Program-made: the position numbers and the translations under genes
Assembly: GCA_025800285.1 (NCBI GenBank)
Contig: JAOXRX010000037.1
Location: 52,651 to 116,650 of the forward strand
DNA from: Alphaproteobacteria bacterium
GTDB taxonomy: Bacteria > Pseudomonadota > Alphaproteobacteria > JAOXRX01
Direction: 5' to 3'
DNA: 64,000 nt
The notes under the pieces: generated by a model
The model's input: the letters and a program-made list of their open reading frames with translations, nothing else
Told to the model about the DNA's origin: nothing
The model's database searches: none
Shown here: positions 1 through 64,000 of the stretch, one piece after another
Position numbering within the stretch: position 1 is the first letter of the stretch
How the letters are laid out: each line of letters begins with the position of its first letter

Positions 1-8821: not shown

Positions 8822-10639
8822 ATGGAATTTAGAAATATAGCAATCATTGCCCATGTTGATCATGGCAAAACCACTCTTGTTGACAATATGCTGAAACAAA
8901 GTGGAGCTTTTGAAGCTCATAAAGAAATGGCTGACAGAGTTATGGACTCTAACGATTTAGAAAAAGAAAGAGGAATAACAATTTCTGCTAAATGCACTTC
9001 AATTGAGTGGAAAAACTATAGAATCAACATTGTTGACACTCCTGGTCATGCTGACTTTGGAGGAGAAGTAGAAAGAATACTAAGTATGGTTGACGGAGTT
9101 GTATTGCTAGTTGATTCTGCAGAAGGATGCCTACCTCAAACTAAATTTGTTTTAACAAAAGCTTTAGGCTTAGGGCTAAAGCCGATGGTAGTTGTAAACA
9201 AAGTTGATAGAGGAGATGCAAGACCTCACGAAGTTCATGATGAAGTTTTCGATTTATTTGACAAAATTGGAGCGAATGACGAACAACTAGACTTCCCAAC
9301 ACTGTTTGCAGTTGGAAGAGATGGTTGGGCTGTGGAAGATTATGAAAATGATACTCCTAAAGATTTGTCCCCGTTATTTGACTTAATAATAGATCATGTT
9401 CCTGCACCAACTTGTGCTCCTGAAAAACCATTTGCTATGCTAACGACTCTTATAGAATCAGATCCTTATGTTGGCAGAGTTCTAACAGGTAAAGTTTATA
9501 ACGGAAACATAAAAGTTGGCTCTCCTATTAAAGCTATCTCTCTTGATGGTAAGACAATAGAACAAGGCAAGGTTACAAAAATTATGGCTTTCCGTGGAGT
9601 AGAAAGAACATCTGTAAGTGAAGCTATCGCTGGAGACATTATTTCTATAGCTGGATTATCAAAAGCAACTGTAGCAGATACAATTTGTGATTTATCAGTA
9701 GAAAAGGCTTTTGAAGCACACCCAATCGATCCTCCTACACTTTCAATGACATTCTCTGTTAACGATTCTCCGTTCGCAGGTCAAGAAGGAGATAAACTTA
9801 CTTCAAGAGTAATTGCAGCAAGATTATTTAAAGAAGCTGAAAGCAATGTAGCTCTAAAAGTTGAAGAAACTGAAGATAAAAATAGCTTTATTGTATCTGG
9901 TCGTGGAGAACTACAATTAGGAGTGCTAATAGAAACTCTTAGAAGAGAAGGATTCGAACTTTCTATCTCAAGACCTCATGTTGTTTATAAATATGAAGAC
10001 GGTCAAAAACTAGAGCCAATTGAAGAAGTTATTATCGATGTTGAAGATGAGTTCTCTGGTATAGTTATTGAGAAAATGAATAAAAGAAAAGGTATTATGT
10101 CAGACTTAAGACCTTCTGGCGATGGAAAAACAAGAATAACATTCTATACTCCATCAAGAGGTCTAATCGGTTATTTATCTGAGTTTAGAACAGATACAAG
10201 AGGAACTGGTGTTATGAATAGATTATTCCATAACTACGAACCGTTTAAAGGAGAAATTGAGAAATATAGATCAGGAGTTCTAATCTCTATGGGAAACGGA
10301 GTCGCAGCTCCATTTGCTTTATTCAACTTAGAAGCAAGAGGTGTAATGTTCATTGATGCTGGTGTAAAAGTTTATGATGGCATGATTATTGGAGAACATT
10401 CTCAAAGCAATGATTTGGAAGTAAACCCTATTAAAGGTAAGCAACTTACAAACATCCGTGCTTCTGGTAAAGATGAGGCTGTTAAGCTTACAACCCCGAT
10501 TACAATGAGCTTAGAAGAGGCAATTTCATACATTCATGATGATGAATTAGTTGAAGTTACTCCTGAGAGTATGAGACTTAGAAAAAAACATTTAAGTGCT
10601 ATTGACAGGAAAAAAGCTTTAAGAGCTAAAAACAAATAG
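8822..10639 (+). CDS. typA: Translational GTPase TypA/BipA.
   Basis: AHVDHGKTT, DTPGHADF and NKVD motifs. 605 aa, collinear with BipA. Confidence 0.95.
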   Translation: MEFRNIAIIAHVDHGKTTLVDNMLKQSGAFEAHKEMADRVMDSNDLEKERGITISAKCTSIEWKNYRINIVDTPGHADFGGEVERILSMVDGVVLLVDSAEGCLPQTKFVLTKALGLGLKPMVVVNKVDRGDARPHEVHDEVFDLFDKIGANDEQLDFPTLFAVGRDGWAVEDYENDTPKDLSPLFDLIIDHVPAPTCAPEKPFAMLTTLIESDPYVGRVLTGKVYNGNIKVGSPIKAISLDGKTIEQGKVTKIMAFRGVERTSVSEAIAGDIISIAGLSKATVADTICDLSVEKAFEAHPIDPPTLSMTFSVNDSPFAGQEGDKLTSRVIAARLFKEAESNVALKVEETEDKNSFIVSGRGELQLGVLIETLRREGFELSISRPHVVYKYEDGQKLEPIEEVIIDVEDEFSGIVIEKMNKRKGIMSDLRPSGDGKTRITFYTPSRGLIGYLSEFRTDTRGTGVMNRLFHNYEPFKGEIEKYRSGVLISMGNGVAAPFALFNLEARGVMFIDAGVKVYDGMIIGEHSQSNDLEVNPIKGKQLTNIRASGKDEAVKLTTPITMSLEEAISYIHDDELVEVTPESMRLRKKHLSAIDRKKALRAKNK

Positions 10640-10691
10640 ATTATAAAAAAGCTTGCATTTTTTATAAAAATGGAGTAGCTTACTGGAATAA

Positions 10692-10719
10692 ATAAGGAGA
10701 GGTGGCTGAGTGGCTGAAA
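10692..10719 (+). pseudogene. 5' fragment of a tRNA-Ser gene (acceptor 5' strand plus D-loop only). It is a 28-nt direct repeat of the start of the intact tRNA-Ser at 10872-10899.
   Basis: ataaGGAGAGGTGGCTGAGTGGCTGAAA is identical at both sites. The first copy diverges after the D-loop, its D-stem 3' strand does not pair, and no T-arm or acceptor 3' end follows. Confidence 0.6.
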
Positions 10720-10875
10720 ATACGCTTAGTCTTCTCAAGAAGCAAAGCGACTGCAAGAAGACTTAGTCTTTTGCCCGAATACGAGCCTAAAAGGCGAAGT
10801 ACCGAGGGAAATCGTGGAGCTTTTAAGTTAGAGTTAAATAGTTTTTTAAATCTAGCTTCACAATTGGTTATATAA

Positions 10876-10966
10876 GGAGAGGTGGCTGAGTGGCTGAAAG
10901 CGCGCCCCTGCTAAGGGTGTATAGGGCAACCCCCTATCGAGGGTTCGAATCCCTCTCTCTCCGCCA
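10876..10966 (+). tRNA. tRNA-Ser, anticodon GCU (class II with a long variable arm).
   Basis: Manual fold: acceptor GGAGAGG/TCTCTCC, D-arm with GAGTGGCTGAA loop, anticodon loop cuGCUaa, variable arm stem ATAGGG/CCCTAT, T-loop GGTTCGAATCC, discriminator G, then CCA. Confidence 0.85.
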
Positions 10967-10967
10967 T

Positions 10968-11002
10968 AAATAAAAAAGTCGTGCATAGCACGGCTTTTTT
11001 GT
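10968..11002 (+). terminator. Rho-independent terminator after tRNA-Ser.
   Basis: aaaaaaGTCGTGCataGCACGGCttttttg. Confidence 0.6.
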
Positions 11003-11210
11003 TTATAGGAGTGAAGTTAGGATTAGAAACTTTATGAGTAAATCTTTGATTTACGAATGGTTCGACAATTGAACTTCATTTCATAGGGCAGAGCCCGCAT
11101 GAAATGTTAGTGATTGCAACTTTTGAAGAAACCTTAGTTTCTGATAAAAGTAATCCCTCTCTTTACATAATATTTTTCAATTTATATTCGATGAATTAGG
11201 AATAGATAAA

Positions 11211-11501
11211 ATAGCGAAGGAAGTTAATAAACATTTCTCAAATCAAGATATAGACATCATTGTCATAGATCCATGGAGAAATATCTACGAACAAGGATTG
11301 TCAGGAAAAAGCTCTGTCGATCCAAATGCTGATATTATAGCTTTTTTCAAAAGCCGTATTGAAAGTTTGCGAGAAAAAACAAATCCGAATGCTGGAATTG
11401 TGATAGCTCACCATACAAATAAGAACCAAGAATTAGAACACAAAATATTATTAATATATATATTTGTTTTTTCATGGTTGTATTATTACGACCTTTTATA
11501 A
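11211..11501 (+). pseudogene. C-terminal fragment (about 95 aa) of a RecA-fold NTPase of the phage/plasmid primase-helicase (AAA_25/RepA-like) type. It lacks the Walker A N-terminus and is a mobile-element remnant.
   Basis: The frame is open from 11211 with no ATG until a TTG at 11298. It reads ...DIDIIVIDPWRNIY...ADIIAFFKSRIESLREKTNPNAGIVIAHHTNK (Walker-B-like hhhhD, sensor HHTxK). No cognate N-terminal half lies upstream. Confidence 0.45.
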
Positions 11502-11514
11502 TTTAAAATTCTAT

Positions 11515-11895
11515 TCATAACGAAAGTTTGTAATTAATATATATGCTAAAAGACAATATAAAATTGTAATACATAAAGTATATTATAGCCATGCAAAAAT
11601 AATAACCAATACATATGAAGCGACTTTTTAGTTTATTCTTAATATCTAAAACATTATTTTTTGTTTTCCAAAATATAAAGGAATACAAAAAAACAATCAA
11701 AAATATCATAAGTAAAGAAAAATAAACATTAGGGCAATCCCCTTTTATACATACATATTTGTTATAATAATCTTCGTTAAATATAGAAATCATGTAATTT
11801 TTTATGGATATTATACTAATTGTTATAAAACCGAAAAGCCCTAGTATAAAAATTATGCTTGGTATATTATTTGCAATTTTTCTAAATTTATTCAT
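11515..11895 (-). CDS. Small polytopic membrane protein (126 aa, 3-4 TM), immediately downstream of the toxin-like gene. Candidate immunity protein.
   Basis: Hydrophobic segments IIFILGLFGFITISIISI, VYFSLLMIFLIVFLYSFIFW and FICIGYYFCMAIIYFMYYNFILSF. The gap to the upstream gene is 38 nt. Confidence 0.5.
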   Translation of the reverse strand: MNKFRKIANNIPSIIFILGLFGFITISIISIKNYMISIFNEDYYNKYVCIKGDCPNVYFSLLMIFLIVFLYSFIFWKTKNNVLDIKNKLKSRFICIGYYFCMAIIYFMYYNFILSFSIYINYKLSL

Positions 11896-11933
11896 AATAA
11901 TAATTGTTTAACATATAGGCTTATATAATGCAA

Positions 11934-12557
11934 TTATTTTTTATATTGAACTATTAAATCAATAGTTCCTATTTCTGATATTGATCTAAATTCTTCTAAA
12001 AAACTTTTTATTTCAGATGTTAGATCTATGCATCCTATAGAACCAGGATATGTACCTCCATGGATAGAAAACCCACTTCTTCCTTTTGTATCAGTTCCCT
12101 TTTTGGGATCAAGCCATACTCTTCCATCTCCCCATGACTTTTCCCCTCCCGGAAAAGTTCCACCATAAAATATACCTTTAAATTTATCCCAATCACTTCT
12201 ATTATCAGTATACTGAATATCAGGTCTTACTTTATATTCTCCTTCAGGAATTGGACCTTTATTTTTTTTATCAGTATCTTCAGGATGTTGATATCCTGGT
12301 TTACCAGAAACACCATTCCAAGATTTAATAACCTCTTCCGCCCAAATGAGTTTTAAAATTTTGCCATTAAATAATAAATAAGGTTTTCCTTCTCTTTGAT
12401 ATATTTTCTTTAAATGGCATCTACAATTTGGATGTATAGGTAGTTTAGGAGCATCTTGCATTTTATCAAACCTTTTTCCTTGATGTTCTTTGCATTTATC
12501 ACAAATATTGTCTCCTTCGTTTTGATAAACCCAATCATAAATTTCATATTGTTGCAT
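11934..12557 (-). CDS. Candidate polymorphic toxin. The N-terminus carries a zinc-ribbon-like segment with the MuF (phage head-morphogenesis) C-terminal motif HPNCRC. The C-terminal domain resembles an L,D-transpeptidase (YkuD/Tlde1-like).
   Basis: ICDKCKEHQGKRFDKMQDAPKLPIHPNCRCHL, then GPIPEGEY, then FSIHGGTYPGSIGCIDL (LDT catalytic His ... S-x-G-C-I). The start overlaps the upstream gene's stop as TAATG. Confidence 0.6.
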   Translation of the reverse strand: MQQYEIYDWVYQNEGDNICDKCKEHQGKRFDKMQDAPKLPIHPNCRCHLKKIYQREGKPYLLFNGKILKLIWAEEVIKSWNGVSGKPGYQHPEDTDKKNKGPIPEGEYKVRPDIQYTDNRSDWDKFKGIFYGGTFPGGEKSWGDGRVWLDPKKGTDTKGRSGFSIHGGTYPGSIGCIDLTSEIKSFLEEFRSISEIGTIDLIVQYKK

Positions 12558-13129
12558 TATTTTTCTCCTTTTCTTGAGATTGGTAAATTATTATTTACTT
12601 CTGTTAATTTTTTATCTAAATTAATTTTCTTTTTCCCCCAGCAGTATTCAGCATAAACATTGTTAAAAGCTCCATCCTTAATAGCTCTTTTAATTTCTAA
12701 CAAAGGATAAAAAGAGCAAATTTTTTCTAAAAAAGATTTAGTTTTATTACCTAAAATTCCATCCTCTTTTAGAGCTATGATTTCTGTTATTTGATGTTCT
12801 TTTTTATATCCTGTGAGAATATTTAATCCTCTTTGCAAATCTTTTAAAGCTTGTTCTTTTCCTACTCTCTTTGAATGAGTCTGCAGAAATTCATTTAATT
12901 CAGATATTTTCTCTTTAGTTGAAGAGGGTTTTATTACTTTATTCTCTTTTATTGCTACCACAGGAGGTTCTTCTTCAATTACTTGCTTTTTTAGTTCTGG
13001 TTTTTTAGCGACTTTCTTTATAGGCCTTTCTTCAATACCATATTCTCTTTTTAAAAAGGATTTAATCTCTTGCTCAAAAAGGTGTTGTTTATAAGCCTTT
13101 TTAATATTTTCATAATTAAAATTTATCAT
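12557..13129 (-). CDS. Hypothetical protein (190 aa) with a C-terminal peptidoglycan-binding (PG_binding_1-like) segment. First gene of the cassette.
   Basis: ...QITEIIALKEDGILGNKTKSFLEKI matches the DGifGpkT core of PG-binding domains. Lys/Glu-rich N-terminal half. Translationally coupled (TAATG) to the downstream gene. Confidence 0.5.
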   Translation of the reverse strand: MINFNYENIKKAYKQHLFEQEIKSFLKREYGIEERPIKKVAKKPELKKQVIEEEPPVVAIKENKVIKPSSTKEKISELNEFLQTHSKRVGKEQALKDLQRGLNILTGYKKEHQITEIIALKEDGILGNKTKSFLEKICSFYPLLEIKRAIKDGAFNNVYAEYCWGKKKINLDKKLTEVNNNLPISRKGEK

Positions 13130-13145
13130 TATATTTGCTCCAATA

Positions 13146-13172
13146 AAAAAGCCCTGTCTTGCGACAGAGCAT
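13146..13172 (-). terminator. Minus-strand rho-independent terminator just upstream of the toxin cassette. It would insulate the cassette from read-through.
   Basis: Read on the minus strand: GCTCTGTCgcaaGACAGGGC followed by TTTTTTT. Confidence 0.45.
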
Positions 13173-13350
13173 AGGTATTTCTTTTTCTAATTACCTTCTA
13201 TAGGACATTATTCCTAACTTGTCAAGTAAAAAATAATTTATTTGTTTTATTCGCTTTATTGTCTTTTTTGCTGGACTTTCTCTGAAAGTTATGGCTTTGT
13301 TGTGTTGTGCCGCGACTCGAGTCGCTAAAACAACTAAACCAGGAGGATAT

Positions 13351-13440
13351 ATGGAATTAGAGATTAAAAAGAAAGTAGGTTTAAATCTATTTAAAATTCG
13401 CAGAGAAAAGCATTATCAAATTAATTCTGATTACTATTAA
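13351..13440 (+). pseudogene. 29-codon stub resembling the N-terminus of an XRE-family HTH repressor (MELEIKKKVGLNLFKIRREKHYQ...) behind a strong RBS. Probable truncated phage repressor.
   Basis: AGGAGG sits 4 nt before the ATG. The peptide matches the start of HTH_XRE (..G.rLk.lReek...). A GC-rich 14-bp perfect palindrome lies 25 nt upstream. Confidence 0.3.
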
Positions 13441-13592
13441 AGACTGCATACAAAATATAATTTTAGCATATTATTATAATTAACTTTCTCACAATATTAA
13501 AAAAGTTGCAAACATGCTAATTTTATGATATATTAACAGTGCACAGAACAAAGATTGTTTTATAATTAAACAAAATTAAGGAGATAAAAAAT

Positions 13593-14522
13593 ATGTTAAA
13601 GATGAGCGAAAACAAAAAAATAGATACTACTTTAACAACTGTTTTATTAGCTGGGGTTTTTGCAGTAGGAAAGAAACATAAAGGCTTTATTCCCGAAGCA
13701 GAAATGAATTTATTAAAAGACTCTTTAGAAAGAGTTAAAAGTGCTAGCATTTTACATAGAGGTGTATCCCTTTTAGGAACTAAAACACCAGGATTTGCTA
13801 TAAAAATTCTAGATACTTTTTCTCATGGATTAGCATATCAGTATGCAGAAAGAAATAGAATATTTCGTGAACAATTCTCTCAAATGCACAGCATTTATGG
13901 CTCAGACTTATCTATAGTAAATTTAAGGGCTGGTCTTGATTTTATACCGGATTTATATGCTTATAATAACAATTTAGAAACTATAAATATTGATAGCGAG
14001 GAAATTTTAAGTCAAAGAAAATGGTTATTGCAAGAGAAAAGACCTGAGCTATTCTATAACTCTAAAGAAGTTCCTTTGAACTTATCATTGGAGAATGATA
14101 TTTCTAAAATACAAAACTTTTTAAAAGATAAACCAACTTTAGTTATGGCTAAAGGATTGTTTCCATATTTAGAACATGATAAAGTTAAGCTTATTTTACA
14201 AGAAATAGCAAAATCACCTAAACCATCAATGCTTACATGCTCTTTTTTAAATTCTTTAAATGGAAATACAAAAACTAAAAAAGAGGAATCTACTAAACAA
14301 AGCATGAATTATAAATCAGCTTGGAGCCCTAAAGATTTTACAGCATTAGCAACAAGCTTAGGCATGCAGGTTCAATTTGCACTAAAAGCCTCAACTTGGA
14401 TGAGTGAAGCTATAATAAAATCTGGAAAAATAAACCCTCAGCAATTAGATGAAACTTGGGATATAGAAAACATGGCGACAATATCTAATGCAAGACATTC
14501 ATATATACCTTCAATTAGTTAA
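13593..14522 (+). CDS. Putative class I SAM-dependent O-methyltransferase (LCM/Ppm-like family).
   Basis: N-terminal TTVLLAGVFAV...FIPEAEMNLL, the block IVNLRAGLDFIPD (cf. vvNLGaGlDtR) and TLVMAKGLFPYLEHDKVKLILQEIA (cf. iaEGllmYL). RBS AAGGAG at 13580. Confidence 0.4.
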   Translation: MLKMSENKKIDTTLTTVLLAGVFAVGKKHKGFIPEAEMNLLKDSLERVKSASILHRGVSLLGTKTPGFAIKILDTFSHGLAYQYAERNRIFREQFSQMHSIYGSDLSIVNLRAGLDFIPDLYAYNNNLETINIDSEEILSQRKWLLQEKRPELFYNSKEVPLNLSLENDISKIQNFLKDKPTLVMAKGLFPYLEHDKVKLILQEIAKSPKPSMLTCSFLNSLNGNTKTKKEESTKQSMNYKSAWSPKDFTALATSLGMQVQFALKASTWMSEAIIKSGKINPQQLDETWDIENMATISNARHSYIPSIS

Positions 14523-14553
14523 TTCAAAACCTTATACAAAAAAAATCTAAGTA

Positions 14554-15450
14554 CTAATGTGTTCTACCAGCTAGATATTGAGCTAGCTCTATTAACAAAC
14601 TTACATCTTTGTTAAATATCTTTAACTCATCACAAGCTTCCTGAGTTAATTTATCAACTGCTATTTGTGCTTCTTCCAGCCCATACATAGAAATAAATGT
14701 TGTTTTCTTATTAGCCTCATCTCTTCGTAATGGCTTACCTACTAATTTTTCATCACCAATAACATCTAATATATCATCCGTTATTTGAAAAACAATGCCA
14801 AATTTTGTTGCATAATTATACAAAGCTTTTCGCTCCTCTTTAGAAGCCTTTCCCAATATAGCTCCAGCCAAACAAGAGAATATAAACATTTTACCTGTTT
14901 TAAGAAACTCCATTCTTTTCATTGTCTCAAAGGACAAAGATCTTTTTTCAGATAGTAAGTCTAGTATTTGACCAGCAACCATCCCCTTTGCTCCAATTGT
15001 TTTTGAGAGTTCTAAAGCAATTTCGCTTCTTAATTCAGCATCCGATATATTGCTTGGATTAGAAATAATCTCATAAGCTAAGGGTATTAAAGCATCACCA
15101 GTAAGTATAGCAGTTGCCTCATCATATCTTATATGGTTTGCGGGCTGTCCTCTTCTAGTATCGGCATCGTCCATAGAAGGAAGGTCATCATGAATAAGAG
15201 AATAAGCATGCACGAACTCTATTGCACTAGCCACTTTTAAAGCCTCTTTTCTAGAAACTCCAAATAGCTTTGATGTTTCTACTACTAAAAATGCTCTAAT
15301 TCTTTTAGCCTTTGCCATAGAAGAATATCTCATGGATTCATATAGGAAACTCTCTTCTTCCGTTCCATTTGGGATTAAAGCCAGCATTTCAGCCTCAATA
15401 TCTTTAACTACTCTTTTTATTTCTGATGATAAAGCTTTGCTGATATTCAT
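14554..15450 (-). CDS. ispA: (2E,6E)-farnesyl-diphosphate synthase / polyprenyl synthetase. Start placed at the internal Met (MNISKALS); the ORF track extends to 15507.
   Basis: First DDxxD motif IHDDLPSMDDADTRRG and second motif FQITDDILD. Immediately downstream of xseB, as in the xseB-ispA operon. Confidence 0.88.
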   Translation of the reverse strand: MNISKALSSEIKRVVKDIEAEMLALIPNGTEEESFLYESMRYSSMAKAKRIRAFLVVETSKLFGVSRKEALKVASAIEFVHAYSLIHDDLPSMDDADTRRGQPANHIRYDEATAILTGDALIPLAYEIISNPSNISDAELRSEIALELSKTIGAKGMVAGQILDLLSEKRSLSFETMKRMEFLKTGKMFIFSCLAGAILGKASKEERKALYNYATKFGIVFQITDDILDVIGDEKLVGKPLRRDEANKKTTFISMYGLEEAQIAVDKLTQEACDELKIFNKDVSLLIELAQYLAGRTH

Positions 15451-15451
15451 G

Positions 15452-15667
15452 TTACATATCCTCTTCTTTTGATACTTCTCCGTTACTACTAACGGCAATT
15501 TTTTCAAGTTTTGTTTTTGCTTCTTTTAATCTAGTTTCACAGATTGATGCGAGCTTAACACCTTTTTCATAATTAGCCAAAGCATCTTCAAGTTTACCTT
15601 GTCCGCTTTCCATAGATTTAACAATTAGTTCTAGCTCTTTTAAAGCATCTTCAAAATTAGTATCCAT
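15452..15667 (-). CDS. xseB: Exodeoxyribonuclease VII small subunit.
   Basis: 71 aa (FEDALKELELIVKSMESGQGKLEDALANYEKGVKLASICETRL), typical of XseB, located upstream of ispA. Confidence 0.85.
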   Translation of the reverse strand: MDTNFEDALKELELIVKSMESGQGKLEDALANYEKGVKLASICETRLKEAKTKLEKIAVSSNGEVSKEEDM

Positions 15668-15677
15668 ATCTTTCTCC

Positions 15678-16628
15678 TTATTTAAAAACCCCTATCACAC
15701 TCATCATATCTTCTGGAATCTCACTTATAAAGTGCATCTCCTCTTTTGTACTAGGATGAATAAAAGCTATTTCTTTTGCATGCAAAGCTTGTCTATCAAA
15801 GCATCTCAATATCGCCTTTTGTTCATCTGTAAATTTATATTTATTGATTTTGCTTCTACCATAAACTTGATCTCCTAAAAGAGGACAACCTATATGAGTC
15901 ATATGAACTCTTATTTGATGAGTCCTTCCTGTTTCAAGTTTACATTCAACTAAACAAAGCTTTCTCTCAAATGTTTTAAGAGTCTTATAATTTGTGATTG
16001 CCTCTTTACCAGCATCTTCACCCAGAACAGACATTTTTTTACGATTCGTTTTACTTCTTCCAATGTTAGTTAGGATTGTTCCTGATGATGGAGATGGATT
16101 TCCCCAAACAATAGCATTATAAACTCTAGAAAGCTTTCTCTTTTCTAACTGCTTTGATAAATGTTTATGTGCTTTATCGTTTTTCGCAACGATCATCAAG
16201 CCACTTGTATCTTTATCTAAACGATGAACAATTCCCGGTCTTTGTACTCCACCTATGCCAGAAAGGCTATCTTTACAATGGAACAGTATAGCATTTACTA
16301 GAGTCCCATCATAATTACCAACAGCAGGATGCACAACCATACCTACTTCTTTATTGATAACTAGAACATCATCATCTTCATAAACGATGTTTATAGGTAT
16401 ATCTTGTGGTTCTGGGATTGCCTCTTTAACTTCTGGAATTTCAACGAAAAACACATCTCCTTTTTTAACTTTTGTTGCTGGAGATATTTTTTCATAATTT
16501 TTACTTTTTACATAATCATTCTCTATGTAATTCTTTAATTGGTTTCTGGATATTTCTGGCAGAGATTTCGCCAAACAGAAATCCAATCTTTTTTTATTTA
16601 ACTCTTCTGATATTTGAACTTTTAACAT
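15678..16628 (-). CDS. rluD: 23S rRNA pseudouridine synthase RluD (RluA family with an S4 domain).
   Basis: S4-like N-terminus, the HRLDKDTSGLMIVAKN catalytic-Asp motif and GRTHQIRVH. The ORF track starts 15 nt earlier, at 16643. Confidence 0.88.
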   Translation of the reverse strand: MLKVQISEELNKKRLDFCLAKSLPEISRNQLKNYIENDYVKSKNYEKISPATKVKKGDVFFVEIPEVKEAIPEPQDIPINIVYEDDDVLVINKEVGMVVHPAVGNYDGTLVNAILFHCKDSLSGIGGVQRPGIVHRLDKDTSGLMIVAKNDKAHKHLSKQLEKRKLSRVYNAIVWGNPSPSSGTILTNIGRSKTNRKKMSVLGEDAGKEAITNYKTLKTFERKLCLVECKLETGRTHQIRVHMTHIGCPLLGDQVYGRSKINKYKFTDEQKAILRCFDRQALHAKEIAFIHPSTKEEMHFISEIPEDMMSVIGVFK

Positions 16629-16678
16629 ACAGCTTTTATACAATAGATTTTTACAAAAGACAAATTATTTCTTTTTGA

Positions 16679-18823
<2,145 letters not shown>

Positions 18824-18851
18824 TTTTTATATAATATAATAAATCTATTTA

Positions 18852-20027
18852 TTAAGATACATTTTCCAACCAAGATTCATAAAGTTTTTTCTGGTTGTAA
18901 TGCTTATTAGCCATAGCCTGCCTTAACTTGTCTTTGATTTCCGGCCAACCATCAACTAATTTTTGCAAATCATCATTCTTAAGAACAAGCAGAGTACTCT
19001 CTGTAACAGAGGTTACACTAGCAGTTCTGATTCCACCACCGCCAAGAGCACTAACTTCTCCAAAAAATTCTCCTTCTCCTAAACTTACAACACCATGCGA
19101 AAGATCCATTTCCATTTCACCCTTTGCAATAAAGTAAAGAGCATTTGATATTTCTCCTTTTTGAATTACTACAAATCTAGCAGGAACAAGTTTTTGCTTC
19201 AATACGGAAGTAATCTGAGCAAGTCTCTCTGGATCAAGCCCCTTAAAGAAAGGCACTTTTGACACCATGGAAAAGTTTAACATAAAGTCTTTTCTTTTTA
19301 TCTCTCTTGCAAAACCAGCAGCTAACAAACCTGCAGGCAAAGTAAACATAGCAATACCCATAACCGCAATTATACCACCAAACATTCTACCCGCTGGAGT
19401 TAAAGGCACAATATCTCCATAACCAACTGTTGTCATAGTAGCAACTGACCACCACATAGAAGCAGGAATGCTAGAGAATGTATCTGGTTGAACATCCTTC
19501 TCAAGCACCCAAATAACACCTGAAGCGAAAACAAATACTATAAGCATTGTAAACAATGCAGCAAACACAGGTTTTCTCTCATAGTAAAGCACTTCCCCCA
19601 GAGTTTTCAATGCTGGAGAATACCTAATAATCTTAAGTATCACAACAAGCTCTAGAATTAAAGCTGTATTTGGATTAATAGGAAATAGGAACCAAGGTAT
19701 AAAAGCTAAAAAGTCTATTACAGACAAAAATTGTGTCATAAACTTCAATCTACCAAAAACTGGATGGCGATTTTCTTCTCTTCTATCTTCCACACAAGAC
19801 CAAAGTCTCAATATAAACTCAACAAAGAAAACAGCTTTTGCTGTTAAATCTATTGATTTAAACCACATTGAGAAACCTTGATTTATAGCTTCTACACTAT
19901 CTAAACAAAGGGAGAAAACATTAAACAGTATTAGAGATATAATAAAAACTCTAAATATGTTGTACCCATCATTATATCTATTATTATCAGATAGTATGTC
20001 AAATGTTTTTTGTCTTAGTCTTACCAT
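18852..20027 (-). CDS. Cyclic-nucleotide-gated potassium channel (MlotiK1-like): a 6-TM ion-transport domain with a K+ selectivity filter, plus a C-terminal cNMP-binding domain.
   Basis: Selectivity filter TTVGYGDIVP. CNB-domain phosphate-binding cassette FGEVSALGGGGIRTASVTSVTESTLLVL. Confidence 0.8.
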   Translation of the reverse strand: MVRLRQKTFDILSDNNRYNDGYNIFRVFIISLILFNVFSLCLDSVEAINQGFSMWFKSIDLTAKAVFFVEFILRLWSCVEDRREENRHPVFGRLKFMTQFLSVIDFLAFIPWFLFPINPNTALILELVVILKIIRYSPALKTLGEVLYYERKPVFAALFTMLIVFVFASGVIWVLEKDVQPDTFSSIPASMWWSVATMTTVGYGDIVPLTPAGRMFGGIIAVMGIAMFTLPAGLLAAGFAREIKRKDFMLNFSMVSKVPFFKGLDPERLAQITSVLKQKLVPARFVVIQKGEISNALYFIAKGEMEMDLSHGVVSLGEGEFFGEVSALGGGGIRTASVTSVTESTLLVLKNDDLQKLVDGWPEIKDKLRQAMANKHYNQKKLYESWLENVS

Positions 20028-20106
20028 AAAAAATAAAATCCCTTGTTTTTCTTAAAAATACAAGAGATTTCATTTTTTGTCAAATATTTAATTTCTGTTA
20101 AATAGA

Positions 20107-21045
20107 TTATTTAGTCATTTCAAAGAACTTATTTCTTCTGTCTTCACGAATTTCTTCTCTAGACATGTTCTCATAAGATTTAAGAGATGCTAAAATTGTT
20201 TCTTTAACTGCATCCATCATTTGGTTTCTAAATCTATGAGCACCACCTATAGGCTCTTTAATAATTTCATCAATAATACCTAACTCTTTTAAGTCTTTTG
20301 CTGTTAATCTAAGAGCATTTGCAGCATCTTTTGTGAACTTCCCACTTCTCCAAAGAATTGAAGCACAACCTTCTGGAGAGATAACAGAATAAACAGAGTT
20401 TTCTAACATAATAACTTTATTTGCTGTTGCAATAGCTATAGCACCACCAGATCCACCTTCTCCGATAACAACTGAGATAATTGGGACTTGAACATCAAAA
20501 GAAACCTCCATTGATTTAGCAATTGCTTCTGCTTGTCCTCTTTCTTCAGCTCCAAGCCCTGGATAAGCACCAGCTGTATCAACTAGAGTAATTACTGGTA
20601 TATTGTATCTATCTGCAAGTTGCATAAGTCTTTGAGCTTTTCTATAACCCTCAGGGCAAGTCATACCAAAGTTATGTTTAATTCTGCTTTCTGTGTCAGA
20701 ACCTTTTTCTTGGCCTAGTATCATACAAGTAACCCCACCAATACGACCGATACCACTTATAATAGCTTCATCTTCAGAGAACAGTCTATCACCAGCAATT
20801 GGCATAAAATCTTCTACAAAGTATTCTATATAATCTTTTGTGTGAGGTCTATCTGGATGTCTAGCAACCTGAACCTTTTGTTCTGGAGTCAACTTTTCAT
20901 AAGTTGATTTTAAATGTTTTTCTAGTTTAACACTTAATTTTTCAATTTCTGAGCCTATATCTACTTTATTCTCACATGATAAAAGTTTCAGCTCTTTAAT
21001 CTTATTCTCTAATTCAGATATATCTTTTTCAAAATCTAAAATCAT
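20107..21045 (-). CDS. accA: Acetyl-CoA carboxylase carboxyltransferase alpha subunit.
   Basis: 312 aa, collinear with AccA (…DRPHTKDYI…VIGEGGSGGAIAI…). Confidence 0.95.
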   Translation of the reverse strand: MILDFEKDISELENKIKELKLLSCENKVDIGSEIEKLSVKLEKHLKSTYEKLTPEQKVQVARHPDRPHTKDYIEYFVEDFMPIAGDRLFSEDEAIISGIGRIGGVTCMILGQEKGSDTESRIKHNFGMTCPEGYRKAQRLMQLADRYNIPVITLVDTAGAYPGLGAEERGQAEAIAKSMEVSFDVQVPIISVVIGEGGSGGAIAIATANKVIMLENSVYSVISPEGCASILWRSGKFTKDAANALRLTAKDLKELGIIDEIIKEPIGGAHRFRNQMMDAVKETILASLKSYENMSREEIREDRRNKFFEMTK

Positions 21046-21133
21046 AATTCTTCCTGTTTTTTGTTAGCGACAAGAAAAACCCTAACACAATTATAAAAAA
21101 AATGCTAGAGTTTTTTATATCAAAAAAATTTAA

Positions 21134-21742
21134 TTAGTTTAAAACTAACTGTCTTTTAGCATCAGAAGTAAAAGAAAGCTTAGGCTTAACTTCTTTAGCT
21201 TTATCATATTTAATAGAGTTTTCTCTCTCTGAGAATGAGTATTCTTCTTCATATTTCTTTAAAAAGCCTCTATTCATAGCATTTTGAACACTGCTTCTTT
21301 CAAGAACCTCTAGTGGTAAAGCTCTTTCAAGAACTTCTTCATAAAAGTTATCAGCATAACCAGATGCATGTTTTTCAATACCTGTAACAACTAGATCTTC
21401 ATTTTCACCTCTTGACATAAAGAGATCTGACAAACTATCTAAAAGGAAAGGAATTCTTCTACAGTCACACACTTCCAAACCCTTCTCTACCACACATCTG
21501 TGCTCTTTAATATCTTCAGGTATCAAATCTTTAAATAATTCTGGAACTCTACTTGAGCTAAATAATCCTTGATGAACAGTGATTAAGTTAATTGTCTCTT
21601 CAACTAAGTCTTCTCTTAGAATATTTCTATCTTTTAAGTTATCTTTATACTCTTTAATAGTTCTAGCTATTAATTTACTTTTTTCTGCTGTTCTTTTTTT
21701 CATTTTCTTAACTTCTGCTATTGTTAAAACTCTCTCTGACAT
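21134..21742 (-). CDS. Hypothetical protein (202 aa) with a Cys cluster (HRCVVEKGLEVCDCRR). Last gene of a tight three-gene cluster.
   Basis: ORF track. No recognised domain. It sits 15 nt downstream of the preceding ORF. Confidence 0.5.
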   Translation of the reverse strand: MSERVLTIAEVKKMKKRTAEKSKLIARTIKEYKDNLKDRNILREDLVEETINLITVHQGLFSSSRVPELFKDLIPEDIKEHRCVVEKGLEVCDCRRIPFLLDSLSDLFMSRGENEDLVVTGIEKHASGYADNFYEEVLERALPLEVLERSSVQNAMNRGFLKKYEEEYSFSERENSIKYDKAKEVKPKLSFTSDAKRQLVLN

Positions 21743-21757
21743 TTATTTTCACCTTTC

Positions 21758-22303
21758 TTAGATTATCGATAACAACTTTCCTCTTGGTATAACTTTTCCA
21801 CTTAGTGTTTTTATTTTTACATTATTATTATGTAATTTTTGATATTCAATATACTTAATATCCTCTATGAAGTCTCTAAAATCATCAAGAGAACCACCAG
21901 TTTCTTTTATTTGCTGATAACCCTTAACTTCAATTTCAGACCTAATTCTTTTATCCGCAATAACACCTGCAGGAAGAGATTTAGCCACATCTACCATATC
22001 AACTCCTTTATCATTAGCTCGCTCTATTGCAAAAAACATTAAATCTCTATTTTCAATTTTCTCTGCAAAATCTTTCGGCATATGAGACATAACATCAACT
22101 ATTTCAATTAAGTTAGCAGATTTAAGAGCCTGCTTCAATATATGTCTATCATATCTGAATTCTTCACCCATGATTTCTGAATATAGCATAGAAACACTAT
22201 TCTTATACCCCTTTTTTTCAGAAGCCATCATGGATATTAAAATCCTAGCTTTAGCTTTTTTATAAGATTCTTTTTCGAACTCAGCCTTATATTTATTAGA
22301 CAT
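21758..22303 (-). CDS. Hypothetical protein (181 aa). Middle gene of the cluster.
   Basis: ORF track. No recognised domain. Its start abuts the upstream ORF's stop (22303/22305). Confidence 0.5.
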   Translation of the reverse strand: MSNKYKAEFEKESYKKAKARILISMMASEKKGYKNSVSMLYSEIMGEEFRYDRHILKQALKSANLIEIVDVMSHMPKDFAEKIENRDLMFFAIERANDKGVDMVDVAKSLPAGVIADKRIRSEIEVKGYQQIKETGGSLDDFRDFIEDIKYIEYQKLHNNNVKIKTLSGKVIPRGKLLSII

Positions 22304-22304
22304 T

Positions 22305-22553
22305 TTAAACCCCTAAGTCTAAAGCTTTAGTTTTTATCAGACCCTTACCAGATAAAGAAACAGATTCTTCTTTTCTTCTTACATCAGATATATACTTTTT
22401 CAATCCCTCTTTTTGTTCCTTTGGACATTTAGAAATTAGTATAGAAGCATTATTTATTAAATTTTTTACAGGAAGAGAGTGAGCCAAAGCTACAATTTCT
22501 TCTGGTTTTGCTTTTAAAATAGCCCTGATTGCTTCTCTTTTAAATTTTTCCAT
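22305..22553 (-). CDS. Hypothetical protein (82 aa). First gene of the cluster.
   Basis: ORF track. Basic and helical. No recognised domain. Confidence 0.4.
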   Translation of the reverse strand: MEKFKREAIRAILKAKPEEIVALAHSLPVKNLINNASILISKCPKEQKEGLKKYISDVRRKEESVSLSGKGLIKTKALDLGV

Positions 22554-22674
22554 ATTAGTTACCTTTTATTATTAAGTTAAGATTAATTATATCATAAAAT
22601 TTCATTTTTTTCAATACAAAAAACATAGGGTTAAACCTATGTTTTTTATACATTAAATATATTTATATTTTTGA

Positions 22675-23625
22675 CTACATTGCCATTTTTAGATTAAAGG
22701 CAGCATTCATTTCATCTTCAACAGTCATATCAACCATTTCCCATGCTGATTTATCTGCAAAGATAGCTCTTAATAGCTTATTATTTAAGTCATGTCCTGA
22801 TTTTATCCCATGGAATTTACCTATTATAGGAGCTCCAGCCAAGAACAAATCACCAATTGAATCTAGAATTTTATGACGAACAAACTCATCTGCATACCTT
22901 AAACCATTTTCGTTTAAAATCTTATCATCTTCTACCACAACAGCATTTTCTAAAGACCCACCCAAAGCTAGCCCCATAGATTTTAAAGCTTCAACATCCT
23001 TAAGCATACCAAAAGTTCTTGCTCTAGAAATCTCTTTCTTAAAAGCTGTTTCATCTAAATGCATGTCTTTATCTTGTTTACCAATAGCTTTACTATCAAA
23101 ATCAATTGAAAAACTAAATGAGCTCTTTTCTGCAGGAGTCATAACCACAGATTTATTTCCCTCATCAACAACAATTTCTTTTAAAACTTTAATTGCTTTT
23201 CTTTTCTCATTTTGTTGCTTGATGCCAGCACAATCAAATAAGAATACAAAAGGTTCTGAAGAACCATCCATAATAGGAACTTCTGCACCATCAATTTCAA
23301 TTAAGATGTTATCTATACCACAACCTCTAACAGCAGAGACTAAATGCTCTACAGTACCAACACTTGCTCCAAATTCATTTGCAACAACTGTACATAACTT
23401 AGTATCAACAACATTATCCCATGTTGCGTTTATTATATTTTTTCCATCTTCTAAGTCAGTTCTGACAAAAACAATCCCTGTATTAGCTTCAGCTGGCATA
23501 AATGTCATATTTATGTCTTTACCTGAATGCAATCCAATACCATTACAATGTATTTCATCTTGTATTGTTTGTTGAAACAATATATTGCTTTTATTTTTTC
23601 TTGGCATTTCAATAACTTTATTCAT
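22675..23625 (-). CDS. lpxC: UDP-3-O-acyl-N-acetylglucosamine deacetylase.
   Basis: 316 aa. Zinc-binding His and Asp residues present (HSGHDLNN…). Collinear with LpxC. Confidence 0.93.
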   Translation of the reverse strand: MNKVIEMPRKNKSNILFQQTIQDEIHCNGIGLHSGKDINMTFMPAEANTGIVFVRTDLEDGKNIINATWDNVVDTKLCTVVANEFGASVGTVEHLVSAVRGCGIDNILIEIDGAEVPIMDGSSEPFVFLFDCAGIKQQNEKRKAIKVLKEIVVDEGNKSVVMTPAEKSSFSFSIDFDSKAIGKQDKDMHLDETAFKKEISRARTFGMLKDVEALKSMGLALGGSLENAVVVEDDKILNENGLRYADEFVRHKILDSIGDLFLAGAPIIGKFHGIKSGHDLNNKLLRAIFADKSAWEMVDMTVEDEMNAAFNLKMAM

Positions 23626-23770
23626 AAAAATTCACCTTCCTGACTTCATATTTATCACGACTATAAATAGGAGTAAACAAATTTTGTGTTACATTTTGTA
23701 ATGTTTTATAAAAAAAGCTCCCTCTTATCAATAAATTAGAGAGAGCTTTTAATAAAATTAAAGATATATA

Positions 23771-26209
<2,439 letters not shown>

Positions 26210-26530
26210 TTAGTTTATTTATTTTTAACACATTTACGATTCGGAATGCAAAGGAAAAATGCAAAAAAACCATCTTTTCCCCTCAGCTAAGTCATTGATA
26301 TTGTCGAGTTTTTTTCTTCCCCTTCTAAAAACATGTTTAAAAACGAGTTATGCATAGACTTAATTAAAAATAAATAAATAAAAATGATGTTTAAGCTATG
26401 TTGAGAAAGGTTAAATTAGCTTATATAAAAAAAGTTAAGATTGTTTATTGTATATAATAACACAATAAATAAAGCCCCGACCAAAAGATCGAGGCTTTAA
26501 CAATTATCTAAAATTGAATTAAAATCTATT

Positions 26531-27274
26531 TTATACTCTTGCCATTCCACCGTTAACATTAATAGTTTGACCTGTAATGTATCCTGACTCTTCTGAAGCT
26601 AGGAAAATAACAGTATTAGCTATATCTTGAGATGATCCTAATTGTTTCATAGGAATGTTAACTGTAAGAGCATCTTTTTGCTCTTGAGTTAGTTTATCTG
26701 TCATTGGAGTTGCAATAAATCCAGGTGCGATAGCATTAACTGTAATTCCTCTTGTAGCAACTTCTACAGAAAGAGATTTACCCATAGCAATTAATCCACC
26801 TTTTGATGCAGAGTAGTTACATTGACCTGGGTTACCTGTAACACCAACAATAGAAGCCATATTGATAATTCTTCCATATCTATTTTTCATCATTGGTTTG
26901 ATAGCAGCTTTTGACAGGAAGAATGGCATTCTTAAGTTAACACTTAAAACTGAATCCCAATCAGCATCTGACATTCTCATTGCTAAACCATCTCTTGTAA
27001 TACCAGCATTGTTAACTAAAATGTCAACAGCCCCAGCAATTTCCACAGACTCTTCAATAAGAGCTTTAGCATCATCTTCTGTTGCTAAATCTTTTACGAT
27101 TGTGAATACTCTTGAGTCATCACCTAGAGAAGCTTTTAAAGCATCAAGACCTTCAGCACCTCTATCAGTTAAAACCAAAGTTGCTCCTTGAGCAAATGCA
27201 GTTTCTGCAATTTTTCTTCCAATACCACCAGCGGCACCAGTTAGTAACATAACTTTACCTGTTAAATCGAACAT
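26531..27274 (-). CDS. fabG: 3-oxoacyl-ACP reductase (SDR family).
   Basis: TGAAGGIGRKIA NAD(P)-binding site, NNAG, and a YSASKGG catalytic-tyrosine motif. 247 aa. Confidence 0.9.
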   Translation of the reverse strand: MFDLTGKVMLLTGAAGGIGRKIAETAFAQGATLVLTDRGAEGLDALKASLGDDSRVFTIVKDLATEDDAKALIEESVEIAGAVDILVNNAGITRDGLAMRMSDADWDSVLSVNLRMPFFLSKAAIKPMMKNRYGRIINMASIVGVTGNPGQCNYSASKGGLIAMGKSLSVEVATRGITVNAIAPGFIATPMTDKLTQEQKDALTVNIPMKQLGSSQDIANTVIFLASEESGYITGQTINVNGGMARV

Positions 27275-27350
27275 TATATTTCTCCTTAAGTTATTAAATA
27301 TTCTTTAGAACTTGTAATCTTATAACCTTTTTTATTTAAAAAAGCAAGTT

Positions 27351-28247
27351 TTATCTTGAGAAGCAGTCAGGCAAAGGAGCCTCTACACTAATCATTTTCT
27401 CTTCATTTGATGGGTTTGGAAAAGTTATTTTCTTAGCATGTAAATACATTCTATCTTTAAACTCTTTAAGATAAACTTTCTTACCACCATATTTACCATC
27501 GCCAATTATAGGACAACCTATCTTTTGCAAATGAACCCTAATTTGATGCATTCTTCCTGTCTCTGGATATAATTCAAACAGAGTAGCTTTATTCTCATAT
27601 TTATCTAAAACCTTATACCTTGTAACCGCTTCCTTACCATTTACACTAACAACTACTCTTTCATTATTTCCTAACTTCTTCATTAAAGGATAATTTATAA
27701 CCCCTTCTTTTTTGCTGGTACTGCCCCACCCCCATGCGACATAAACCTTTTTAATTGTTTTCTGTTTAAAGCCTTCTAACATTTTATGAGCTGTTTTATT
27801 GTTTCTAGCAAGAATTAAAACTCCAGATGTTTTCTTATCTAATCTATGAACAAGCTTTGGATTTTCTTTATTCCCAAATCTTAAAACCTCAAGCATAGAA
27901 TCTAAATTTTTAAAAGAGCCAGAACCTCCTTGCACTGCAAGCCCCTCCGGCTTATTAATAACTATAACATTATCATCCCTATACAAAACAGATTCAATTA
28001 ATAATTTTCTATCTCTTTCGTTTGGCTCATACTTTTTCTTTTTAGACTTTATAACTTCAACTTCTGGACAACAAACCTCATCATTAAAACAAACTCTTGC
28101 ATTTATTTTAACTTTTTTCCCATTAACTTTAACCTTACCTGTTCTTATAAACTTTTGAGCCTCTACTGCAGAATTAACAAGCTTATTTTTTAATAACCAC
28201 CTATCTAACCTGCTATTATCGTAATCTTTTTCAATCTTTTTTATCAT
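27351..28247 (-). CDS. rluC: RluA-family ribosomal large-subunit pseudouridine synthase (RluC-like) with an S4 domain.
   Basis: S4 N-terminus (LDRWLLKN...), HRLDKKTSGVLILARN and GRMHQIRVH. Confidence 0.8.
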   Translation of the reverse strand: MIKKIEKDYDNSRLDRWLLKNKLVNSAVEAQKFIRTGKVKVNGKKVKINARVCFNDEVCCPEVEVIKSKKKKYEPNERDRKLLIESVLYRDDNVIVINKPEGLAVQGGSGSFKNLDSMLEVLRFGNKENPKLVHRLDKKTSGVLILARNNKTAHKMLEGFKQKTIKKVYVAWGWGSTSKKEGVINYPLMKKLGNNERVVVSVNGKEAVTRYKVLDKYENKATLFELYPETGRMHQIRVHLQKIGCPIIGDGKYGGKKVYLKEFKDRMYLHAKKITFPNPSNEEKMISVEAPLPDCFSR

Positions 28248-28404
28248 ATTAACGATTTTATAATAAATTACATGTTATTACAATAAAAAAGTTCAGGGGG
28301 AGGACTTTATGAATGTTATAATGTTAACAATGCAAGCTTTTATAGCTTACTTCACTGTTATTTTATTTTTTTCTTGATTTTAGAGAACTGCTTTTTTATA
28401 ATAC

Positions 28405-29079
28405 TTGCGAAAAGGAAAAACAAGCATTATGGGAAAAATATTAACAGTACTAAAAACTATATTTATAGACAAAATGTGGGATAACATCGAATTCTGGCAT
28501 TTATTCTTTTTAACTGTACTTATATCATTAACAATTATAAAAATTTTATATATAATAGACAGAAATTTTGGAGCTTTTAAGAAAAACAAACAATATGATT
28601 TGTTAATATATAGAAAAATATCAGCCTTTGCTTCAAATGAAGAGATTCTGCTTTTTCTAGATGACTTACTTAAAAACCTTAGGTTTAAAAAATCAGAACT
28701 AAAACAAATTGAAGATTTAATTTCTTTACTAAGAAATAATAACAATAGATATAAAAGTGAATTATTGAGAATGCATGTAGATAAAATCTCAAAAGACTTA
28801 AATGTTTTAAAACACTTTTTGATTATAAACTTTTCAGAAGAAGAGTTAGATTCTATTAGTGAAGACTCATATCTAGTTCTACTACCAGAAACATTAAGAA
28901 CTCTTAATGACAAGAATAAAAAAGAGATATTAGTGCAAGACAACATGGGTGCAGAAATTATAGCTCAAAAGCAAGAATTCTACTTCCAAAAAGAAAGAGA
29001 ATTAAAAGAAATTACTCAAAAAGTTAAAAACGAATACAATTCATATGTAGCTTTAATAAAGAGATATCTAAATGTTTAA
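28405..29079 (+). CDS. Hypothetical membrane-anchored protein (224 aa) with a coiled-coil-rich C-terminus. It overlaps ftsB by 8 nt.
   Basis: One N-terminal TM (WHLFFLTVLISLTIIKILYII). Chosen over the antisense ORF 28380..28946 because it is coupled to ftsB. Confidence 0.45.
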   Translation: MRKGKTSIMGKILTVLKTIFIDKMWDNIEFWHLFFLTVLISLTIIKILYIIDRNFGAFKKNKQYDLLIYRKISAFASNEEILLFLDDLLKNLRFKKSELKQIEDLISLLRNNNNRYKSELLRMHVDKISKDLNVLKHFLIINFSEEELDSISEDSYLVLLPETLRTLNDKNKKEILVQDNMGAEIIAQKQEFYFQKERELKEITQKVKNEYNSYVALIKRYLNV

Positions 29080-29374
29080 CTCAAACAAAATAAATAAAAA
29101 AAACATAACTAGTGCAATATTGGTTATATTTATAATATATTTTATGTTTTACTTCCTATTTGGACGATATGGCTTTATTGAACACTCTAAAATACAAAGA
29201 GAAATTGTTGTACAATCTAAAGAACTTGAAAACATAGAAAACAGCAATACAAAGTTATCAAACAATATAAACTCTTTAAAGAGCCATAGTCTAGACAAAG
29301 ACTTACTAGATGAACAAGTTCGAAGAAATCTTGGATATGTTGATAAAGATGAGGTTGTTATATATTACAAATAA
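29072..29374 (+). CDS. ftsB: Cell-division protein FtsB (septum formation initiator family).
   Basis: N-terminal TM followed by a coiled coil, and the C-terminal motif LLDEQVRRNLGYVDKDEVVIY (cf. EERARNELSMTRPGETFY). 100 aa. Confidence 0.75.
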   Translation: MFNSNKINKKNITSAILVIFIIYFMFYFLFGRYGFIEHSKIQREIVVQSKELENIENSNTKLSNNINSLKSHSLDKDLLDEQVRRNLGYVDKDEVVIYYK

Positions 29375-29375
29375 A

Positions 29376-29412
29376 ACAAACTCCTCTGATTAGAGGAGTT
29401 TATTTTTATTAA
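29376..29412. terminator. Bidirectional terminator between the convergent ftsB and trxB genes.
   Basis: aaaacAAACTCCTCTgattAGAGGAGTTtatttttatt. Confidence 0.7.
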
Positions 29413-29425
29413 ACACTAAATATAT

Positions 29426-30346
29426 TTAAGCTAAGAACTTTTCAACTTCTATTGAAGCTTTAGCTCCAGTTCCTGCTGCTATAACAGCTTGCTTATAATT
29501 AGGCTCTGTAACATCACCACAAGCAAAAACACCCTCAACACTAGTCTCTGTTGAATACTCTTTTACTTTAATATAACCTAGCTCATCAATATCTAATGAA
29601 CCTTGAAAAATTTGACTATTTGGAACATAACCAATCGCAACAAAAGCACCGTCCACTTCAACATCAGACACTTCTTCTGTGTTTTTATTTTTAACTCTAA
29701 CTGCTGATAATTTTTCTCCATCGCCTACGAACTCTTGCACTAATGAGTCCCAAACGATTTCTATTTTATCATTATCAAATAGCTTTTGCTGTTGTATTTT
29801 TTCTGCTCTTAGAGCATCTCTTCTATGTATTAAATAAACTTTTTTACAAAAGTTTGTTAAGTACAAAGCTTCTTCCACAGCGGTATCTCCGCCACCTAAA
29901 ACAGCTACAGTCTTACCTTTAAAAAAGAACCCGTCACAAGTAGCACAATAAGACACACCTTTATTTAAATATTTTTCTTCAGATTCAATTCCAAAAGTCC
30001 TTGGTTTTGCACCTGTAGCAATAACAACAGAGTCTGCTTCATAAGTTTCATTATCAGATTTAAGAATAAATGGTCTTTTTGAGAAATCGACTCCTGTAAT
30101 TGTGTCTCTCTTAATCTCTGCTCCAAATCTTTCAGCTTGAGACTTCATCTTCATCATTAAATCAAAACCTTGTATTCCTTCTGGAAATCCTGGGTAATTC
30201 TCAACATCTGTAGTTTTTGTTAATTGACCTCCCTCAACATCTCCTGATAAAATTATTGGGTTTAGATTTGCTCTACCCATATAAACACCTGCTGTATATC
30301 CTGCAGGACCTGTTCCAAGAACAATAACTTTACTTTTTACTGTCAT
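29426..30346 (-). CDS. trxB: Thioredoxin-disulfide reductase.
   Basis: FAD site GTGPAGYTAG and redox-active CATCDG. 306 aa. Confidence 0.95.
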   Translation of the reverse strand: MTVKSKVIVLGTGPAGYTAGVYMGRANLNPIILSGDVEGGQLTKTTDVENYPGFPEGIQGFDLMMKMKSQAERFGAEIKRDTITGVDFSKRPFILKSDNETYEADSVVIATGAKPRTFGIESEEKYLNKGVSYCATCDGFFFKGKTVAVLGGGDTAVEEALYLTNFCKKVYLIHRRDALRAEKIQQQKLFDNDKIEIVWDSLVQEFVGDGEKLSAVRVKNKNTEEVSDVEVDGAFVAIGYVPNSQIFQGSLDIDELGYIKVKEYSTETSVEGVFACGDVTEPNYKQAVIAAGTGAKASIEVEKFLA

Positions 30347-31295
30347 TCTTTATCTCTCCTTCAATTTGCATAGCAACATCTTTTGCATTTTCAACTCTAG
30401 CATAAGAGTAATCTTCTATTTTATCTTTTCCAAGCACTCTTATGATTTTCTTTTTTTTCAGCTCGCAATGAAATTTATCAAATTTTTTACTTCCACCCTT
30501 TAGTTCAATTAAGTAAACGGGCTTACCTGTAAAAGTAGCCTCACTTAACATAGACATAGAATCACTAGAAACAAATATATAATCTGCAATATCCATAAAA
30601 GCAAAATAAGGATTATCGCTTACATTATCATAAATATAAGTATTTCTCTTCCTTTTAAATTCTTTTTTTATTAAATCAAAACAAACCTCAGGAGTTCTTC
30701 TTGAAGCTGTTAATACAATATTTGCTCGTAGTTTTTTAGAAGCTTCCTTAATATCATCACATATTTTTTTGGTTAACTCTAAATCCATAGTATGATTTCT
30801 TGAATTGCCACCAATAAGCACCGCAATTGTTTTTTTGTTTTTAAAGCTTTTAAATAAATGTGCAAACCTTTTTCCTTCAGATTTTATCTTTTTATCTGTA
30901 AGCTTATGCATAGCTCCTGTTGTTAAAATAACATTTTTTGCTCTTAGAGAATCGTGTTCTGGAATAACAATATAGTCAAACTTCTTTCTAGACACTCTAG
31001 GATCTTGTATGCAAATTAAAATAGTTTTTGGATTTTTTTTCTTAATATGCAACCCTACAGAAACAGCTTTTCTACCCGATACAATTAATATATCAGGATA
31101 TTTATCTGAGAATTTTTCTGTAGTAGGATTTATAGAATCAATTCTAATATATGGATTGATTTTATCCCATATTTTTTTTAATGTAATTGTTTTTATTTGA
31201 TAAGAATCTACAAGATTATCTGCTAACCCTATACACTGATTAAGAGTTCCTATTTTTCCATCAGTTACAACCCAACATTTTTTATTTTTAATCAT
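30330..31295 (-). CDS. ELM1/DUF1022-family protein (mitochondrial-fission ELM1-like, glycosyltransferase-like fold). It overlaps trxB by 17 nt.
   Basis: 321 aa. Architecture and conserved blocks (…AVLIGGNSRNH…SDSMSMLSEA…) recalled as DUF1022. The family is common in alphaproteobacteria. Confidence 0.5.
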   Translation of the reverse strand: MIKNKKCWVVTDGKIGTLNQCIGLADNLVDSYQIKTITLKKIWDKINPYIRIDSINPTTEKFSDKYPDILIVSGRKAVSVGLHIKKKNPKTILICIQDPRVSRKKFDYIVIPEHDSLRAKNVILTTGAMHKLTDKKIKSEGKRFAHLFKSFKNKKTIAVLIGGNSRNHTMDLELTKKICDDIKEASKKLRANIVLTASRRTPEVCFDLIKKEFKRKRNTYIYDNVSDNPYFAFMDIADYIFVSSDSMSMLSEATFTGKPVYLIELKGGSKKFDKFHCELKKKKIIRVLGKDKIEDYSYARVENAKDVAMQIEGEIKNDSKK

Positions 31296-31341
31296 AATTA
31301 AAATCCTAACACTCTTTAAATAAAATTAAAAGAAAAAATAG

Positions 31342-31785
31342 CTAAATAGATTTAGCTATTTTATCAAGTATTACATTTACAATCCCTATTTCTTTCTTAT
31401 CATAGAAAGCATTTGTTACATCTAGATAAGAAGAAATTATATTTGGCTTTGTATATTCACTTGTATTTTCTAAAAGTTCATAAACTCCAGCTCTCAATAT
31501 ACACTGAAGTATTATTTCCAATCTATCCATTTCATATTTTGAAACTGAAGATATTATTCCATCTACATCTTCTTTTCTATTATCATAACCTTCAACTATT
31601 TTTGTTAAAAGATCTAGATTCGCTGGATTAAAATTAATACCGTCTAAATCTTTACCTGTAAAGTAATCATCTTTATCCAAAAGAGCTCTTTTTGCAGATA
31701 CTCCTGTTGTTTGCATTTGATATAACAGTTGTACTGCTCCAAGCCTAGCGGCCATAATATATTCTTTTCCAATTATAGATGTCAT
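31342..31785 (-). CDS. nusB: Transcription antitermination factor NusB. The start may instead be the internal Met at 31755 (MAARLGAVQLLYQ).
   Basis: ARLGAVQLLYQ and a C-terminal helical bundle (…LRAGVYELL…). Confidence 0.8.
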   Translation of the reverse strand: MTSIIGKEYIMAARLGAVQLLYQMQTTGVSAKRALLDKDDYFTGKDLDGINFNPANLDLLTKIVEGYDNRKEDVDGIISSVSKYEMDRLEIILQCILRAGVYELLENTSEYTKPNIISSYLDVTNAFYDKKEIGIVNVILDKIAKSI

Positions 31786-31925
31786 ATAAATCCTTTTCTG
31801 TATTTTCTTATTGAAGAACTTTATACAACAAAAGGCTCAAAAAATCAAGGTCAAAAAAAGTTTGTTTTTTATATTTTTTAATGCTAGAATTTTAATACAA
31901 AGAGGAAAACAAGAGAAAAACAAAT

Positions 31926-33308
31926 ATGATTAATGAAATTAAATCTGAAATAGCTTTTTTGAAAGACCATCATCTAGAAAAAGAGGTCTGGAAAGAGACT
32001 CCTCTAGACTTGATAAAGAGACTTACATCAAATATAAAAGCTCATAACAAAGAACAAAAGTCTAAGCTGATTGAAGAAGTTAGAGACTTTATTGCTAAAG
32101 GCAAAGGTAATGACGACTCATTTGATTTTGTAACAAGAGAAGATAAAAAGTTTTACAAAGAAATTCATATATACAGACATAAAAACAAAGTTGTTGCAAG
32201 AATCGATAGGACAATGGATGACGGATTCGGTAAACACACTCCATTTGAGAACTTTGTAACAATTGAATACGATGAAGATAGCAATGAAAAAATACAAGCA
32301 AAAAAAATAAATATTTTAGGATTAGAGTATGTTCCATATCCAGCTAATCTAATCTTTGCTGAAAAACTTTTTTCTCATATAGCAGGAGAAGTTGTAGATG
32401 GGAAAGACCATGACCGCAAACATTATGACGGATTCATTAAAGAGATAGCTCATGAGGTTCCTGATATATTTGCCTCTGATGAGCAAAAAGAAAAAGATAA
32501 AGAGATAGCAGAGGAAAACAAATATAAAATATGGAAAAAAGAAAAAGGTTTAGACTCTGATAGGAAGCTACATAAAGAAGATCTCAGTAACAATATAATT
32601 TATAAGTGTTTAATCCAAGCCTTAGAAGATAGCGATTTAAATAGCATAGATACTGACGGCTTAACAGAAGAAGATATATTAAAGAATCTTGTTAGCAAAA
32701 TACAGCTTAAAAATGATGAGTTAAGTAAAGAACTCAAAAGACAAGCAAAAGAGTTTTTGGATCCAAATTATGGAAACGACAGCTTCAATATGGAGAAAAA
32801 ACTTAAAGATGGTGCTTTAATATACTCTATTGATAGAGATAGAAAAAACAATAAAATAGATGCAAACATAAAATACATGCAAAAAGGGGAGAGAAAGACT
32901 AAGCATATACATATGTTTGACCTTATTCATATGGTTTACGATGAAGATGAAAACAACCCAGGAGAGTTCGTATTATATCAAATGTATATAATGGGTAAGA
33001 AATACCCTGTAACAAAGCAATGGGAATGGCTAGGAGAGAGATTCTATAATTATTTGTTATTTGAACTACAAATATCTGATGATAACCATGTTGATCTAAA
33101 CCAGATGGGAGAAGTTCTTGATATTCTTGAAAACCGCTGGCAAGACCATCGTTATATAGGTAATGAATATCTAGAAGAAAGAAAAGTTCTTTTAGATAAT
33201 AAATTTGAAGACAAGGACGAAAGATACGAAAGACTACAAAAAGAAGAACAACTTCGTATTAAAAAGAAATATGAAGAACTCTATAAAATGGATTTAAAAC
33301 CTTTATAG
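31926..33308 (+). CDS. Hypothetical highly charged (Lys/Glu/Asp-rich) 460-aa protein with no signal peptide, no TM and no recognisable domain.
   Basis: ORF track. Compositionally unusual and sits between conserved core genes (nusB, lptE-leuS). Confidence 0.6.
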   Translation: MINEIKSEIAFLKDHHLEKEVWKETPLDLIKRLTSNIKAHNKEQKSKLIEEVRDFIAKGKGNDDSFDFVTREDKKFYKEIHIYRHKNKVVARIDRTMDDGFGKHTPFENFVTIEYDEDSNEKIQAKKINILGLEYVPYPANLIFAEKLFSHIAGEVVDGKDHDRKHYDGFIKEIAHEVPDIFASDEQKEKDKEIAEENKYKIWKKEKGLDSDRKLHKEDLSNNIIYKCLIQALEDSDLNSIDTDGLTEEDILKNLVSKIQLKNDELSKELKRQAKEFLDPNYGNDSFNMEKKLKDGALIYSIDRDRKNNKIDANIKYMQKGERKTKHIHMFDLIHMVYDEDENNPGEFVLYQMYIMGKKYPVTKQWEWLGERFYNYLLFELQISDDNHVDLNQMGEVLDILENRWQDHRYIGNEYLEERKVLLDNKFEDKDERYERLQKEEQLRIKKKYEELYKMDLKPL

Positions 33309-33786
33309 ATCTATTTGATTTAAGAAAGCTGATACTTTTAATTTTATATCATCAGCAATAAGCTCCAAAGATTTCTCAATCTCATTACCTCTTGCTGTCA
33401 TTGTAGTAAACTCATTATCATTAATAGCATAGGAAACATTATTAGAAGTTGTTCCTTTCATTATGACCTTACCTTGTTCTAACATTTGGAAATCAGCTTT
33501 CATCCAAAGCACTTTTCTCGTTGCAACATCATCTATATTAAGTCCTAAATCAGTTGAAGTTATTCTAAGTTTTACTCTAAGTTTATATCTAGCTCCAGCA
33601 CCTGCTGTTGATATTCTATTTTTTAATAAACTTCTTAAAATTTGACCTTCACGATTTGGAATAACATCTACGAACACCTCTCGAGAAACAGATACTTTCC
33701 CAAGAGGAGCTTCGTTTTTATGATACAAAGGTTTAAACCCACAAGAGCATAAAACCATTAGCATTAAAATTATTAAATATTTTTTC
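33303..33786 (-). CDS. lptE: LPS-assembly lipoprotein LptE (RlpB). Start placed at MKKYLIIL.
   Basis: Lipoprotein signal ending at the lipobox Cys (…MLMVLCSCGF). Lies immediately downstream of leuS, as in leuS-lptE. Confidence 0.7.
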
Positions 33787-33792
33787 ATAATA

Positions 33793-36270
33793 CTAGTTTG
33801 CAACAATGTTGATAATTCTACCAGGAACATAGATGAATTTTCTCACTGTTTTACCTTCTATAAATTTTTGAACTTTTGGATCAGAAAGAGCCAGCTCTTT
33901 TGCATCATCTTCTGATGCATCTGGAGCTAATTCTACTTCACTACGAAGTTTACCCATAACTTGCACACCTATTGTAACTGTAGATGATTTTGTTTTCTCT
34001 TCATCATACTTAGGCCAACAAGCGAAAGCAATGCTTTCTTTATTACCCAAAACTTCCCAAATTTCCTCTGAAATATGAGGTGCATATAGAGATAACATTT
34101 GAATAAATGGAGCATACATTTCCTTAGAAACAACATCTTTATCAGCCATGTAATTTAGCATTTCCATTAAAGCAGATATAACTGTGTTATGAGAATTTGT
34201 TTCTACTCTTTCACTTACATTTTTAATTGTAGAATGAAGAACATTTTCATCTTTGTCTGATAACTCAACATCACCTAATTTATCTTGCATAGCCCAAACT
34301 CTTTTTAAGAATCTAAACACTCCAACTAAAGAGTTTTCATTCCAAGCAACTGCTTGCTCAAATGGACCGATAAACATTTCATAAATTCTAAGAGCATCAG
34401 CTCCATATTCTGCAATAACATCATCTGGATTTACAACATTACCACGAGACTTTGACATTTTCTCCCCATTTGAGCCTAAAATCAAACCTTGGAATGTTCT
34501 CTTATTGTATGGTTCATATTCTGGCAATACTGCTGTACAAATATTATCATCATCTTTTAAGTAGCTATAGTTATTTGGATTATCTCCTGTTGCAGCATCT
34601 CTTAAAGCTTTATACCAGAAGCGAGAGTATAATAAATGACGAGTCGTATGTTCTTGTCCACCATTATACCAATCAACCTTGCCCCAATAATCCAATGCTT
34701 CTTGACTTGCGAATGCATCATCATTCTTAGGATCCATATATCTTAAGAAATACCAAGAAGAGCCAGCCCAACCAGGCATTGTATCTGTTTCTCTTTTAGC
34801 AGATTCGCCACATTTTGGACATGTACAATTAACCCAATCAGTAGCTCTTGCTAATGGAGCATCAGCATCATCTGTTGGTAAAAATTCATCCATTTCTGGC
34901 AATTCTAAAGGAAGTTCTTTTTCTGGAACTGTAACCCAACCACACTTTGGACAATTAATCATAGGTATTGGTTCTCCCCAATATCTTTGACGAGTAAATA
35001 ACCAATCACCCATTTTATAGTTAATTGCTTTTTTACCACACTCTTTTTCTTCTAGGAAAGATATTGCAGCATCAATAGCCTCTTGTTTACCCATACCATT
35101 TAAGAATTCAGAATTAATATGAGCACCTTCTTGTGTCCAAGCTTCCTCTTCAATATTTCCTCCTTCTAAAACAGGAACTATATCTAAGTTATATGCTTTA
35201 GCAAAATCATAATCTCTTTGATCATGAGCAGGAACTGCCATGATAGCACCCGTACCATAACCTGACAAAACATAATCAGCTACGAATACAGGAATTTCTT
35301 TTCCATTGAATGGATTAATAGCTTTTAATCCTTGAATTTCAACACCTGTTTTAACCTTAGCTTCACCAGCTGCGATTTGTCTTTCTAAATCTGTTTTATG
35401 TCTAGCTTCATCGATATAAGATTTAACTTCTTCTGCATTACCAAAAGAGCTCATATATTTTGTTAATAATTCATGCTCAGGACACACTGCCATAAAAGTA
35501 ACACCAAAACATGTATCTGCTCTAGTTGTGAAAACAGAAAGCTTTTCTTCACCTAAGTTAATTTTAAAATCAATTTCTGCACCAACAGATTTACCAATCC
35601 AGTTTTGTTGAGAGGTCTTAATACTCTCTGAGTAATCAACTGTCTCTAAGCCTTCCAAAAGCTTTTCTGAATAGTCTTGCATTTTCAAAGTCCATTGCGA
35701 CTTAACTCTTTGTTCTACTGGACCTTTACACCTTTCACAATTTCCACCTTCAAGCTCTTCATTTGTCCAGGCTCTTTTACAATGATCACACCAGTTAATT
35801 GTGCTATCAGCTTTATAAGCCAAACCAGACTTATAGAATTTCAAAAACATCCATTGTGTCCATTTTACAAAATCAGGATCTGTTGTAGAAACAACTCTAT
35901 CCCAATCAAAGCTGTAACCAAGTTTTTTCAACTGTTTTGTAAATATAGATTTACATTCATCAACAGCTTCTCTTGGATGTATTCCTGTTTTAATAGCATA
36001 ATGTTCAGCAGGAGCACCAAAAGCATCAAACCCCATTGGGAAAAGAACATTATATCCTTCCATTCTTCTTTTTCTTGACACAGCATCCATAGCTCCGTTC
36101 GATCTAGGGTGTCCAACATGCAATCCAGATCCTGAAGGGTATGGGAACTCTATCAGAGTATAATATTTTTCTTTGTCATTATCTATCTCTGTTTTAAAAG
36201 TATTATTTTCTTCCCAATACTTTTGCCATTTTTCTTCAATTACTTTAAAGTTATATTTTTCATTTTCCAT
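33793..36270 (-). CDS. leuS: Leucine--tRNA ligase.
   Basis: HVGH (HIGH) and KMSKS motifs, and CP1 editing domain. 825 aa. Confidence 0.97.
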   Translation of the reverse strand: MENEKYNFKVIEEKWQKYWEENNTFKTEIDNDKEKYYTLIEFPYPSGSGLHVGHPRSNGAMDAVSRKRRMEGYNVLFPMGFDAFGAPAEHYAIKTGIHPREAVDECKSIFTKQLKKLGYSFDWDRVVSTTDPDFVKWTQWMFLKFYKSGLAYKADSTINWCDHCKRAWTNEELEGGNCERCKGPVEQRVKSQWTLKMQDYSEKLLEGLETVDYSESIKTSQQNWIGKSVGAEIDFKINLGEEKLSVFTTRADTCFGVTFMAVCPEHELLTKYMSSFGNAEEVKSYIDEARHKTDLERQIAAGEAKVKTGVEIQGLKAINPFNGKEIPVFVADYVLSGYGTGAIMAVPAHDQRDYDFAKAYNLDIVPVLEGGNIEEEAWTQEGAHINSEFLNGMGKQEAIDAAISFLEEKECGKKAINYKMGDWLFTRQRYWGEPIPMINCPKCGWVTVPEKELPLELPEMDEFLPTDDADAPLARATDWVNCTCPKCGESAKRETDTMPGWAGSSWYFLRYMDPKNDDAFASQEALDYWGKVDWYNGGQEHTTRHLLYSRFWYKALRDAATGDNPNNYSYLKDDDNICTAVLPEYEPYNKRTFQGLILGSNGEKMSKSRGNVVNPDDVIAEYGADALRIYEMFIGPFEQAVAWNENSLVGVFRFLKRVWAMQDKLGDVELSDKDENVLHSTIKNVSERVETNSHNTVISALMEMLNYMADKDVVSKEMYAPFIQMLSLYAPHISEEIWEVLGNKESIAFACWPKYDEEKTKSSTVTIGVQVMGKLRSEVELAPDASEDDAKELALSDPKVQKFIEGKTVRKFIYVPGRIINIVAN

Positions 36271-36776
36271 TAGTTAGCTTTCACCTCTTGTATTTTAAGT
36301 TCTCTTGCTTTTGTTAATATTGAATCTTCAATTTGAGTAGCCATTGCATCATCTATATCTACATCTTGCCATTGACCATTCTCATCTCTCTTTTGCTTAA
36401 ATACAGACACTTTAACACCATCTGCTCTAAGCTGTTTGTCTAAAATATATATGTTTAACTTATACCTATAGCCTTCATCTTTTAATGAAGTTTTCCAATC
36501 TGTTAGAATAACTCCTCCAAATGGATCAGCAGAAGCAACAGGCATGAAAGAAACAACATCTAAAGTTGCTCTCCATAAGAAAGCATTAACACCTATACCT
36601 ATATTTTGCTTTTCCTCTTCATTAGAGAATATATCTAAACCATCTTCTCCAAAAGCTTTATCGTGCTTGCCATAAACAGCTTGAGCCTCACCTCTTACTC
36701 TTGTAGGATATACAGCTTCACCACCACAAGCAGATAAAATGCTTAGCATTAACACTGAAAGGTATATTTTTTTCAT
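36270..36776 (-). CDS. DUF3576-like lipoprotein, a typical leuS neighbour in alphaproteobacteria.
   Basis: Signal peptide with lipobox LSACGG. 168 aa. Confidence 0.6.
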   Translation of the reverse strand: MKKIYLSVLMLSILSACGGEAVYPTRVRGEAQAVYGKHDKAFGEDGLDIFSNEEEKQNIGIGVNAFLWRATLDVVSFMPVASADPFGGVILTDWKTSLKDEGYRYKLNIYILDKQLRADGVKVSVFKQKRDENGQWQDVDIDDAMATQIEDSILTKARELKIQEVKAN

Positions 36777-36884
36777 AATAAATCTCCTAATATATTAGTA
36801 GTATTCTTTTAGCATTTTTTTTATTTTTTTTCAAACTCTTTTTTTATTTGATATATTTTTACACAAATGTTATTTATTTTAATT

Positions 36885-37547
36885 ATGAATATAGATTACA
36901 AGATATATAAGAGCTCTAGAAAAACTCTTTCTATAAAAGTACAAAACGGAGAGGTTATTGTCAAGGCTCCTTTAAAGTGCTCTGATAAAATGATTGCTGA
37001 TTTAATTCAAGAAAAACAATCTTGGATAAACAAACATTTAGACATAGAAAGCAAGAAACCTAAACTTTCATTTAATCATGGAGACATTATCCCATTCTTA
37101 GGGAACAACTACAAACTAATAATAGTGAACAAGTCTTTACAAGACAAAGTTATACTAGATGATGAGGAAATAATAGTTTTCTCAAAAAAAGATGACATTA
37201 AAAATCATGAGAAATTATTAATTAACTGGTTTAAAAAGGAAGCTACAGAATTTATCTCAGATAGATATAAAAGCAATGCCACGCTTTTTGATTATAAAAA
37301 AGCTCCTCCATTAAAAATTAGAGAATTTAAAAGTCGTTGGGGATCTTATCATAAAAAAGGTTTATCTGATCAAATAAAAATCAACTGGAAACTTATTATG
37401 TATCCCTCATTATGTATAGATTATGTGATAATACACGAACTAGCACATAAAACTCACAACAATCACTCTAAAGATTTTCATAATCTAGTAGAAATGAAGT
37501 TTCCAAACTGGAAAACAGCTAAAAACATTTTAGACTCTAAGAATTAA
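36885..37547 (+). CDS. YgjP-like (DUF45/WLM) predicted metal-dependent hydrolase.
   Basis: HELAHKTHNNHSKDFHNL zinc-binding motif (HExxH...H). Confidence 0.7.
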   Translation: MNIDYKIYKSSRKTLSIKVQNGEVIVKAPLKCSDKMIADLIQEKQSWINKHLDIESKKPKLSFNHGDIIPFLGNNYKLIIVNKSLQDKVILDDEEIIVFSKKDDIKNHEKLLINWFKKEATEFISDRYKSNATLFDYKKAPPLKIREFKSRWGSYHKKGLSDQIKINWKLIMYPSLCIDYVIIHELAHKTHNNHSKDFHNLVEMKFPNWKTAKNILDSKN

Positions 37548-37822
37548 GCCGCTAATTTTAATTTATATTTTCTATAAGATCTAGTTTTAATAATTCTATC
37601 AAACATTGGGGTAAAATCCATACCCTCAACCATTGTATAGTGCATTCCCCCGATTTCAAAAGAGTAGCCATGATCTCCATGAACTACAAAGTTGTCGGCA
37701 ACAACTTTAGACCCTTTAACACAACCATTTGCAATCTCTTTTAACAAACAAATAAGATATTTATCTAAACTTTCATCTCTCTTAACAACAACACTACTAC
37801 CTTCAATACCCTTTAATATCAA
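37544..37822 (-). CDS. Hypothetical 92-aa protein.
   Basis: ORF track only. Confidence 0.4.
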   Translation of the reverse strand: MILKGIEGSSVVVKRDESLDKYLICLLKEIANGCVKGSKVVADNFVVHGDHGYSFEIGGMHYTMVEGMDFTPMFDRIIKTRSYRKYKLKLAA

Positions 37823-37912
37823 AACTACCTCTTTCTTATTAAACTAATAACATTACCAATATATGTTATATAAATAACACATATTTTCAAAAAACACAAA
37901 GTTTATTTTAAC

Positions 37913-38293
37913 TTATTTATATTTTTTTCTTAATGTTGATTTACCACATGATGAACAAAACAAGTGATACGGTTGCAAAACTTTACCACAATGAATACAT
38001 TTAAAGTTATCTTCATCGACCCATTCACAATGCTTGTTATGCTGAATTAAAAAAACAATCAACAAACAAGGTATAAAAACAGCTAAAGATTTAGCAAAAA
38101 TGATTAAATTGAAATGACATACTGATTCGATCAAAAGCATGAAGTAACCCAATGTTAAAACAGAATAAGAGTATAAAGATAAATCCCTCACCTCTTTATG
38201 TTTATGAATTTTTATTACCTGCAACCAATATGCTATTGAAACTATAAATATAGCAGTCCATGAGAAAAACTCAAAAGCGAAATTAATATCCAT
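37913..38293 (-). CDS. Small membrane protein with a C-terminal Cys4 zinc ribbon.
   Basis: Three TM segments, then CEWVDEDNFKCIHCGKVLQPYHLFCSSCGKS. Confidence 0.5.
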   Translation of the reverse strand: MDINFAFEFFSWTAIFIVSIAYWLQVIKIHKHKEVRDLSLYSYSVLTLGYFMLLIESVCHFNLIIFAKSLAVFIPCLLIVFLIQHNKHCEWVDEDNFKCIHCGKVLQPYHLFCSSCGKSTLRKKYK

Positions 38294-38344
38294 TTTTATT
38301 ACCTTTTTACTTGATTTTTTTATTTTTTATGTTATAGCTTAAAT

Positions 38345-38920
38345 ATGATTAAATTACCAGAAAAAAATAAAAAACTCCTATTACATGCATGTTGTGCACC
38401 TTGCTGTTGTGCTATTGCTAAAGAGTTAAAAAACTCTGGTATTGATTTTACTGTTTTTTTCTACAACCCTAACATCTTCCCTTCAAAAGAATATGAGAAG
38501 AGAAAACAGGAGTTAATTAGATATTGTAAAAAAATTAAAGTTCCGCTTATAATAGCTGAAGATGAAAAAAGCAAAAAACAATGGGAAGAAGCAGTAAGAG
38601 GATTAGAATTACAACCAGAAAGAGGCAAGAGATGCTGTAAGTGTATAAATCATAGATTATATAAAACAGCCAAATATGCTTCTAAAAATGACTTTGATAT
38701 AATATCATCAACTCTATCAATATCTAAATTTAAAGACTTTATAATAGTTACAAACTCTGGTAAAGAAGCGGTAAAAGAATTTAAAAATGTTGATTTTTGG
38801 GCTCAAAACTGGAGAGAAATTATAAACCAAGAAGAGCCAAATAAAATATCTCGTGAAGAGAACTTTTATAGACAAAGATATTGCGGTTGCTTCTATTCTA
38901 TCGGAGATGCTTTAAAATGA
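38345..38920 (+). CDS. queH: Epoxyqueuosine reductase QueH (DUF208).
   Basis: LLLHACCAPCCCA N-terminal cysteine cluster and the C-terminal CGC motif (YCGCFYS). Confidence 0.8.
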   Translation: MIKLPEKNKKLLLHACCAPCCCAIAKELKNSGIDFTVFFYNPNIFPSKEYEKRKQELIRYCKKIKVPLIIAEDEKSKKQWEEAVRGLELQPERGKRCCKCINHRLYKTAKYASKNDFDIISSTLSISKFKDFIIVTNSGKEAVKEFKNVDFWAQNWREIINQEEPNKISREENFYRQRYCGCFYSIGDALK

Positions 38921-39717
38921 TAAAAAATAAAGACAATATTCCAATTTGGTCAGAAAAAGATTTTGATGGCATGAGAAAAGCTGGTAAGCTAGCAGCTGAA
39001 ACACTTGACTATATAACAGATTTTGTTAAAGAAGGCATATCAACATTAGAGCTTAATGATTTATGTGCAAAGTTCATAAAAGATAATGGAGCTATAGCAG
39101 CCCCTTTAAATTATAATGGATACCCTAAAGAAGTTTGTATTTCCCTTAACAATGTAATTTGCCATGGCATACCTGATGAAAAAACAGTACTTAAAGATGG
39201 TGATATTTTAAACATTGATGTAACGGTTATATTAAACGGTTGGTACGGAGATACTAGCAGAATGTTTACAGTAGGAAAAACATCTGTAAGAGCTCAAAAG
39301 TTAATTGATAAAACTTACGAGGCTCTTATGGCTGCGATTAATGCTGTTAGACCAGGAATGAAACTTTATGAAGTTGGTGAAATAATTGAACAAGTAACAA
39401 AACCTTATAACTTTTCTATAGTTAGGGATTTTTGCGGACATGGATTGGGTAAAGAATTTCATACTCAGCCTATGGTACTACATTATAAAAGCAAATTGCA
39501 TAACAATATAACTCTAGAAGAAGGGATGTTCTTCACAATAGAGCCTATGATCAATGCTGGTAAATACGATGCTAAAATACTAAGCGATGGATGGACAGCT
39601 GTAACAAAAGACAGAAGCCTATCTGCTCAATTTGAGCATTCTATCGGAGTCACAAAAGATGGTGTTGAAATATTCACATCTTCCCCTAAAGGCTTAGACA
39701 AACCTCCATATAAATAA
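38917..39717 (+). CDS. map: Type I methionine aminopeptidase. Start placed at MIKNKDN; the ORF track starts at 38881.
   Basis: Metal ligands in the D…D…H…E…E arrangement (…DIDVTVILNGWYGDTSRMF…FCGHGLGKEFH…EPMIN…QFEHSIG). Confidence 0.93.
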   Translation: MIKNKDNIPIWSEKDFDGMRKAGKLAAETLDYITDFVKEGISTLELNDLCAKFIKDNGAIAAPLNYNGYPKEVCISLNNVICHGIPDEKTVLKDGDILNIDVTVILNGWYGDTSRMFTVGKTSVRAQKLIDKTYEALMAAINAVRPGMKLYEVGEIIEQVTKPYNFSIVRDFCGHGLGKEFHTQPMVLHYKSKLHNNITLEEGMFFTIEPMINAGKYDAKILSDGWTAVTKDRSLSAQFEHSIGVTKDGVEIFTSSPKGLDKPPYK

Positions 39718-39760
39718 TATATTTACATAAGATTTTGGATTAACTTCTATTTAAAAGCAC

Positions 39761-40525
39761 TTAAGCTTTTAAAAAAATATTTTTAAAATTATCTTCAAGC
39801 TGTTTTTCTAAAGCATCTTCTTCAACACCCTTTAACATTGCTACCTTTTTAAAAGTCTCAATCACATAAGCAGGTTCACACTTTTTACCCCTATAAGGAA
39901 CAGGTGCTAAATATGGAGAATCAGTCTCTACTAAAAGTTGTTCTATAGGACATAAGCAAACTGCATCTCTAACATTAGACCCATTTTTAAAAGTTACTAT
40001 TCCAGATATAGAGATATAGTACCCTTTTTCAATCGCCCATTTTGCCAACTCAATCCCAGCAGAAAAACAATGTATAATAACTTTTGATTTTCCTGTATGA
40101 TACTTATCCATAATTCTCATCATATCTTCATCTGAGTCCCTATTATGAATAACAAGAGGTAAACCTGTATCTTCACTAGCCTTTATATGCTTAATAAAAT
40201 TAGCTTTTTGAGATTCTTTACAAATATCTTTATATGAATAATCTAGTCCACTTTCTCCAATAGCAACACATTTTGGATGCTTTGAAAAAGAGATTAAATC
40301 GTTATAAACTTTTTCCAAATCTTGTTCTAAAGCTTCTGGATGAATCCCAACTGCAAAATAAAGGCTATCATTTTCTTCTGCTATTTTTTGTGATATCTCG
40401 AATTCTCTTCTCTCTGCTGCAATAGTTATCATCTTTTCAACACCAACCGCTTTTGCATTATCTATAACTTGCTTAAGCTCTAATGGTGTCAATTCATCTA
40501 AATGACAATGAGTATCTATAATCAT
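39761..40525 (-). CDS. tatD: TatD-family metal-dependent DNase/hydrolase.
   Basis: MIIDTHCHLD N-terminus and the conserved His/Glu/Asp ligand pattern. 254 aa. Confidence 0.9.
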   Translation of the reverse strand: MIIDTHCHLDELTPLELKQVIDNAKAVGVEKMITIAAERREFEISQKIAEENDSLYFAVGIHPEALEQDLEKVYNDLISFSKHPKCVAIGESGLDYSYKDICKESQKANFIKHIKASEDTGLPLVIHNRDSDEDMMRIMDKYHTGKSKVIIHCFSAGIELAKWAIEKGYYISISGIVTFKNGSNVRDAVCLCPIEQLLVETDSPYLAPVPYRGKKCEPAYVIETFKKVAMLKGVEEDALEKQLEDNFKNIFLKA

Positions 40526-40583
40526 AATTCACCTTTCTTTTATAATCATCAACAAGCTAAAAAGCTATTAATGATATAATAAA

Positions 40584-41876
40584 TTACTTTATCCTTTTTA
40601 ATCTTGCAATAAAGAACCCATCGCTTGATATATGCTCATTTATATCTGAAGGTATTATTCTAATCATACCTTCTTTATTTATAATTGAGGATAATCCCTC
40701 AACCTCTTCAGGTTTTACCGGAAGTAGTTCAAAATTCTTATTACTATCTAAGAAGTTTTTAATCTGCTCTTCACCTTCTTCTTTTTGCAGAGAACATGTA
40801 GAATAAATCATAGTTCCTCCTACTTGAAGAAGATTAGAAATATTCTTTAGAATATCTTTTTGTAAAATTACCAAATCTTTTATCTGCTGAGGCTTTTTAA
40901 AATATAAAGCATCGGGATTTTTTCTAATTGTCCCCGTAGCAGAGCACGGAGCATCAATCAAAATAGCATCAAAATTACCCTCGTCATATTTAGTTGCATC
41001 TGCCTCTTCAATTTTAACATCAAAGCTTAATCTTTCCATATTCTCTGAAAGAATTTTTAATCTTTTATTATTCTTGTCTATTGCTATTACATCTGCTCTA
41101 GCATTTGCAAGCTGAGCAGTTTTTCCTCCTGGAGCAGCACAACAATCTAATACTCTTTTAGATCTTATATCACCTAGCAACCTTGCAGGCAAAGAGCTCT
41201 CAAACCCTTGAACCCACCACTCTCCTGCTGAGAATCCACTTGCATTTGGGACATTCATGCTATCTCTACATTTCAACAAAGACCCAAATTCACTTGAAGC
41301 CTTAGAATATACAACTTCTGCTTCTAATTCCTTTTCCCATTTATCTGGATTTGATTTAACATTAATGTACAAAGGATATCTCTTCAGAGAATATTCCATA
41401 ATACTTTTTGTTTTTTCTATACCATATTGTTTTGTCCATGACTCAACTAACCATTTAGGGAAATTTTGGGAAACATCAATATTATTTAGATTATCTATTT
41501 TACATATTTTTCTAACTACAGCATTAACCAAACCTTTTAATTTTGTTTTCTTCATAAATTGAGTTGCATTTACTGCATTATTAACCACGGCATAATCTGG
41601 AGACTCTGCAAAAAAGTGTTCAGCTGCCGCTACTCTTAGAACATACATGATGTCAATTGGCACTCTTTTAGGATTTGCTAAAAACTTATTAATGACAACA
41701 TCTAATTGCCCCATATGTCTTAAGCACTCATTAACCAATAGCATTGCAAAATTTTTATCATTTTGCTTTAGTTTTGCATATTTTGAGTTACTATTAATTG
41801 CATGGATTAAACTCTTTTTGTCATTTATACAATTCTTTAATATTTGAGCTGCTACAACTCTACTTACTTCTGTCAT
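40584..41876 (-). CDS. rsmB: 16S rRNA (cytosine967-C5)-methyltransferase RsmB (Sun/NOL1/NOP2).
   Basis: N-terminal NusB-like domain plus the MTase core (DCCAAPGGKT, DAPCSATG, active Cys in STCS). Confidence 0.88.
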   Translation of the reverse strand: MTEVSRVVAAQILKNCINDKKSLIHAINSNSKYAKLKQNDKNFAMLLVNECLRHMGQLDVVINKFLANPKRVPIDIMYVLRVAAAEHFFAESPDYAVVNNAVNATQFMKKTKLKGLVNAVVRKICKIDNLNNIDVSQNFPKWLVESWTKQYGIEKTKSIMEYSLKRYPLYINVKSNPDKWEKELEAEVVYSKASSEFGSLLKCRDSMNVPNASGFSAGEWWVQGFESSLPARLLGDIRSKRVLDCCAAPGGKTAQLANARADVIAIDKNNKRLKILSENMERLSFDVKIEEADATKYDEGNFDAILIDAPCSATGTIRKNPDALYFKKPQQIKDLVILQKDILKNISNLLQVGGTMIYSTCSLQKEEGEEQIKNFLDSNKNFELLPVKPEEVEGLSSIINKEGMIRIIPSDINEHISSDGFFIARLKRIK

Positions 41877-41877
41877 A

Positions 41878-42501
41878 TTATTTTTTCTTTTCTTTAATTA
41901 GCTCGTAAGCTTTGTTTATTTCTGCCATTTTCTTTTCTAAAAGACTTATCATTTCTACAGGCATTCCGCAAGCAATTAAATGATCTGGATGATATTTTTT
42001 CACAAGATAATGATATCTTAATTTAAGCTCTTCTTTAGAAACTCCCTCATTAACTCCTAAAATGAAGTACGGATTTGATAAATCATAAACATTATTTATA
42101 TTACAAATCCTTAAAAAAGAACTATTATCTATTTGAAATATTTTTGCAACACTTCTTATCTCTTCTAAAGCCTCATCACTAAGCTTACCATTTGCTTTAG
42201 CTATTTGTATAAAAGCTGACAATAACTCTTCCAAGACTTCTGGGTATTTCTTAAATTTTTTATAAAGAACCTTTGCATGCAAATCAAACCCTTTAATTTC
42301 TTTAGAGGATAAATCAAATATTCTTTCAACATTGCCTATTTCCTCTTTCTTTGATTTAAAGATATCAAAAAAAACTTTCTTTTTTAAGAACAAATCATCA
42401 TCTCCAGCACGAGCAACTTTAGCAGACAAAGACACGATAGCAGAAGTTGTGTTTATCTGCTGATTTATTTCTTTTATCTTGCCTATGATTTTCTTAATCA
42501 T
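41878..42501 (-). CDS. DjlA-like co-chaperone: a TerB-like domain with a C-terminal J-domain.
   Basis: C-terminal J-domain with HPD (NPYFILGVNEGVSKEELKLRYHYLVKKYHPD). No N-terminal TM seen. Confidence 0.65.
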   Translation of the reverse strand: MIKKIIGKIKEINQQINTTSAIVSLSAKVARAGDDDLFLKKKVFFDIFKSKKEEIGNVERIFDLSSKEIKGFDLHAKVLYKKFKKYPEVLEELLSAFIQIAKANGKLSDEALEEIRSVAKIFQIDNSSFLRICNINNVYDLSNPYFILGVNEGVSKEELKLRYHYLVKKYHPDHLIACGMPVEMISLLEKKMAEINKAYELIKEKKK

Positions 42502-43180
42502 TTTTATTCTCGTTTATAAGATCAAATATTTTCTCTTTTATAGAATTATCACTAACAAACTTTACAGCTTCATCTAAAAATCCATCAATCAGCATTTCTC
42601 TTGCCAAGGATTCTGGAATCCCTCTACTTTGCAAATAGAACACTGCTGTTTTATCCAAGTTTCCAACCGTATTACCATGAGCACACTGAACATCATCATT
42701 ATAAATTTCTAACTCTGGTTTAGCCATAATTTTTGCATCATCTGATAGTACCATAGCTCTGTGCAACTGTTTAGCTTCTGTTTTAACAGCTCCTTCAGCA
42801 ACCAAACTCTTCATTAGAAGATTTGCTCTTGATTTGTCTTTTGCAATACCTCTAATATTTATTGAGGAAGAACATTTTGGCTTATCATGGAAAACATTTA
42901 TGTTAATATTAGCTTCTTGTTTATCTTTTAAAGAGTAAACACCCGCTATATTCGCTTCACAATTTTCTGACTCCATATTGACACTAATATCTATACTATT
43001 AGCTTTATTTATGAAAAAAGTTTCAAAATAAGATTTTTCTTCTTGTTTTACTTTTAGGCAAACATCATCTTCACTATCTAATAAATACAGATATAGTCTT
43101 GCATTTCTTTTTACGACAATGACATCTTCACTGTGAGCATCTATAATTCTATGTTCTGTATTTTCTGTTACATTAAGCAT
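42494..43180 (-). CDS. sufD: Fe-S cluster assembly protein SufD, unusually short (228 aa, corresponding to the C-terminal half of canonical SufD).
   Basis: …VQCAHGNTVGNLDKTAVFYLQSRGIPESLAREMLIDGF matches the SufD C-terminal region. Overlaps the sufC stop. Confidence 0.7.
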   Translation of the reverse strand: MLNVTENTEHRIIDAHSEDVIVVKRNARLYLYLLDSEDDVCLKVKQEEKSYFETFFINKANSIDISVNMESENCEANIAGVYSLKDKQEANININVFHDKPKCSSSINIRGIAKDKSRANLLMKSLVAEGAVKTEAKQLHRAMVLSDDAKIMAKPELEIYNDDVQCAHGNTVGNLDKTAVFYLQSRGIPESLAREMLIDGFLDEAVKFVSDNSIKEKIFDLINENKND

Positions 43181-43911
43181 TATGATTTATACCCTGTCTC
43201 TTCCAGCTCAAGAGCAAGATTCTTATCACCTGTTTTAGTTATTTTTCCATCTGCTAAAACATGAATAAAATCTGGCTGTATATAATCTAACAATCGTTGA
43301 TAGTGAGTAATAATTAAGAACGACCTACCTTCACTTCTAAGTCTATTAACACCGTCTGCGACTTCTCGTAGAGCATCAATATCCAAGCCCGAATCCGTCT
43401 CATCCATAATTATCATATCTGGCTGTAGCATAGTCATTTGCAAGACTTCATTTCTTTTCTTTTCTCCACCTGAGAATCCAGAATTAACTCCTCTTTTACC
43501 CATATCAGAATGAATATGTAAATCTTTAATACTTGCTGATAGAGCTTTCATAAACTCTAAAGTATTCATTTCTTTTTCTCCAAGAAACTTTCTCTTTGAG
43601 TTTATTGCCATTCTTAAAAATGTATTATTTGTAACACCTTCTATCTCAACTGGATACTGAAAAGCTAAGAATAAACCATTATTTGCTCTTTCATCAATAC
43701 TCATGTTTAATAGGTTATGACCTTTAAAATCTACATGACCATCAGTTACCTCATAACCCTCTTTACCTGCAAGAGTATAAGAAAGTGTAGACTTACCTGC
43801 TCCATTAGGACCCATTATAGCATGAACCTCCCCAGGATTAATATCTAAGCTCAATCCCTTGATAATTTCTTTATCTTGTACTTTTACTTTTAAGTTTTCT
43901 ATTTTTAGCAT
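43180..43911 (-). CDS. sufC: Fe-S cluster assembly ATPase SufC.
   Basis: Walker A GPNGAGKST, ABC signature FSGGEKKR, Walker B IIMDETDSGLD. Confidence 0.95.
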   Translation of the reverse strand: MLKIENLKVKVQDKEIIKGLSLDINPGEVHAIMGPNGAGKSTLSYTLAGKEGYEVTDGHVDFKGHNLLNMSIDERANNGLFLAFQYPVEIEGVTNNTFLRMAINSKRKFLGEKEMNTLEFMKALSASIKDLHIHSDMGKRGVNSGFSGGEKKRNEVLQMTMLQPDMIIMDETDSGLDIDALREVADGVNRLRSEGRSFLIITHYQRLLDYIQPDFIHVLADGKITKTGDKNLALELEETGYKS

Positions 43912-43924
43912 TTTTATTTCCTAT

Positions 43925-45328
43925 CTAACCTACTGATCCTTCTAGGGATAAACTAATCAATTCTTGTGCTTCAGAGGCAAACTCTAATGGCATCTTAGTC
44001 ATAACATCTGCACAAAATCCATTTACTATAAGAGATACTGCATCCTCTTCTTTTACACCTCTTTGCTGACAGTAAAACAACTGTTGTTCTGAAATCTTAG
44101 ATGTAGTAGCTTCATGCTCTAATATTGAGCTTTTGTTATCATTCTCTACCACTGGGAATGTATGAGCACCACATTTATCTCCTATAAGAAGGCTATCACA
44201 TTGAGTATAATTTCTGGCATTTTCTGCATTTTTTAGCACTTTTACCATTCCTCTATATGAAGATTCCGATTTACCACAGCTAATAGTTTTTGCAATAATC
44301 TTAGAGGTTGTATTCTTCCCAATATGTATCATCTTTGTTCCTGTATCAGCTTGCTGATAATTATTAGTTATAGCTATTGAATAGAACTCTCCTATTGAAT
44401 TATCTCCTTTAAGAATACAACTAGGGTACTTCCATGTTATAGCAGATCCTGTTTCAATTTGAGCCCAACTAATTTTTGCATTATTGTAAGCAGTTCCCCT
44501 TTTGGTAACAAAGTTATATATACCACCATTGCCCTGCTCATCTCCTGCAAACCAATTTTGTACTGTGGAGTATTTAATATCAGCACCATCAAGAGCAACT
44601 AATTCAACAACAGCTGAATGCAATTGATTTTCATCTCTTTGAGGAGCTGTACAACCTTCCAAGTAAGATACAGAAGCACCCTCATCTGCCACGATTAGAG
44701 TTCTCTCAAACTGCCCTGTTTTTTCACTATTAATTCTAAAATATGTGGATAGATCCATTGGGCATTTAACACCTTTAGGAATGTAAACAAAACTACCATC
44801 AGAAAATACCGCAGAATTCAAACAAGCGAAATAGTTATCAGTTGCAGGAACAACTGTAGCTAAATATTTCTTAACTAGCTCTGGATGATTCTTTACAGCA
44901 GATGAGAACGAACAGAAAATTATGCCTAAATCTTCCAACTCTTTTCTATGAGTAGTAATTACAGAGACACTATCAAAAACAGCATCAACTGCAATTTTAT
45001 TTTCCTGAGTCTCATTTATAGGAACACCTAATTTTTCATAAGTTTCTTTAAGCTCTTTATCTTCTTTATTCTCTGGTTCTGAATAATAGAAAATATCTTG
45101 ATAATCTATTTCTGGATAATCTAGCTTAGCCCACTTAGGCTCTTTCATTTGCAACCATTTGCTATAAGCATTAAGTCTAAACTCTAACAACCACTCTGGT
45201 TCTTCTTTTTTAGAAGAAATAAGTTTAATAATTTCTTCATTAAGCCCCTTTGGTATCTTATTGCTTTTTATCTCACTTACAAAACCATATTTATAATGGC
45301 TATTTGCAACTTTTTTTATTTCTTCCAT
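43925..45328 (-). CDS. sufB: Fe-S cluster assembly scaffold SufB.
   Basis: 467 aa, collinear with SufB. Upstream of sufC. Confidence 0.93.
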
Positions 45329-45416
45329 AGAGCTTTTTTATAACAGAAAAAGAAAATAAAATCAATTATTGTTTTAAATAAAAAATAAAATTTTATAAAA
45401 TCAAGCGGATAAAAAA

Positions 45417-45459
45417 ATAGAGAAAAAGATCGAAATCTTTTTCTCTATTTACACTGTTC
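45417..45459 (-). terminator. Strong rho-independent terminator for the histidine-kinase gene: a perfect 16-bp stem followed by a T-run on the minus strand.
   Basis: AAATAGAGAAAAAGATcgaaATCTTTTTCTCTATTT at 45417-45452, preceded on the plus strand by A7. Confidence 0.7.
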
Positions 45460-45471
45460 TTTATGCTAAAA

Positions 45472-48400
45472 TTAATCAGTCCAATTTTCAAGCCAAGCAT
45501 TAAGAGCTGCTTTTGCTTCTTCTAATACTTCGTCTGCTTCTACAGCCATATCTTTTAAATCTTGCATTTCTTCTTTTTGAGAGTCTTTTTCAAGAGCTTC
45601 CATAAAGTTACCAACAATTTTAAGACCAATATTTCTAGACATTCCTTTTAGCAAATGAGCTTTTGATTTTATTTGATCTCTATCATTCTCAGATATTGCT
45701 TCTAGCAAGTCTTTTTGTGCCTCTTGTGAAGATGCTCCAAATTGAGCAACAAGACCTTGGAAAACATCTAAAGAGAAACTTTTCTTAAGATTTCCTAACA
45801 CTTCCATATCTAAATGCTTCATTAATTCTTCTTCTTGTAAATCTATTTTTTCCACAGATCCTCTGTTCCTTTCTAACGCACCCTTTAAATAGTTAGGGTT
45901 AATTGGTTTACCTATAAAGTCATTCATCCCTACTTCTCTACATAACTCTACATCTTTTTGTTTTATATTACCTGTTATAGCTATCACAGGTGTATTTGCC
46001 TTCATTTCATCTGTTAAAGATCTAATTTTTTTAGTAGCTTCTAATCCACTAATACCGGGCAAATCAATATCCATCAATATCGCTAAGAAGTTATTCTTAT
46101 CTATTAGGCTCAAACCTTCTTCCGCAGACCCAACAACTACTGGATTATATTTAAAGGACACCAAATATTCAGATACTATCTTTTGAGAAACAGGATCATC
46201 CTCGACAACAAGAACATAAGGAAGTCCTTTAACTTCTTCATTTTTCTCAATTTGCACAGATACCTCTAAAGATACTGGGTTTTTATGTTTTGGAACAGGT
46301 ATTTTATTCTTTTCTAAGTTTTTGTTAACACTCTCAAAAGAGAATCCTGAACCAACAGCATCTACATTTGCCATTCTAAGCATAGCACCTCTTAGATAAT
46401 CTGGGTCGACAGGCTTACCAATGAAATCATTCATCCCAGCTTTTCTGCAATCTTGTATATCCTCTTCAGAAACATTACCTGTAACAGCAATAATAGGAAC
46501 CTCAGCCTTTTTCTTATCCTCTAAAGACCTTATTCTTTTTGTTGTTTCCAACCCACTCATACCAGGCATATTTATATCCATAAGTATAAGGTCAAACTCT
46601 TCTGCTTTAATCCAATCTATAGCCTCTTTACCACTTCCTGCAACTTTAGTAGTATGGGCATCATTCTTTAAATAGCCTTCAATAATTTTTTGAGAAATAG
46701 CATCATCTTCTACTATAAGAACTCTATCTATTTTATTAGAGCCATCTTCAGATACTTGATTCAAATCTTTTTTCTTCTTCTCTGTATCATCTTCTTTTAG
46801 TTCTTCTTTTACTTCTTTAAGTTTTTCTTCTTTTTTGGCTTTTGTCTTTTTATTATTCTTTTGAGGACCACCTTCTTCTGAAGACTTACCTTCATCTTTT
46901 TCATCTATTAACTTAAATATTTCAAAAAGAGCTTGTTGAATATCTTCTGGAGAAACAGGCTTGCCTAAACAGAAGTTCACACCTTGCTCCATATATCTTT
47001 TCCTGTCTGCTTCCGCCACATTACCAGTAAGAGCAACAACAGGCATATTTTCCACACCTTCTTTTTGTCTTATATACTTACAAACTTCTATACCATTCAT
47101 ATCTGGCAAGCCCATATCTAAGAATACAAAATCAACATCGCCAGCATCTACCATACGTATAGCACTTGCTCCATCAGAAGCATATTTAGGCAATTGACCA
47201 TTTGAAGATAAGTATGACCCTACAACTTTTTGAGAAATAGCATCATCCTCAACAACAAGTACTTCATAAGACCTATCTTTTTGGTTCTCCATATAGTCCA
47301 TTTGCTCTGTTTTTTCTTCAATTGCATCAGCTATATCGAATTCAACTTCCCACCAGAATGTTGAACCATCGCCTTCTTTAGAAATAACTCCTATTTCTCC
47401 TCCCATAGCAACAACAAGCTTCTTACATATACTTAGACCTAGTCCAGTTCCACCAAAGTTTCTTGTAGTTGATTTATCAGCCTGCACAAACTCTTGGAAC
47501 AACTTATCTTTCGCATCTTCTGGAATACCAATACCTGTATCACGGACCTCTGCTCTAATCTTACATCTCTCTCCTGATCTTTTTATACTTCTTAGAGAAA
47601 CATAAACCCCACCCTCTTTTGTAAACTTAATAGAGTTACCTATCAGGTTAAGCATAACCTGTCTAAGCCTTGTTGGGTCACCATTTATAAATTGAGGAAT
47701 AGTATTATCAAAATCAGCTTTTAGCTCTATTCCTTGTTGTTCTGCTCTAGCCTTCATAGTTAGAACAATATTATCTATAAACTTATGTAAATCAAAAGGA
47801 ATGTCTTCCAGCTCCATATGTCCAGAAGAAAGCTTTGAGAAATCCAACACATCATTAAGTAGTGATAACAGTGCCTCACCAGAATAAGTCAAGTTATCTA
47901 GGAATTCTTGTTGTTTTTTATCTAACTCAGTATTAGCTAACATCCTAACCATACCCATAATACCATTCAAAGGAGTTCTAACCTCATGACTTAAGAAAGC
48001 AATATAACCAGACTTAGATTCACTCTCAGCACTTGCTTTATCAGCAATCTGTTGAATCGCTTTACCTCTTTCAGCCATTTTAAGCAATAGATTTGCTTCA
48101 ACTTCTTTTTCTTGCTCTATAATTTTCATTTTATGAGCCTGTTCTGAAACTTCTTTAAAATGTCTCTCTTCTGCTTTTTTTCTTAATATCTCTTCTTTTT
48201 TAGCTCTAATTCTTAAAGATCTTGCTTTCAAAAACCTCACATTCTCTAGAATTGCTGACAAAAATACTGAGAAAAACAAGCAATAAACTATCGGAGCCAT
48301 ATATAGCACAAAGTTATAAACAAAAGACTTCTCTATAGATTTCATTTGAAAAACATCAAATAAGAAAAGAGGTATTAATGCTGCACCCGCTAACAAACAA

Positions 48401-48900
48401 GAAAAACAGTATTTAGAAACTGTTTTTGGTTGTACAGACGAATAATAGCTACCTGTAACAAAGCATGTAAACAATGCAATAATCATACTTGCAAAACTAA
48501 TTGTCTCTTTTATTTTAAATCTAATGGTCGGAATAAAATTCATTGCAATTAAGAACACCAAACAAACTATTAGTGCATTTATATTCTTATTTATTTTTTC
48601 ATTTGTTAATTTTGTACTAAATATGCTTTTACAAAAAGATATGAAAAATATAGCCCAAACCAACATTAGAAAATTTGATATTACAGCAATATCTGTTATT
48701 GATAAGTTTAAGTTAAAAACCTCTACTTCTATCCCCGCTATTTGTTTAACATATATAGCTAAAAGCCCTGAAATAAAAAGTAAAAAAGACCATAAAAACT
48801 TATTGCTCTTTAGTATTTTAAAAAATTTAAAGTTAGTGTATGTTAAGGCTACAACCAAACCTGAGTCTAAATGACTTATTGATTCCATCCAAGAGTACAT
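45472..48900 (-). CDS. Hybrid sensor histidine kinase: N-terminal polytopic membrane sensor domain, HisKA and HATPase_c, three tandem receiver domains and a C-terminal HPt domain (1142 aa).
   Basis: H-box FLSHEVRTPLNGI. G2 box GGTGLGLSICKKL. Receiver modules VLVVEDDAISQKVV…FLDMGLPDMNG, VLIVEDDAISQKII…ILMDINMPGMSG and VLVVEDDPVSQKIV…ILMDIDLPGISG. HPt KAHLLKGMSRNIG. Confidence 0.9.
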   Translation of the reverse strand: MYSWMESISHLDSGLVVALTYTNFKFFKILKSNKFLWSFLLFISGLLAIYVKQIAGIEVEVFNLNLSITDIAVISNFLMLVWAIFFISFCKSIFSTKLTNEKINKNINALIVCLVFLIAMNFIPTIRFKIKETISFASMIIALFTCFVTGSYYSSVQPKTVSKYCFSCLLAGAALIPLFLFDVFQMKSIEKSFVYNFVLYMAPIVYCLFFSVFLSAILENVRFLKARSLRIRAKKEEILRKKAEERHFKEVSEQAHKMKIIEQEKEVEANLLLKMAERGKAIQQIADKASAESESKSGYIAFLSHEVRTPLNGIMGMVRMLANTELDKKQQEFLDNLTYSGEALLSLLNDVLDFSKLSSGHMELEDIPFDLHKFIDNIVLTMKARAEQQGIELKADFDNTIPQFINGDPTRLRQVMLNLIGNSIKFTKEGGVYVSLRSIKRSGERCKIRAEVRDTGIGIPEDAKDKLFQEFVQADKSTTRNFGGTGLGLSICKKLVVAMGGEIGVISKEGDGSTFWWEVEFDIADAIEEKTEQMDYMENQKDRSYEVLVVEDDAISQKVVGSYLSSNGQLPKYASDGASAIRMVDAGDVDFVFLDMGLPDMNGIEVCKYIRQKEGVENMPVVALTGNVAEADRKRYMEQGVNFCLGKPVSPEDIQQALFEIFKLIDEKDEGKSSEEGGPQKNNKKTKAKKEEKLKEVKEELKEDDTEKKKKDLNQVSEDGSNKIDRVLIVEDDAISQKIIEGYLKNDAHTTKVAGSGKEAIDWIKAEEFDLILMDINMPGMSGLETTKRIRSLEDKKKAEVPIIAVTGNVSEEDIQDCRKAGMNDFIGKPVDPDYLRGAMLRMANVDAVGSGFSFESVNKNLEKNKIPVPKHKNPVSLEVSVQIEKNEEVKGLPYVLVVEDDPVSQKIVSEYLVSFKYNPVVVGSAEEGLSLIDKNNFLAILMDIDLPGISGLEATKKIRSLTDEMKANTPVIAITGNIKQKDVELCREVGMNDFIGKPINPNYLKGALERNRGSVEKIDLQEEELMKHLDMEVLGNLKKSFSLDVFQGLVAQFGASSQEAQKDLLEAISENDRDQIKSKAHLLKGMSRNIGLKIVGNFMEALEKDSQKEEMQDLKDMAVEADEVLEEAKAALNAWLENWTD

Positions 48901-48973
48901 AAATGAGATTCTCCTAATAAATATATATATTTTTTATTATTAAATCATTTAAAGCATATTTTCAAGTAAAAAA

Positions 48974-50260
48974 TCAATTAAACACTATGTTAAGCTTATT
49001 AATAGCATCTTTTATAGGAATAAAGAAATTAATCCCTATTGAATATTCGCCTATACCAGAAACACAAATTGCTAATAGATTTCCCTTATCATCTAGCAAA
49101 GGACCTCCGCTATTTCCAGCTTGCACATCAATATCTGTTTGAATTAATTCATAATTAGATCCTTCTTCTTGCCTCCAAGAACTTACCATTCCCTTAGAAA
49201 GAGTGTTTTTTAAAGATGTTAACAAAGGGGTTCCAACCGCATAGACCGTTTCTCCTAGCTCAGCTTGCTGATCTCTTATAGGTAAAAAAGGTAATTTTAA
49301 TCCCTCAGGTACATCTACTTTTAATAAAGCAATGTCTCTAGATTTATGAACCCGTATAATATCTGCATCCATTACTAAACCGTTTTGATTTTCCACAACA
49401 ACAGAATCAACATCCCCAACAACATGATAATTTGTTAACAAATAACCATCTTTAGAGATAAAAAACCCGCTTCCATGACCCGTTGCCGTTCTTATAAAAA
49501 CCGTAGAGTCCATTACTCGATTCATATTTTTCTGTATTTTATCTTTAAAGTTATTTGCTTTTTTTATCTCTAAACCTTTAAAAGGCCACTTTTCTCTTAA
49601 ACTTCTTTTATTTCTTGGTTTTGAAAATATTAATTTTTGAAACTCTTCATTATTTGCTAACTTATTAGCCGCTGAGGCAAAGGCTTCGTTTAACAAAACC
49701 TCTCTTCCAAATAAGTTTCTATTTTTTAATTTATAATACCCTCTAGTTTTTATACTCATAACTATTTCTTTTTTCGCCACTGAATAAACTTGCCAAAAAA
49801 CAGTCATTTCTCCCTCTCCAGAAACACCTTTGAGCCAATAAAAACTTCTATGGTTGCATTCATTCAATTTAATGCCTCTAATTTGAGCTCCAATTCTATA
49901 CCTAGCTCTTTTTTTATCAGAGGTTACTCCATACATTAAGCCAGGATCTCCGACTACATCATATCCTCTTAGGCTCATTTCTTCAAAAAACAAATCTTGA
50001 TAACTCATTTCTTTAGCAATTTTTCTAATCCCCTTCCAAACCAAACTGTCTAAAGAAGAAGAACACTTTAAACTAAGCATTCTTTTACCTATAATTGCTC
50101 CTCGGGGTAAAGAGTAAGAAACTTTATCTAAAATTATTGGCTCTGGCAGATTGTTTTCATATCTATTATGATACTCTATTAATTCAGGCTTTATTATTTG
50201 CATTTTATTACAAGAGCTAATAGCAAAAAGCATAAAAAAACATGTAATTATTTTTTTCAT
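48974..50260 (-). CDS. Lipoprotein trypsin-like serine protease (S1 family, no PDZ) with a roughly 230-aa N-terminal domain of unknown function.
   Basis: Lipobox FAISSC. Catalytic triad contexts TNYHVV, DIALLKV and GNSGGPLL. Confidence 0.75.
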   Translation of the reverse strand: MKKIITCFFMLFAISSCNKMQIIKPELIEYHNRYENNLPEPIILDKVSYSLPRGAIIGKRMLSLKCSSSLDSLVWKGIRKIAKEMSYQDLFFEEMSLRGYDVVGDPGLMYGVTSDKKRARYRIGAQIRGIKLNECNHRSFYWLKGVSGEGEMTVFWQVYSVAKKEIVMSIKTRGYYKLKNRNLFGREVLLNEAFASAANKLANNEEFQKLIFSKPRNKRSLREKWPFKGLEIKKANNFKDKIQKNMNRVMDSTVFIRTATGHGSGFFISKDGYLLTNYHVVGDVDSVVVENQNGLVMDADIIRVHKSRDIALLKVDVPEGLKLPFLPIRDQQAELGETVYAVGTPLLTSLKNTLSKGMVSSWRQEEGSNYELIQTDIDVQAGNSGGPLLDDKGNLLAICVSGIGEYSIGINFFIPIKDAINKLNIVFN

Positions 50261-50348
50261 TTTTTAATCTTTCTTTTTTAAAAAAATTATCCTATAATCA
50301 TGACGAAATACATTAAAGAAAATTTAACAAATTTACAAGAGGAATTTT

Positions 50349-50696
50349 ATGGAATACGATAAAAATAATATATTTGCAAAGATATTAAGAGGGGAAATAC
50401 CTAACGATACAGTTTATGAAGATGAATATTGTTTAGCATTTAATGACTTGTATCCAAAGTCTGAAGTTCATATCGTAGCAATACCAAAAGGAGAATATAT
50501 CAATTTTGCCCACTTCAATTCTAATGCTAGTGATATAGAAATATCTAATTTCTTTAAGGCTATATCAAATATAATAAGAGAAAAAAACATTGAATTAGGC
50601 TGTCAAATACTTTCAAATTGCGGTGAAAAAGGTGGACAAGAAATTCCTCATTTCCACATGCATATATTAAGTGGGAATAAAATAAAACTTGACTAA
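50349..50696 (+). CDS. HIT-family protein (HinT-like nucleotide phosphoramidase).
   Basis: Histidine triad EIPHFHMHILSG. 115 aa. Confidence 0.9.
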   Translation: MEYDKNNIFAKILRGEIPNDTVYEDEYCLAFNDLYPKSEVHIVAIPKGEYINFAHFNSNASDIEISNFFKAISNIIREKNIELGCQILSNCGEKGGQEIPHFHMHILSGNKIKLD

Positions 50697-50736
50697 AACA
50701 TGCTTACATACTAATTTGTTCTTTAAAGGTTGAATT

Positions 50737-51423
50737 ATGAAAAAGAATTTATTTGTATTAATTTTATTGCTGTGCACTTCTTGCTCTTACCAGAAATATA
50801 ATATTTTTGGTGGTAAAGTTATGTACGCAGAAGATATAAAACCAGAATATAAAAAAGCTCAAGCAGTTAAAGAGTATAAAGAAGAAACAATAGTAGCAGA
50901 AAAAGAAGAAAGCTCTAATCGACCTCAGATAAAAGAGTTAAAAGTTGGAGAGTTTCCTAATATAAAAGACATCCCAACAGAGCCTAAAAACTTCCCTAAA
51001 AAAGCTGACATAGATAATCAGAAAAGAGATCTTTTATCAAAAACTACTGTTATAGAAAGTAACTCTGCAATTATAACAGAGTCAATCTTCTCTGGCTTTG
51101 ATGACGAGTTATTGCAATTTACTGTTTCAGATATAATGAGCAGAAACTTACCGAAAGAATATAAAGATCAAAGAGCCTTACTATCCGCTTCAATTAAAAA
51201 TGAAATATCTGCTGATGATTTATCAGCTATAGAACTAATCGCAAAAGATCGTATTATAAATATAAAACCTATATTACTATCTTTCAATAAAGATTCAAAT
51301 GATGCATTTATTGAAGAGACTATCTCTACACTACTATTAATGGGAATTGACCCTTCAATGGTATATGTAAATAGAAAAAATTCATCTAAAAACCTTAATG
51401 CAGAAGTATATCTGTACTACTAA
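50737..51423 (+). CDS. Hypothetical lipoprotein (228 aa).
   Basis: Signal peptide with Cys (LLLCTSCS). No recognised domain. Confidence 0.5.
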   Translation: MKKNLFVLILLLCTSCSYQKYNIFGGKVMYAEDIKPEYKKAQAVKEYKEETIVAEKEESSNRPQIKELKVGEFPNIKDIPTEPKNFPKKADIDNQKRDLLSKTTVIESNSAIITESIFSGFDDELLQFTVSDIMSRNLPKEYKDQRALLSASIKNEISADDLSAIELIAKDRIINIKPILLSFNKDSNDAFIEETISTLLLMGIDPSMVYVNRKNSSKNLNAEVYLYY

Positions 51424-51452
51424 CAAAATTGTGAAATCATGAGGAGCATAGA

Positions 51453-53192
51453 ATGAGTTTATCTGTATTAAAGCAAAAATGGGAATTTAAAGAAGCATCT
51501 GAAAGAGATGTTTTACACCTTTCGCAAGTCAAAGGCATAGATGCAAACATAGCTTCTCTTTTAGTATCAAGAGACATAACTGTTGATAATTATGACAAAT
51601 TCATAAACCCTACACTAAAAGATCAAATGCCAGATCCATACACATTAAAAGATTGCGAAAAAGCTTGTAAAATAATCTGCGACTCTATTGAGAAAAAAGA
51701 AAAAATAGTAATATATGGAGATTATGATGTAGATGGAGGAACAGCTACATCTGTATTTATAAATTTTTTAAAACAGTTAGATACAAATGTAGATTTTTAT
51801 ATACCAAATAAGTTAAATGAAGGCTATGGTCCAAATGCAGAAGTTTTTAAAAGACTCGAAAAAGACACAGATTTAATAGTAACTGTTGACTGCGGAACAT
51901 CTGCTTTTGATGTTATAGATAATACAAATATAAAAGTGGTTATAACAGATCATCATATGGCAGAAGAAAGGCTTCCTAAAGCTGAAGCAATTGTAAACCC
52001 TAAAAGACTTGATGACAACTCTGGACTTGATGGCATAGCTGGTGTTGCTGTTGCATTTTTAGTTTGTGTTGCTGTAAATAGAGAGCTTGAAAATCGTGGT
52101 TATTTCAAAAATAGAGAAAAACCTAATTTAGTATACCTATTAGATTTAGTTGCTTTAGGAACTATATGTGATGTTATGAAACTAGTAGATATAAATAGAG
52201 TTTTTGTGTCTCAAGGGCTAAAGATTCTAAACAAACAAAGCAATTGCGGTTTAAAAGCTTTAATAGATTTATTAGACATAAACAAAAAGATAGACACTTA
52301 TCATTTAGGTTATGTTTTTGGCCCAAGAATAAATGCTGGAGGCAGATTAGGAGAGTCTTTCTTAGCAACAAAATTAATGACTTCAAAAAATTATAATGAA
52401 GCTTTTGAAATTGCTAAAAAGCTTAATAGCCTAAACGAAGATAGAAAAGAAATAGAGAGTCGAATACATGAAGAAGCTCTAGCCTATTTAAGCGATGAAA
52501 TTGAAAACAGAGAGCTAAAAAGCAATCTTTCATTTGTATATAATCCTGATTGGCATAGTGGAGTTTTAGGAATTGTTGCATCAAGACTAAAAGAAAAATT
52601 TAATAAGCCTTCTTTTGTATTATGCTGTGAAAAAGGAGTTGCTTATGGTTCAGGAAGGTCTGTAAGTGGTGTAGATATTGGAGCCATAGTAGTACTTGGA
52701 AAACAAAAAGGTCTTATAAAAGACGGAGGCGGTCATAAAATGGCTGCAGGTTTCTCTTGTGATATAGATAGAATCGAAGAAGTTAAGAACTTTATAAGTA
52801 AACAAATAGCAAAAGCTACTGATGGCAAAGAAATAGTAAAAACTTTAAAAATAGATTCTGTAATATCTATAAAAGGAGCGAACAAAGATTTAATAGAAGC
52901 TATAGATTTAATGTCTCCATTTGGGAATGGAAATCCTCAACCTAGATTCTGCTTTCAAGAATTAAAAATAGCCAAAACAATCGTATTAGCTGGCAAACAT
53001 ATCAAATGTTTTCTAAGTTCCCCATATACAAAAGGAACCCTAGAAGCCATTGCCTTTAATGTTATAGATACAAAAATAGGAGACTTCCTATTAGATAAGT
53101 CCAACAATCCAATATCAGTTGTTGGAACTTTAAATACAAACTCTTGGAACGGTCGAGAAACAATTCAATTAATTATAGAAGATGCAAAATAA
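51453..53192 (+). CDS. recJ: Single-stranded-DNA-specific exonuclease RecJ.
   Basis: DHH motifs (IYGDYDVDGGTA, VDCGTS, ITDHH) and the DHHA1 GGGH motif (DGGGHKMAAG). Confidence 0.93.
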   Translation: MSLSVLKQKWEFKEASERDVLHLSQVKGIDANIASLLVSRDITVDNYDKFINPTLKDQMPDPYTLKDCEKACKIICDSIEKKEKIVIYGDYDVDGGTATSVFINFLKQLDTNVDFYIPNKLNEGYGPNAEVFKRLEKDTDLIVTVDCGTSAFDVIDNTNIKVVITDHHMAEERLPKAEAIVNPKRLDDNSGLDGIAGVAVAFLVCVAVNRELENRGYFKNREKPNLVYLLDLVALGTICDVMKLVDINRVFVSQGLKILNKQSNCGLKALIDLLDINKKIDTYHLGYVFGPRINAGGRLGESFLATKLMTSKNYNEAFEIAKKLNSLNEDRKEIESRIHEEALAYLSDEIENRELKSNLSFVYNPDWHSGVLGIVASRLKEKFNKPSFVLCCEKGVAYGSGRSVSGVDIGAIVVLGKQKGLIKDGGGHKMAAGFSCDIDRIEEVKNFISKQIAKATDGKEIVKTLKIDSVISIKGANKDLIEAIDLMSPFGNGNPQPRFCFQELKIAKTIVLAGKHIKCFLSSPYTKGTLEAIAFNVIDTKIGDFLLDKSNNPISVVGTLNTNSWNGRETIQLIIEDAK

Positions 53193-53193
53193 G

Positions 53194-54093
53194 CTAATTT
53201 AGAAACTCTTTTATTTCTTCCATATGTTGTTCTTTATCTTTTGAAAGAAGGATTAAAGATCTCAAAAATGCTTTTTCATAAAGAGGTCTTGACCCTGTAT
53301 CCATATATAAATCCTCATCATCCTTTACAGGCATATCAATAGAAAAACCTTCATTTTCATACTTATCTAAGAAGTCATTAATTGCATCAACATGAAACCA
53401 CTCTTGATTATGCTCTTCAACTTCTGCTATATATTTAGATATTATTTCATGAGTATTTTTCATGCACTCTTTAGGAATAGCTACAGGAGAAAATCCTCCA
53501 ATATTTGTAGTTGGATTCTTCGGCTTTTCAACAAGTCTTCCCTCTACTAATATAGCATTATTAGATACATCTTCTCTTTTAATGCCCTGAACCAATATTC
53601 TTTTGTCATCATTTAAGAAGTTATTAATAAATTTATTTAAATTTGTATTACTTTCATCTTTTGATATATAGATATCATCTGGGAAGATCATAACACCATG
53701 TCTTCCTTCTGATTGGTCATAAGCAAGAGCTAAACACTGCCCCGTCCCCAAAGCTTTCTCTTGAATAACATATTTTATATCTGCATCCTCTGGAATTTCC
53801 ACTTCTCTTACAACATCTAGAATATCAAATCTGCCCTTAGCTTCTAATTTTTTCTGTATATCAGAATCATCTTTAAAAGCATTTTTAAAAGCATGTATAA
53901 CTTCTTCATTTGAAACTATTATAGTTATGTTTCTTCCACCTATTTTAAATATATCTTTCAGAATATGATCTATTAATCTATAAGAGCCAAATGGCAGTAA
54001 AGATTTATGAGGAAGTCCTTTTGATTGAGGATAATTTCTTGTACTTAATCCTGCACATGGTATTATAAATTCTATATCATTTATTGTTGTCAT
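53194..54093 (-). CDS. Sugar-1-phosphate nucleotidyltransferase (GalU/UGPase-like).
   Basis: N-terminal IIPCAGLSTRNYPQSKGLPHKSLLP (cf. GalU [23 protein letters not shown]). 299 aa. Confidence 0.6.
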   Translation of the reverse strand: MTTINDIEFIIPCAGLSTRNYPQSKGLPHKSLLPFGSYRLIDHILKDIFKIGGRNITIIVSNEEVIHAFKNAFKDDSDIQKKLEAKGRFDILDVVREVEIPEDADIKYVIQEKALGTGQCLALAYDQSEGRHGVMIFPDDIYISKDESNTNLNKFINNFLNDDKRILVQGIKREDVSNNAILVEGRLVEKPKNPTTNIGGFSPVAIPKECMKNTHEIISKYIAEVEEHNQEWFHVDAINDFLDKYENEGFSIDMPVKDDEDLYMDTGSRPLYEKAFLRSLILLSKDKEQHMEEIKEFLN

Positions 54094-54179
54094 ATTATTC
54101 TCCTTTTTAATATATTTATTTTCTATAGCAACAATAAAAATATTGCAATTAAATTCTAAAACAATTACAATTTGTAATT

Positions 54180-55085
54180 ATGAGAAAAAATAAACTATAT
54201 ATATTGCTATTTATAATATTTGCTACATTTATTATTGTGCACTTATTTGGGAACTATGCTATATCAGTTATACCCACAACAATTTATAACACTAAAGATT
54301 TATATAAAGCTTATGAAATAAAAGATAACAAGCTAATAGCAAGAGATAAATCAAATCTTGTTAGAGAGATTGAAGCTCAAACATTCCCTGGGACAGTATG
54401 GAAGATTGCAGAAAAAATTAAGGTTAATAATATAGAATTATATAAAGCTCAAACTCCTGAATATTGGAACACTCCTAAAGACTTCTATTTTTATATAGAT
54501 GCTAGAAGTGTAAAAACAAAGTTTATAAAACCCAGAGCTAGAAAACTTATTTTACCAAACAAAGAAGATTTATTAGAAAAACTTAACAAGATAAAGAAGC
54601 AAACTCAAAAAGAGTTAATACCATATATATGGGGAGGCAACACTTTACAAGGAATAACTGAAAATAGAAAATTTTATTCAAGAGGTAAAGACTTATCAAA
54701 ATTAAACAAACAAGACAAAAAACAATTCTTTCTACAAGGTCTAGACTGTACAGGACTCTTATACTATATAACAGATGGCTATACACCTAGAAACTCATCT
54801 TGGTTAAGAACATTTGGAGACCCTGTAGGCATAGAAGATAAAAGTATTGATGATATAATTAAAATGGTAAAACCTCTTGATATAATAGTTCATCAAGGTC
54901 ATATAGTGTTAATATTAAACTCTGAAGAAACCATTGAATCAAGATTAAGTAAAGGCGGAGGAGTAGTAATAACTCCAATTAGAGAAAGATTTGAAGAACT
55001 ATTTGAAACAAAAGTTCCTTTAAATCATGCTCCATTAGGCAAAAGTGAAAACAGCTGGTTTGTCATAAGACGATTCGTAAAATAA
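54180..55085 (+). CDS. NlpC/P60 (C40) family peptidoglycan peptidase with an N-terminal TM anchor.
   Basis: Catalytic Cys context YIWGGN…GLDCTGLLYYI and His context GHIVLIL. Confidence 0.7.
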   Translation: MRKNKLYILLFIIFATFIIVHLFGNYAISVIPTTIYNTKDLYKAYEIKDNKLIARDKSNLVREIEAQTFPGTVWKIAEKIKVNNIELYKAQTPEYWNTPKDFYFYIDARSVKTKFIKPRARKLILPNKEDLLEKLNKIKKQTQKELIPYIWGGNTLQGITENRKFYSRGKDLSKLNKQDKKQFFLQGLDCTGLLYYITDGYTPRNSSWLRTFGDPVGIEDKSIDDIIKMVKPLDIIVHQGHIVLILNSEETIESRLSKGGGVVITPIRERFEELFETKVPLNHAPLGKSENSWFVIRRFVK

Positions 55086-55156
55086 AATTACTTTCTTTTT
55101 TTTTATTTTTATTGTATAAAACTCTTGGAAATAAAAAATATTAGAAAGGGCTATAA

Positions 55157-56674
55157 ATGAAACCTGTAGTTTTATGTATATTAGATGGATTCGGACACAA
55201 TCCAAACAAAGAATTTAATGCTATTGAATTAGCAAAGACTCCAAACATAGATTCTCTTTTTGAGAAATACCCTCATACTTTAATCTCTGCGAGCGGATTA
55301 GATGTTGGTTTGCCAGATGGTCAAATGGGTAACTCTGAAGTAGGGCACATGAATATCGGAGCAGGTAGAGTTGTATTACAAGACTTACCAAAAATTGAAA
55401 AAACCATTAAAGAAGATACTTTAAAAGATCAAGCAGTTTTAGCAAATGCAATTGCTACTCTTAAAGAGAACGGTAAAACTTGCCATATATCTGGATTACT
55501 TTCTTCAGGTGGAGTTCACTCTCATATAGACCAAATAGAAGCTTTAGCAAAAGCATTTTCAGAACAAGGAGTAACTGTAAAAGTTCATGCTTTACTTGAC
55601 GGTAGAGATACACCTCCATCAAGTGCTATAGATTTTTTAGCAGATTTTGAAAAAAGAATCGAAAAAATGGAAAATGTTTCTATAGCTACAATAGCTGGTC
55701 GTTTTTATGGGATGGATAGAGACAACAACTGGAATCGTGTAGAACCTGCTTATAATGCTATAGTTTCAGCAACAGGAGAATCTTTCTGTTGTGCAGATAA
55801 AGCAATAAAAGACTCATATGAAAACGGGAAAACTGATGAGTTTGTGATACCTTGTGTTATTGAAGGATATAAAGGAATGGAAGACGGAGATGCTTTCATT
55901 TTTGCTAACTTCCGTGCTGATAGAGCTAGAGAAATCACAAAAGCATTATTCCAAAAAAGCTTCGAAGGTTTTGATAGGGATAAAGTTATAGAATTCTCAA
56001 CAAAAGCAGGGATGACTGAATACTCATCTGAACATAATGATTTTATGGACACAATCTTTCCTCCAGAAGAGTTAAAAAATGTTCTTGGTAAAGTTGTTTC
56101 TGACAAGGGATTAAACCAATTAAGAATTGCAGAGACAGAGAAATATGCTCATGTAACATTCTTCCTAAATGGTGGAGAAGAAAAAGTATATGAAGGAGAA
56201 GATAGAATTCTTGTAAATTCTCCAAAAGTTGAAACTTATGATTTACAACCAGAGATGTCTGCTCCAGAGGTTTGCGACAAATTAGTTGATGCTATTAACT
56301 CTGGAAAATATGACTTAGTAGTTGTGAACTTTGCTAACTGCGATATGGTTGGACACACTGGAGTTCTTGAAGCTGCTGTTAAAGCTGTAGAAACAGTTGA
56401 CACATGTGTAGGTAAAGTTGTAGAGGCTGTTAAATCTCAAAGTGGTGCGATGCTTATGACTGCTGATCACGGTAATAGTGAAAAAATGTGGGATGAAGAA
56501 GGCAATTGCCCATTCACTGCTCACACAACTAATCTAGTTCCTTTAATTGCAATTGAATGTGGAGATGTTAATCTAATGCCAGAGGGCGGGAAACTTGCTA
56601 ACATTGCTCCAACAATATTAAAATTAATGGAGGTTGAACAGCCTGCAGAAATGACTGAAGAAAGTCTTTTCTAG
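55157..56674 (+). CDS. gpmI: 2,3-bisphosphoglycerate-independent phosphoglycerate mutase.
   Basis: 505 aa. Catalytic Ser context MGNSEVGHMNIGAGR. Collinear with iPGM. Confidence 0.95.
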   Translation: MKPVVLCILDGFGHNPNKEFNAIELAKTPNIDSLFEKYPHTLISASGLDVGLPDGQMGNSEVGHMNIGAGRVVLQDLPKIEKTIKEDTLKDQAVLANAIATLKENGKTCHISGLLSSGGVHSHIDQIEALAKAFSEQGVTVKVHALLDGRDTPPSSAIDFLADFEKRIEKMENVSIATIAGRFYGMDRDNNWNRVEPAYNAIVSATGESFCCADKAIKDSYENGKTDEFVIPCVIEGYKGMEDGDAFIFANFRADRAREITKALFQKSFEGFDRDKVIEFSTKAGMTEYSSEHNDFMDTIFPPEELKNVLGKVVSDKGLNQLRIAETEKYAHVTFFLNGGEEKVYEGEDRILVNSPKVETYDLQPEMSAPEVCDKLVDAINSGKYDLVVVNFANCDMVGHTGVLEAAVKAVETVDTCVGKVVEAVKSQSGAMLMTADHGNSEKMWDEEGNCPFTAHTTNLVPLIAIECGDVNLMPEGGKLANIAPTILKLMEVEQPAEMTEESLF

Positions 56675-56718
56675 TTAGTTTATTTAATAGGCTTGCAAAT
56701 TAAATTTATTTGTTGTAT

Positions 56719-56750
56719 AAAACCCCTTAGTTATAAGGGGTTTTATTTTA
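56719..56750 (+). terminator. Rho-independent terminator after gpmI.
   Basis: aaaaCCCCTTAgttaTAAGGGGttttatttta. Confidence 0.7.
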
Positions 56751-56851
56751 TCTCTTATAAAATTTCGAGATTCTAGCTCACGGCAAAGCCCGTTCAGAAT
56801 AACGAGTTTAAAGGAATTTTGCCTAACGGTAAAATGAAAGGAAAAATAGAA

Positions 56852-58603
56852 ATGACATTAATAGAAAACAAAATAAATGAAGTGATTAAAACGGCTTTTG
56901 AAAAAGCTGGATTTAATGAAGATTTACTAGGTGTTAAGCCTTCGACTCATGCTGACTTTCAGTGTAATGATGCACTACCATTAGCAAAAAAAGCAGGAAG
57001 AAATCCTAGAGAAATCGCTTCTGAAATTGTTGAAAATTTAAAAAACAGTGATGTTATTGAGTCTGCTGAAATAGCGGGGCCAGGATTTATAAACCTGACT
57101 CTAAAAAATTATTTCCTATCTTCCGTTGTAGAGCAAATTGATAGCGATAAAAAACATGGTTTTGTTAAATATGATGCAAAACAAACTGTTATGTTAGATT
57201 ATTGTTCTCCTAATCTAGCTAAAGAGCTTCATGTAGGACACCTTCGTTCTGTAATTGGAGAATCTGTGAAGAAAATCGAACAATTTTGTGGAAACGAAAC
57301 AATTGCAGACAACCACTTGGGAGATTGGGGAACTCCATTAGGTAAAATAATTTGTGAATTAGAAATAGAGCAACCAGAGTTATGTTATTTCGATAAAAAC
57401 AAGACTGAGGATTATCCTGAAGAATCACCTTTAACAGTTGAAGAGTTAGGAGCTTTATATGTAAGGGCTAACCTTCGTTGTAAAGAAGATGAAGAAGCAG
57501 CGACAAAAGCAAGGATTGCTACAGCTGAGCTACAAGGGGGACGAGCAGGATACAGAGCCTTATGGAAACATTTTGTTAACATATCTATTAATGATCTAAA
57601 ACAATTACTATCTAGACTAGACATTAGCTTTGATGTTTGGGAAGGTGAGTCTATGGCTCAAGATATTCTTGATAACTATCTAATGGCAGAACTAGAACCT
57701 TATACTGAAATGGACTCTGGAGCTAAAATTATTTCATTAAAAGAATTTGAAACAAATAAAACTTTACCTCCTGTTCTGATAGTTAAAACAGATGGGGGAT
57801 ATACATATCACTCTTCTGATTTAGCAGCATTACACAGAAGAATAAATCATTACAAAGCTGATAAAGTTTTATACTTTATGGATGCAAGACAAAGCTTACA
57901 TATGGAACAAATATCTTTAGCGGCTAAAAAGTCTAAAATAATAAAAGAAAACAATCCAATTGTTTTCTGTGGATTTGGAACTGTAAATGGGAAAAACGGA
58001 AAACCTTTCGCTACTAGAGATGGAGGAGTTGCTACTCTTCGATCTTTAATAGAAGAAGCCTTCAATAAAGCAAAAGATATACTTCCAAAAGCAGGAGCAG
58101 AACACTCAGAAGAAGAAATTAACACTTTAGCAAAACAAATATCTGTTGGAGCTCTAAAATTCAATGATATGAAAAACCCTAGAACTTCCGACTATGTGTT
58201 TGACATGGATGCTATCTTATCGTTTGAAGGTAAAACAGGCCCTTATATGCAATATGCAATAGCAAGAATAAATTCAATTTTAGATAAAGCAGAAGGACTT
58301 GCTCTAGATTCTAAAATAGTTATAAAAGAAAAAGAAGAAAGAGCTCTTTCTATACAAATAGATGCTTTCGCTAAAGCAGTAAGTAAGGCTTATGAAAACA
58401 AAGATCCTTACTTTATAGCTGATTACTCTTATGAGTTAGCTAAAAGCTTTAGCTCTTTTTATACAGCTTGCCCAATACTTAATAATGAAAATGAGGAAGA
58501 AAAATTATCTCGTCTGCACTTAGCTAAAACAGTTAGAGAAATATTAATAACTTCTTTAGGATTATTGGGAATTGAAAGCCCTTACAAAATGCTAAGAGGA
58601 TAG
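56852..58603 (+). CDS. argS: Arginine--tRNA ligase. Start placed at MTLIENK; the ORF track starts at 56819.
   Basis: HIGH-region HVGHLRS, a KMSK-like region, and an anticodon-binding C-terminus. Confidence 0.93.
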   Translation: MTLIENKINEVIKTAFEKAGFNEDLLGVKPSTHADFQCNDALPLAKKAGRNPREIASEIVENLKNSDVIESAEIAGPGFINLTLKNYFLSSVVEQIDSDKKHGFVKYDAKQTVMLDYCSPNLAKELHVGHLRSVIGESVKKIEQFCGNETIADNHLGDWGTPLGKIICELEIEQPELCYFDKNKTEDYPEESPLTVEELGALYVRANLRCKEDEEAATKARIATAELQGGRAGYRALWKHFVNISINDLKQLLSRLDISFDVWEGESMAQDILDNYLMAELEPYTEMDSGAKIISLKEFETNKTLPPVLIVKTDGGYTYHSSDLAALHRRINHYKADKVLYFMDARQSLHMEQISLAAKKSKIIKENNPIVFCGFGTVNGKNGKPFATRDGGVATLRSLIEEAFNKAKDILPKAGAEHSEEEINTLAKQISVGALKFNDMKNPRTSDYVFDMDAILSFEGKTGPYMQYAIARINSILDKAEGLALDSKIVIKEKEERALSIQIDAFAKAVSKAYENKDPYFIADYSYELAKSFSSFYTACPILNNENEEEKLSRLHLAKTVREILITSLGLLGIESPYKMLRG

Positions 58604-58667
58604 AAATTGACTTTTAAAAACAAAAGGTCTATATTCTTTTAATACAAAAAATGAAAGAGGAAATAAA

Positions 58668-59906
58668 ATGATAAATTGGATTAAACAAAATAAATTTCAA
58701 TCAGCAGTTCTAGCTATATTAACAGCTCTGTTTATATTCTTAGTAACGGAGAATCAAACAACGATTTTCAACTCTGATACTATTGAGGAGACAACTTCTA
58801 TTGAAGCAGTTGAGCAGAATTCATCGCAGATTGTTAAGATTTTTGAATCTCCTTATTGCCCTCATTGTCATGATTTAAAAGACTTTGTTGAAGATGAGCT
58901 AAAACAAAAATATCCTACAGTTACATTCGATTCACACGATATAACAAAAGATGTTGAGCTTGCTAGATTTAAAGAACATATGATTATGGCAGGACATAAT
59001 CCTAATCGATTAGGAACTCCTACAATCTTCATCAATGAAGAAGTTATTATAGGCTTTGATAATCCTCAAGGTGTAGGAAAGAAAATTGAAGAAACTATAG
59101 ATAATGCTTTCTTCTCCAATGAGAGCAAAAAAAAAACTAGCTCTGTAGAAGATACTTCTAAATCAGAAGAGCTAAAGCAAATAGAGACTTCTTTTGGTGT
59201 AGTTTCTTTAGATAAATCCCTTCCTCTTCTAGCTATAACTTTAGGTCTAGTTGACGGTTTCAATCCTTGTGCTATGTGGGTATTAATATATCTAATATCT
59301 ATAATAATGACAATGAAAGATAAAAAGAAAATGTGGCTAATCGTAGGAACATTTGTTACTGCAGAAGCTATACTTTACTATATTTTGCTAAACTTCTGGT
59401 TATCAGCATTCCTAATGGTTGGTGCTATAAGAATTGTTAGCTTAATAATTGGTATAGTGGCTATTTACTTTGGATTAATGGATTTAAAACAATACTTCCT
59501 AAAAGAAGACATGATTTGCAAAGTGGGAAATCTAGAAAGCAAAAACAGAACAAAAAATAAGATTAAGAGTCTTGCTCATGCAGAAATAACTGTTGCAACA
59601 ATTCTAAGCTTAATTGGACTTGCTTTTGTTGTAAACTCTATGGAGTTTATGTGCTCTGCAGGGATACCAGCGGTGTTTTCTCAAGTTCTAGCAAATGCAG
59701 GAATATCAGGGTTCATGAAGCAAGTTTATATTATTTTGTATGATGTATTCTTCATGATAGATGACTTTATCGTATTTGGACTAGCAATATTTGCTATAGA
59801 CAAATATGTTGGAGACAAGTATATGAGAATTTGTAAGCTTATAGGAGGCTCTATATTAGTAATTCTAGGCATACTTATGATATTCTTCCCAGAACATCTA
59901 AAATAA
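58668..59906 (+). CDS. Fusion protein: an N-terminal thioredoxin/glutaredoxin-fold domain (CPHC) joined to a 6-TM domain with Cys-containing helices (DsbD/CcdA-like). Putative thiol:disulfide transfer protein.
   Basis: TM1, then FESPYCPHCHDL, then a polytopic region with GFNPCAMWVL and EFMCSAGIP. Confidence 0.45.
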   Translation: MINWIKQNKFQSAVLAILTALFIFLVTENQTTIFNSDTIEETTSIEAVEQNSSQIVKIFESPYCPHCHDLKDFVEDELKQKYPTVTFDSHDITKDVELARFKEHMIMAGHNPNRLGTPTIFINEEVIIGFDNPQGVGKKIEETIDNAFFSNESKKKTSSVEDTSKSEELKQIETSFGVVSLDKSLPLLAITLGLVDGFNPCAMWVLIYLISIIMTMKDKKKMWLIVGTFVTAEAILYYILLNFWLSAFLMVGAIRIVSLIIGIVAIYFGLMDLKQYFLKEDMICKVGNLESKNRTKNKIKSLAHAEITVATILSLIGLAFVVNSMEFMCSAGIPAVFSQVLANAGISGFMKQVYIILYDVFFMIDDFIVFGLAIFAIDKYVGDKYMRICKLIGGSILVILGILMIFFPEHLK

Positions 59907-59997
59907 GCCTTAAAAGCATTTAAATAAGCACTATTGAAAAATATATTTTTTATGTTATAATGAAAATCTCAATACAATTGAGTTAGAAAGATATTTT

Positions 59998-60801
59998 ATG
60001 AAGATATTATTTATCGGAGATGTAATTGGCAAAACTGGAAGAAAGTCAATAATTAAACATCTACCAACATTAATAAAAGAAAAAAACATTGACTTTGTGG
60101 TAGCAAACGGAGAGCATATTTCTCACGGATACGGAATACAAGAAGAGCAATGTAAGCCTCTTTTTGAAGCGGGTATAGACTGCTTTACAGGAGGAAACCA
60201 CACTTTTAAAAACAGAGCAGGATTTCACTTTATATCATCAGATAAAAGAATTTTAAGACCTGAGAACTTTCCTTTAGGTTCAATTGGAAGAGGTTTTGAA
60301 GTTTATGAAAAAAATGGTAAAAAAATTCTGGTAATAAATTTAATTGGACAAATTTATATGGATACTTATGATTCTCCGTTTGTTGCTGCAGATAAAATAA
60401 TGGAGAAATTCTCTTTAGGGAATAATATTGATGCCATTTTTGTAGATTTTCATGCAGAAGCTACAAGTGAAAAAATGGGGATTGGGCATTATTTAGACGG
60501 TAGAGTTTCTGCTGTTGCGGGCTCTCATACTCATGTTCCTACTGCAGATCTGCACATAATGGAAAAAGGTACTGGTTATATAACTGATGCAGGAATGTGT
60601 GGAGATTATAACTCTATGATTGGAATGAAAACCGAAGGAGGTCTACATAAGCTAATATCTAAAGTTCCTAATGGTCCATTTGAAGTTTCAAAGGGGGAAG
60701 CTTCTTTTGTTGCTTGCATATTTGAAACAGATGAAAGCGGTTTATGTAAATCAGTAGAACAAATTAAAATTGATGGTTTTTTAGAAAGAGTTGAATTATA
60801 A
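59998..60801 (+). CDS. YmdB-family metallophosphoesterase (TIGR00282; 2',3'-cyclic-nucleotide phosphodiesterase-like).
   Basis: [15 protein letters not shown]…[14 protein letters not shown]…GGNH. 267 aa. Confidence 0.8.
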
Positions 60802-60802
60802 A

Positions 60803-64000: not shown

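Follow-up and report, generated by a model that had tools for sequence, protein, structure and literature searches.

The interval between typA and ispA, 3,914 nt long in the window (the whole 64,000-nt stretch of DNA that was analysed), most probably consists of stacked remnants of site-specific integrative elements whose attachment site was the tRNA-Ser(GCU) gene. These remnants are phage- or satellite-like and are now immobile. Multiple copies of the tRNA ends, i.e. a 5' fragment, a 3' repeat and an extra degenerate 3' copy in the sister strain L037, support repeated integration. Together with a strain-variable content and an ATPase gene fragment, they uphold the repeated integration and decay at a tRNA hotspot that the sequence-only reading had proposed for positions 10640-14550. 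That proposal could have failed on two points: gene content was found to differ in L037, and the NTPase-like segment was found to be a fragment. Most of the anatomy first described also stands, apart from a presumed XRE repressor stub.

The target gene, with which the stretch had been said to start, is intact on the plus strand at 10876-10966 (ARAGORN; Rfam RF00005, 54.9 bits) and 100% identical in L037. A displaced copy of its 5' end, made of 7 nt of upstream sequence and tRNA nucleotides 1-24, sits 180 nt upstream on the same strand (10689-10719). This 5' fragment, already noticed in the sequence-only reading, is real: it matches 10869-10899 at 30 of 31 positions, 28 nt of them exact (E 1.3e-10), and is also present in L037 with one additional mismatch. 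The 149-nt spacer between the fragment and the tRNA (10720-10868) is 98% identical in L037 and gives a blastn match to L048, from a related species. Just past the tRNA, a bidirectional terminator hairpin is flanked by an A-run and a T-run (10978-10999; terminator-like site 10992-10980), and hairpins with differing stem sequences likewise follow the tRNA in L048, in L041 and in the second unit of L037.

Further downstream, the tRNA 3' end recurs in direct orientation as a truncated repeat, AATCCCTCTCT, at 11152-11162 on the plus strand; its 11 nt are identical to 10948-10958 and start in the T-loop. By itself, this repeat does not reach significance within the window (E 1.8; with one mismatch allowed, the observed count was reached by 8 of 100 shuffles), but it is validated by L037, which has the full 21-nt AATCCCTCTCTCTCCGCCATA at the homologous place (5497-5517 in L037). 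The latter has its own terminator hairpin behind it, as expected for a displaced original 3' end. L037 also contains a third, degenerate 3' copy, with GAGGGTTCGAA at 5573-5583 and CCCCCTCTCT at ~5684-5693. Relative to L037, the window is short of one 186-nt unit bounded by CCCTCTCT, and its repeat at 11152-11162 combines parts of two copies which L037 keeps apart. Across three species, a 19-nt repeat is identical to the cognate tRNA and always starts with AATCC in the T-loop, and the tRNA-end copies have the orientation expected for displaced tRNA ends. What defines a tDNA island is a regenerated target accompanied by a displaced fragment; Islander counts 3,760 such islands carrying a 3' fragment and 159 carrying a 5' one (PMC4383910).

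The copies could also stem from local tandem duplication, or from ectopic recombination with a tRNA-Ser paralogue, without any integrase, the ATPase fragment and the toxin cassette then being unrelated insertions. Indeed, the likeness of the 5' copy extends, in diverged form, some 35-40 nt further upstream; a faint resemblance with a period of ~180 nt connects the sequence ahead of the tRNA to that past the terminator (9 of 500 shuffles); and tRNA-Ser(GGA) adjoins typA in related species, which indicates that the region rearranges around tRNA-Ser genes. However, tRNA identity does not decay evenly but ends abruptly, from 28/28 to none, and the 3' copy has the same T-loop start in three species, runs through CCA and is followed by a terminator, as in a typical att site. 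Moreover, the repeat is abutted by a fragment of a mobile-element replication gene whose intact relative is linked to both an integrase and a tRNA. We consider a duplication origin quite unlikely and retain displacement by integrative elements as the preferred reading.

This replication gene fragment is a pseudogene (11154-11423, plus strand) encoding, in a single frame, the last part of the AAA_25 ATPase domain from a replication protein of the primase/helicase type, with a stop codon directly upstream (11151-11153). Homology covers ~89 codons, aligning to positions 139-195 of the 195 of Pfam AAA_25 (E 0.0097) and 216-292 of the 363 of PHROG 13004 (E 4e-16). Its relatives are Toprim or Prim-Pol plus AAA_25 proteins of 500-860 aa, and all 97 HMMER matches align to internal positions of such proteins; no other piece of the gene was found within the window. 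The segment is therefore a fragment, as first read, though not a C-terminal one, since the end of the ATPase domain is internal to the protein. The closest intact relative, P0121 (46% identical over 89 residues), is encoded on L042, where a tRNA 3' end, a tyrosine integrase (PF00589, E 4e-33), ORFs of 169 and 71 aa and the AAA_25 protein (553 aa) succeed one another on one strand. An intact NTPase relative linked to an integrase, for which a search had been suggested, thus exists. L042 exemplifies small integrative elements of the "integrase, regulators, primase/helicase" type (P4-like or PICI-like satellites). The window resembles it in carrying its ATPase fragment downstream of the tRNA and in the same orientation, but is devoid of ~2.8 kb (the integrase, two small genes and the ATPase N-terminal half) as well as of the C-terminal part. 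Another relative, P0126, lies inside a complete prophage with terminase, portal and capsid genes, and the original element may have been a satellite, a prophage or another island alike. Neither Pfam nor a tblastn search with the L042 integrase as query revealed an integrase remnant in the window. Beyond 11162, no distal att copy was found, the best 21-mer match (14/21) being within the shuffle range. The right boundary is consequently undefined.

Further insight comes from L037, which has the same typA and ispA neighbours and flanks 98.3-98.5% identical to those of the window, while its typA–ispA interval spans only 1,841 nt. The segment 11186-13405, delimited by blastn and alignment, is missing from L037 and comprises the remainder of the ATPase fragment and the entire toxin cassette; 54 unrelated nt take its place. 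Conversely, L037 has the 186-nt unit that the window does not, and a frameshifting 74-nt deletion in its methyltransferase gene. The comparison with relatives that had been advised hence gave differing content in L037 but no truly empty typA-tRNA-ispA site, and synteny is lost beyond the species. Because the left junction (11185/11186) falls inside uninterrupted ATPase homology, L037 most likely lost DNA rather than the present strain gaining it. In favour of a recent acquisition of 11186-13405 by the present strain, into an already decayed locus, are the presence of the segment in one strain and its absence from the other, and the 54 nt of filler in L037, where no clean deletion joint is visible. 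Yet the AAA_25 homology (11154-11423), of which L037 retains the first 31 nt only, is unbroken over the junction, so that an insertion would need to bring the exact continuation of the pseudogene. The segment also has neither flanking repeats nor a transposase, and its codon usage is host-like. Such a gain is in our view unlikely, and loss from L037 remains the preferred explanation.

That the interval is an assembly or binning artefact, a chimera of reads from different organisms, might be feared from its origin in a MAG and from the breaks of same-sample short-read contigs at 10960, 11103 and 13145. This is extremely improbable: the independent assemblies L001 (6248-10960) and L002 (11103-13145) cover the left junction and the cassette at 100% identity, and L037, from another sample, is contiguous from typA to 11185 and from 13406 to ligA. 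The codon usage of the island ORFs, again, is that of the host. With respect to composition, the profile proposed as a check gave a slight drop in GC (28.1% in the interval vs 31.5% in the window) but no foreign codon usage, the four island ORFs not standing out from the window's remaining 55 ORFs in GC3 or codon usage. The DNA is either old and host-adapted or derived from a similar genome.

The stretch that separates the tRNA terminator from the 3' repeat is a conserved palindromic module (11005-11151). The first letters of its two-hairpin core (11059-11153), GGTTCGA, are those of the T-loop sequence's left half. The region shows 0 differences over 196 nt to L037, when 5-13 are expected from the dS of neighbouring genes (0.024-0.129). 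In L048, the counterpart is 78.6% identical, lies 3' of a different isoacceptor, tRNA-Ser(GGA), and is followed by a 19-nt copy of the 3' end of that tRNA. Compared with L048, 8 of the 46 predicted pairs are compensatory and none is broken (slid controls, 0). L041 shares the outer layout with a differing middle, and a partial copy of hairpin 1 adjoins the 5' tRNA fragment in the spacer (covariance-model match at 10727-10765, E 3e-4). For a stretch that is not decaying, a functional module fits better than a scar, on the strength of this conservation pattern. The att-like scars of the sequence-only reading are thus confirmed, through L037, as regards the 3' repeat, but not as mere debris, given the conserved structured module inside. 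We tentatively entertain the possibility that ~11005-11162 is a functional unit, either a CIME-like, non-coding miniature element that lies between att copies and would depend on an integrase, or a putative tRNA-Ser-linked structured RNA, a reading that can be compatible with the main explanation. It is tempered by the fact that just two sequences are informative and that the structure was derived from the same two, while both strands fold equally well, so that RNA and DNA palindromes are not distinguished. In addition, the module matches no Rfam family, and no further copy occurs within the 64-kb window or in viral contigs.

The toxin cassette lost from L037 is intact in the window and consists of three ORFs on the minus strand. 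The first encodes 190 aa of no assigned function (12557-13129), is preceded by a GGAG ribosome-binding site and overlaps the toxin start with its stop (ATGA); it matches nothing in Pfam, PHROG or the PDB, stays below threshold in NCBIfam (E 0.0035, 16.7 bits vs a cutoff of 250) and yields a poor single-sequence model (pLDDT 44.6). Directly upstream, a terminator-like hairpin on the same strand (13151-13170) probably ended a preceding gene that has since been lost. The second ORF encodes the 207-aa toxin candidate (11934-12557), which ends in a Tlde1 L,D-transpeptidase-like domain (PF10908, 32.7 bits vs a cutoff of 30.1). It has 154 homologues; His166, Ser173, Gly175 and Cys176 are invariant, and the best PDB match of its AlphaFold model (pLDDT 84) is Salmonella Tlde1a (7UO3, E 2.7e-8). 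With the catalytic His and Cys conserved and a predicted Tlde1a fold, the toxin looks functional. The third ORF (126 aa, 11515-11895), with three hydrophobic stretches by hydropathy, is a candidate immunity protein of 20.5% GC with no Shine-Dalgarno sequence and no family match in Pfam, NCBIfam or PHROG; it is also called in the Logan contig, and no NCBI accession is listed for it.

This arrangement recalls Tlde1/Tldi1 T6SS effector-immunity pairs, exemplified by Salmonella Tlde1a (PMC9638812), in the domain, the retained His and Cys of the L,D-transpeptidase motif, the predicted fold and the small ORF immediately downstream of the toxin. Unlike the stand-alone effector Tlde1a, however, the protein bears an N-terminal MuF-type Cys motif, and the equivalent of His129 is, by motif position, Ile174 (S-I-G-C vs (S/T)-H-G-C). 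Furthermore, the downstream ORF encodes a three-helix membrane protein without similarity to anything, and T6SS genes are absent from the interval. The N-terminal motif (CxxC...HPNCRC) is the counterpart of the C-terminal motif of the phage MuF/SPP1 gp7 domain (C..C...PxHPNCRC) and, with the small ORF that follows, brings to mind the MuF polymorphic toxins of temperate phages (PMC5576092). In contrast to these, only the last ~45 of the 112 MuF model positions are present (17 bits vs a cutoff of 29.6), the protein has 207 aa and not several hundred, and it lies outside any head-morphogenesis module. The same short architecture is found in the homologues P0002, P0003, P0103 and P0113, and in the two neighbourhoods inspected (P0003 and P0113) the gene lies among chromosomal, not phage, genes. 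The cassette, opposite in strand to the ATPase fragment, may or may not have belonged to the same element. It is not borne out that the cassette is the selected cargo that survived: as it differs between strains, being missing from L037, selection for it is not shown.

To the right of the cassette, the predicted methyltransferase is indeed present, as an accessory gene, which may or may not be part of the element, for a 309-aa LCM/TcmP-type SAM-dependent enzyme (13593-14522, plus strand; PF04072 LCM, E 2.5e-8). Between the window and L037, its dS (0.067) equals that of the flanks, while its dN/dS is 0.36 vs 0.06 for the flanks (Fisher p 5e-5). The truncated XRE repressor stub, a 49-codon ORF at 13291-13440 on the plus strand, is not confirmed: with E values as high as 10 allowed, Pfam, NCBIfam and PHROG profiles still lend it no support. 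This ORF contains the right-hand junction of the L037 deletion (13405/13406).

The nearest known systems are genomic islands inserted in tRNA genes, among them arrays in tandem and cis-mobilizable elements that have decayed (Islander principle, PMC4383910; CIME and accretion, PMC5704250). As in these, the tRNA is regenerated, its 3' and 5' fragments are displaced in direct orientation, crossover is in the T-loop/T-stem region, several att copies stand in a row, content varies between strains, and integration genes are lost while att copies are kept. The window differs from them in having no integrase and no recognisable distal att site, in the tiny size of its remnants (149, ~186 and 186 nt between att copies) and in the conservation of one remnant across species with compensatory changes.

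As we infer the order of events, every integration would have crossed over in the T-loop and swapped the tRNA 3' end for an element-borne copy, each one shifting the previous 3' end downstream, whereas in one earlier event it may have been a 5' end that was displaced. One or more of the elements presumably belonged to the "integrase, small regulators, primase/helicase" type seen in phage satellites and small prophage-like islands. Later deletions would have taken the integrase, the distal attachment site and all but a fragment of the replication gene, sparing the regenerated tRNA with its terminator, the three-gene cassette of the Tlde1 peptidoglycan-toxin/immunity type and the methyltransferase gene. 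Decay is ongoing and strain-specific: L037 has dropped the toxin cassette and carries a frameshifted methyltransferase, and the present strain has lost the 186-nt unit, apparently via recombination between two 8-nt repeat cores.

To conclude, with these parts gone, no autonomous movement is left at this locus, which represents an ordinary yet well-documented case of genomic-island decay.

The interval between typA and ispA very probably contains stacked, decaying remnants of tRNA-anchored elements, as the sequence-only reading had interpreted it, and the repeated integration and decay at a tRNA hotspot that it proposed is supported by copies of tRNA ends, by a replication-gene fragment and by the differences from a sister strain. 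The tRNA-Ser(GCU) gene at which this stretch was said to start is indeed present, intact and regenerated (10876-10966; Rfam, 54.9 bits). The tRNA 5' fragment is equally well founded, since 10689-10719 matches 10869-10899 at 30 of 31 positions (28 nt exact, E 1.3e-10). It comprises tRNA nucleotides 1-24 plus 7 nt upstream in direct orientation; about 35 nt further upstream are similar but more weakly so, with indels, and identity ends abruptly past nucleotide 24. The att-like scars stood in part. The 11-nt repeat AATCCCTCTCT at 11152-11162, which copies tRNA positions 10948-10958, is alone within chance expectation for a 64-kb window, but the same 3' repeat extends to 21 nt in the sister-strain contig L037. 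Beyond 11162, a search of the window for a distal (outermost) att copy and for further tRNA-like pieces gave nothing above chance level. What defines a tDNA island is a regenerated tRNA together with a displaced fragment (PMC4383910), and Islander counts such islands as 3,760 with 3' fragments and 159 with 5' fragments, T-stem sites being the commonest class of integration site (PMC4383910). Tandem arrays and decayed att-flanked remnants are also well described (PMC5704250). The locus shares with these islands the regenerated tRNA and the displaced 3' and 5' fragments but differs in that neither an integrase nor a foreign composition was found, as expected of an old remnant. It corresponds to a late decay stage within the known tDNA-island picture.

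The surrounding genes are housekeeping ones, with a LysR regulator, a DEAD-box helicase and TypA on the left flank and IspA, XseB, RluD and LigA on the right. The helicase (7494-8750) terminates in some 60 residues with a very high Lys and Asn content (KKKRKKKKKNNSLYKKNKKGNPGKDKK...). The source is an uncultured low-GC alphaproteobacterium (window GC 31.5%), whose NCBI MAG proteins for TypA (MCV6599090.1), the toxin (MCV6599091.1), the 190-aa ORF (MCV6599092.1, OIF36_01230) and the methyltransferase (MCV6599093.1) sit on one contig of 247,803 nt. Short Logan contigs from SRR15960039 reproduce window positions 6248-10960 and 11103-13145 exactly.

The most informative comparison comes from L037, a 10,042-nt contig (JGI 3300045489, also in NCBI under N4A43_ tags) that was reached through a 99%-identical TypA in the protein search. 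Its flanks match those of the window at 98.5% and 98.3% identity and its gene order from LysR to LigA is the same, so that it represents a conspecific sister strain. Its typA-ispA interval spans 1,841 nt versus 3,914 nt in the window, and blastn aligns the two in four blocks: L037 1-5507 with window 5657-11162 (98.5%), 5686-5716 with 11155-11185 (96.8%), 5771-6370 with 13406-14023 (88.9%) and 6364-10042 with 14091-17770 (98.2%). Gene content at the locus thus differs between relatives, L037 being without 11186-13405 and having an extra 186 nt. At 5497-5517, its repeat of the tRNA 3' end has the full 21 nt, AATCCCTCTCTCTCCGCCATA, with a terminator hairpin of its own behind it. The 178 nt past this copy that are absent from the window include a T-arm piece, GAGGGTTCGAA (5573-5583), and terminate in a degenerate tRNA 3' copy, CCCCCTCTCT (about 5684-5693). 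The 11-nt scar of the window is a hybrid left by the removal of 186 nt between two CCCTCTCT cores. The same second unit of L037, after its terminator (5540-5575), contains GGCATAGGGGTTTGAACCC, which on the other strand resembles the 3' end of a different tRNA (GGGTTCAAACCCCTATGCCA) and may be the trace of another element or target.

In the reverse direction, L037 is without window positions 11186-13405 and has 54 unrelated nt in their place. The missing DNA corresponds to the rest of an ATPase fragment, all three ORFs of the toxin cassette and the start of a 49-codon ORF. Since the ATPase homology runs unbroken across 11185/11186 and L037 retains its first 31 nt alone, this segment was most likely lost by L037 rather than gained by the window strain. 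About 80 nt upstream of the methyltransferase gene also differ between the two strains. L037 is the only informative relative for an empty-site comparison: among species-representative genomes, the search through TypA reached 69% identity at best, with no typA-ispA synteny, and a scan of JGI metagenomes for relatives of the locus returned only a 1.3-kb read at 94%, with no close relative having the same synteny. In less close relatives (L040, 89%; L041, 82%; L039, 81%), the neighbouring genes are different. Synonymous divergence between window 6241-17770 and L037 is very uneven along the region, with dS of 0.024-0.028 for lysR, rluD and xseB and of 0.10-0.13 for ispA and the DEAD-box helicase gene, a pattern that suggests recombination between strains.

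The ATPase fragment (11154-11423) is open in one frame, directly after a stop codon at 11151-11153. It matches positions 139-195 of 195 of AAA_25 (E 0.0097) and positions 216-292 of 363 of PHROG 13004 (E 4e-16). A full HMMER search gave 97 matches, mostly proteins of 500-860 aa aligned at internal positions, ten of them with AAA_25 and several with Toprim or Prim-Pol plus PriCT_2; a word-index protein search with the 91-aa fragment gave no match. The sequence-only reading had called it the C-terminal fragment of a primase/helicase-type NTPase: the fragmentary nature holds, given the mostly 500-860 aa length of its relatives, but the alignment is internal to them rather than C-terminal. No other piece of the gene was detected in the window by tblastn with eleven relatives, and a complete primase domain with AAA_25 is absent from the locus, where about positions 139-195 of AAA_25 are all that is present. 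These matches identify it as a pseudogene fragment of a replication gene.

An intact relative with an integrase nearby, which the earlier reading had proposed to look for, was found in P0121 (553 aa), the closest one to the fragment (46% identity over 89 residues). Its contig, L042, opens within a tRNA gene, of which the last 30 nt are present (...GGTTCGAATCCCACCCCATCCGCCA), and a tyrosine integrase (356 aa; PF00589, E 4e-33) lies about 290 nt past the tRNA end. It is followed by ORFs of 169 and 71 aa and then by the AAA_25 protein, all on one strand. By comparison, this layout and orientation are those expected for the ancestor of the window remnant, relative to which about 2.8 kb would be missing between the tRNA and the ATPase fragment. 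A prophage with genes for terminase, portal and capsid encodes another intact relative, P0126, as its replication protein. Because P0121 is accompanied by an integrase and a tRNA end and P0126 resides in a prophage, the fragment derives from the replication gene of a mobile element, be it a satellite or a prophage; a viral-contig search with P0121 gave no match. No Phage_integrase (Pfam) match was obtained among the four ORFs and two fragments of the interval, and tblastn with the L042 integrase revealed no integrase remnant in the interval of either the window or L037. This absence fits a decayed, not an active, element.

The toxin cassette recognized earlier consists of three minus-strand ORFs encoding a 190-aa protein, a 207-aa Tlde1-domain protein and a 126-aa membrane protein. 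Its identity is confirmed for the 207-aa protein by PF10908 (32.7 bits versus a curated threshold of 30.1) and by a fold match of its AlphaFold model (pLDDT 84.3), for which crystal structures of Salmonella Tlde1a rank best (7UO3, E 2.7e-8, TM 0.53/0.61) and YkuD-type L,D-transpeptidases second; a sequence search of the PDB returned nothing meaningful. Nearly all of its 154 homologues contain PF10908. In a 16-sequence alignment, His166, Gly167, Gly168, Ser173, Gly175 and Cys176, then IDLT, are invariant. The invariant His166 and Cys176 match the His...Cys motif known from Tlde1a (PMC9638812), whereas the counterpart of Tlde1a His129 is, by motif position, Ile174 (S-I-G-C versus (S/T)-H-G-C). 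The N-terminal 50 residues hold a CxxC...PxHPNCRC motif, with which the phage MuF/SPP1 gp7 head-protein domain ends. The match covers only model positions 64-111 of 112 of PF04233 (17.2 bits versus 29.6), and the region also matches PHROG head-morphogenesis families and a Clostridium phage head protein. A full MuF domain is not present in the toxin, and there are no phage structural genes nearby; in contrast to MuF polymorphic toxins, it has the domain end only and lies outside a head-morphogenesis module. Since the same short architecture occurs in six homologues (P0002, P0003, P0004, P0103, P0112 and P0113), it is characteristic of the family and does not reflect truncation. For two of these homologues the loci were inspected; both have chromosomal gene surroundings and small flanking ORFs, and these neighbours have no detectable similarity to the 190-aa or 126-aa ORFs. 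At the locus of P0003 (L034 7641-9105), a small upstream ORF of 109 aa ends in ...EEEIDVRVLMPWGDI, resembling P0004, a longer MuF-Tlde1 protein, around residues 43-58, so that the N-terminal region may be split off as a separate ORF in some relatives; similarity of this ORF to the 190-aa ORF of the window was not detected.

Translation of the 190-aa ORF, which has a GGAG site, is coupled to that of the toxin gene. The ORF has no Pfam, PHROG or PDB match and a sub-threshold NCBIfam match, its comparison with PG_binding-containing Tlde1 proteins was insignificant, and its single-sequence model was too poor for a fold search. A strong terminator-like hairpin on the minus strand (13151-13170), 20 nt upstream of its start, suggests a former upstream gene on that strand. 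The 126-aa ORF (11515-11895, minus strand) encodes three hydrophobic stretches, has 20.5% GC and no Shine-Dalgarno sequence, and is listed from Logan only in the cluster look-up, with no NCBI accession; it is a candidate immunity gene of the Tlde1 toxin. We infer that the cassette specifies a putative peptidoglycan-targeting toxin and a membrane immunity protein. No T6SS gene (VgrG, Hcp, PAAR or adaptor) is present within the interval, and no signal peptide is apparent in the toxin N-terminal sequence. The proposal that the cassette is the selected cargo that survived is unsupported by the single comparison available, in which it has been lost from L037.

The methyltransferase reported earlier proved to be of LCM type (13593-14522, plus strand; PF04072, 34.4 bits versus 22.3) and falls below the cutoff of TIGR00027; it gave no match to phage genomes. 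In L037, the gene (5940-6795) has lost 74 nt between short repeats (window 14024-14097), which divides it over two frames; NCBI lists a 143-aa stub only. Because its dS equals that of the flanks (0.067 versus 0.065), it was already in the common ancestor of both strains. Its dN/dS of 0.36, versus 0.06 for the flanks (Fisher p 5e-5), is expected if one copy drifts. The truncated XRE repressor stub proposed at 13291-13440 was not recovered, as neither a helix-turn-helix nor any other profile matched even at E 10 in several readings. The expected compositional deviation held for bulk GC, which is lower in the interval (28.1% versus 31.5%), but not for coding properties: GC3 of the interval ORFs (0.13-0.22 versus 0.203 ± 0.029 elsewhere) and codon usage of the four ORFs lie inside the spread of the other 55 ORFs and do not look foreign.

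The DNA directly beside the tRNA behaves differently from its neighbours, as window 10967-11162 has no difference from L037 in 196 positions versus a dS of 0.024-0.129 for neighbouring genes. Two contigs of related species extend this comparison. L048 (TypA 93% identical in amino acids, typA 82.6% in nucleotides) carries the gene of another isoacceptor, tRNA-Ser(GGA), upstream of typA. Past the 3' end of this tRNA gene, a terminator hairpin comes first and a degenerate tRNA 3' copy in inverted orientation second; about 100 nt with 78.6% identity to window 11059-11157 then lead up to a 19-nt repeat that reproduces the 3' end of the same tRNA perfectly. L041 (TypA 82%) has the same outer layout as L048 and the window with a different middle. 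This module spans window 11005-11162, L048 1-183 (minus strand) and L041 585-751 (minus strand), each ending in a 19-nt copy of the own tRNA 3' end, and in all three species the repeat extends from AATCC in the T-loop through CCA. One reading that we considered is that of a conserved att-proximal arm of this element family; in two pattern scans, none of the viral contigs carries the module. Since its shared core starts at GGTTCGA and stops before AATCC, it looks like about 88 nt inserted in the T-loop of a displaced tRNA 3' fragment; it is made up of two hairpins side by side. A miniature att-bounded passenger element, analogous to the CIME described elsewhere (PMC5704250), was considered as well. 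The third reading is a tRNA-linked structured RNA. Between the window and L048, 8 of 46 predicted pairs are changed on both sides and none is broken versus 0 in slid controls, a count based on two informative sequences from which the structure was itself derived; both strands fold equally well, so that strand assignment failed, and no Rfam family matches. A covariance model run over the 64-kb window retrieved the module and a partial hairpin copy at 10727-10765, beside the 5' tRNA fragment. A tmRNA or extra tRNA was rejected, the ARAGORN calls being spurious and obtained at lowered thresholds only, with neither tmRNA nor any other family in Rfam; a high-copy MITE or REP was likewise rejected for this window, in which the covariance model found the module and that one partial copy only. 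An undescribed structure-constrained miniature element or tRNA-linked RNA is a tentative proposal that we consider rather unlikely. The module accompanies tRNA-Ser(GCU) and tRNA-Ser(GGA) genes in two or more species of this uncultured low-GC alphaproteobacterial clade. The tRNA-Ser(GGA) gene of L048 (184-273) and L041 (752-841) lies divergently upstream of typA, whereas the window species has the DEAD-box helicase upstream of typA and tRNA-Ser(GCU) downstream. Gene order around typA thus appears reshuffled next to tRNA-Ser genes, and the typA-ispA adjacency was not found outside the window species.

To conclude, the locus leaves current understanding unchanged, possibly excepting the module, the sole part of it that might be novel. 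It documents a short "MuF-motif + Tlde1" toxin architecture in an uncultured alphaproteobacterium and, for annotation, points to a pseudogene and a 126-aa ORF that both lack annotation, as well as to the methyltransferase pseudogene of L037. Besides, it illustrates, cleanly and on a small scale, the filling of tRNA integration hotspots with debris and the speed at which this debris turns over, as two strains about 1.6% apart have each deleted different parts of it and only one has the toxin cassette. If mobile, the module would be a non-coding passenger using the integrases of the full-length elements that have decayed here.

Follow-up and report, generated by a model that had tools for sequence, protein, structure and literature searches.

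A three-gene cassette joining a MuF-core stub to a Tlde1-type domain: a probable toxin-immunity island of a modular family in an uncultured alphaproteobacterium

What does a tight group of three minus-strand genes encode when it lies among the housekeeping genes of an uncultured alphaproteobacterium? We addressed this for a cassette located in a stretch of 64,000 nucleotides, referred to in the following simply as the window. The initial annotation had read it as a peptidoglycan-binding protein, a toxin candidate with a MuF motif and an L,D-transpeptidase-like domain, and a small membrane immunity candidate. The reading that we favour, and consider moderately probable, is that of a small toxin-immunity island which is one member of a modular (polymorphic) family. 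The cassette consists of the following features:

13151-13170 (-), intrinsic-terminator-like hairpin of 8 GC-rich bp with a GCAA loop, followed by T6, 21 nt upstream of the g1 ATG
12557-13129 (-), g1, 190 aa (MCV6599092.1, OIF36_01230), conserved leader/partner protein
11934-12557 (-), g2, 207 aa (MCV6599091.1), MuF stub plus Tlde1 domain
12417-12557 (-), residues 1-47 of g2, 'mini-MuF' module, W/Y-x-W...C19-x2-C22...G27...P40-x-H42-P-N-C45-x-C47
11937-12386 (-), residues ~58-207 of g2, Tlde1/DUF2778 L,D-peptidase domain (YkuD fold), predicted peptidoglycan-targeting toxin
12030-12032 (-), codon of the predicted catalytic Cys176 in the motif H166-x6-S173-I-G175-C176
11515-11895 (-), g3, 126 aa, 3 TM, inner-membrane immunity candidate

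The open reading frames and direct reading of the sequence reproduced the layout that had been described. The three genes lie on the minus strand with the terminator upstream; at 12557 the stop of g1 and the start of g2 overlap by 1 nt (TAATG), and g3 lies downstream of g2 after a gap of 38 nt. The quoted motifs, ALKEDGILGNKTKSF, HPNCRC, GPIPEGEY and FSIHGGTYPGSIGCIDL, are all seen in the translations. Strong Shine-Dalgarno sequences precede g2 (AAGGAG) and g1 (GGAG), and the sequence upstream of g3, read directly, holds no obvious one.

Regarding the C-terminal part of g2, residues 84-184 match Tlde1_dom (PF10908) with 32.7 bits, above the gathering cut-off of 30.1 (E=1.1e-7), and the NCBI name of the protein is DUF2778 domain-containing. 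The AF2 model of g2 reached a pLDDT of 90.6. When Foldseek was carried out with this model, the top three matches were Tlde1a structures (7uo3, 7uma and 7uo8; E=1.5e-7, target TM 0.61), followed by YkuD 1y7m and the Ldts; the identity between g2 and Tlde1a is about 22%. A phmmer search of g2 against the PDB gave chance matches only, e.g. a coronavirus nucleocapsid at E=0.055. In total, 154 homologs were found, and R160, H166, S173, G175 and C176 are invariant in an alignment of 42 homologous sequences. The counterparts of these residues in Tlde1a (R115, H121, S128, G130 and C131) were shown to be needed for its toxicity (PMC9638812). The position of Tlde1a H129 is taken by Ile174 in g2, and for this reason the activity of g2 may differ from that of Tlde1a. 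The proposal of a YkuD/Tlde1-like C-terminus was thus borne out by family, fold and catalytic set. At the level of Pfam families it is Tlde1/DUF2778 that was found, while YkuD (PF03734) was not reported for g2 at E<=1. The relationship to YkuD can be seen through the fold and Tlde1_dom. [quoted passage not shown] TIGR01641 was matched at 6e-4, with 20.1 bits against a cut-off of 39.65. The stub of g2 stays below the threshold of both families and is not a full MuF domain. Several PHROG families of minor-head and head-morphogenesis proteins were also matched (3e-5 to 1e-3), and tblastn aligned the stub with the last ~49 residues of the MuF protein of Clostridium phage BG3P (E=3e-5), whose gene adjoins portal and terminase. 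Related stubs all score 17-24 bits against PF04233, and C, C, G, P and H-P-N-C-x-C are invariant across 12 mini-MuF modules. A profile search with the stub retrieved mostly PF04233-annotated proteins, all returned proteins being of 104 aa or less. Altogether this shows that the homology of the stub, of about 47 aa, is confined to the extreme C-terminal core of the phage MuF/SPP1-gp7 head-morphogenesis proteins; the stub probably forms a small Zn-binding knuckle. The MuF signature that had been noticed in g2 consequently holds as homology to this core, at sub-threshold scores, and not as a full MuF domain. The 160 residues after HPNCRC are Tlde1. As a whole, g2 combines a MuF-core stub with a Tlde1/YkuD-fold domain whose catalytic set is intact.

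The first gene, g1, encodes a protein whose N-terminus, MINFN, is conserved; a variable stretch of low complexity follows, and then a helical C-terminal domain (residues ~71-181) that is conserved as well. Its DG-x-x-G-x-x-T motif had led to an assignment to PG_binding_1, which we had to abandon: Pfam gave no such match for g1 at E<=1, only 2 of the 7 family members reach this profile (at E=0.023), and hhalign with authentic PG_binding_1 domains, taken from Tlde1 homologs, returned a probability of 0.3%. That g1 might supply the N-terminal portion lacking from a split MuF protein was likewise rejected, the hhalign probability against canonical phage MuF being 0.9%; there were also no MuF-like matches to g1 in BFVD or PHROGs. 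A g1 profile search against PDB sequences returned nothing at E<=10. The nearest folds, all weak and obtained with a model of only moderate confidence, are GH108/PG_binding_3 muramidases of the SagA/TtsA 'secretion activator' type. Sequence similarity of g1 to Brucella SagA (7dnp), the Salmonella TtsA-like Sen1395 (6v3z) and NMB1012 (2ikb) is undetectable and, unlike these muramidases, g1 has no identifiable catalytic Glu/Asp/Thr loop. We thus regard the modelled likeness as a weak resemblance and not as membership. Three g1 paralogs are present in the source MAG, including OIF36_04700.

These results bear on the simplest explanation of the locus, namely a housekeeping L,D-transpeptidase split by a frameshift from an ancestral PG_binding_1-YkuD gene. 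The initial annotation had already judged such a split unlikely, and we reject it as scarcely credible. The motif in g1 and the homologs with PG_binding_1 or LysM N-termini could be taken in its favour. Against it, g1 does not match PG_binding_1, the segment between g1 and the catalytic domain is a MuF core and not a linker, and Pfam gives Tlde1_dom rather than YkuD, with the T6SS toxin Tlde1a as the best structural match. Furthermore, the N-terminus of g2, MQQYEIYDWVYQNEGD, contains no hydrophobic signal, and neither a signal peptide nor a lipobox was seen. The tightly coupled g1/g2 split recurs in eight distinct related loci that carry unrelated cargo.

In the case of g3, the predicted topology is N-in with three hydrophobic segments, a periplasmic loop of ~24 residues that contains C49 and C54, and a basic cytoplasmic loop at 77-92. 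The gene is unannotated in the NCBI record, and the protein is present only in a Logan assembly. An exhaustive HMMER search of 1.84 billion representatives retrieved no relatives besides g3 itself. Its single homolog was found by inspecting gene context: a 124-aa protein whose gene comes immediately after that of the closest g2 homolog (locus L016), with a BLASTP E=4e-8 and 36% identity over 94 aa, and it is for L016 only that we claim family-level homology. We regard g3 as a real gene; its homolog is placed after the closest toxin relative, as would be expected of an immunity protein. The g3-type 3-TM proteins follow Tlde1 in the window and at L016, with or without g1, and by this co-inheritance with the Tlde1 cargo type g3 behaves like a cognate partner of it, with a predicted immunity function. 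From the earlier proposal of a 3-4 TM immunity protein, three hydrophobic segments and a homolog beside a Tlde1 relative were recovered, immunity itself being predicted. The membrane proteins of loci L001 and L017 have a layout like that of g3, with no significant BLASTP match to it; a similar 'DDYY..C..C' loop downstream of Tlde1 in these two loci was judged by eye.

To what extent is the cassette of the window part of something more general? In at least nine distinct loci from Alphaproteobacteria and Gastranaerophilales MAGs, the pair of g1 and MuF stub forms a conserved leader; the family is small, and its members come nearly all from MAGs and short contigs. The g1/g2 junctions range from a 14-nt overlap to a 4-nt gap in all nine of the nine g1-led loci. 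When the window was compared with L015, L008 and L007, the C-terminal domain of g1 was 52-56% identical and the stub 41-57%, whereas the cargo was without similarity; the breakpoint is sharp, as similarity stops right after HPNC-x-C. Three types of cargo were identified behind it: Tlde1 in the window, Phage_lysozyme in L008 (E=3e-23) and also in L015, and an SAA-like cargo in L007, L010 and L011 by Pfam and in L009, L012 and L014 by sequence. Locus L004 contains two tandem mini-MuF genes with different C-termini. Since g1 is missing from the mini-MuF-Tlde1 loci L016, L004 and L001, toxins of this type do not strictly require it.

The genes downstream vary with the cargo and not with g1. Besides the 3-TM proteins behind Tlde1, a Sel1 protein with a signal-peptide-like N-terminus lies downstream of the lysozyme cargo, and TM proteins with Cys-rich ectodomains lie downstream of the SAA-like cargo. 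A conserved front followed by three cargo classes and three downstream-gene classes corresponds to the definition of polymorphic toxins (PMC3482391). Because this partner and MuF stub are combined with other toxins elsewhere among bacteria, these comparisons point to a so far undescribed variant of MuF-type polymorphic toxins with envelope-targeting cargo.

Similarities and differences to MuF polymorphic toxins (PMC5576092; Apk2 and Bxa, PMC11699363) can be stated precisely. Both have a MuF-derived N-terminus, a variable toxin of at least 100 aa and then an ORF of less than 150 aa, and in canonical MuF proteins the toxin starts at the same junction, right after the HPNC-x-C core. Characterised MuF toxins, in contrast, have an N-terminal domain of about 320 aa instead of a ~47-residue stub under the Pfam threshold, belong to a prophage head module and have cytoplasmic targets. 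The cassette lies outside such a module with no portal or terminase nearby, is preceded by the conserved non-MuF partner gene g1, and has cargo predicted to target the envelope (Tlde1, lysozyme) together with membrane or periplasmic immunity candidates. The 2017 MuF catalogue does not mention DUF2778, peptidoglycan or lysozyme toxin domains (PMC5576092). The arrangement had been suspected to be undescribed, and indeed a combination of MuF with Tlde1 or an L,D-peptidase is absent from the MuF and polymorphic-toxin catalogues consulted. As regards the Tlde1 (Tae5-7/DUF2778) T6SS effectors of Salmonella and other Proteobacteria (bioRxiv 10.1101/2020.02.18.954545; PMC9638812), they share with g2 the family, the fold and the catalytic R, H, S, G and C, and they too have an adjacent small immunity-type gene, Tai7 being a precedent for TM-anchored immunity proteins in the DUF2778 superfamily. 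Their described architectures are stand-alone domains or Rhs fusions; the MuF stub and the g1 partner are new to the family. Among the genes scanned around the cassette no T6SS context was seen, and g3 is unrelated to DUF2195/Tldi1.

To place the cassette in its genomic context, the flanks have to be considered, including two plus-strand features:

10876-10966 (+), tRNA-Ser(GCT), in convergent orientation to the cassette and 549 nt away from the stop of g3
11196-11441 (+), truncated AAA_25-type ATPase gene fragment of 82 codons, between the tRNA and the cassette

The neighbours scanned over about 5 kb to each side (LysR, DEAD helicase, BipA, tRNA-Ser, an LCM-like methyltransferase, IspA, RluD and LigA) are housekeeping genes; no T6SS linkage was found among them, and g2 has no Rhs or PAAR fusion. 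PADLOC gave no matches to anti-phage defence systems. At the related loci, where Pfam was applied to some of the neighbours, neither portal nor terminase-sized neighbours came to light, and genes for a secretion system, a portal or a capsid were not seen beside any cassette locus. None of the loci lies in a prophage. Five are beside tRNA genes: L010 has the same tRNA-Ser(GCT) arrangement, and in L011, L012 and L007 other tRNAs are next to the cassettes. The tRNA-Ser(GCT) probably marks a hot spot of insertion. A repeat of the tRNA 3' end, sought as an island boundary, was not found; only a duplicate of the 5' end is present, upstream of the tRNA. The AAA_25-type fragment covers profile positions 140-195 of 195 of PF13481 (16.9 bits), and in tblastn it matched Wolbachia phage WO genes (E=4e-8) and AAA ATPases of a plasmid collection (E=9e-13); it is the relic of a mobile element. 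The idea that the cassette is just the leftover of one decayed prophage did not survive, as the family sits outside prophages in several phyla; in the window, the phage-WO-like gene fragment and a tRNA are nevertheless beside the cassette.

A related explanation is that the cassette is a silent orphan module of a decayed mobile element, similar to orphan cdiA-CT/cdiI or rhs-CT, in which the stub would do no more than provide homology for recombination into the full-length muf gene of some phage or prophage. CDI and Rhs orphan modules have a short conserved piece ahead of a variable toxin-immunity pair, occur in multiple copies per genome with different toxins, and show a sharp breakpoint. The cassette shares the short conserved front, the multiple copies and the sharp breakpoint at a conserved motif. 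Moreover, the retained last ~47 MuF residues are exactly those that come before the toxin part in canonical MuF toxins, the tRNA and the truncated phage-WO-like gene adjoin the cassette, the terminator is immediately upstream of g1, and delivery machinery is absent nearby. On the other hand, g2 starts at an ATG of its own behind a strong Shine-Dalgarno sequence (AAGGAG), and all of its catalytic residues are intact. The coupled pair of g1 and stub has been conserved in different phyla and ahead of different types of cargo, which speaks for two proteins expressed as a unit. With its own start codon, strong ribosome binding site and conserved co-translated partner, the cassette differs from CDI and Rhs orphans and looks expressed rather than like a promoterless fragment. 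No full-length MuF-Tlde1 protein occurs among the 120 homologs listed, and no g1 relative among the 2.9 million viral contigs of IMG/VR. Altogether we consider a silent orphan module unlikely. Viral Tlde1 proteins do exist, and the two, out of 24, whose match extends furthest toward the g2 N-terminus have PG_binding-like N-termini and not the stub.

The phage ancestry of the module also allows for a lysis or release cassette of phage type. In such a cassette, g2 or, in the sister cassettes, the lysozyme would be a wall-degrading enzyme, g3 a holin-like protein allowing this leaderless enzyme to cross the inner membrane, and g1 a GH108-like wall-binding helper, leading to cell lysis or to a type-10-like release of proteins. 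Of the three cargo types, two act on peptidoglycan as enzymes, g3 is small with three TM segments, and the nearest folds of g1 are the SagA/TtsA-type muramidases, which act in T4SS assembly and T10SS release (PMC8334348; PMC13284979). We hold this to be quite improbable.

Returning to the toxin-immunity island, the following mechanism can be proposed. The effector would be g2, whose C-terminal Tlde1-type L,D-carboxypeptidase/transpeptidase domain may attack the stem peptides of peptidoglycan in the periplasm and thereby be toxic. The cognate immunity protein would be g3, anchored in the inner membrane, with its two-cysteine loop facing the periplasm and blocking the toxin. In this scheme, g1, which is translationally coupled to g2, would form with the stub a constant 'front end', serving both as trafficking or adaptor part and as recombination handle, behind which toxin-immunity modules would be swapped. 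Because both g1 and g2 lack a signal peptide, and genes for secretion, portal or capsid were not seen nearby, a toxin acting in the periplasm has no visible route for leaving the producer or entering a target. Our preferred guess for delivery is that g1 and the stub dock the toxin on a portal-capsid of phage or GTA type, or that release is assisted by a muramidase. In the docking variant, the stub would attach chromosomally encoded toxins to a phage or GTA, either co-resident or infecting, at its portal or capsid; in the release variant, the GH108-like partner would drive a muramidase-assisted, type-10-like export. That g1 and the 47-residue MuF core constitute a new prophage-independent trafficking module for envelope-targeting toxins in diderms, by either in-trans phage/GTA docking or type-10-like release, is a speculative proposal that we rate as rather doubtful.

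MuF toxins form an established polymorphic family that is still little understood, also as regards the way in which they reach their targets. The cassette family offers a minimal and testable definition of the part of MuF that matters for toxin handling, and it challenges the idea that MuF cargo is solely injected into the cytoplasm with phage DNA. For Tlde1 effectors, which have so far been known as T6SS or Rhs cargo, it adds an architecture and a candidate immunity family. The family also shows toxin-cassette exchange between uncultured Alphaproteobacteria and Melainabacteria. If the proposed trafficking module is real, it would represent a new delivery route for interbacterial toxins, and its cargo would be the first of MuF type to act on the cell wall and not in the cytoplasm.

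The cassette lies on a 247.8-kb contig of an uncultured 'Alphaproteobacteria bacterium' MAG (locus tags OIF36_*) and consists of three open reading frames, in whose translations all of the peptide motifs quoted in the initial annotation were found. The features of the locus are as follows:

11196-11441, plus strand: truncated AAA_25-type ATPase fragment of 82 codons, between tRNA-Ser(GCT) and the cassette
11515-11895, minus strand: g3, 126-aa ORF
11934-12557, minus strand: g2, 207-aa ORF
12557-13129, minus strand: g1, 190-aa ORF
13151-13170, minus strand: hairpin with an 8-bp stem and a T-run, 21 nt ahead of the g1 start

The genes g1 and g2 meet at TAATG with one base in common, the AAGGAG Shine-Dalgarno sequence of g2 being embedded in the 3' end of g1, and 38 nt separate g2 from g3. 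Local GC at the cassette is 20-33%, versus 30-39% in the flanks. A promoter-like site (TTGACA-17 nt-TATAGA) lies at 13197-13225 on the minus strand; the final A of its -10 hexamer kept it off the list of the consensus promoter scan. The hairpin comes about 25 nt after it, and g1 only after the hairpin. This arrangement may represent a short leader or an attenuator; it may also encode a small RNA or simply be the 3' remnant of an upstream gene since lost.

The proposal of an L,D-transpeptidase-like, Tlde1-type domain in g2 was borne out. Pfam Tlde1_dom (PF10908) was matched at 32.7 bits (cut-off 30.1), and the 154 homologs retrieved are mostly PF10908-annotated, with N-termini varying between PG_binding_1, LysM, DUF3892 and Phage_Mu_F. 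Residues R160, H166, S173, G175 and C176 are invariant in a 42-sequence alignment and align with R115, H121, S128, G130 and C131 of Tlde1a, which make up its catalytic and exchange pockets (PMC9638812), whereas the position of Tlde1a H129 is occupied by Ile in g2. The AlphaFold2 model (pLDDT 90.6) had Salmonella Tlde1a as its best three PDB matches (E=1.5e-7, target TM 0.61). Thus, judged by alignment and model, g2 is a Tlde1-type L,D-peptidase. The next structural matches were B. subtilis YkuD and then L,D-transpeptidases; that the locus is a split housekeeping transpeptidase is essentially excluded. In the best-supported reading g2 would be a periplasm-acting peptidoglycan toxin; it has no signal peptide.

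In the case of the N-terminal stub of g2, residues 6-49 match only positions 64-111 of the 112 in the Phage_Mu_F profile. The same residues match TIGR01641 and several PHROG head-morphogenesis and minor-head families (3e-5 to 1e-3), and by tblastn the stub aligned to the last ~49 residues of a 254-aa MuF protein of Clostridium phage BG3P, whose gene follows terminase and portal. All related stubs show an equally weak Phage_Mu_F match at the same profile end. C-x2-C...G...P-x-HPNC-x-C is invariant in 12 stubs, and a profile built from these retrieved short proteins, the majority already PF04233-annotated. Taken together, the profile, PHROG, tblastn and motif matches make homology of the stub to the MuF core well supported. 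The earlier MuF claim therefore stands as regards this C-terminal core, but family models do not place the stub in the full MuF domain family (17.2 bits, threshold 29.6).

The third gene, g3, is missing from the NCBI annotation of the MAG and is recorded only in a Logan assembly; no relatives were found among 1.84 billion representative proteins. The closest g2 homolog (P0002, 43% identity) is followed, 4 nt on, by a 124-aa membrane protein matching g3 (E=4e-8, 36% identity over 94 residues). Both share the order basic N-terminus, TM1, short two-cysteine loop, TM2, strongly basic loop and TM3, so that by the positive-inside rule the cysteine loop is predicted to face the periplasm. Downstream of two more distant mini-MuF-Tlde1 genes (P0003, P0004) are one or two 3-TM proteins whose loop has a comparable 'DDYY...C...C' pattern, a resemblance that is not statistically significant. 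On these comparisons g3 is a real gene co-travelling with a Tlde1-type toxin. Membrane-anchored immunity proteins have a precedent in Tai7, within the DUF2778 superfamily, and g3 is best read as a candidate inner-membrane immunity protein against g2, a role resting on one significant homolog and topology. A lysis or type-10-like release cassette, with g3 as holin, is given lower weight.

The initial annotation had also taken g1 for a PG_binding_1 protein. This could not be upheld, as g1 received no assignment from Pfam, PHROG, NCBIfam or PADLOC, PG_binding_1 was touched by two of its seven relatives at E=0.023, and hhalign against real PG_binding_1 domains gave a probability of 0.3%. The N-terminal part of canonical MuF was also considered and showed no resemblance. 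The g1 model is all-helical (pLDDT 68, C-terminal domain mostly 80-90); the fold assignment from it is weak, and 'peptidoglycan-binding-like helical bundle' is a lead only.

The principal new finding came from related loci, where g1 and the stub head a family of cassettes whose cargo varies. The g1 family comprises seven proteins, two of them paralogs from the window's own MAG. At L015 the g1 product is 62% identical and is followed by the same stub fused to a Phage_lysozyme domain; at L008 the stub is again fused to Phage_lysozyme (E=3e-23), and the gene after it encodes a Sel1 protein whose N-terminus resembles a signal peptide. In L007, the second cassette of the window's MAG, the stub is a protein of 97 aa, and the SAA-like protein is encoded separately behind it, along with small Cys-rich membrane ORFs. 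Between the window and these three loci the g1 C-domain is 52-56% and the stub 41-57% identical, and similarity stops directly after HPNC-x-C. In L009, L010, L011 (same contig as L013), L012 and L014, from Gastranaerophilales-type MAGs, a 'Muribaculaceae' bin and a Kiruna bin, the g1-like gene overlaps a gene for stub, coiled coil and SAA-like domain; the family is small and drawn from MAGs and short contigs, and such bin labels may be wrong. The SAA-like domain was observed as a third cargo type:

Bacterial SAA-like domain: L007 2538-2903; L010 1312-2115; L011 5542-6396; L014 5338-6186; PF00277 just above threshold, motif YH-x-x-AN

Downstream of this cargo there are in every case membrane proteins whose ectodomain is Cys-rich (C-x-D-x-G-x-C-x-EGL...C-D-M). 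At all nine g1-led loci g1 and g2 overlap (by up to 14 nt) or nearly abut (gap of at most 4 nt), and the downstream genes track the cargo, not g1, which is the pattern of polymorphic toxins with cognate immunity genes. In the best-supported reading g1 and the stub would form a constant handling module. One metagenomic contig (L004) has tandem mini-MuF genes (5446-6501 and 8001-8891), of which one encodes 290 C-terminal residues of unknown type and its neighbour a Tlde1 domain, each with its own membrane-anchored ORFs, and is probably a small toxin array. In another mini-MuF-Tlde1 lineage (L017 121-282 / 279-1247; L001 7641-7970 / 8001-8756) the upstream partner belongs to another family. L001 encodes it as a gene of its own (109 aa), whereas in P0004 part of it is fused with the toxin (shared segment E=2e-6), indicating that partner and toxin can form one polypeptide.

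Core genes surround the window cassette (LysR, DEAD helicase, BipA, LCM-like methyltransferase, IspA, RluD, LigA), and a convergent tRNA-Ser(GCT) lies 549 nt away. Homologs of the AAA_25 fragment occur among Wolbachia phage WO genes (E=4e-8) and among the AAA ATPases of a plasmid collection, so that a mobile element was once at this site. A tRNA gene is found no more than about 600 nt from five of the nine g1-led cassettes; L010 repeats the tRNA-Ser(GCT) arrangement, and L007 has a partial convergent tRNA at its end. A 31-nt direct repeat (30/31 identical; 10689-10719 and 10869-10899) copies the 5' end of tRNA-Ser(GCT) together with the 7 bases before it. The copy lies 180 nt ahead of the intact gene and may have been left by an old rearrangement or integration at this tRNA. 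On a 220-kb contig (L014, 1981-4405) the g1-led cassette directly follows a 517-aa AAA-type-ATPase-like gene and a Dam-like DNA methylase gene, identified by eye, giving a defence or mobile island 'flavour'. A silent orphan module retained for recombination only is given lower weight. No g1 relatives were found in 2.9 million viral contigs. Viral Tlde1 proteins occur at 24 loci, and the two inspected have PG_binding-like N-termini, not the stub. In large viral contigs (L030 and L033, 5782-6867) a 361-aa protein combining a PG_binding-like N-terminus with a Tlde1 domain precedes one of ~200 aa that begins with a signal-peptide-like segment. Phages thus also carry Tlde1 domains, in another architecture.

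The characterised MuF toxins Apk2 and Bxa have full MuF domains and belong to prophage head modules, whereas the window cassette has the stub only, and the related cassettes showed no adjoining portal, terminase or capsid gene (Pfam run on some neighbours). In Zhang et al. 2012 (PMC3482391) the trafficking modes given for Tox-LD-peptidase are T2SS, T6SS and TcdB/TcaC, not MuF; Jamet et al. 2017 (PMC5576092) do not mention DUF2778, peptidoglycan or lysozyme MuF toxins; and in the papers on Tlde1 the domain stands alone or is fused to Rhs. MuF together with Tlde1, DUF2778 or PF10908 was not found in the literature searched. By this comparison the cassette would be a new arrangement within polymorphic toxins (MuF lineage) and Tlde1 effectors, not a categorically new system. 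Apk2 and Bxa have cytoplasmic targets; in contrast, as membrane or periplasmic immunity candidates accompany all three cargo classes, the present family appears to be specialised for envelope targets.

What the first reader, a model, noticed from the sequence alone, without database searches (positions are those of the whole stretch)
45472..48900. Orphan hybrid histidine kinase with three tandem receiver domains and an HPt domain
A 1142-aa protein has a roughly 290-aa polytopic membrane N-domain, a HisKA/HATPase core, three complete REC modules (each with the DD…D…K signature and a near-identical VLVVEDD[AP][IV]SQKI[VI] start, suggesting internal duplication) and a C-terminal HPt (HLLKGMS). 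No response-regulator gene is adjacent. Reduced-genome host-associated alphaproteobacteria usually keep only a few simple two-component pairs, so a triple-REC phosphorelay hub in one polypeptide is unusual. It may integrate several signals or act as a phosphate sink.
Basis: partly seen in the sequence, partly recalled or inferred. Interest (0 to 1): 0.5.

Follow-up and report, generated by a model that had tools for sequence, protein, structure and literature searches.

The report
Membrane sensor kinase with three receivers
This is a real, intact membrane-bound signalling kinase that carries three working-looking phosphate-receiver modules plus a phosphotransfer module; that is an uncommon but already catalogued layout of a very well-known protein class, found here in an uncultured alphaproteobacterium.

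Summary
ORF 45472-48900 (-) encodes a 1142-aa protein with seven membrane helices, a coiled-coil linker, HisKA, HATPase_c, three receiver (REC) domains and a C-terminal HPt. All catalytic residues are present: His305, the N/G1/G2 boxes, Asp595/775/944 with their acidic pocket, Thr and Lys, and HPt His1082.

- The REC triplication is ancient. Paralogues are 31-53% identical and orthologues 61-89%, and the layout survives in a relative only 33% identical overall.
- All three RECs are under purifying selection as strong as the kinase core (dN/dS 0.02-0.04).
- Being an orphan is normal for this class.
- Multi-REC hybrid kinases are common: 50 of the 121 proteins examined have three or more RECs. 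The exact T-R-R-R-P order is rare.
- The host is an uncultured alphaproteobacterial MAG of unknown lifestyle. "Reduced, host-associated" is not shown.

The protein most likely runs a His-Asp-His phosphorelay to an unlinked regulator, with the extra RECs acting as in-cis phosphate acceptors. The roles of the individual RECs cannot be resolved computationally.

The least ordinary part is the 7TM sensor. It has no detectable relatives outside its own small family. Interest is low to moderate.

The parts
45472..48900 (-). Complete gene for the 1142-aa hybrid sensor histidine kinase (7TM, coiled coil, HisKA, HATPase_c, REC1, REC2, REC3, HPt). Identical to NCBI MCV6599127.1.
48196..48864 (-). N-terminal sensor module (aa 13-235) with seven predicted membrane helices, short loops and no extracytoplasmic domain.
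   Evidence: Hydropathy scan. AF2 model with 7 helices, pLDDT 70. dN/dS 0.023. No Pfam hit for the window protein. Only its own family found among 1.84 billion representatives.
48034..48195 (-). Juxtamembrane coiled-coil signalling linker (aa 236-289). It contains the motif EERHFKEVSEQAHKMKIIEQEKE, which is also shared with the two-REC relative P0011.
   Evidence: No amino-acid changes against the 94% relative.
47821..48015 (-). HisKA (DHp) domain, aa 296-360. The phospho-accepting His305 is at 47986-47988, in SHEVRTPLNGI.
47338..47682 (-). HATPase_c catalytic domain, aa 407-521, with N box (NLIGNSIKFT), G1 (DTGIGI) and G2 (GGTGLGLS).
46906..47268 (-). REC1, aa 545-665. Asp595 is at 47116-47118 and Lys647 at 46960-46962. 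This is the most divergent of the three copies.
   Evidence: dN/dS 0.019.
46729..46905 (-). Lys/Glu-rich low-complexity linker between REC1 and REC2 (aa 666-724). It evolves fast and carries in-frame indels.
   Evidence: dN/dS 0.38 with 18-nt and 12-nt indels against the 94% relative
46366..46728 (-). REC2, aa 725-845. Asp775 is at 46576-46578 and Lys829 at 46414-46416.
   Evidence: dN/dS 0.040.
46219..46365 (-). Linker between REC2 and REC3 (aa 846-894).
   Evidence: dN/dS 0.085.
45859..46218 (-). REC3, aa 895-1014. Asp944 is at 46069-46071 and Lys998 at 45907-45909.
   Evidence: dN/dS 0.019.
45547..45753 (-). HPt domain, aa 1050-1118. The phospho-accepting His1082 is at 45655-45657, in KAHLLKGMS.
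   Evidence: dN/dS 0.012.
45415..45450 (-). Intrinsic-terminator-like hairpin with a perfect 16-bp stem and a T-run, 22 nt after the stop codon. It separates the kinase from sufB.
   Evidence: Folding energy -17 kcal/mol, z = -4.4, 0 of 200 shuffles as stable.
48936..48965 (-). Sigma-70-like promoter match (TTGAAA-18-AATAAT, 10 of 12) in the 73-bp gap upstream of the start codon. Weak evidence only.
   Evidence: The number of promoter-like sites in the region is not above chance.

Best explanation
The gene encodes a functional, membrane-embedded 'unorthodox' (tripartite-type) hybrid sensor histidine kinase.

Proposed mechanism:
1. A seven-helix membrane module has no periplasmic domain. It senses an intramembrane or membrane-proximal cue, or a partner protein.
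2. The signal passes through a conserved coiled-coil linker to the DHp/CA core, which autophosphorylates on His305.
3. The phosphoryl group moves intramolecularly to receiver aspartates, then to HPt His1082.
4. From there it goes to a response regulator encoded elsewhere in the genome.

The three receivers arose by ancient internal duplication of the single HPt-coupled receiver of an HK-REC-HPt ancestor. All three remain catalytically competent. The extra copies most likely act as tethered, competing phospho-acceptors that buffer or sink phosphate and tune flux and timing through the relay. They are unlikely to be dead spacers.

Shown: the domain composition, the catalytic residues, purifying selection on each module, the age of the duplication, and the lack of a linked regulator. 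Inferred: the direction of phosphate flow, which REC feeds the HPt, the sink or buffer role, and the nature of the signal.
For: - Pfam architecture is above gathering thresholds for every cytoplasmic domain.
- All phospho-accepting and catalytic residues are conserved in all three RECs of all five orthologues, and in the H-box, N/G1/G2 boxes and HPt.
- Per-domain dN/dS against an 88%-nt-identical relative: TM 0.023, core 0.015, REC1 0.019, REC2 0.040, REC3 0.019, HPt 0.012. The REC1-REC2 linker is 0.38.
- The architecture is retained in a relative only 33% identical overall.
- The nearest named families are TorS, BarA and ArcB, all His-Asp-His relay kinases.
- REC2 and REC3 are most similar to each other (about 53%) and then to the single REC of T-R-P relatives (up to 49%). 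All 15 family RECs sit inside the HPt-coupled receiver clade.
- The beta1-alpha1 docking region is 57-67% identical between paralogues, against 28-51% for the rest of the domain.
- T-R-P class kinases are typically encoded without an adjacent regulator.
- A terminator-like hairpin separates the gene from the suf operon.
Against: - No biochemical data exist for this protein or any orthologue.
- The cognate regulator is unknown, and the rest of the genome could not be searched.
- The higher conservation of beta1-alpha1 partly reflects the general conservation of that region in all receivers.
- The REC tree has only 121 columns. Support is low for the deeper nodes: family plus P0011 is monophyletic in 33% of bootstraps, and REC1 including P0005 in 31%.
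- The sink or buffer role of the extra RECs is an analogy to other systems, not a result.
Confidence: 0.7

Rival explanations
1. Signal-integration hub. The extra receivers are inputs that accept phosphoryl groups from other histidine kinases, so several signals converge on the single HPt output.
For: Multikinase networks in which one hybrid kinase's receiver is phosphorylated by another kinase are documented for GacS/RetS/LadS. All three RECs are phosphorylatable.
Against: In characterised multi-REC kinases the different RECs belong to different receiver clades, implying different partners (PMC8175716). Here all three come from one clade and keep a very similar beta1-alpha1 surface, which argues for a shared partner. 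No other kinase is seen in the 64-kb window.
Confidence: 0.15
2. RetS-like negative regulator. The protein does not signal forward. It acts mainly as a phosphatase or phosphate siphon, or by heterodimerising with another kinase through its DHp domain.
For: RetS kinase-region structures (6dk7, 6dk8) are among the closest solved sequences. RetS also has a 7TM sensor and tandem RECs. Weak 7TMR-DISM_7TM signals appear in two orthologues. The HisKA has the E-x-x-T phosphatase motif (HEVRTP), read directly from the sequence.
Against: The H-box His and the ATP-binding N/G1/G2 boxes are intact and constrained. A conserved HPt (dN/dS 0.012) implies forward transfer. From my own knowledge, RetS has no HPt.
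Confidence: 0.08
3. ShkA-like regulation. One or two of the RECs are not phosphorylated. They act as ligand-binding or docking pseudo-receivers that autoinhibit the kinase until a small molecule releases them.
For: ShkA is an alphaproteobacterial DHp-CA-Rec1-Rec2 kinase and the second-closest solved sequence (6qrj). REC1 here lies right after the CA domain, like ShkA Rec1, and sits on a long branch.
Against: ShkA Rec1 lacks the two acidic residues after beta1 (S255, P256). All three RECs here keep the complete acidic pocket, Asp, Thr and Lys in every orthologue. The REC1-REC2 linker is poorly conserved (dN/dS 0.38), unlike ShkA's conserved DDR linker motif.
Confidence: 0.06
4. Artefact: a mis-assembled or mis-called fusion of separate kinase, regulator and HPt genes.
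For: In one 94%-identical relative the gene is called as two ORFs, HK-REC3 and HPt.
Against: A single uninterrupted ORF with the same layout occurs in four other independent assemblies. The split in the relative is a single extra G, and the downstream HPt is still under strong constraint.
Confidence: 0.01

Closest known systems
Unorthodox / tripartite sensor kinases (TorS, BarA/GacS, ArcB; T-R-P class)
   Same: Membrane sensor, HisKA, HATPase_c, REC and C-terminal HPt in one polypeptide. These are the best NCBIfam matches. The class is usually encoded without an adjacent regulator. The expected chemistry is a His-Asp-His-Asp relay.
   Different: Three receivers instead of one. Scores fall below every curated equivalog cutoff (TorS 531 vs 677, BarA 509 vs 890, ArcB 445 vs 838). 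The sensor is an unrelated 7TM module.
7TMR-DISM hybrid kinases (Pseudomonas RetS/LadS; alphaproteobacterial 7TMR-DISMED2 HK-REC-HPt proteins such as those of Micavibrio)
   Same: A seven-helix membrane sensor directly upstream of a coiled-coil linker and hybrid kinase. Thirteen of the top 120 homologues carry PF07695 and/or PF07696. Their single REC is the closest outside relative of REC2/REC3. The family profile aligns co-linearly with P0050, P0058 and P0039. The RetS kinase region is among the nearest solved sequences.
   Different: No periplasmic DISMED2 domain. The window protein gives no Pfam 7TMR-DISM_7TM hit, and the orthologues are below gathering (25.9 and 18.9 bits vs 29). hhalign probability is 3%. 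There are three RECs plus an HPt; from my own knowledge RetS has two RECs and no HPt.
Myxococcus xanthus RodK (hybrid kinase with three receiver domains)
   Same: One kinase core followed by three receivers in cis. It is the classic studied case in which tethering influences which receiver is phosphorylated (title cited; the paper itself was not held).
   Different: From my own knowledge, RodK is soluble and lacks an HPt, and its receivers are not equivalent. Here the kinase is membrane-bound, has an HPt, and all three RECs derive from one clade.
Pseudomonas brassicacearum Psebr_a3082 and RetS (multi-REC members of the GacS network)
   Same: Transmembrane hybrid kinases with three and two receivers respectively.
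   Different: In those proteins only one REC clusters with the GacS-type receivers, implying distinct partners. Here the three RECs are paralogues from a single clade.
Caulobacter ShkA (DHp-CA-Rec1-Rec2; PDB 6qrj)
   Same: An alphaproteobacterial hybrid kinase with more than one REC. It is the second-closest solved sequence.
   Different: ShkA is cytosolic, its Rec1 is a c-di-GMP-binding pseudo-receiver without the acidic pocket, and it uses a separate HPt protein (and my own knowledge). All RECs here are canonical and the HPt is fused.

Membership tests
Hybrid / unorthodox sensor histidine kinase (T-R-P class) | HisKA (DHp) domain with a conserved phospho-accepting His | tested here: met
   PF00512 at 61.7 bits, above gathering 26.9. 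His305 lies in SHEVRTPLNGI.
Hybrid / unorthodox sensor histidine kinase (T-R-P class) | HATPase_c domain with N, G1 and G2 ATP-binding boxes | tested here: met
   PF02518 at 100.5 bits. NLIGNSIKFT, DTGIGI and GGTGLGLS are present.
Hybrid / unorthodox sensor histidine kinase (T-R-P class) | At least one receiver domain in cis with the acidic pocket, phospho-Asp, Thr/Ser and Lys | tested here: met
   Three RECs, each with E/D-D, D, T and K aligned to CheY D12/D13/D57/T87/K109.
Hybrid / unorthodox sensor histidine kinase (T-R-P class) | C-terminal HPt domain with the HxxKG histidine | tested here: met
   PF01627 at 34.4 bits, above gathering 24.6. His1082 lies in KAHLLKG.
Hybrid / unorthodox sensor histidine kinase (T-R-P class) | ATP-dependent autophosphorylation and His-Asp-His transfer | not testable with these tools
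   Requires biochemistry.
TorS / BarA / ArcB equivalogs (NCBIfam) | Whole-protein score at or above the curated cutoff | tested here: not met
   TorS 530.6 vs 676.5; BarA 509 vs 890; ArcB 445.2 vs 838.
7TMR-DISM receptors (RetS/LadS type) | 7TMR-DISM_7TM (PF07695) domain above the gathering score | tested here: not met
   No hit for the window protein even at E<=1. Orthologues P0004 (25.9 bits, E=1.1e-5) and P0005 (18.9 bits) are below gathering 29 but nearly full-length and co-linear. hhalign against true members gives probability 3%. A family HMM that includes the linker aligns co-linearly with P0050 at iE 1.8e-7 in a 121-sequence database. Distant homology remains possible.
7TMR-DISM receptors (RetS/LadS type) | Extracytoplasmic DISMED1 or DISMED2 ligand-binding domain | tested here: not met
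   No PF07696 hit. The membrane helices start at about aa 13 and the loops are short.
7TMR-DISM receptors (RetS/LadS type) | Seven transmembrane helices preceding the cytoplasmic signalling module | tested here: met
   The AF2 model has helices at 13-30, 33-57, 68-93, 100-122, 128-156, 159-180 and 193-235. Hydropathy peaks agree.
Pseudo-receiver-containing kinases (ShkA type) | A receiver lacking the acidic pocket or phospho-Asp | tested here: not met
   All three RECs in five orthologues keep all five catalytic positions. ShkA Rec1 has S255 and P256 in place of the acidic pair.
RodK-type triple-receiver kinases | Kinase core followed by three receivers | tested here: met
RodK-type triple-receiver kinases | Sequence orthology or shared architecture (soluble, no HPt) | not tested
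   No RodK sequence or paper was available. From my own knowledge its architecture differs, having no TM domain and no HPt, so this is a functional analogy only.
CckA (alphaproteobacterial cell-cycle hybrid kinase) | PAS sensor domains, a single C-terminal REC, and a separate HPt protein (ChpT) | tested here: not met
   No PAS domain, three RECs and a fused HPt. The defining features of CckA are from my own knowledge.

The most novel reading that the evidence does not exclude
Two novel readings remain open.

First, the three paralogous, fully competent receivers keep the same docking surface. They could form an in-cis multi-site phosphate 'capacitor' that gives the relay a threshold or time delay. 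This would be a design principle distinct from characterised multi-REC kinases, whose receivers have different origins and partners.

Second, the 7TM module, which has no detectable relatives outside its own small family among 1.84 billion representative proteins, could define a new family of intramembrane sensors in a deep-branching uncultured alphaproteobacterial lineage.
Probability: 0.2. Interest if true: 0.5.

Novelty: new member of a known kind. Interest (0 to 1): 0.25.

Why it matters
If all three receivers are phosphorylated from one kinase core, the protein would be a compact natural test case for how tethered duplicate receivers shape phosphate flux (buffering, thresholds, delays) in phosphorelays. 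So far that question has been studied mainly in systems whose receivers are heterogeneous (RodK, RetS, ShkA). The lineage-restricted 7TM sensor is also an uncharacterised input module.

Otherwise the finding is an ordinary, correctly read hybrid sensor kinase. It opens no long-standing question and says nothing by itself about the organism's lifestyle.

Tried and rejected
1. GTDB species-representative scan with the whole protein. The back-translated patterns were dominated by generic receiver motifs such as MDINMPGM.
2. Metagenome scans with N-domain alignments. A1 had no stretch conserved enough to search with. A3's patterns matched 600 stretches, none a relative.
3. Profile-profile comparison of the N-domain with bona fide 7TMR-DISM 7TM regions gave probability 3%.
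4. Foldseek of the AF2 N-domain model against the PDB gave a best E of 0.37 and only generic 7TM-bundle resemblance. The AFDB library was unavailable.
5. Exhaustive HMMER search of the N-domain profile against 1.84 billion representatives returned only its own family plus one weak multi-stretch hit (44 bits over 7 stretches).
6. I considered a functional link to the upstream trypsin-like lipoprotein. The adjacency holds only within the close clade and is absent in P0005, so I did not include it in the system.
7. I considered co-transcription with sufBCD and set it aside because of the strong terminator-like hairpin.
8. I considered a replication origin at the strand and GC-skew switch near 50.3 kb. 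There is no DnaA-box enrichment or cluster.
9. The first bootstrap script was killed and re-implemented.
10. The RodK paper is not held.
11. Taxonomy could not be refined beyond 'Alphaproteobacteria bacterium'.
Full report
OBSERVATION. Pfam finds HisKA (aa 296-360), HATPase_c (407-521), three Response_reg domains (258 bits in total) and a C-terminal Hpt (1050-1118, 34.4 bits against a gathering score of 24.6). A receiver HMM places the three RECs at 545-665, 725-845 and 895-1014.

The N-terminal region is about 235 aa of polytopic membrane domain followed by about 55 aa of coiled-coil linker. A hydropathy scan gives six to seven segments. An AlphaFold2 model built on five orthologues gives seven long helices at pLDDT 70 and pTM 0.63.

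The residues needed for chemistry are all present. These are His305 in SHEVRTPLNGI; the N, G1 and G2 boxes; Asp595, Asp775 and Asp944, each with the acidic pair, Thr and Lys; and His1082 in KAHLLKG.

No other receiver, HisKA-type kinase core or HPt is detectable in any ORF of 60 aa or more in the 64-kb window.

WHO CARRIES IT. The protein is identical to NCBI MCV6599127.1, annotated 'response regulator', from an 'Alphaproteobacteria bacterium' MAG on a 247,803-bp contig. The LeuRS encoded in the window is 79-83% identical to proteins of its own small clade and at most 58% identical to anything else. All named relatives are again just 'Alphaproteobacteria bacterium' or 'Rickettsiales bacterium' MAGs. 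The lineage is therefore deep-branching and uncultured, and its lifestyle is unknown.

The window is a core chromosomal region with gyrB, ligA, lpxC, accA, fabF, fabG, trxB, argS, mnmG and rsmG. It also carries OxyR, Lrp, a peroxiredoxin and a cyclic-nucleotide-gated channel. Nothing here establishes 'reduced-genome, host-associated'.

RELATIVES AND CONTEXT. Among 5.8 billion clustered proteins only five align over the full length. They are P0001 (94% identical), P0002 and P0003 (66-67%), P0004 (61%) and P0005 (33%). All have the same 7TM, HK, three-REC, HPt layout.

The gene order is recJ, an unknown gene and hinT on one strand, then a trypsin-like lipoprotein, this kinase, sufB, sufC, a short sufD, djlA-like, rsmB and tatD on the other. 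This order is conserved in the 61% relative and in the 94% relative. It is not conserved in the 33% relative. The neighbourhood therefore reflects shared ancestry of close genomes, not a functional module.

A perfect 16-bp hairpin with a T-run lies 22 nt after the stop codon (-17 kcal/mol, z = -4.4) and separates the kinase from sufB. None of the five contexts has a response regulator next to the gene.

THE THREE RECEIVERS. Orthologous copies are 61-89% identical within the close clade. Within a protein, REC1 is 31-37% identical to REC2 and REC3, and REC2 is 47-53% identical to REC3. The distant P0005 already has three RECs. The triplication is therefore old, not recent.

In an NJ tree of 44 receivers the four close orthologues of each copy form clades with 96-100% bootstrap support. 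All 15 family receivers, together with the two receivers of P0011, fall inside the clade of single receivers from alphaproteobacterial HK-REC-HPt kinases. P0011 is a two-REC relative that shares the juxtamembrane motif. Deeper nodes are weakly supported at 31-79%, and the clade of the family plus P0011 has 33%.

This differs from other multi-REC kinases in the same tree (P0040, P0041, P0077, P0096). In those, the first receiver belongs to a different, basal clade.

All three copies share it, and P0005 and P0011 carry close, partly degenerate forms.

Against an 88%-nt-identical relative (dS about 0.7), dN/dS values are as follows:
- 7TM module: 0.023
- Kinase core: 0.015
- REC1: 0.019
- REC2: 0.040
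- REC3: 0.019
- HPt: 0.012
- Lys/Glu-rich REC1-REC2 linker: 0.38, with in-frame indels

All three receivers are thus maintained as tightly as the catalytic core.

THE SENSOR. The window protein's N-domain has no Pfam hit. Two orthologues give nearly full-length but sub-threshold matches to 7TMR-DISM_7TM (25.9 and 18.9 bits against a gathering score of 29). A profile-profile comparison with genuine 7TMR-DISM sensors is not significant, at probability 3%.

A family HMM that includes the last helix and the linker aligns co-linearly with three genuine 7TMR-DISM kinases. These E-values come from a 121-sequence database, and part of the score comes from the coiled coil.

An exhaustive HMMER search of 1.84 billion representatives finds only the family itself plus one weak multi-stretch hit. 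Foldseek against the PDB finds nothing. I rate divergent 7TMR-DISM_7TM ancestry as plausible, roughly even odds, but unproven. The DISMED periplasmic domain is certainly absent.

HOW COMMON IS THE ARCHITECTURE. The closest named families are TorS, BarA and ArcB, all below their curated cutoffs. The closest solved sequences include the Caulobacter hybrid kinase ShkA (6qrj) and the RetS kinase region.

In the 2010 census of 43,426 two-component proteins (PMC3018481):
- 1113 of 4650 hybrid kinases had two or more receivers.
- Among four-domain proteins, 196 were TRRP and 86 were TRRR.
- Only 20 proteins had five TCS domains.
- Only 30.5% of T-R-P kinases were next to a regulator.

In my own domain parse of the window protein and its 120 best hits, 50 have three or more receivers. 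The commonest orders are TRRP (31) and TRP (29). The exact order T-R-R-R-P occurs six times: the window protein, four orthologues and one unrelated protein, P0040.

So the layout is rare in detail but is an already catalogued variation of a very common theme. Being an orphan is the norm for this class.

MECHANISM. The best-supported reading is a forward phosphorelay from the 7TM sensor through the coiled coil to His305, then to receiver Asp, then to His1082, then to an unlinked response regulator. The extra, fully competent receivers would act as tethered alternative acceptors that buffer or drain phosphate.

The components, their integrity and the selection on them are shown. The direction of flow, the division of labour among the RECs and the signal are inferred. 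I considered four rivals:
- An integration hub receiving phosphate from other kinases. This is disfavoured because the three RECs share origin and docking surface, unlike RetS or Psebr_a3082.
- A RetS-like negative regulator. This is disfavoured by the intact ATP-binding boxes and the conserved HPt.
- ShkA-like pseudo-receiver regulation. This is disfavoured because no REC has lost its acidic pocket, and the linker is unconstrained.
- An assembly artefact. This is excluded by several independent assemblies.

VERDICT. This is a new, uncharacterised member of the known class of unorthodox hybrid sensor kinases. It has an uncommon homotypic triple-receiver layout and a lineage-restricted 7TM sensor. 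Interest is low to moderate (0.25).

Noticed in passing
L085:2027-5462 (Logan SRR30515161), equivalent to window gene nt 3047 / aa 1016 (about window 45854): In the 94%-identical relative a single extra G (TGTGGG against TGT-GG) just after REC3 splits the gene into a 1040-aa HK-REC3 ORF and an overlapping 116-aa HPt ORF. The downstream HPt still shows dN/dS 0.012. The split is therefore an assembly or sequencing error or a very recent event, not an old gene fission.
   Followed up: partly
window 48974-50260 (-): The gene immediately upstream on the same strand (73-bp gap) encodes a 428-aa protein. It has a lipoprotein-like signal (MKKIITCFFMLFAISSC), a roughly 230-aa N-region with no family match, and a Trypsin_2 domain without a PDZ domain. 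Its adjacency to the kinase is kept in the 61% and 94% relatives but not in the 33% relative.
   Followed up: partly
window about 50260-50350: All genes from about 39.7 to 50.3 kb are on the minus strand and those after it are on the plus strand. The cumulative GC skew reaches its minimum here, and mnmG/rsmG lie 10 kb downstream. This looks like an origin-proximal strand switch, but DnaA-box-like sites are not enriched or clustered (24 found against 19.9 expected).
   Followed up: partly
window 42494-43180 (-): The sufD in the sufBCD cluster is short (228 aa) and matches only the C-terminal part of SufD models (profile positions 70-275 of 275). The same short form is present in the relatives' contigs.
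   Followed up: no
window 50737-51423 (+), 54180-55085 (+), 31926-33308 (+), 21134-22303 (-): Several conserved-position ORFs (228, 301, 460, 202 and 181 aa) have no Pfam or NCBIfam match. The 228-aa ORF between hinT and recJ is syntenic in the 61% relative, where it is 248 aa.
   Followed up: no
window 18852-20027 (-) and 11934-12557 (-): A cyclic-nucleotide-gated ion-channel homologue (Ion_trans plus cNMP_binding) and a Tlde1-domain protein. Both are unusual for a strongly reduced endosymbiont genome.
   Followed up: no
Proteins P0007-P0018 (homologue list): Eleven Magnetococcales proteins of about 1680 aa parse as RRTRRPRTR, with nine TCS domains. This is the same architecture the 2010 census reported as unique to Magnetococcus Mmc1_3271, so it is conserved across the order.
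   Followed up: no
Protein P0011 (Rhodospirillaceae MAG, 1006 aa): A two-REC (T-R-R-P) relative that shares the juxtamembrane motif FREASEQAHKMRV and a similar multi-helix N-terminus. It may represent an intermediate stage, or a reduction, of the receiver duplication series.
   Followed up: partly
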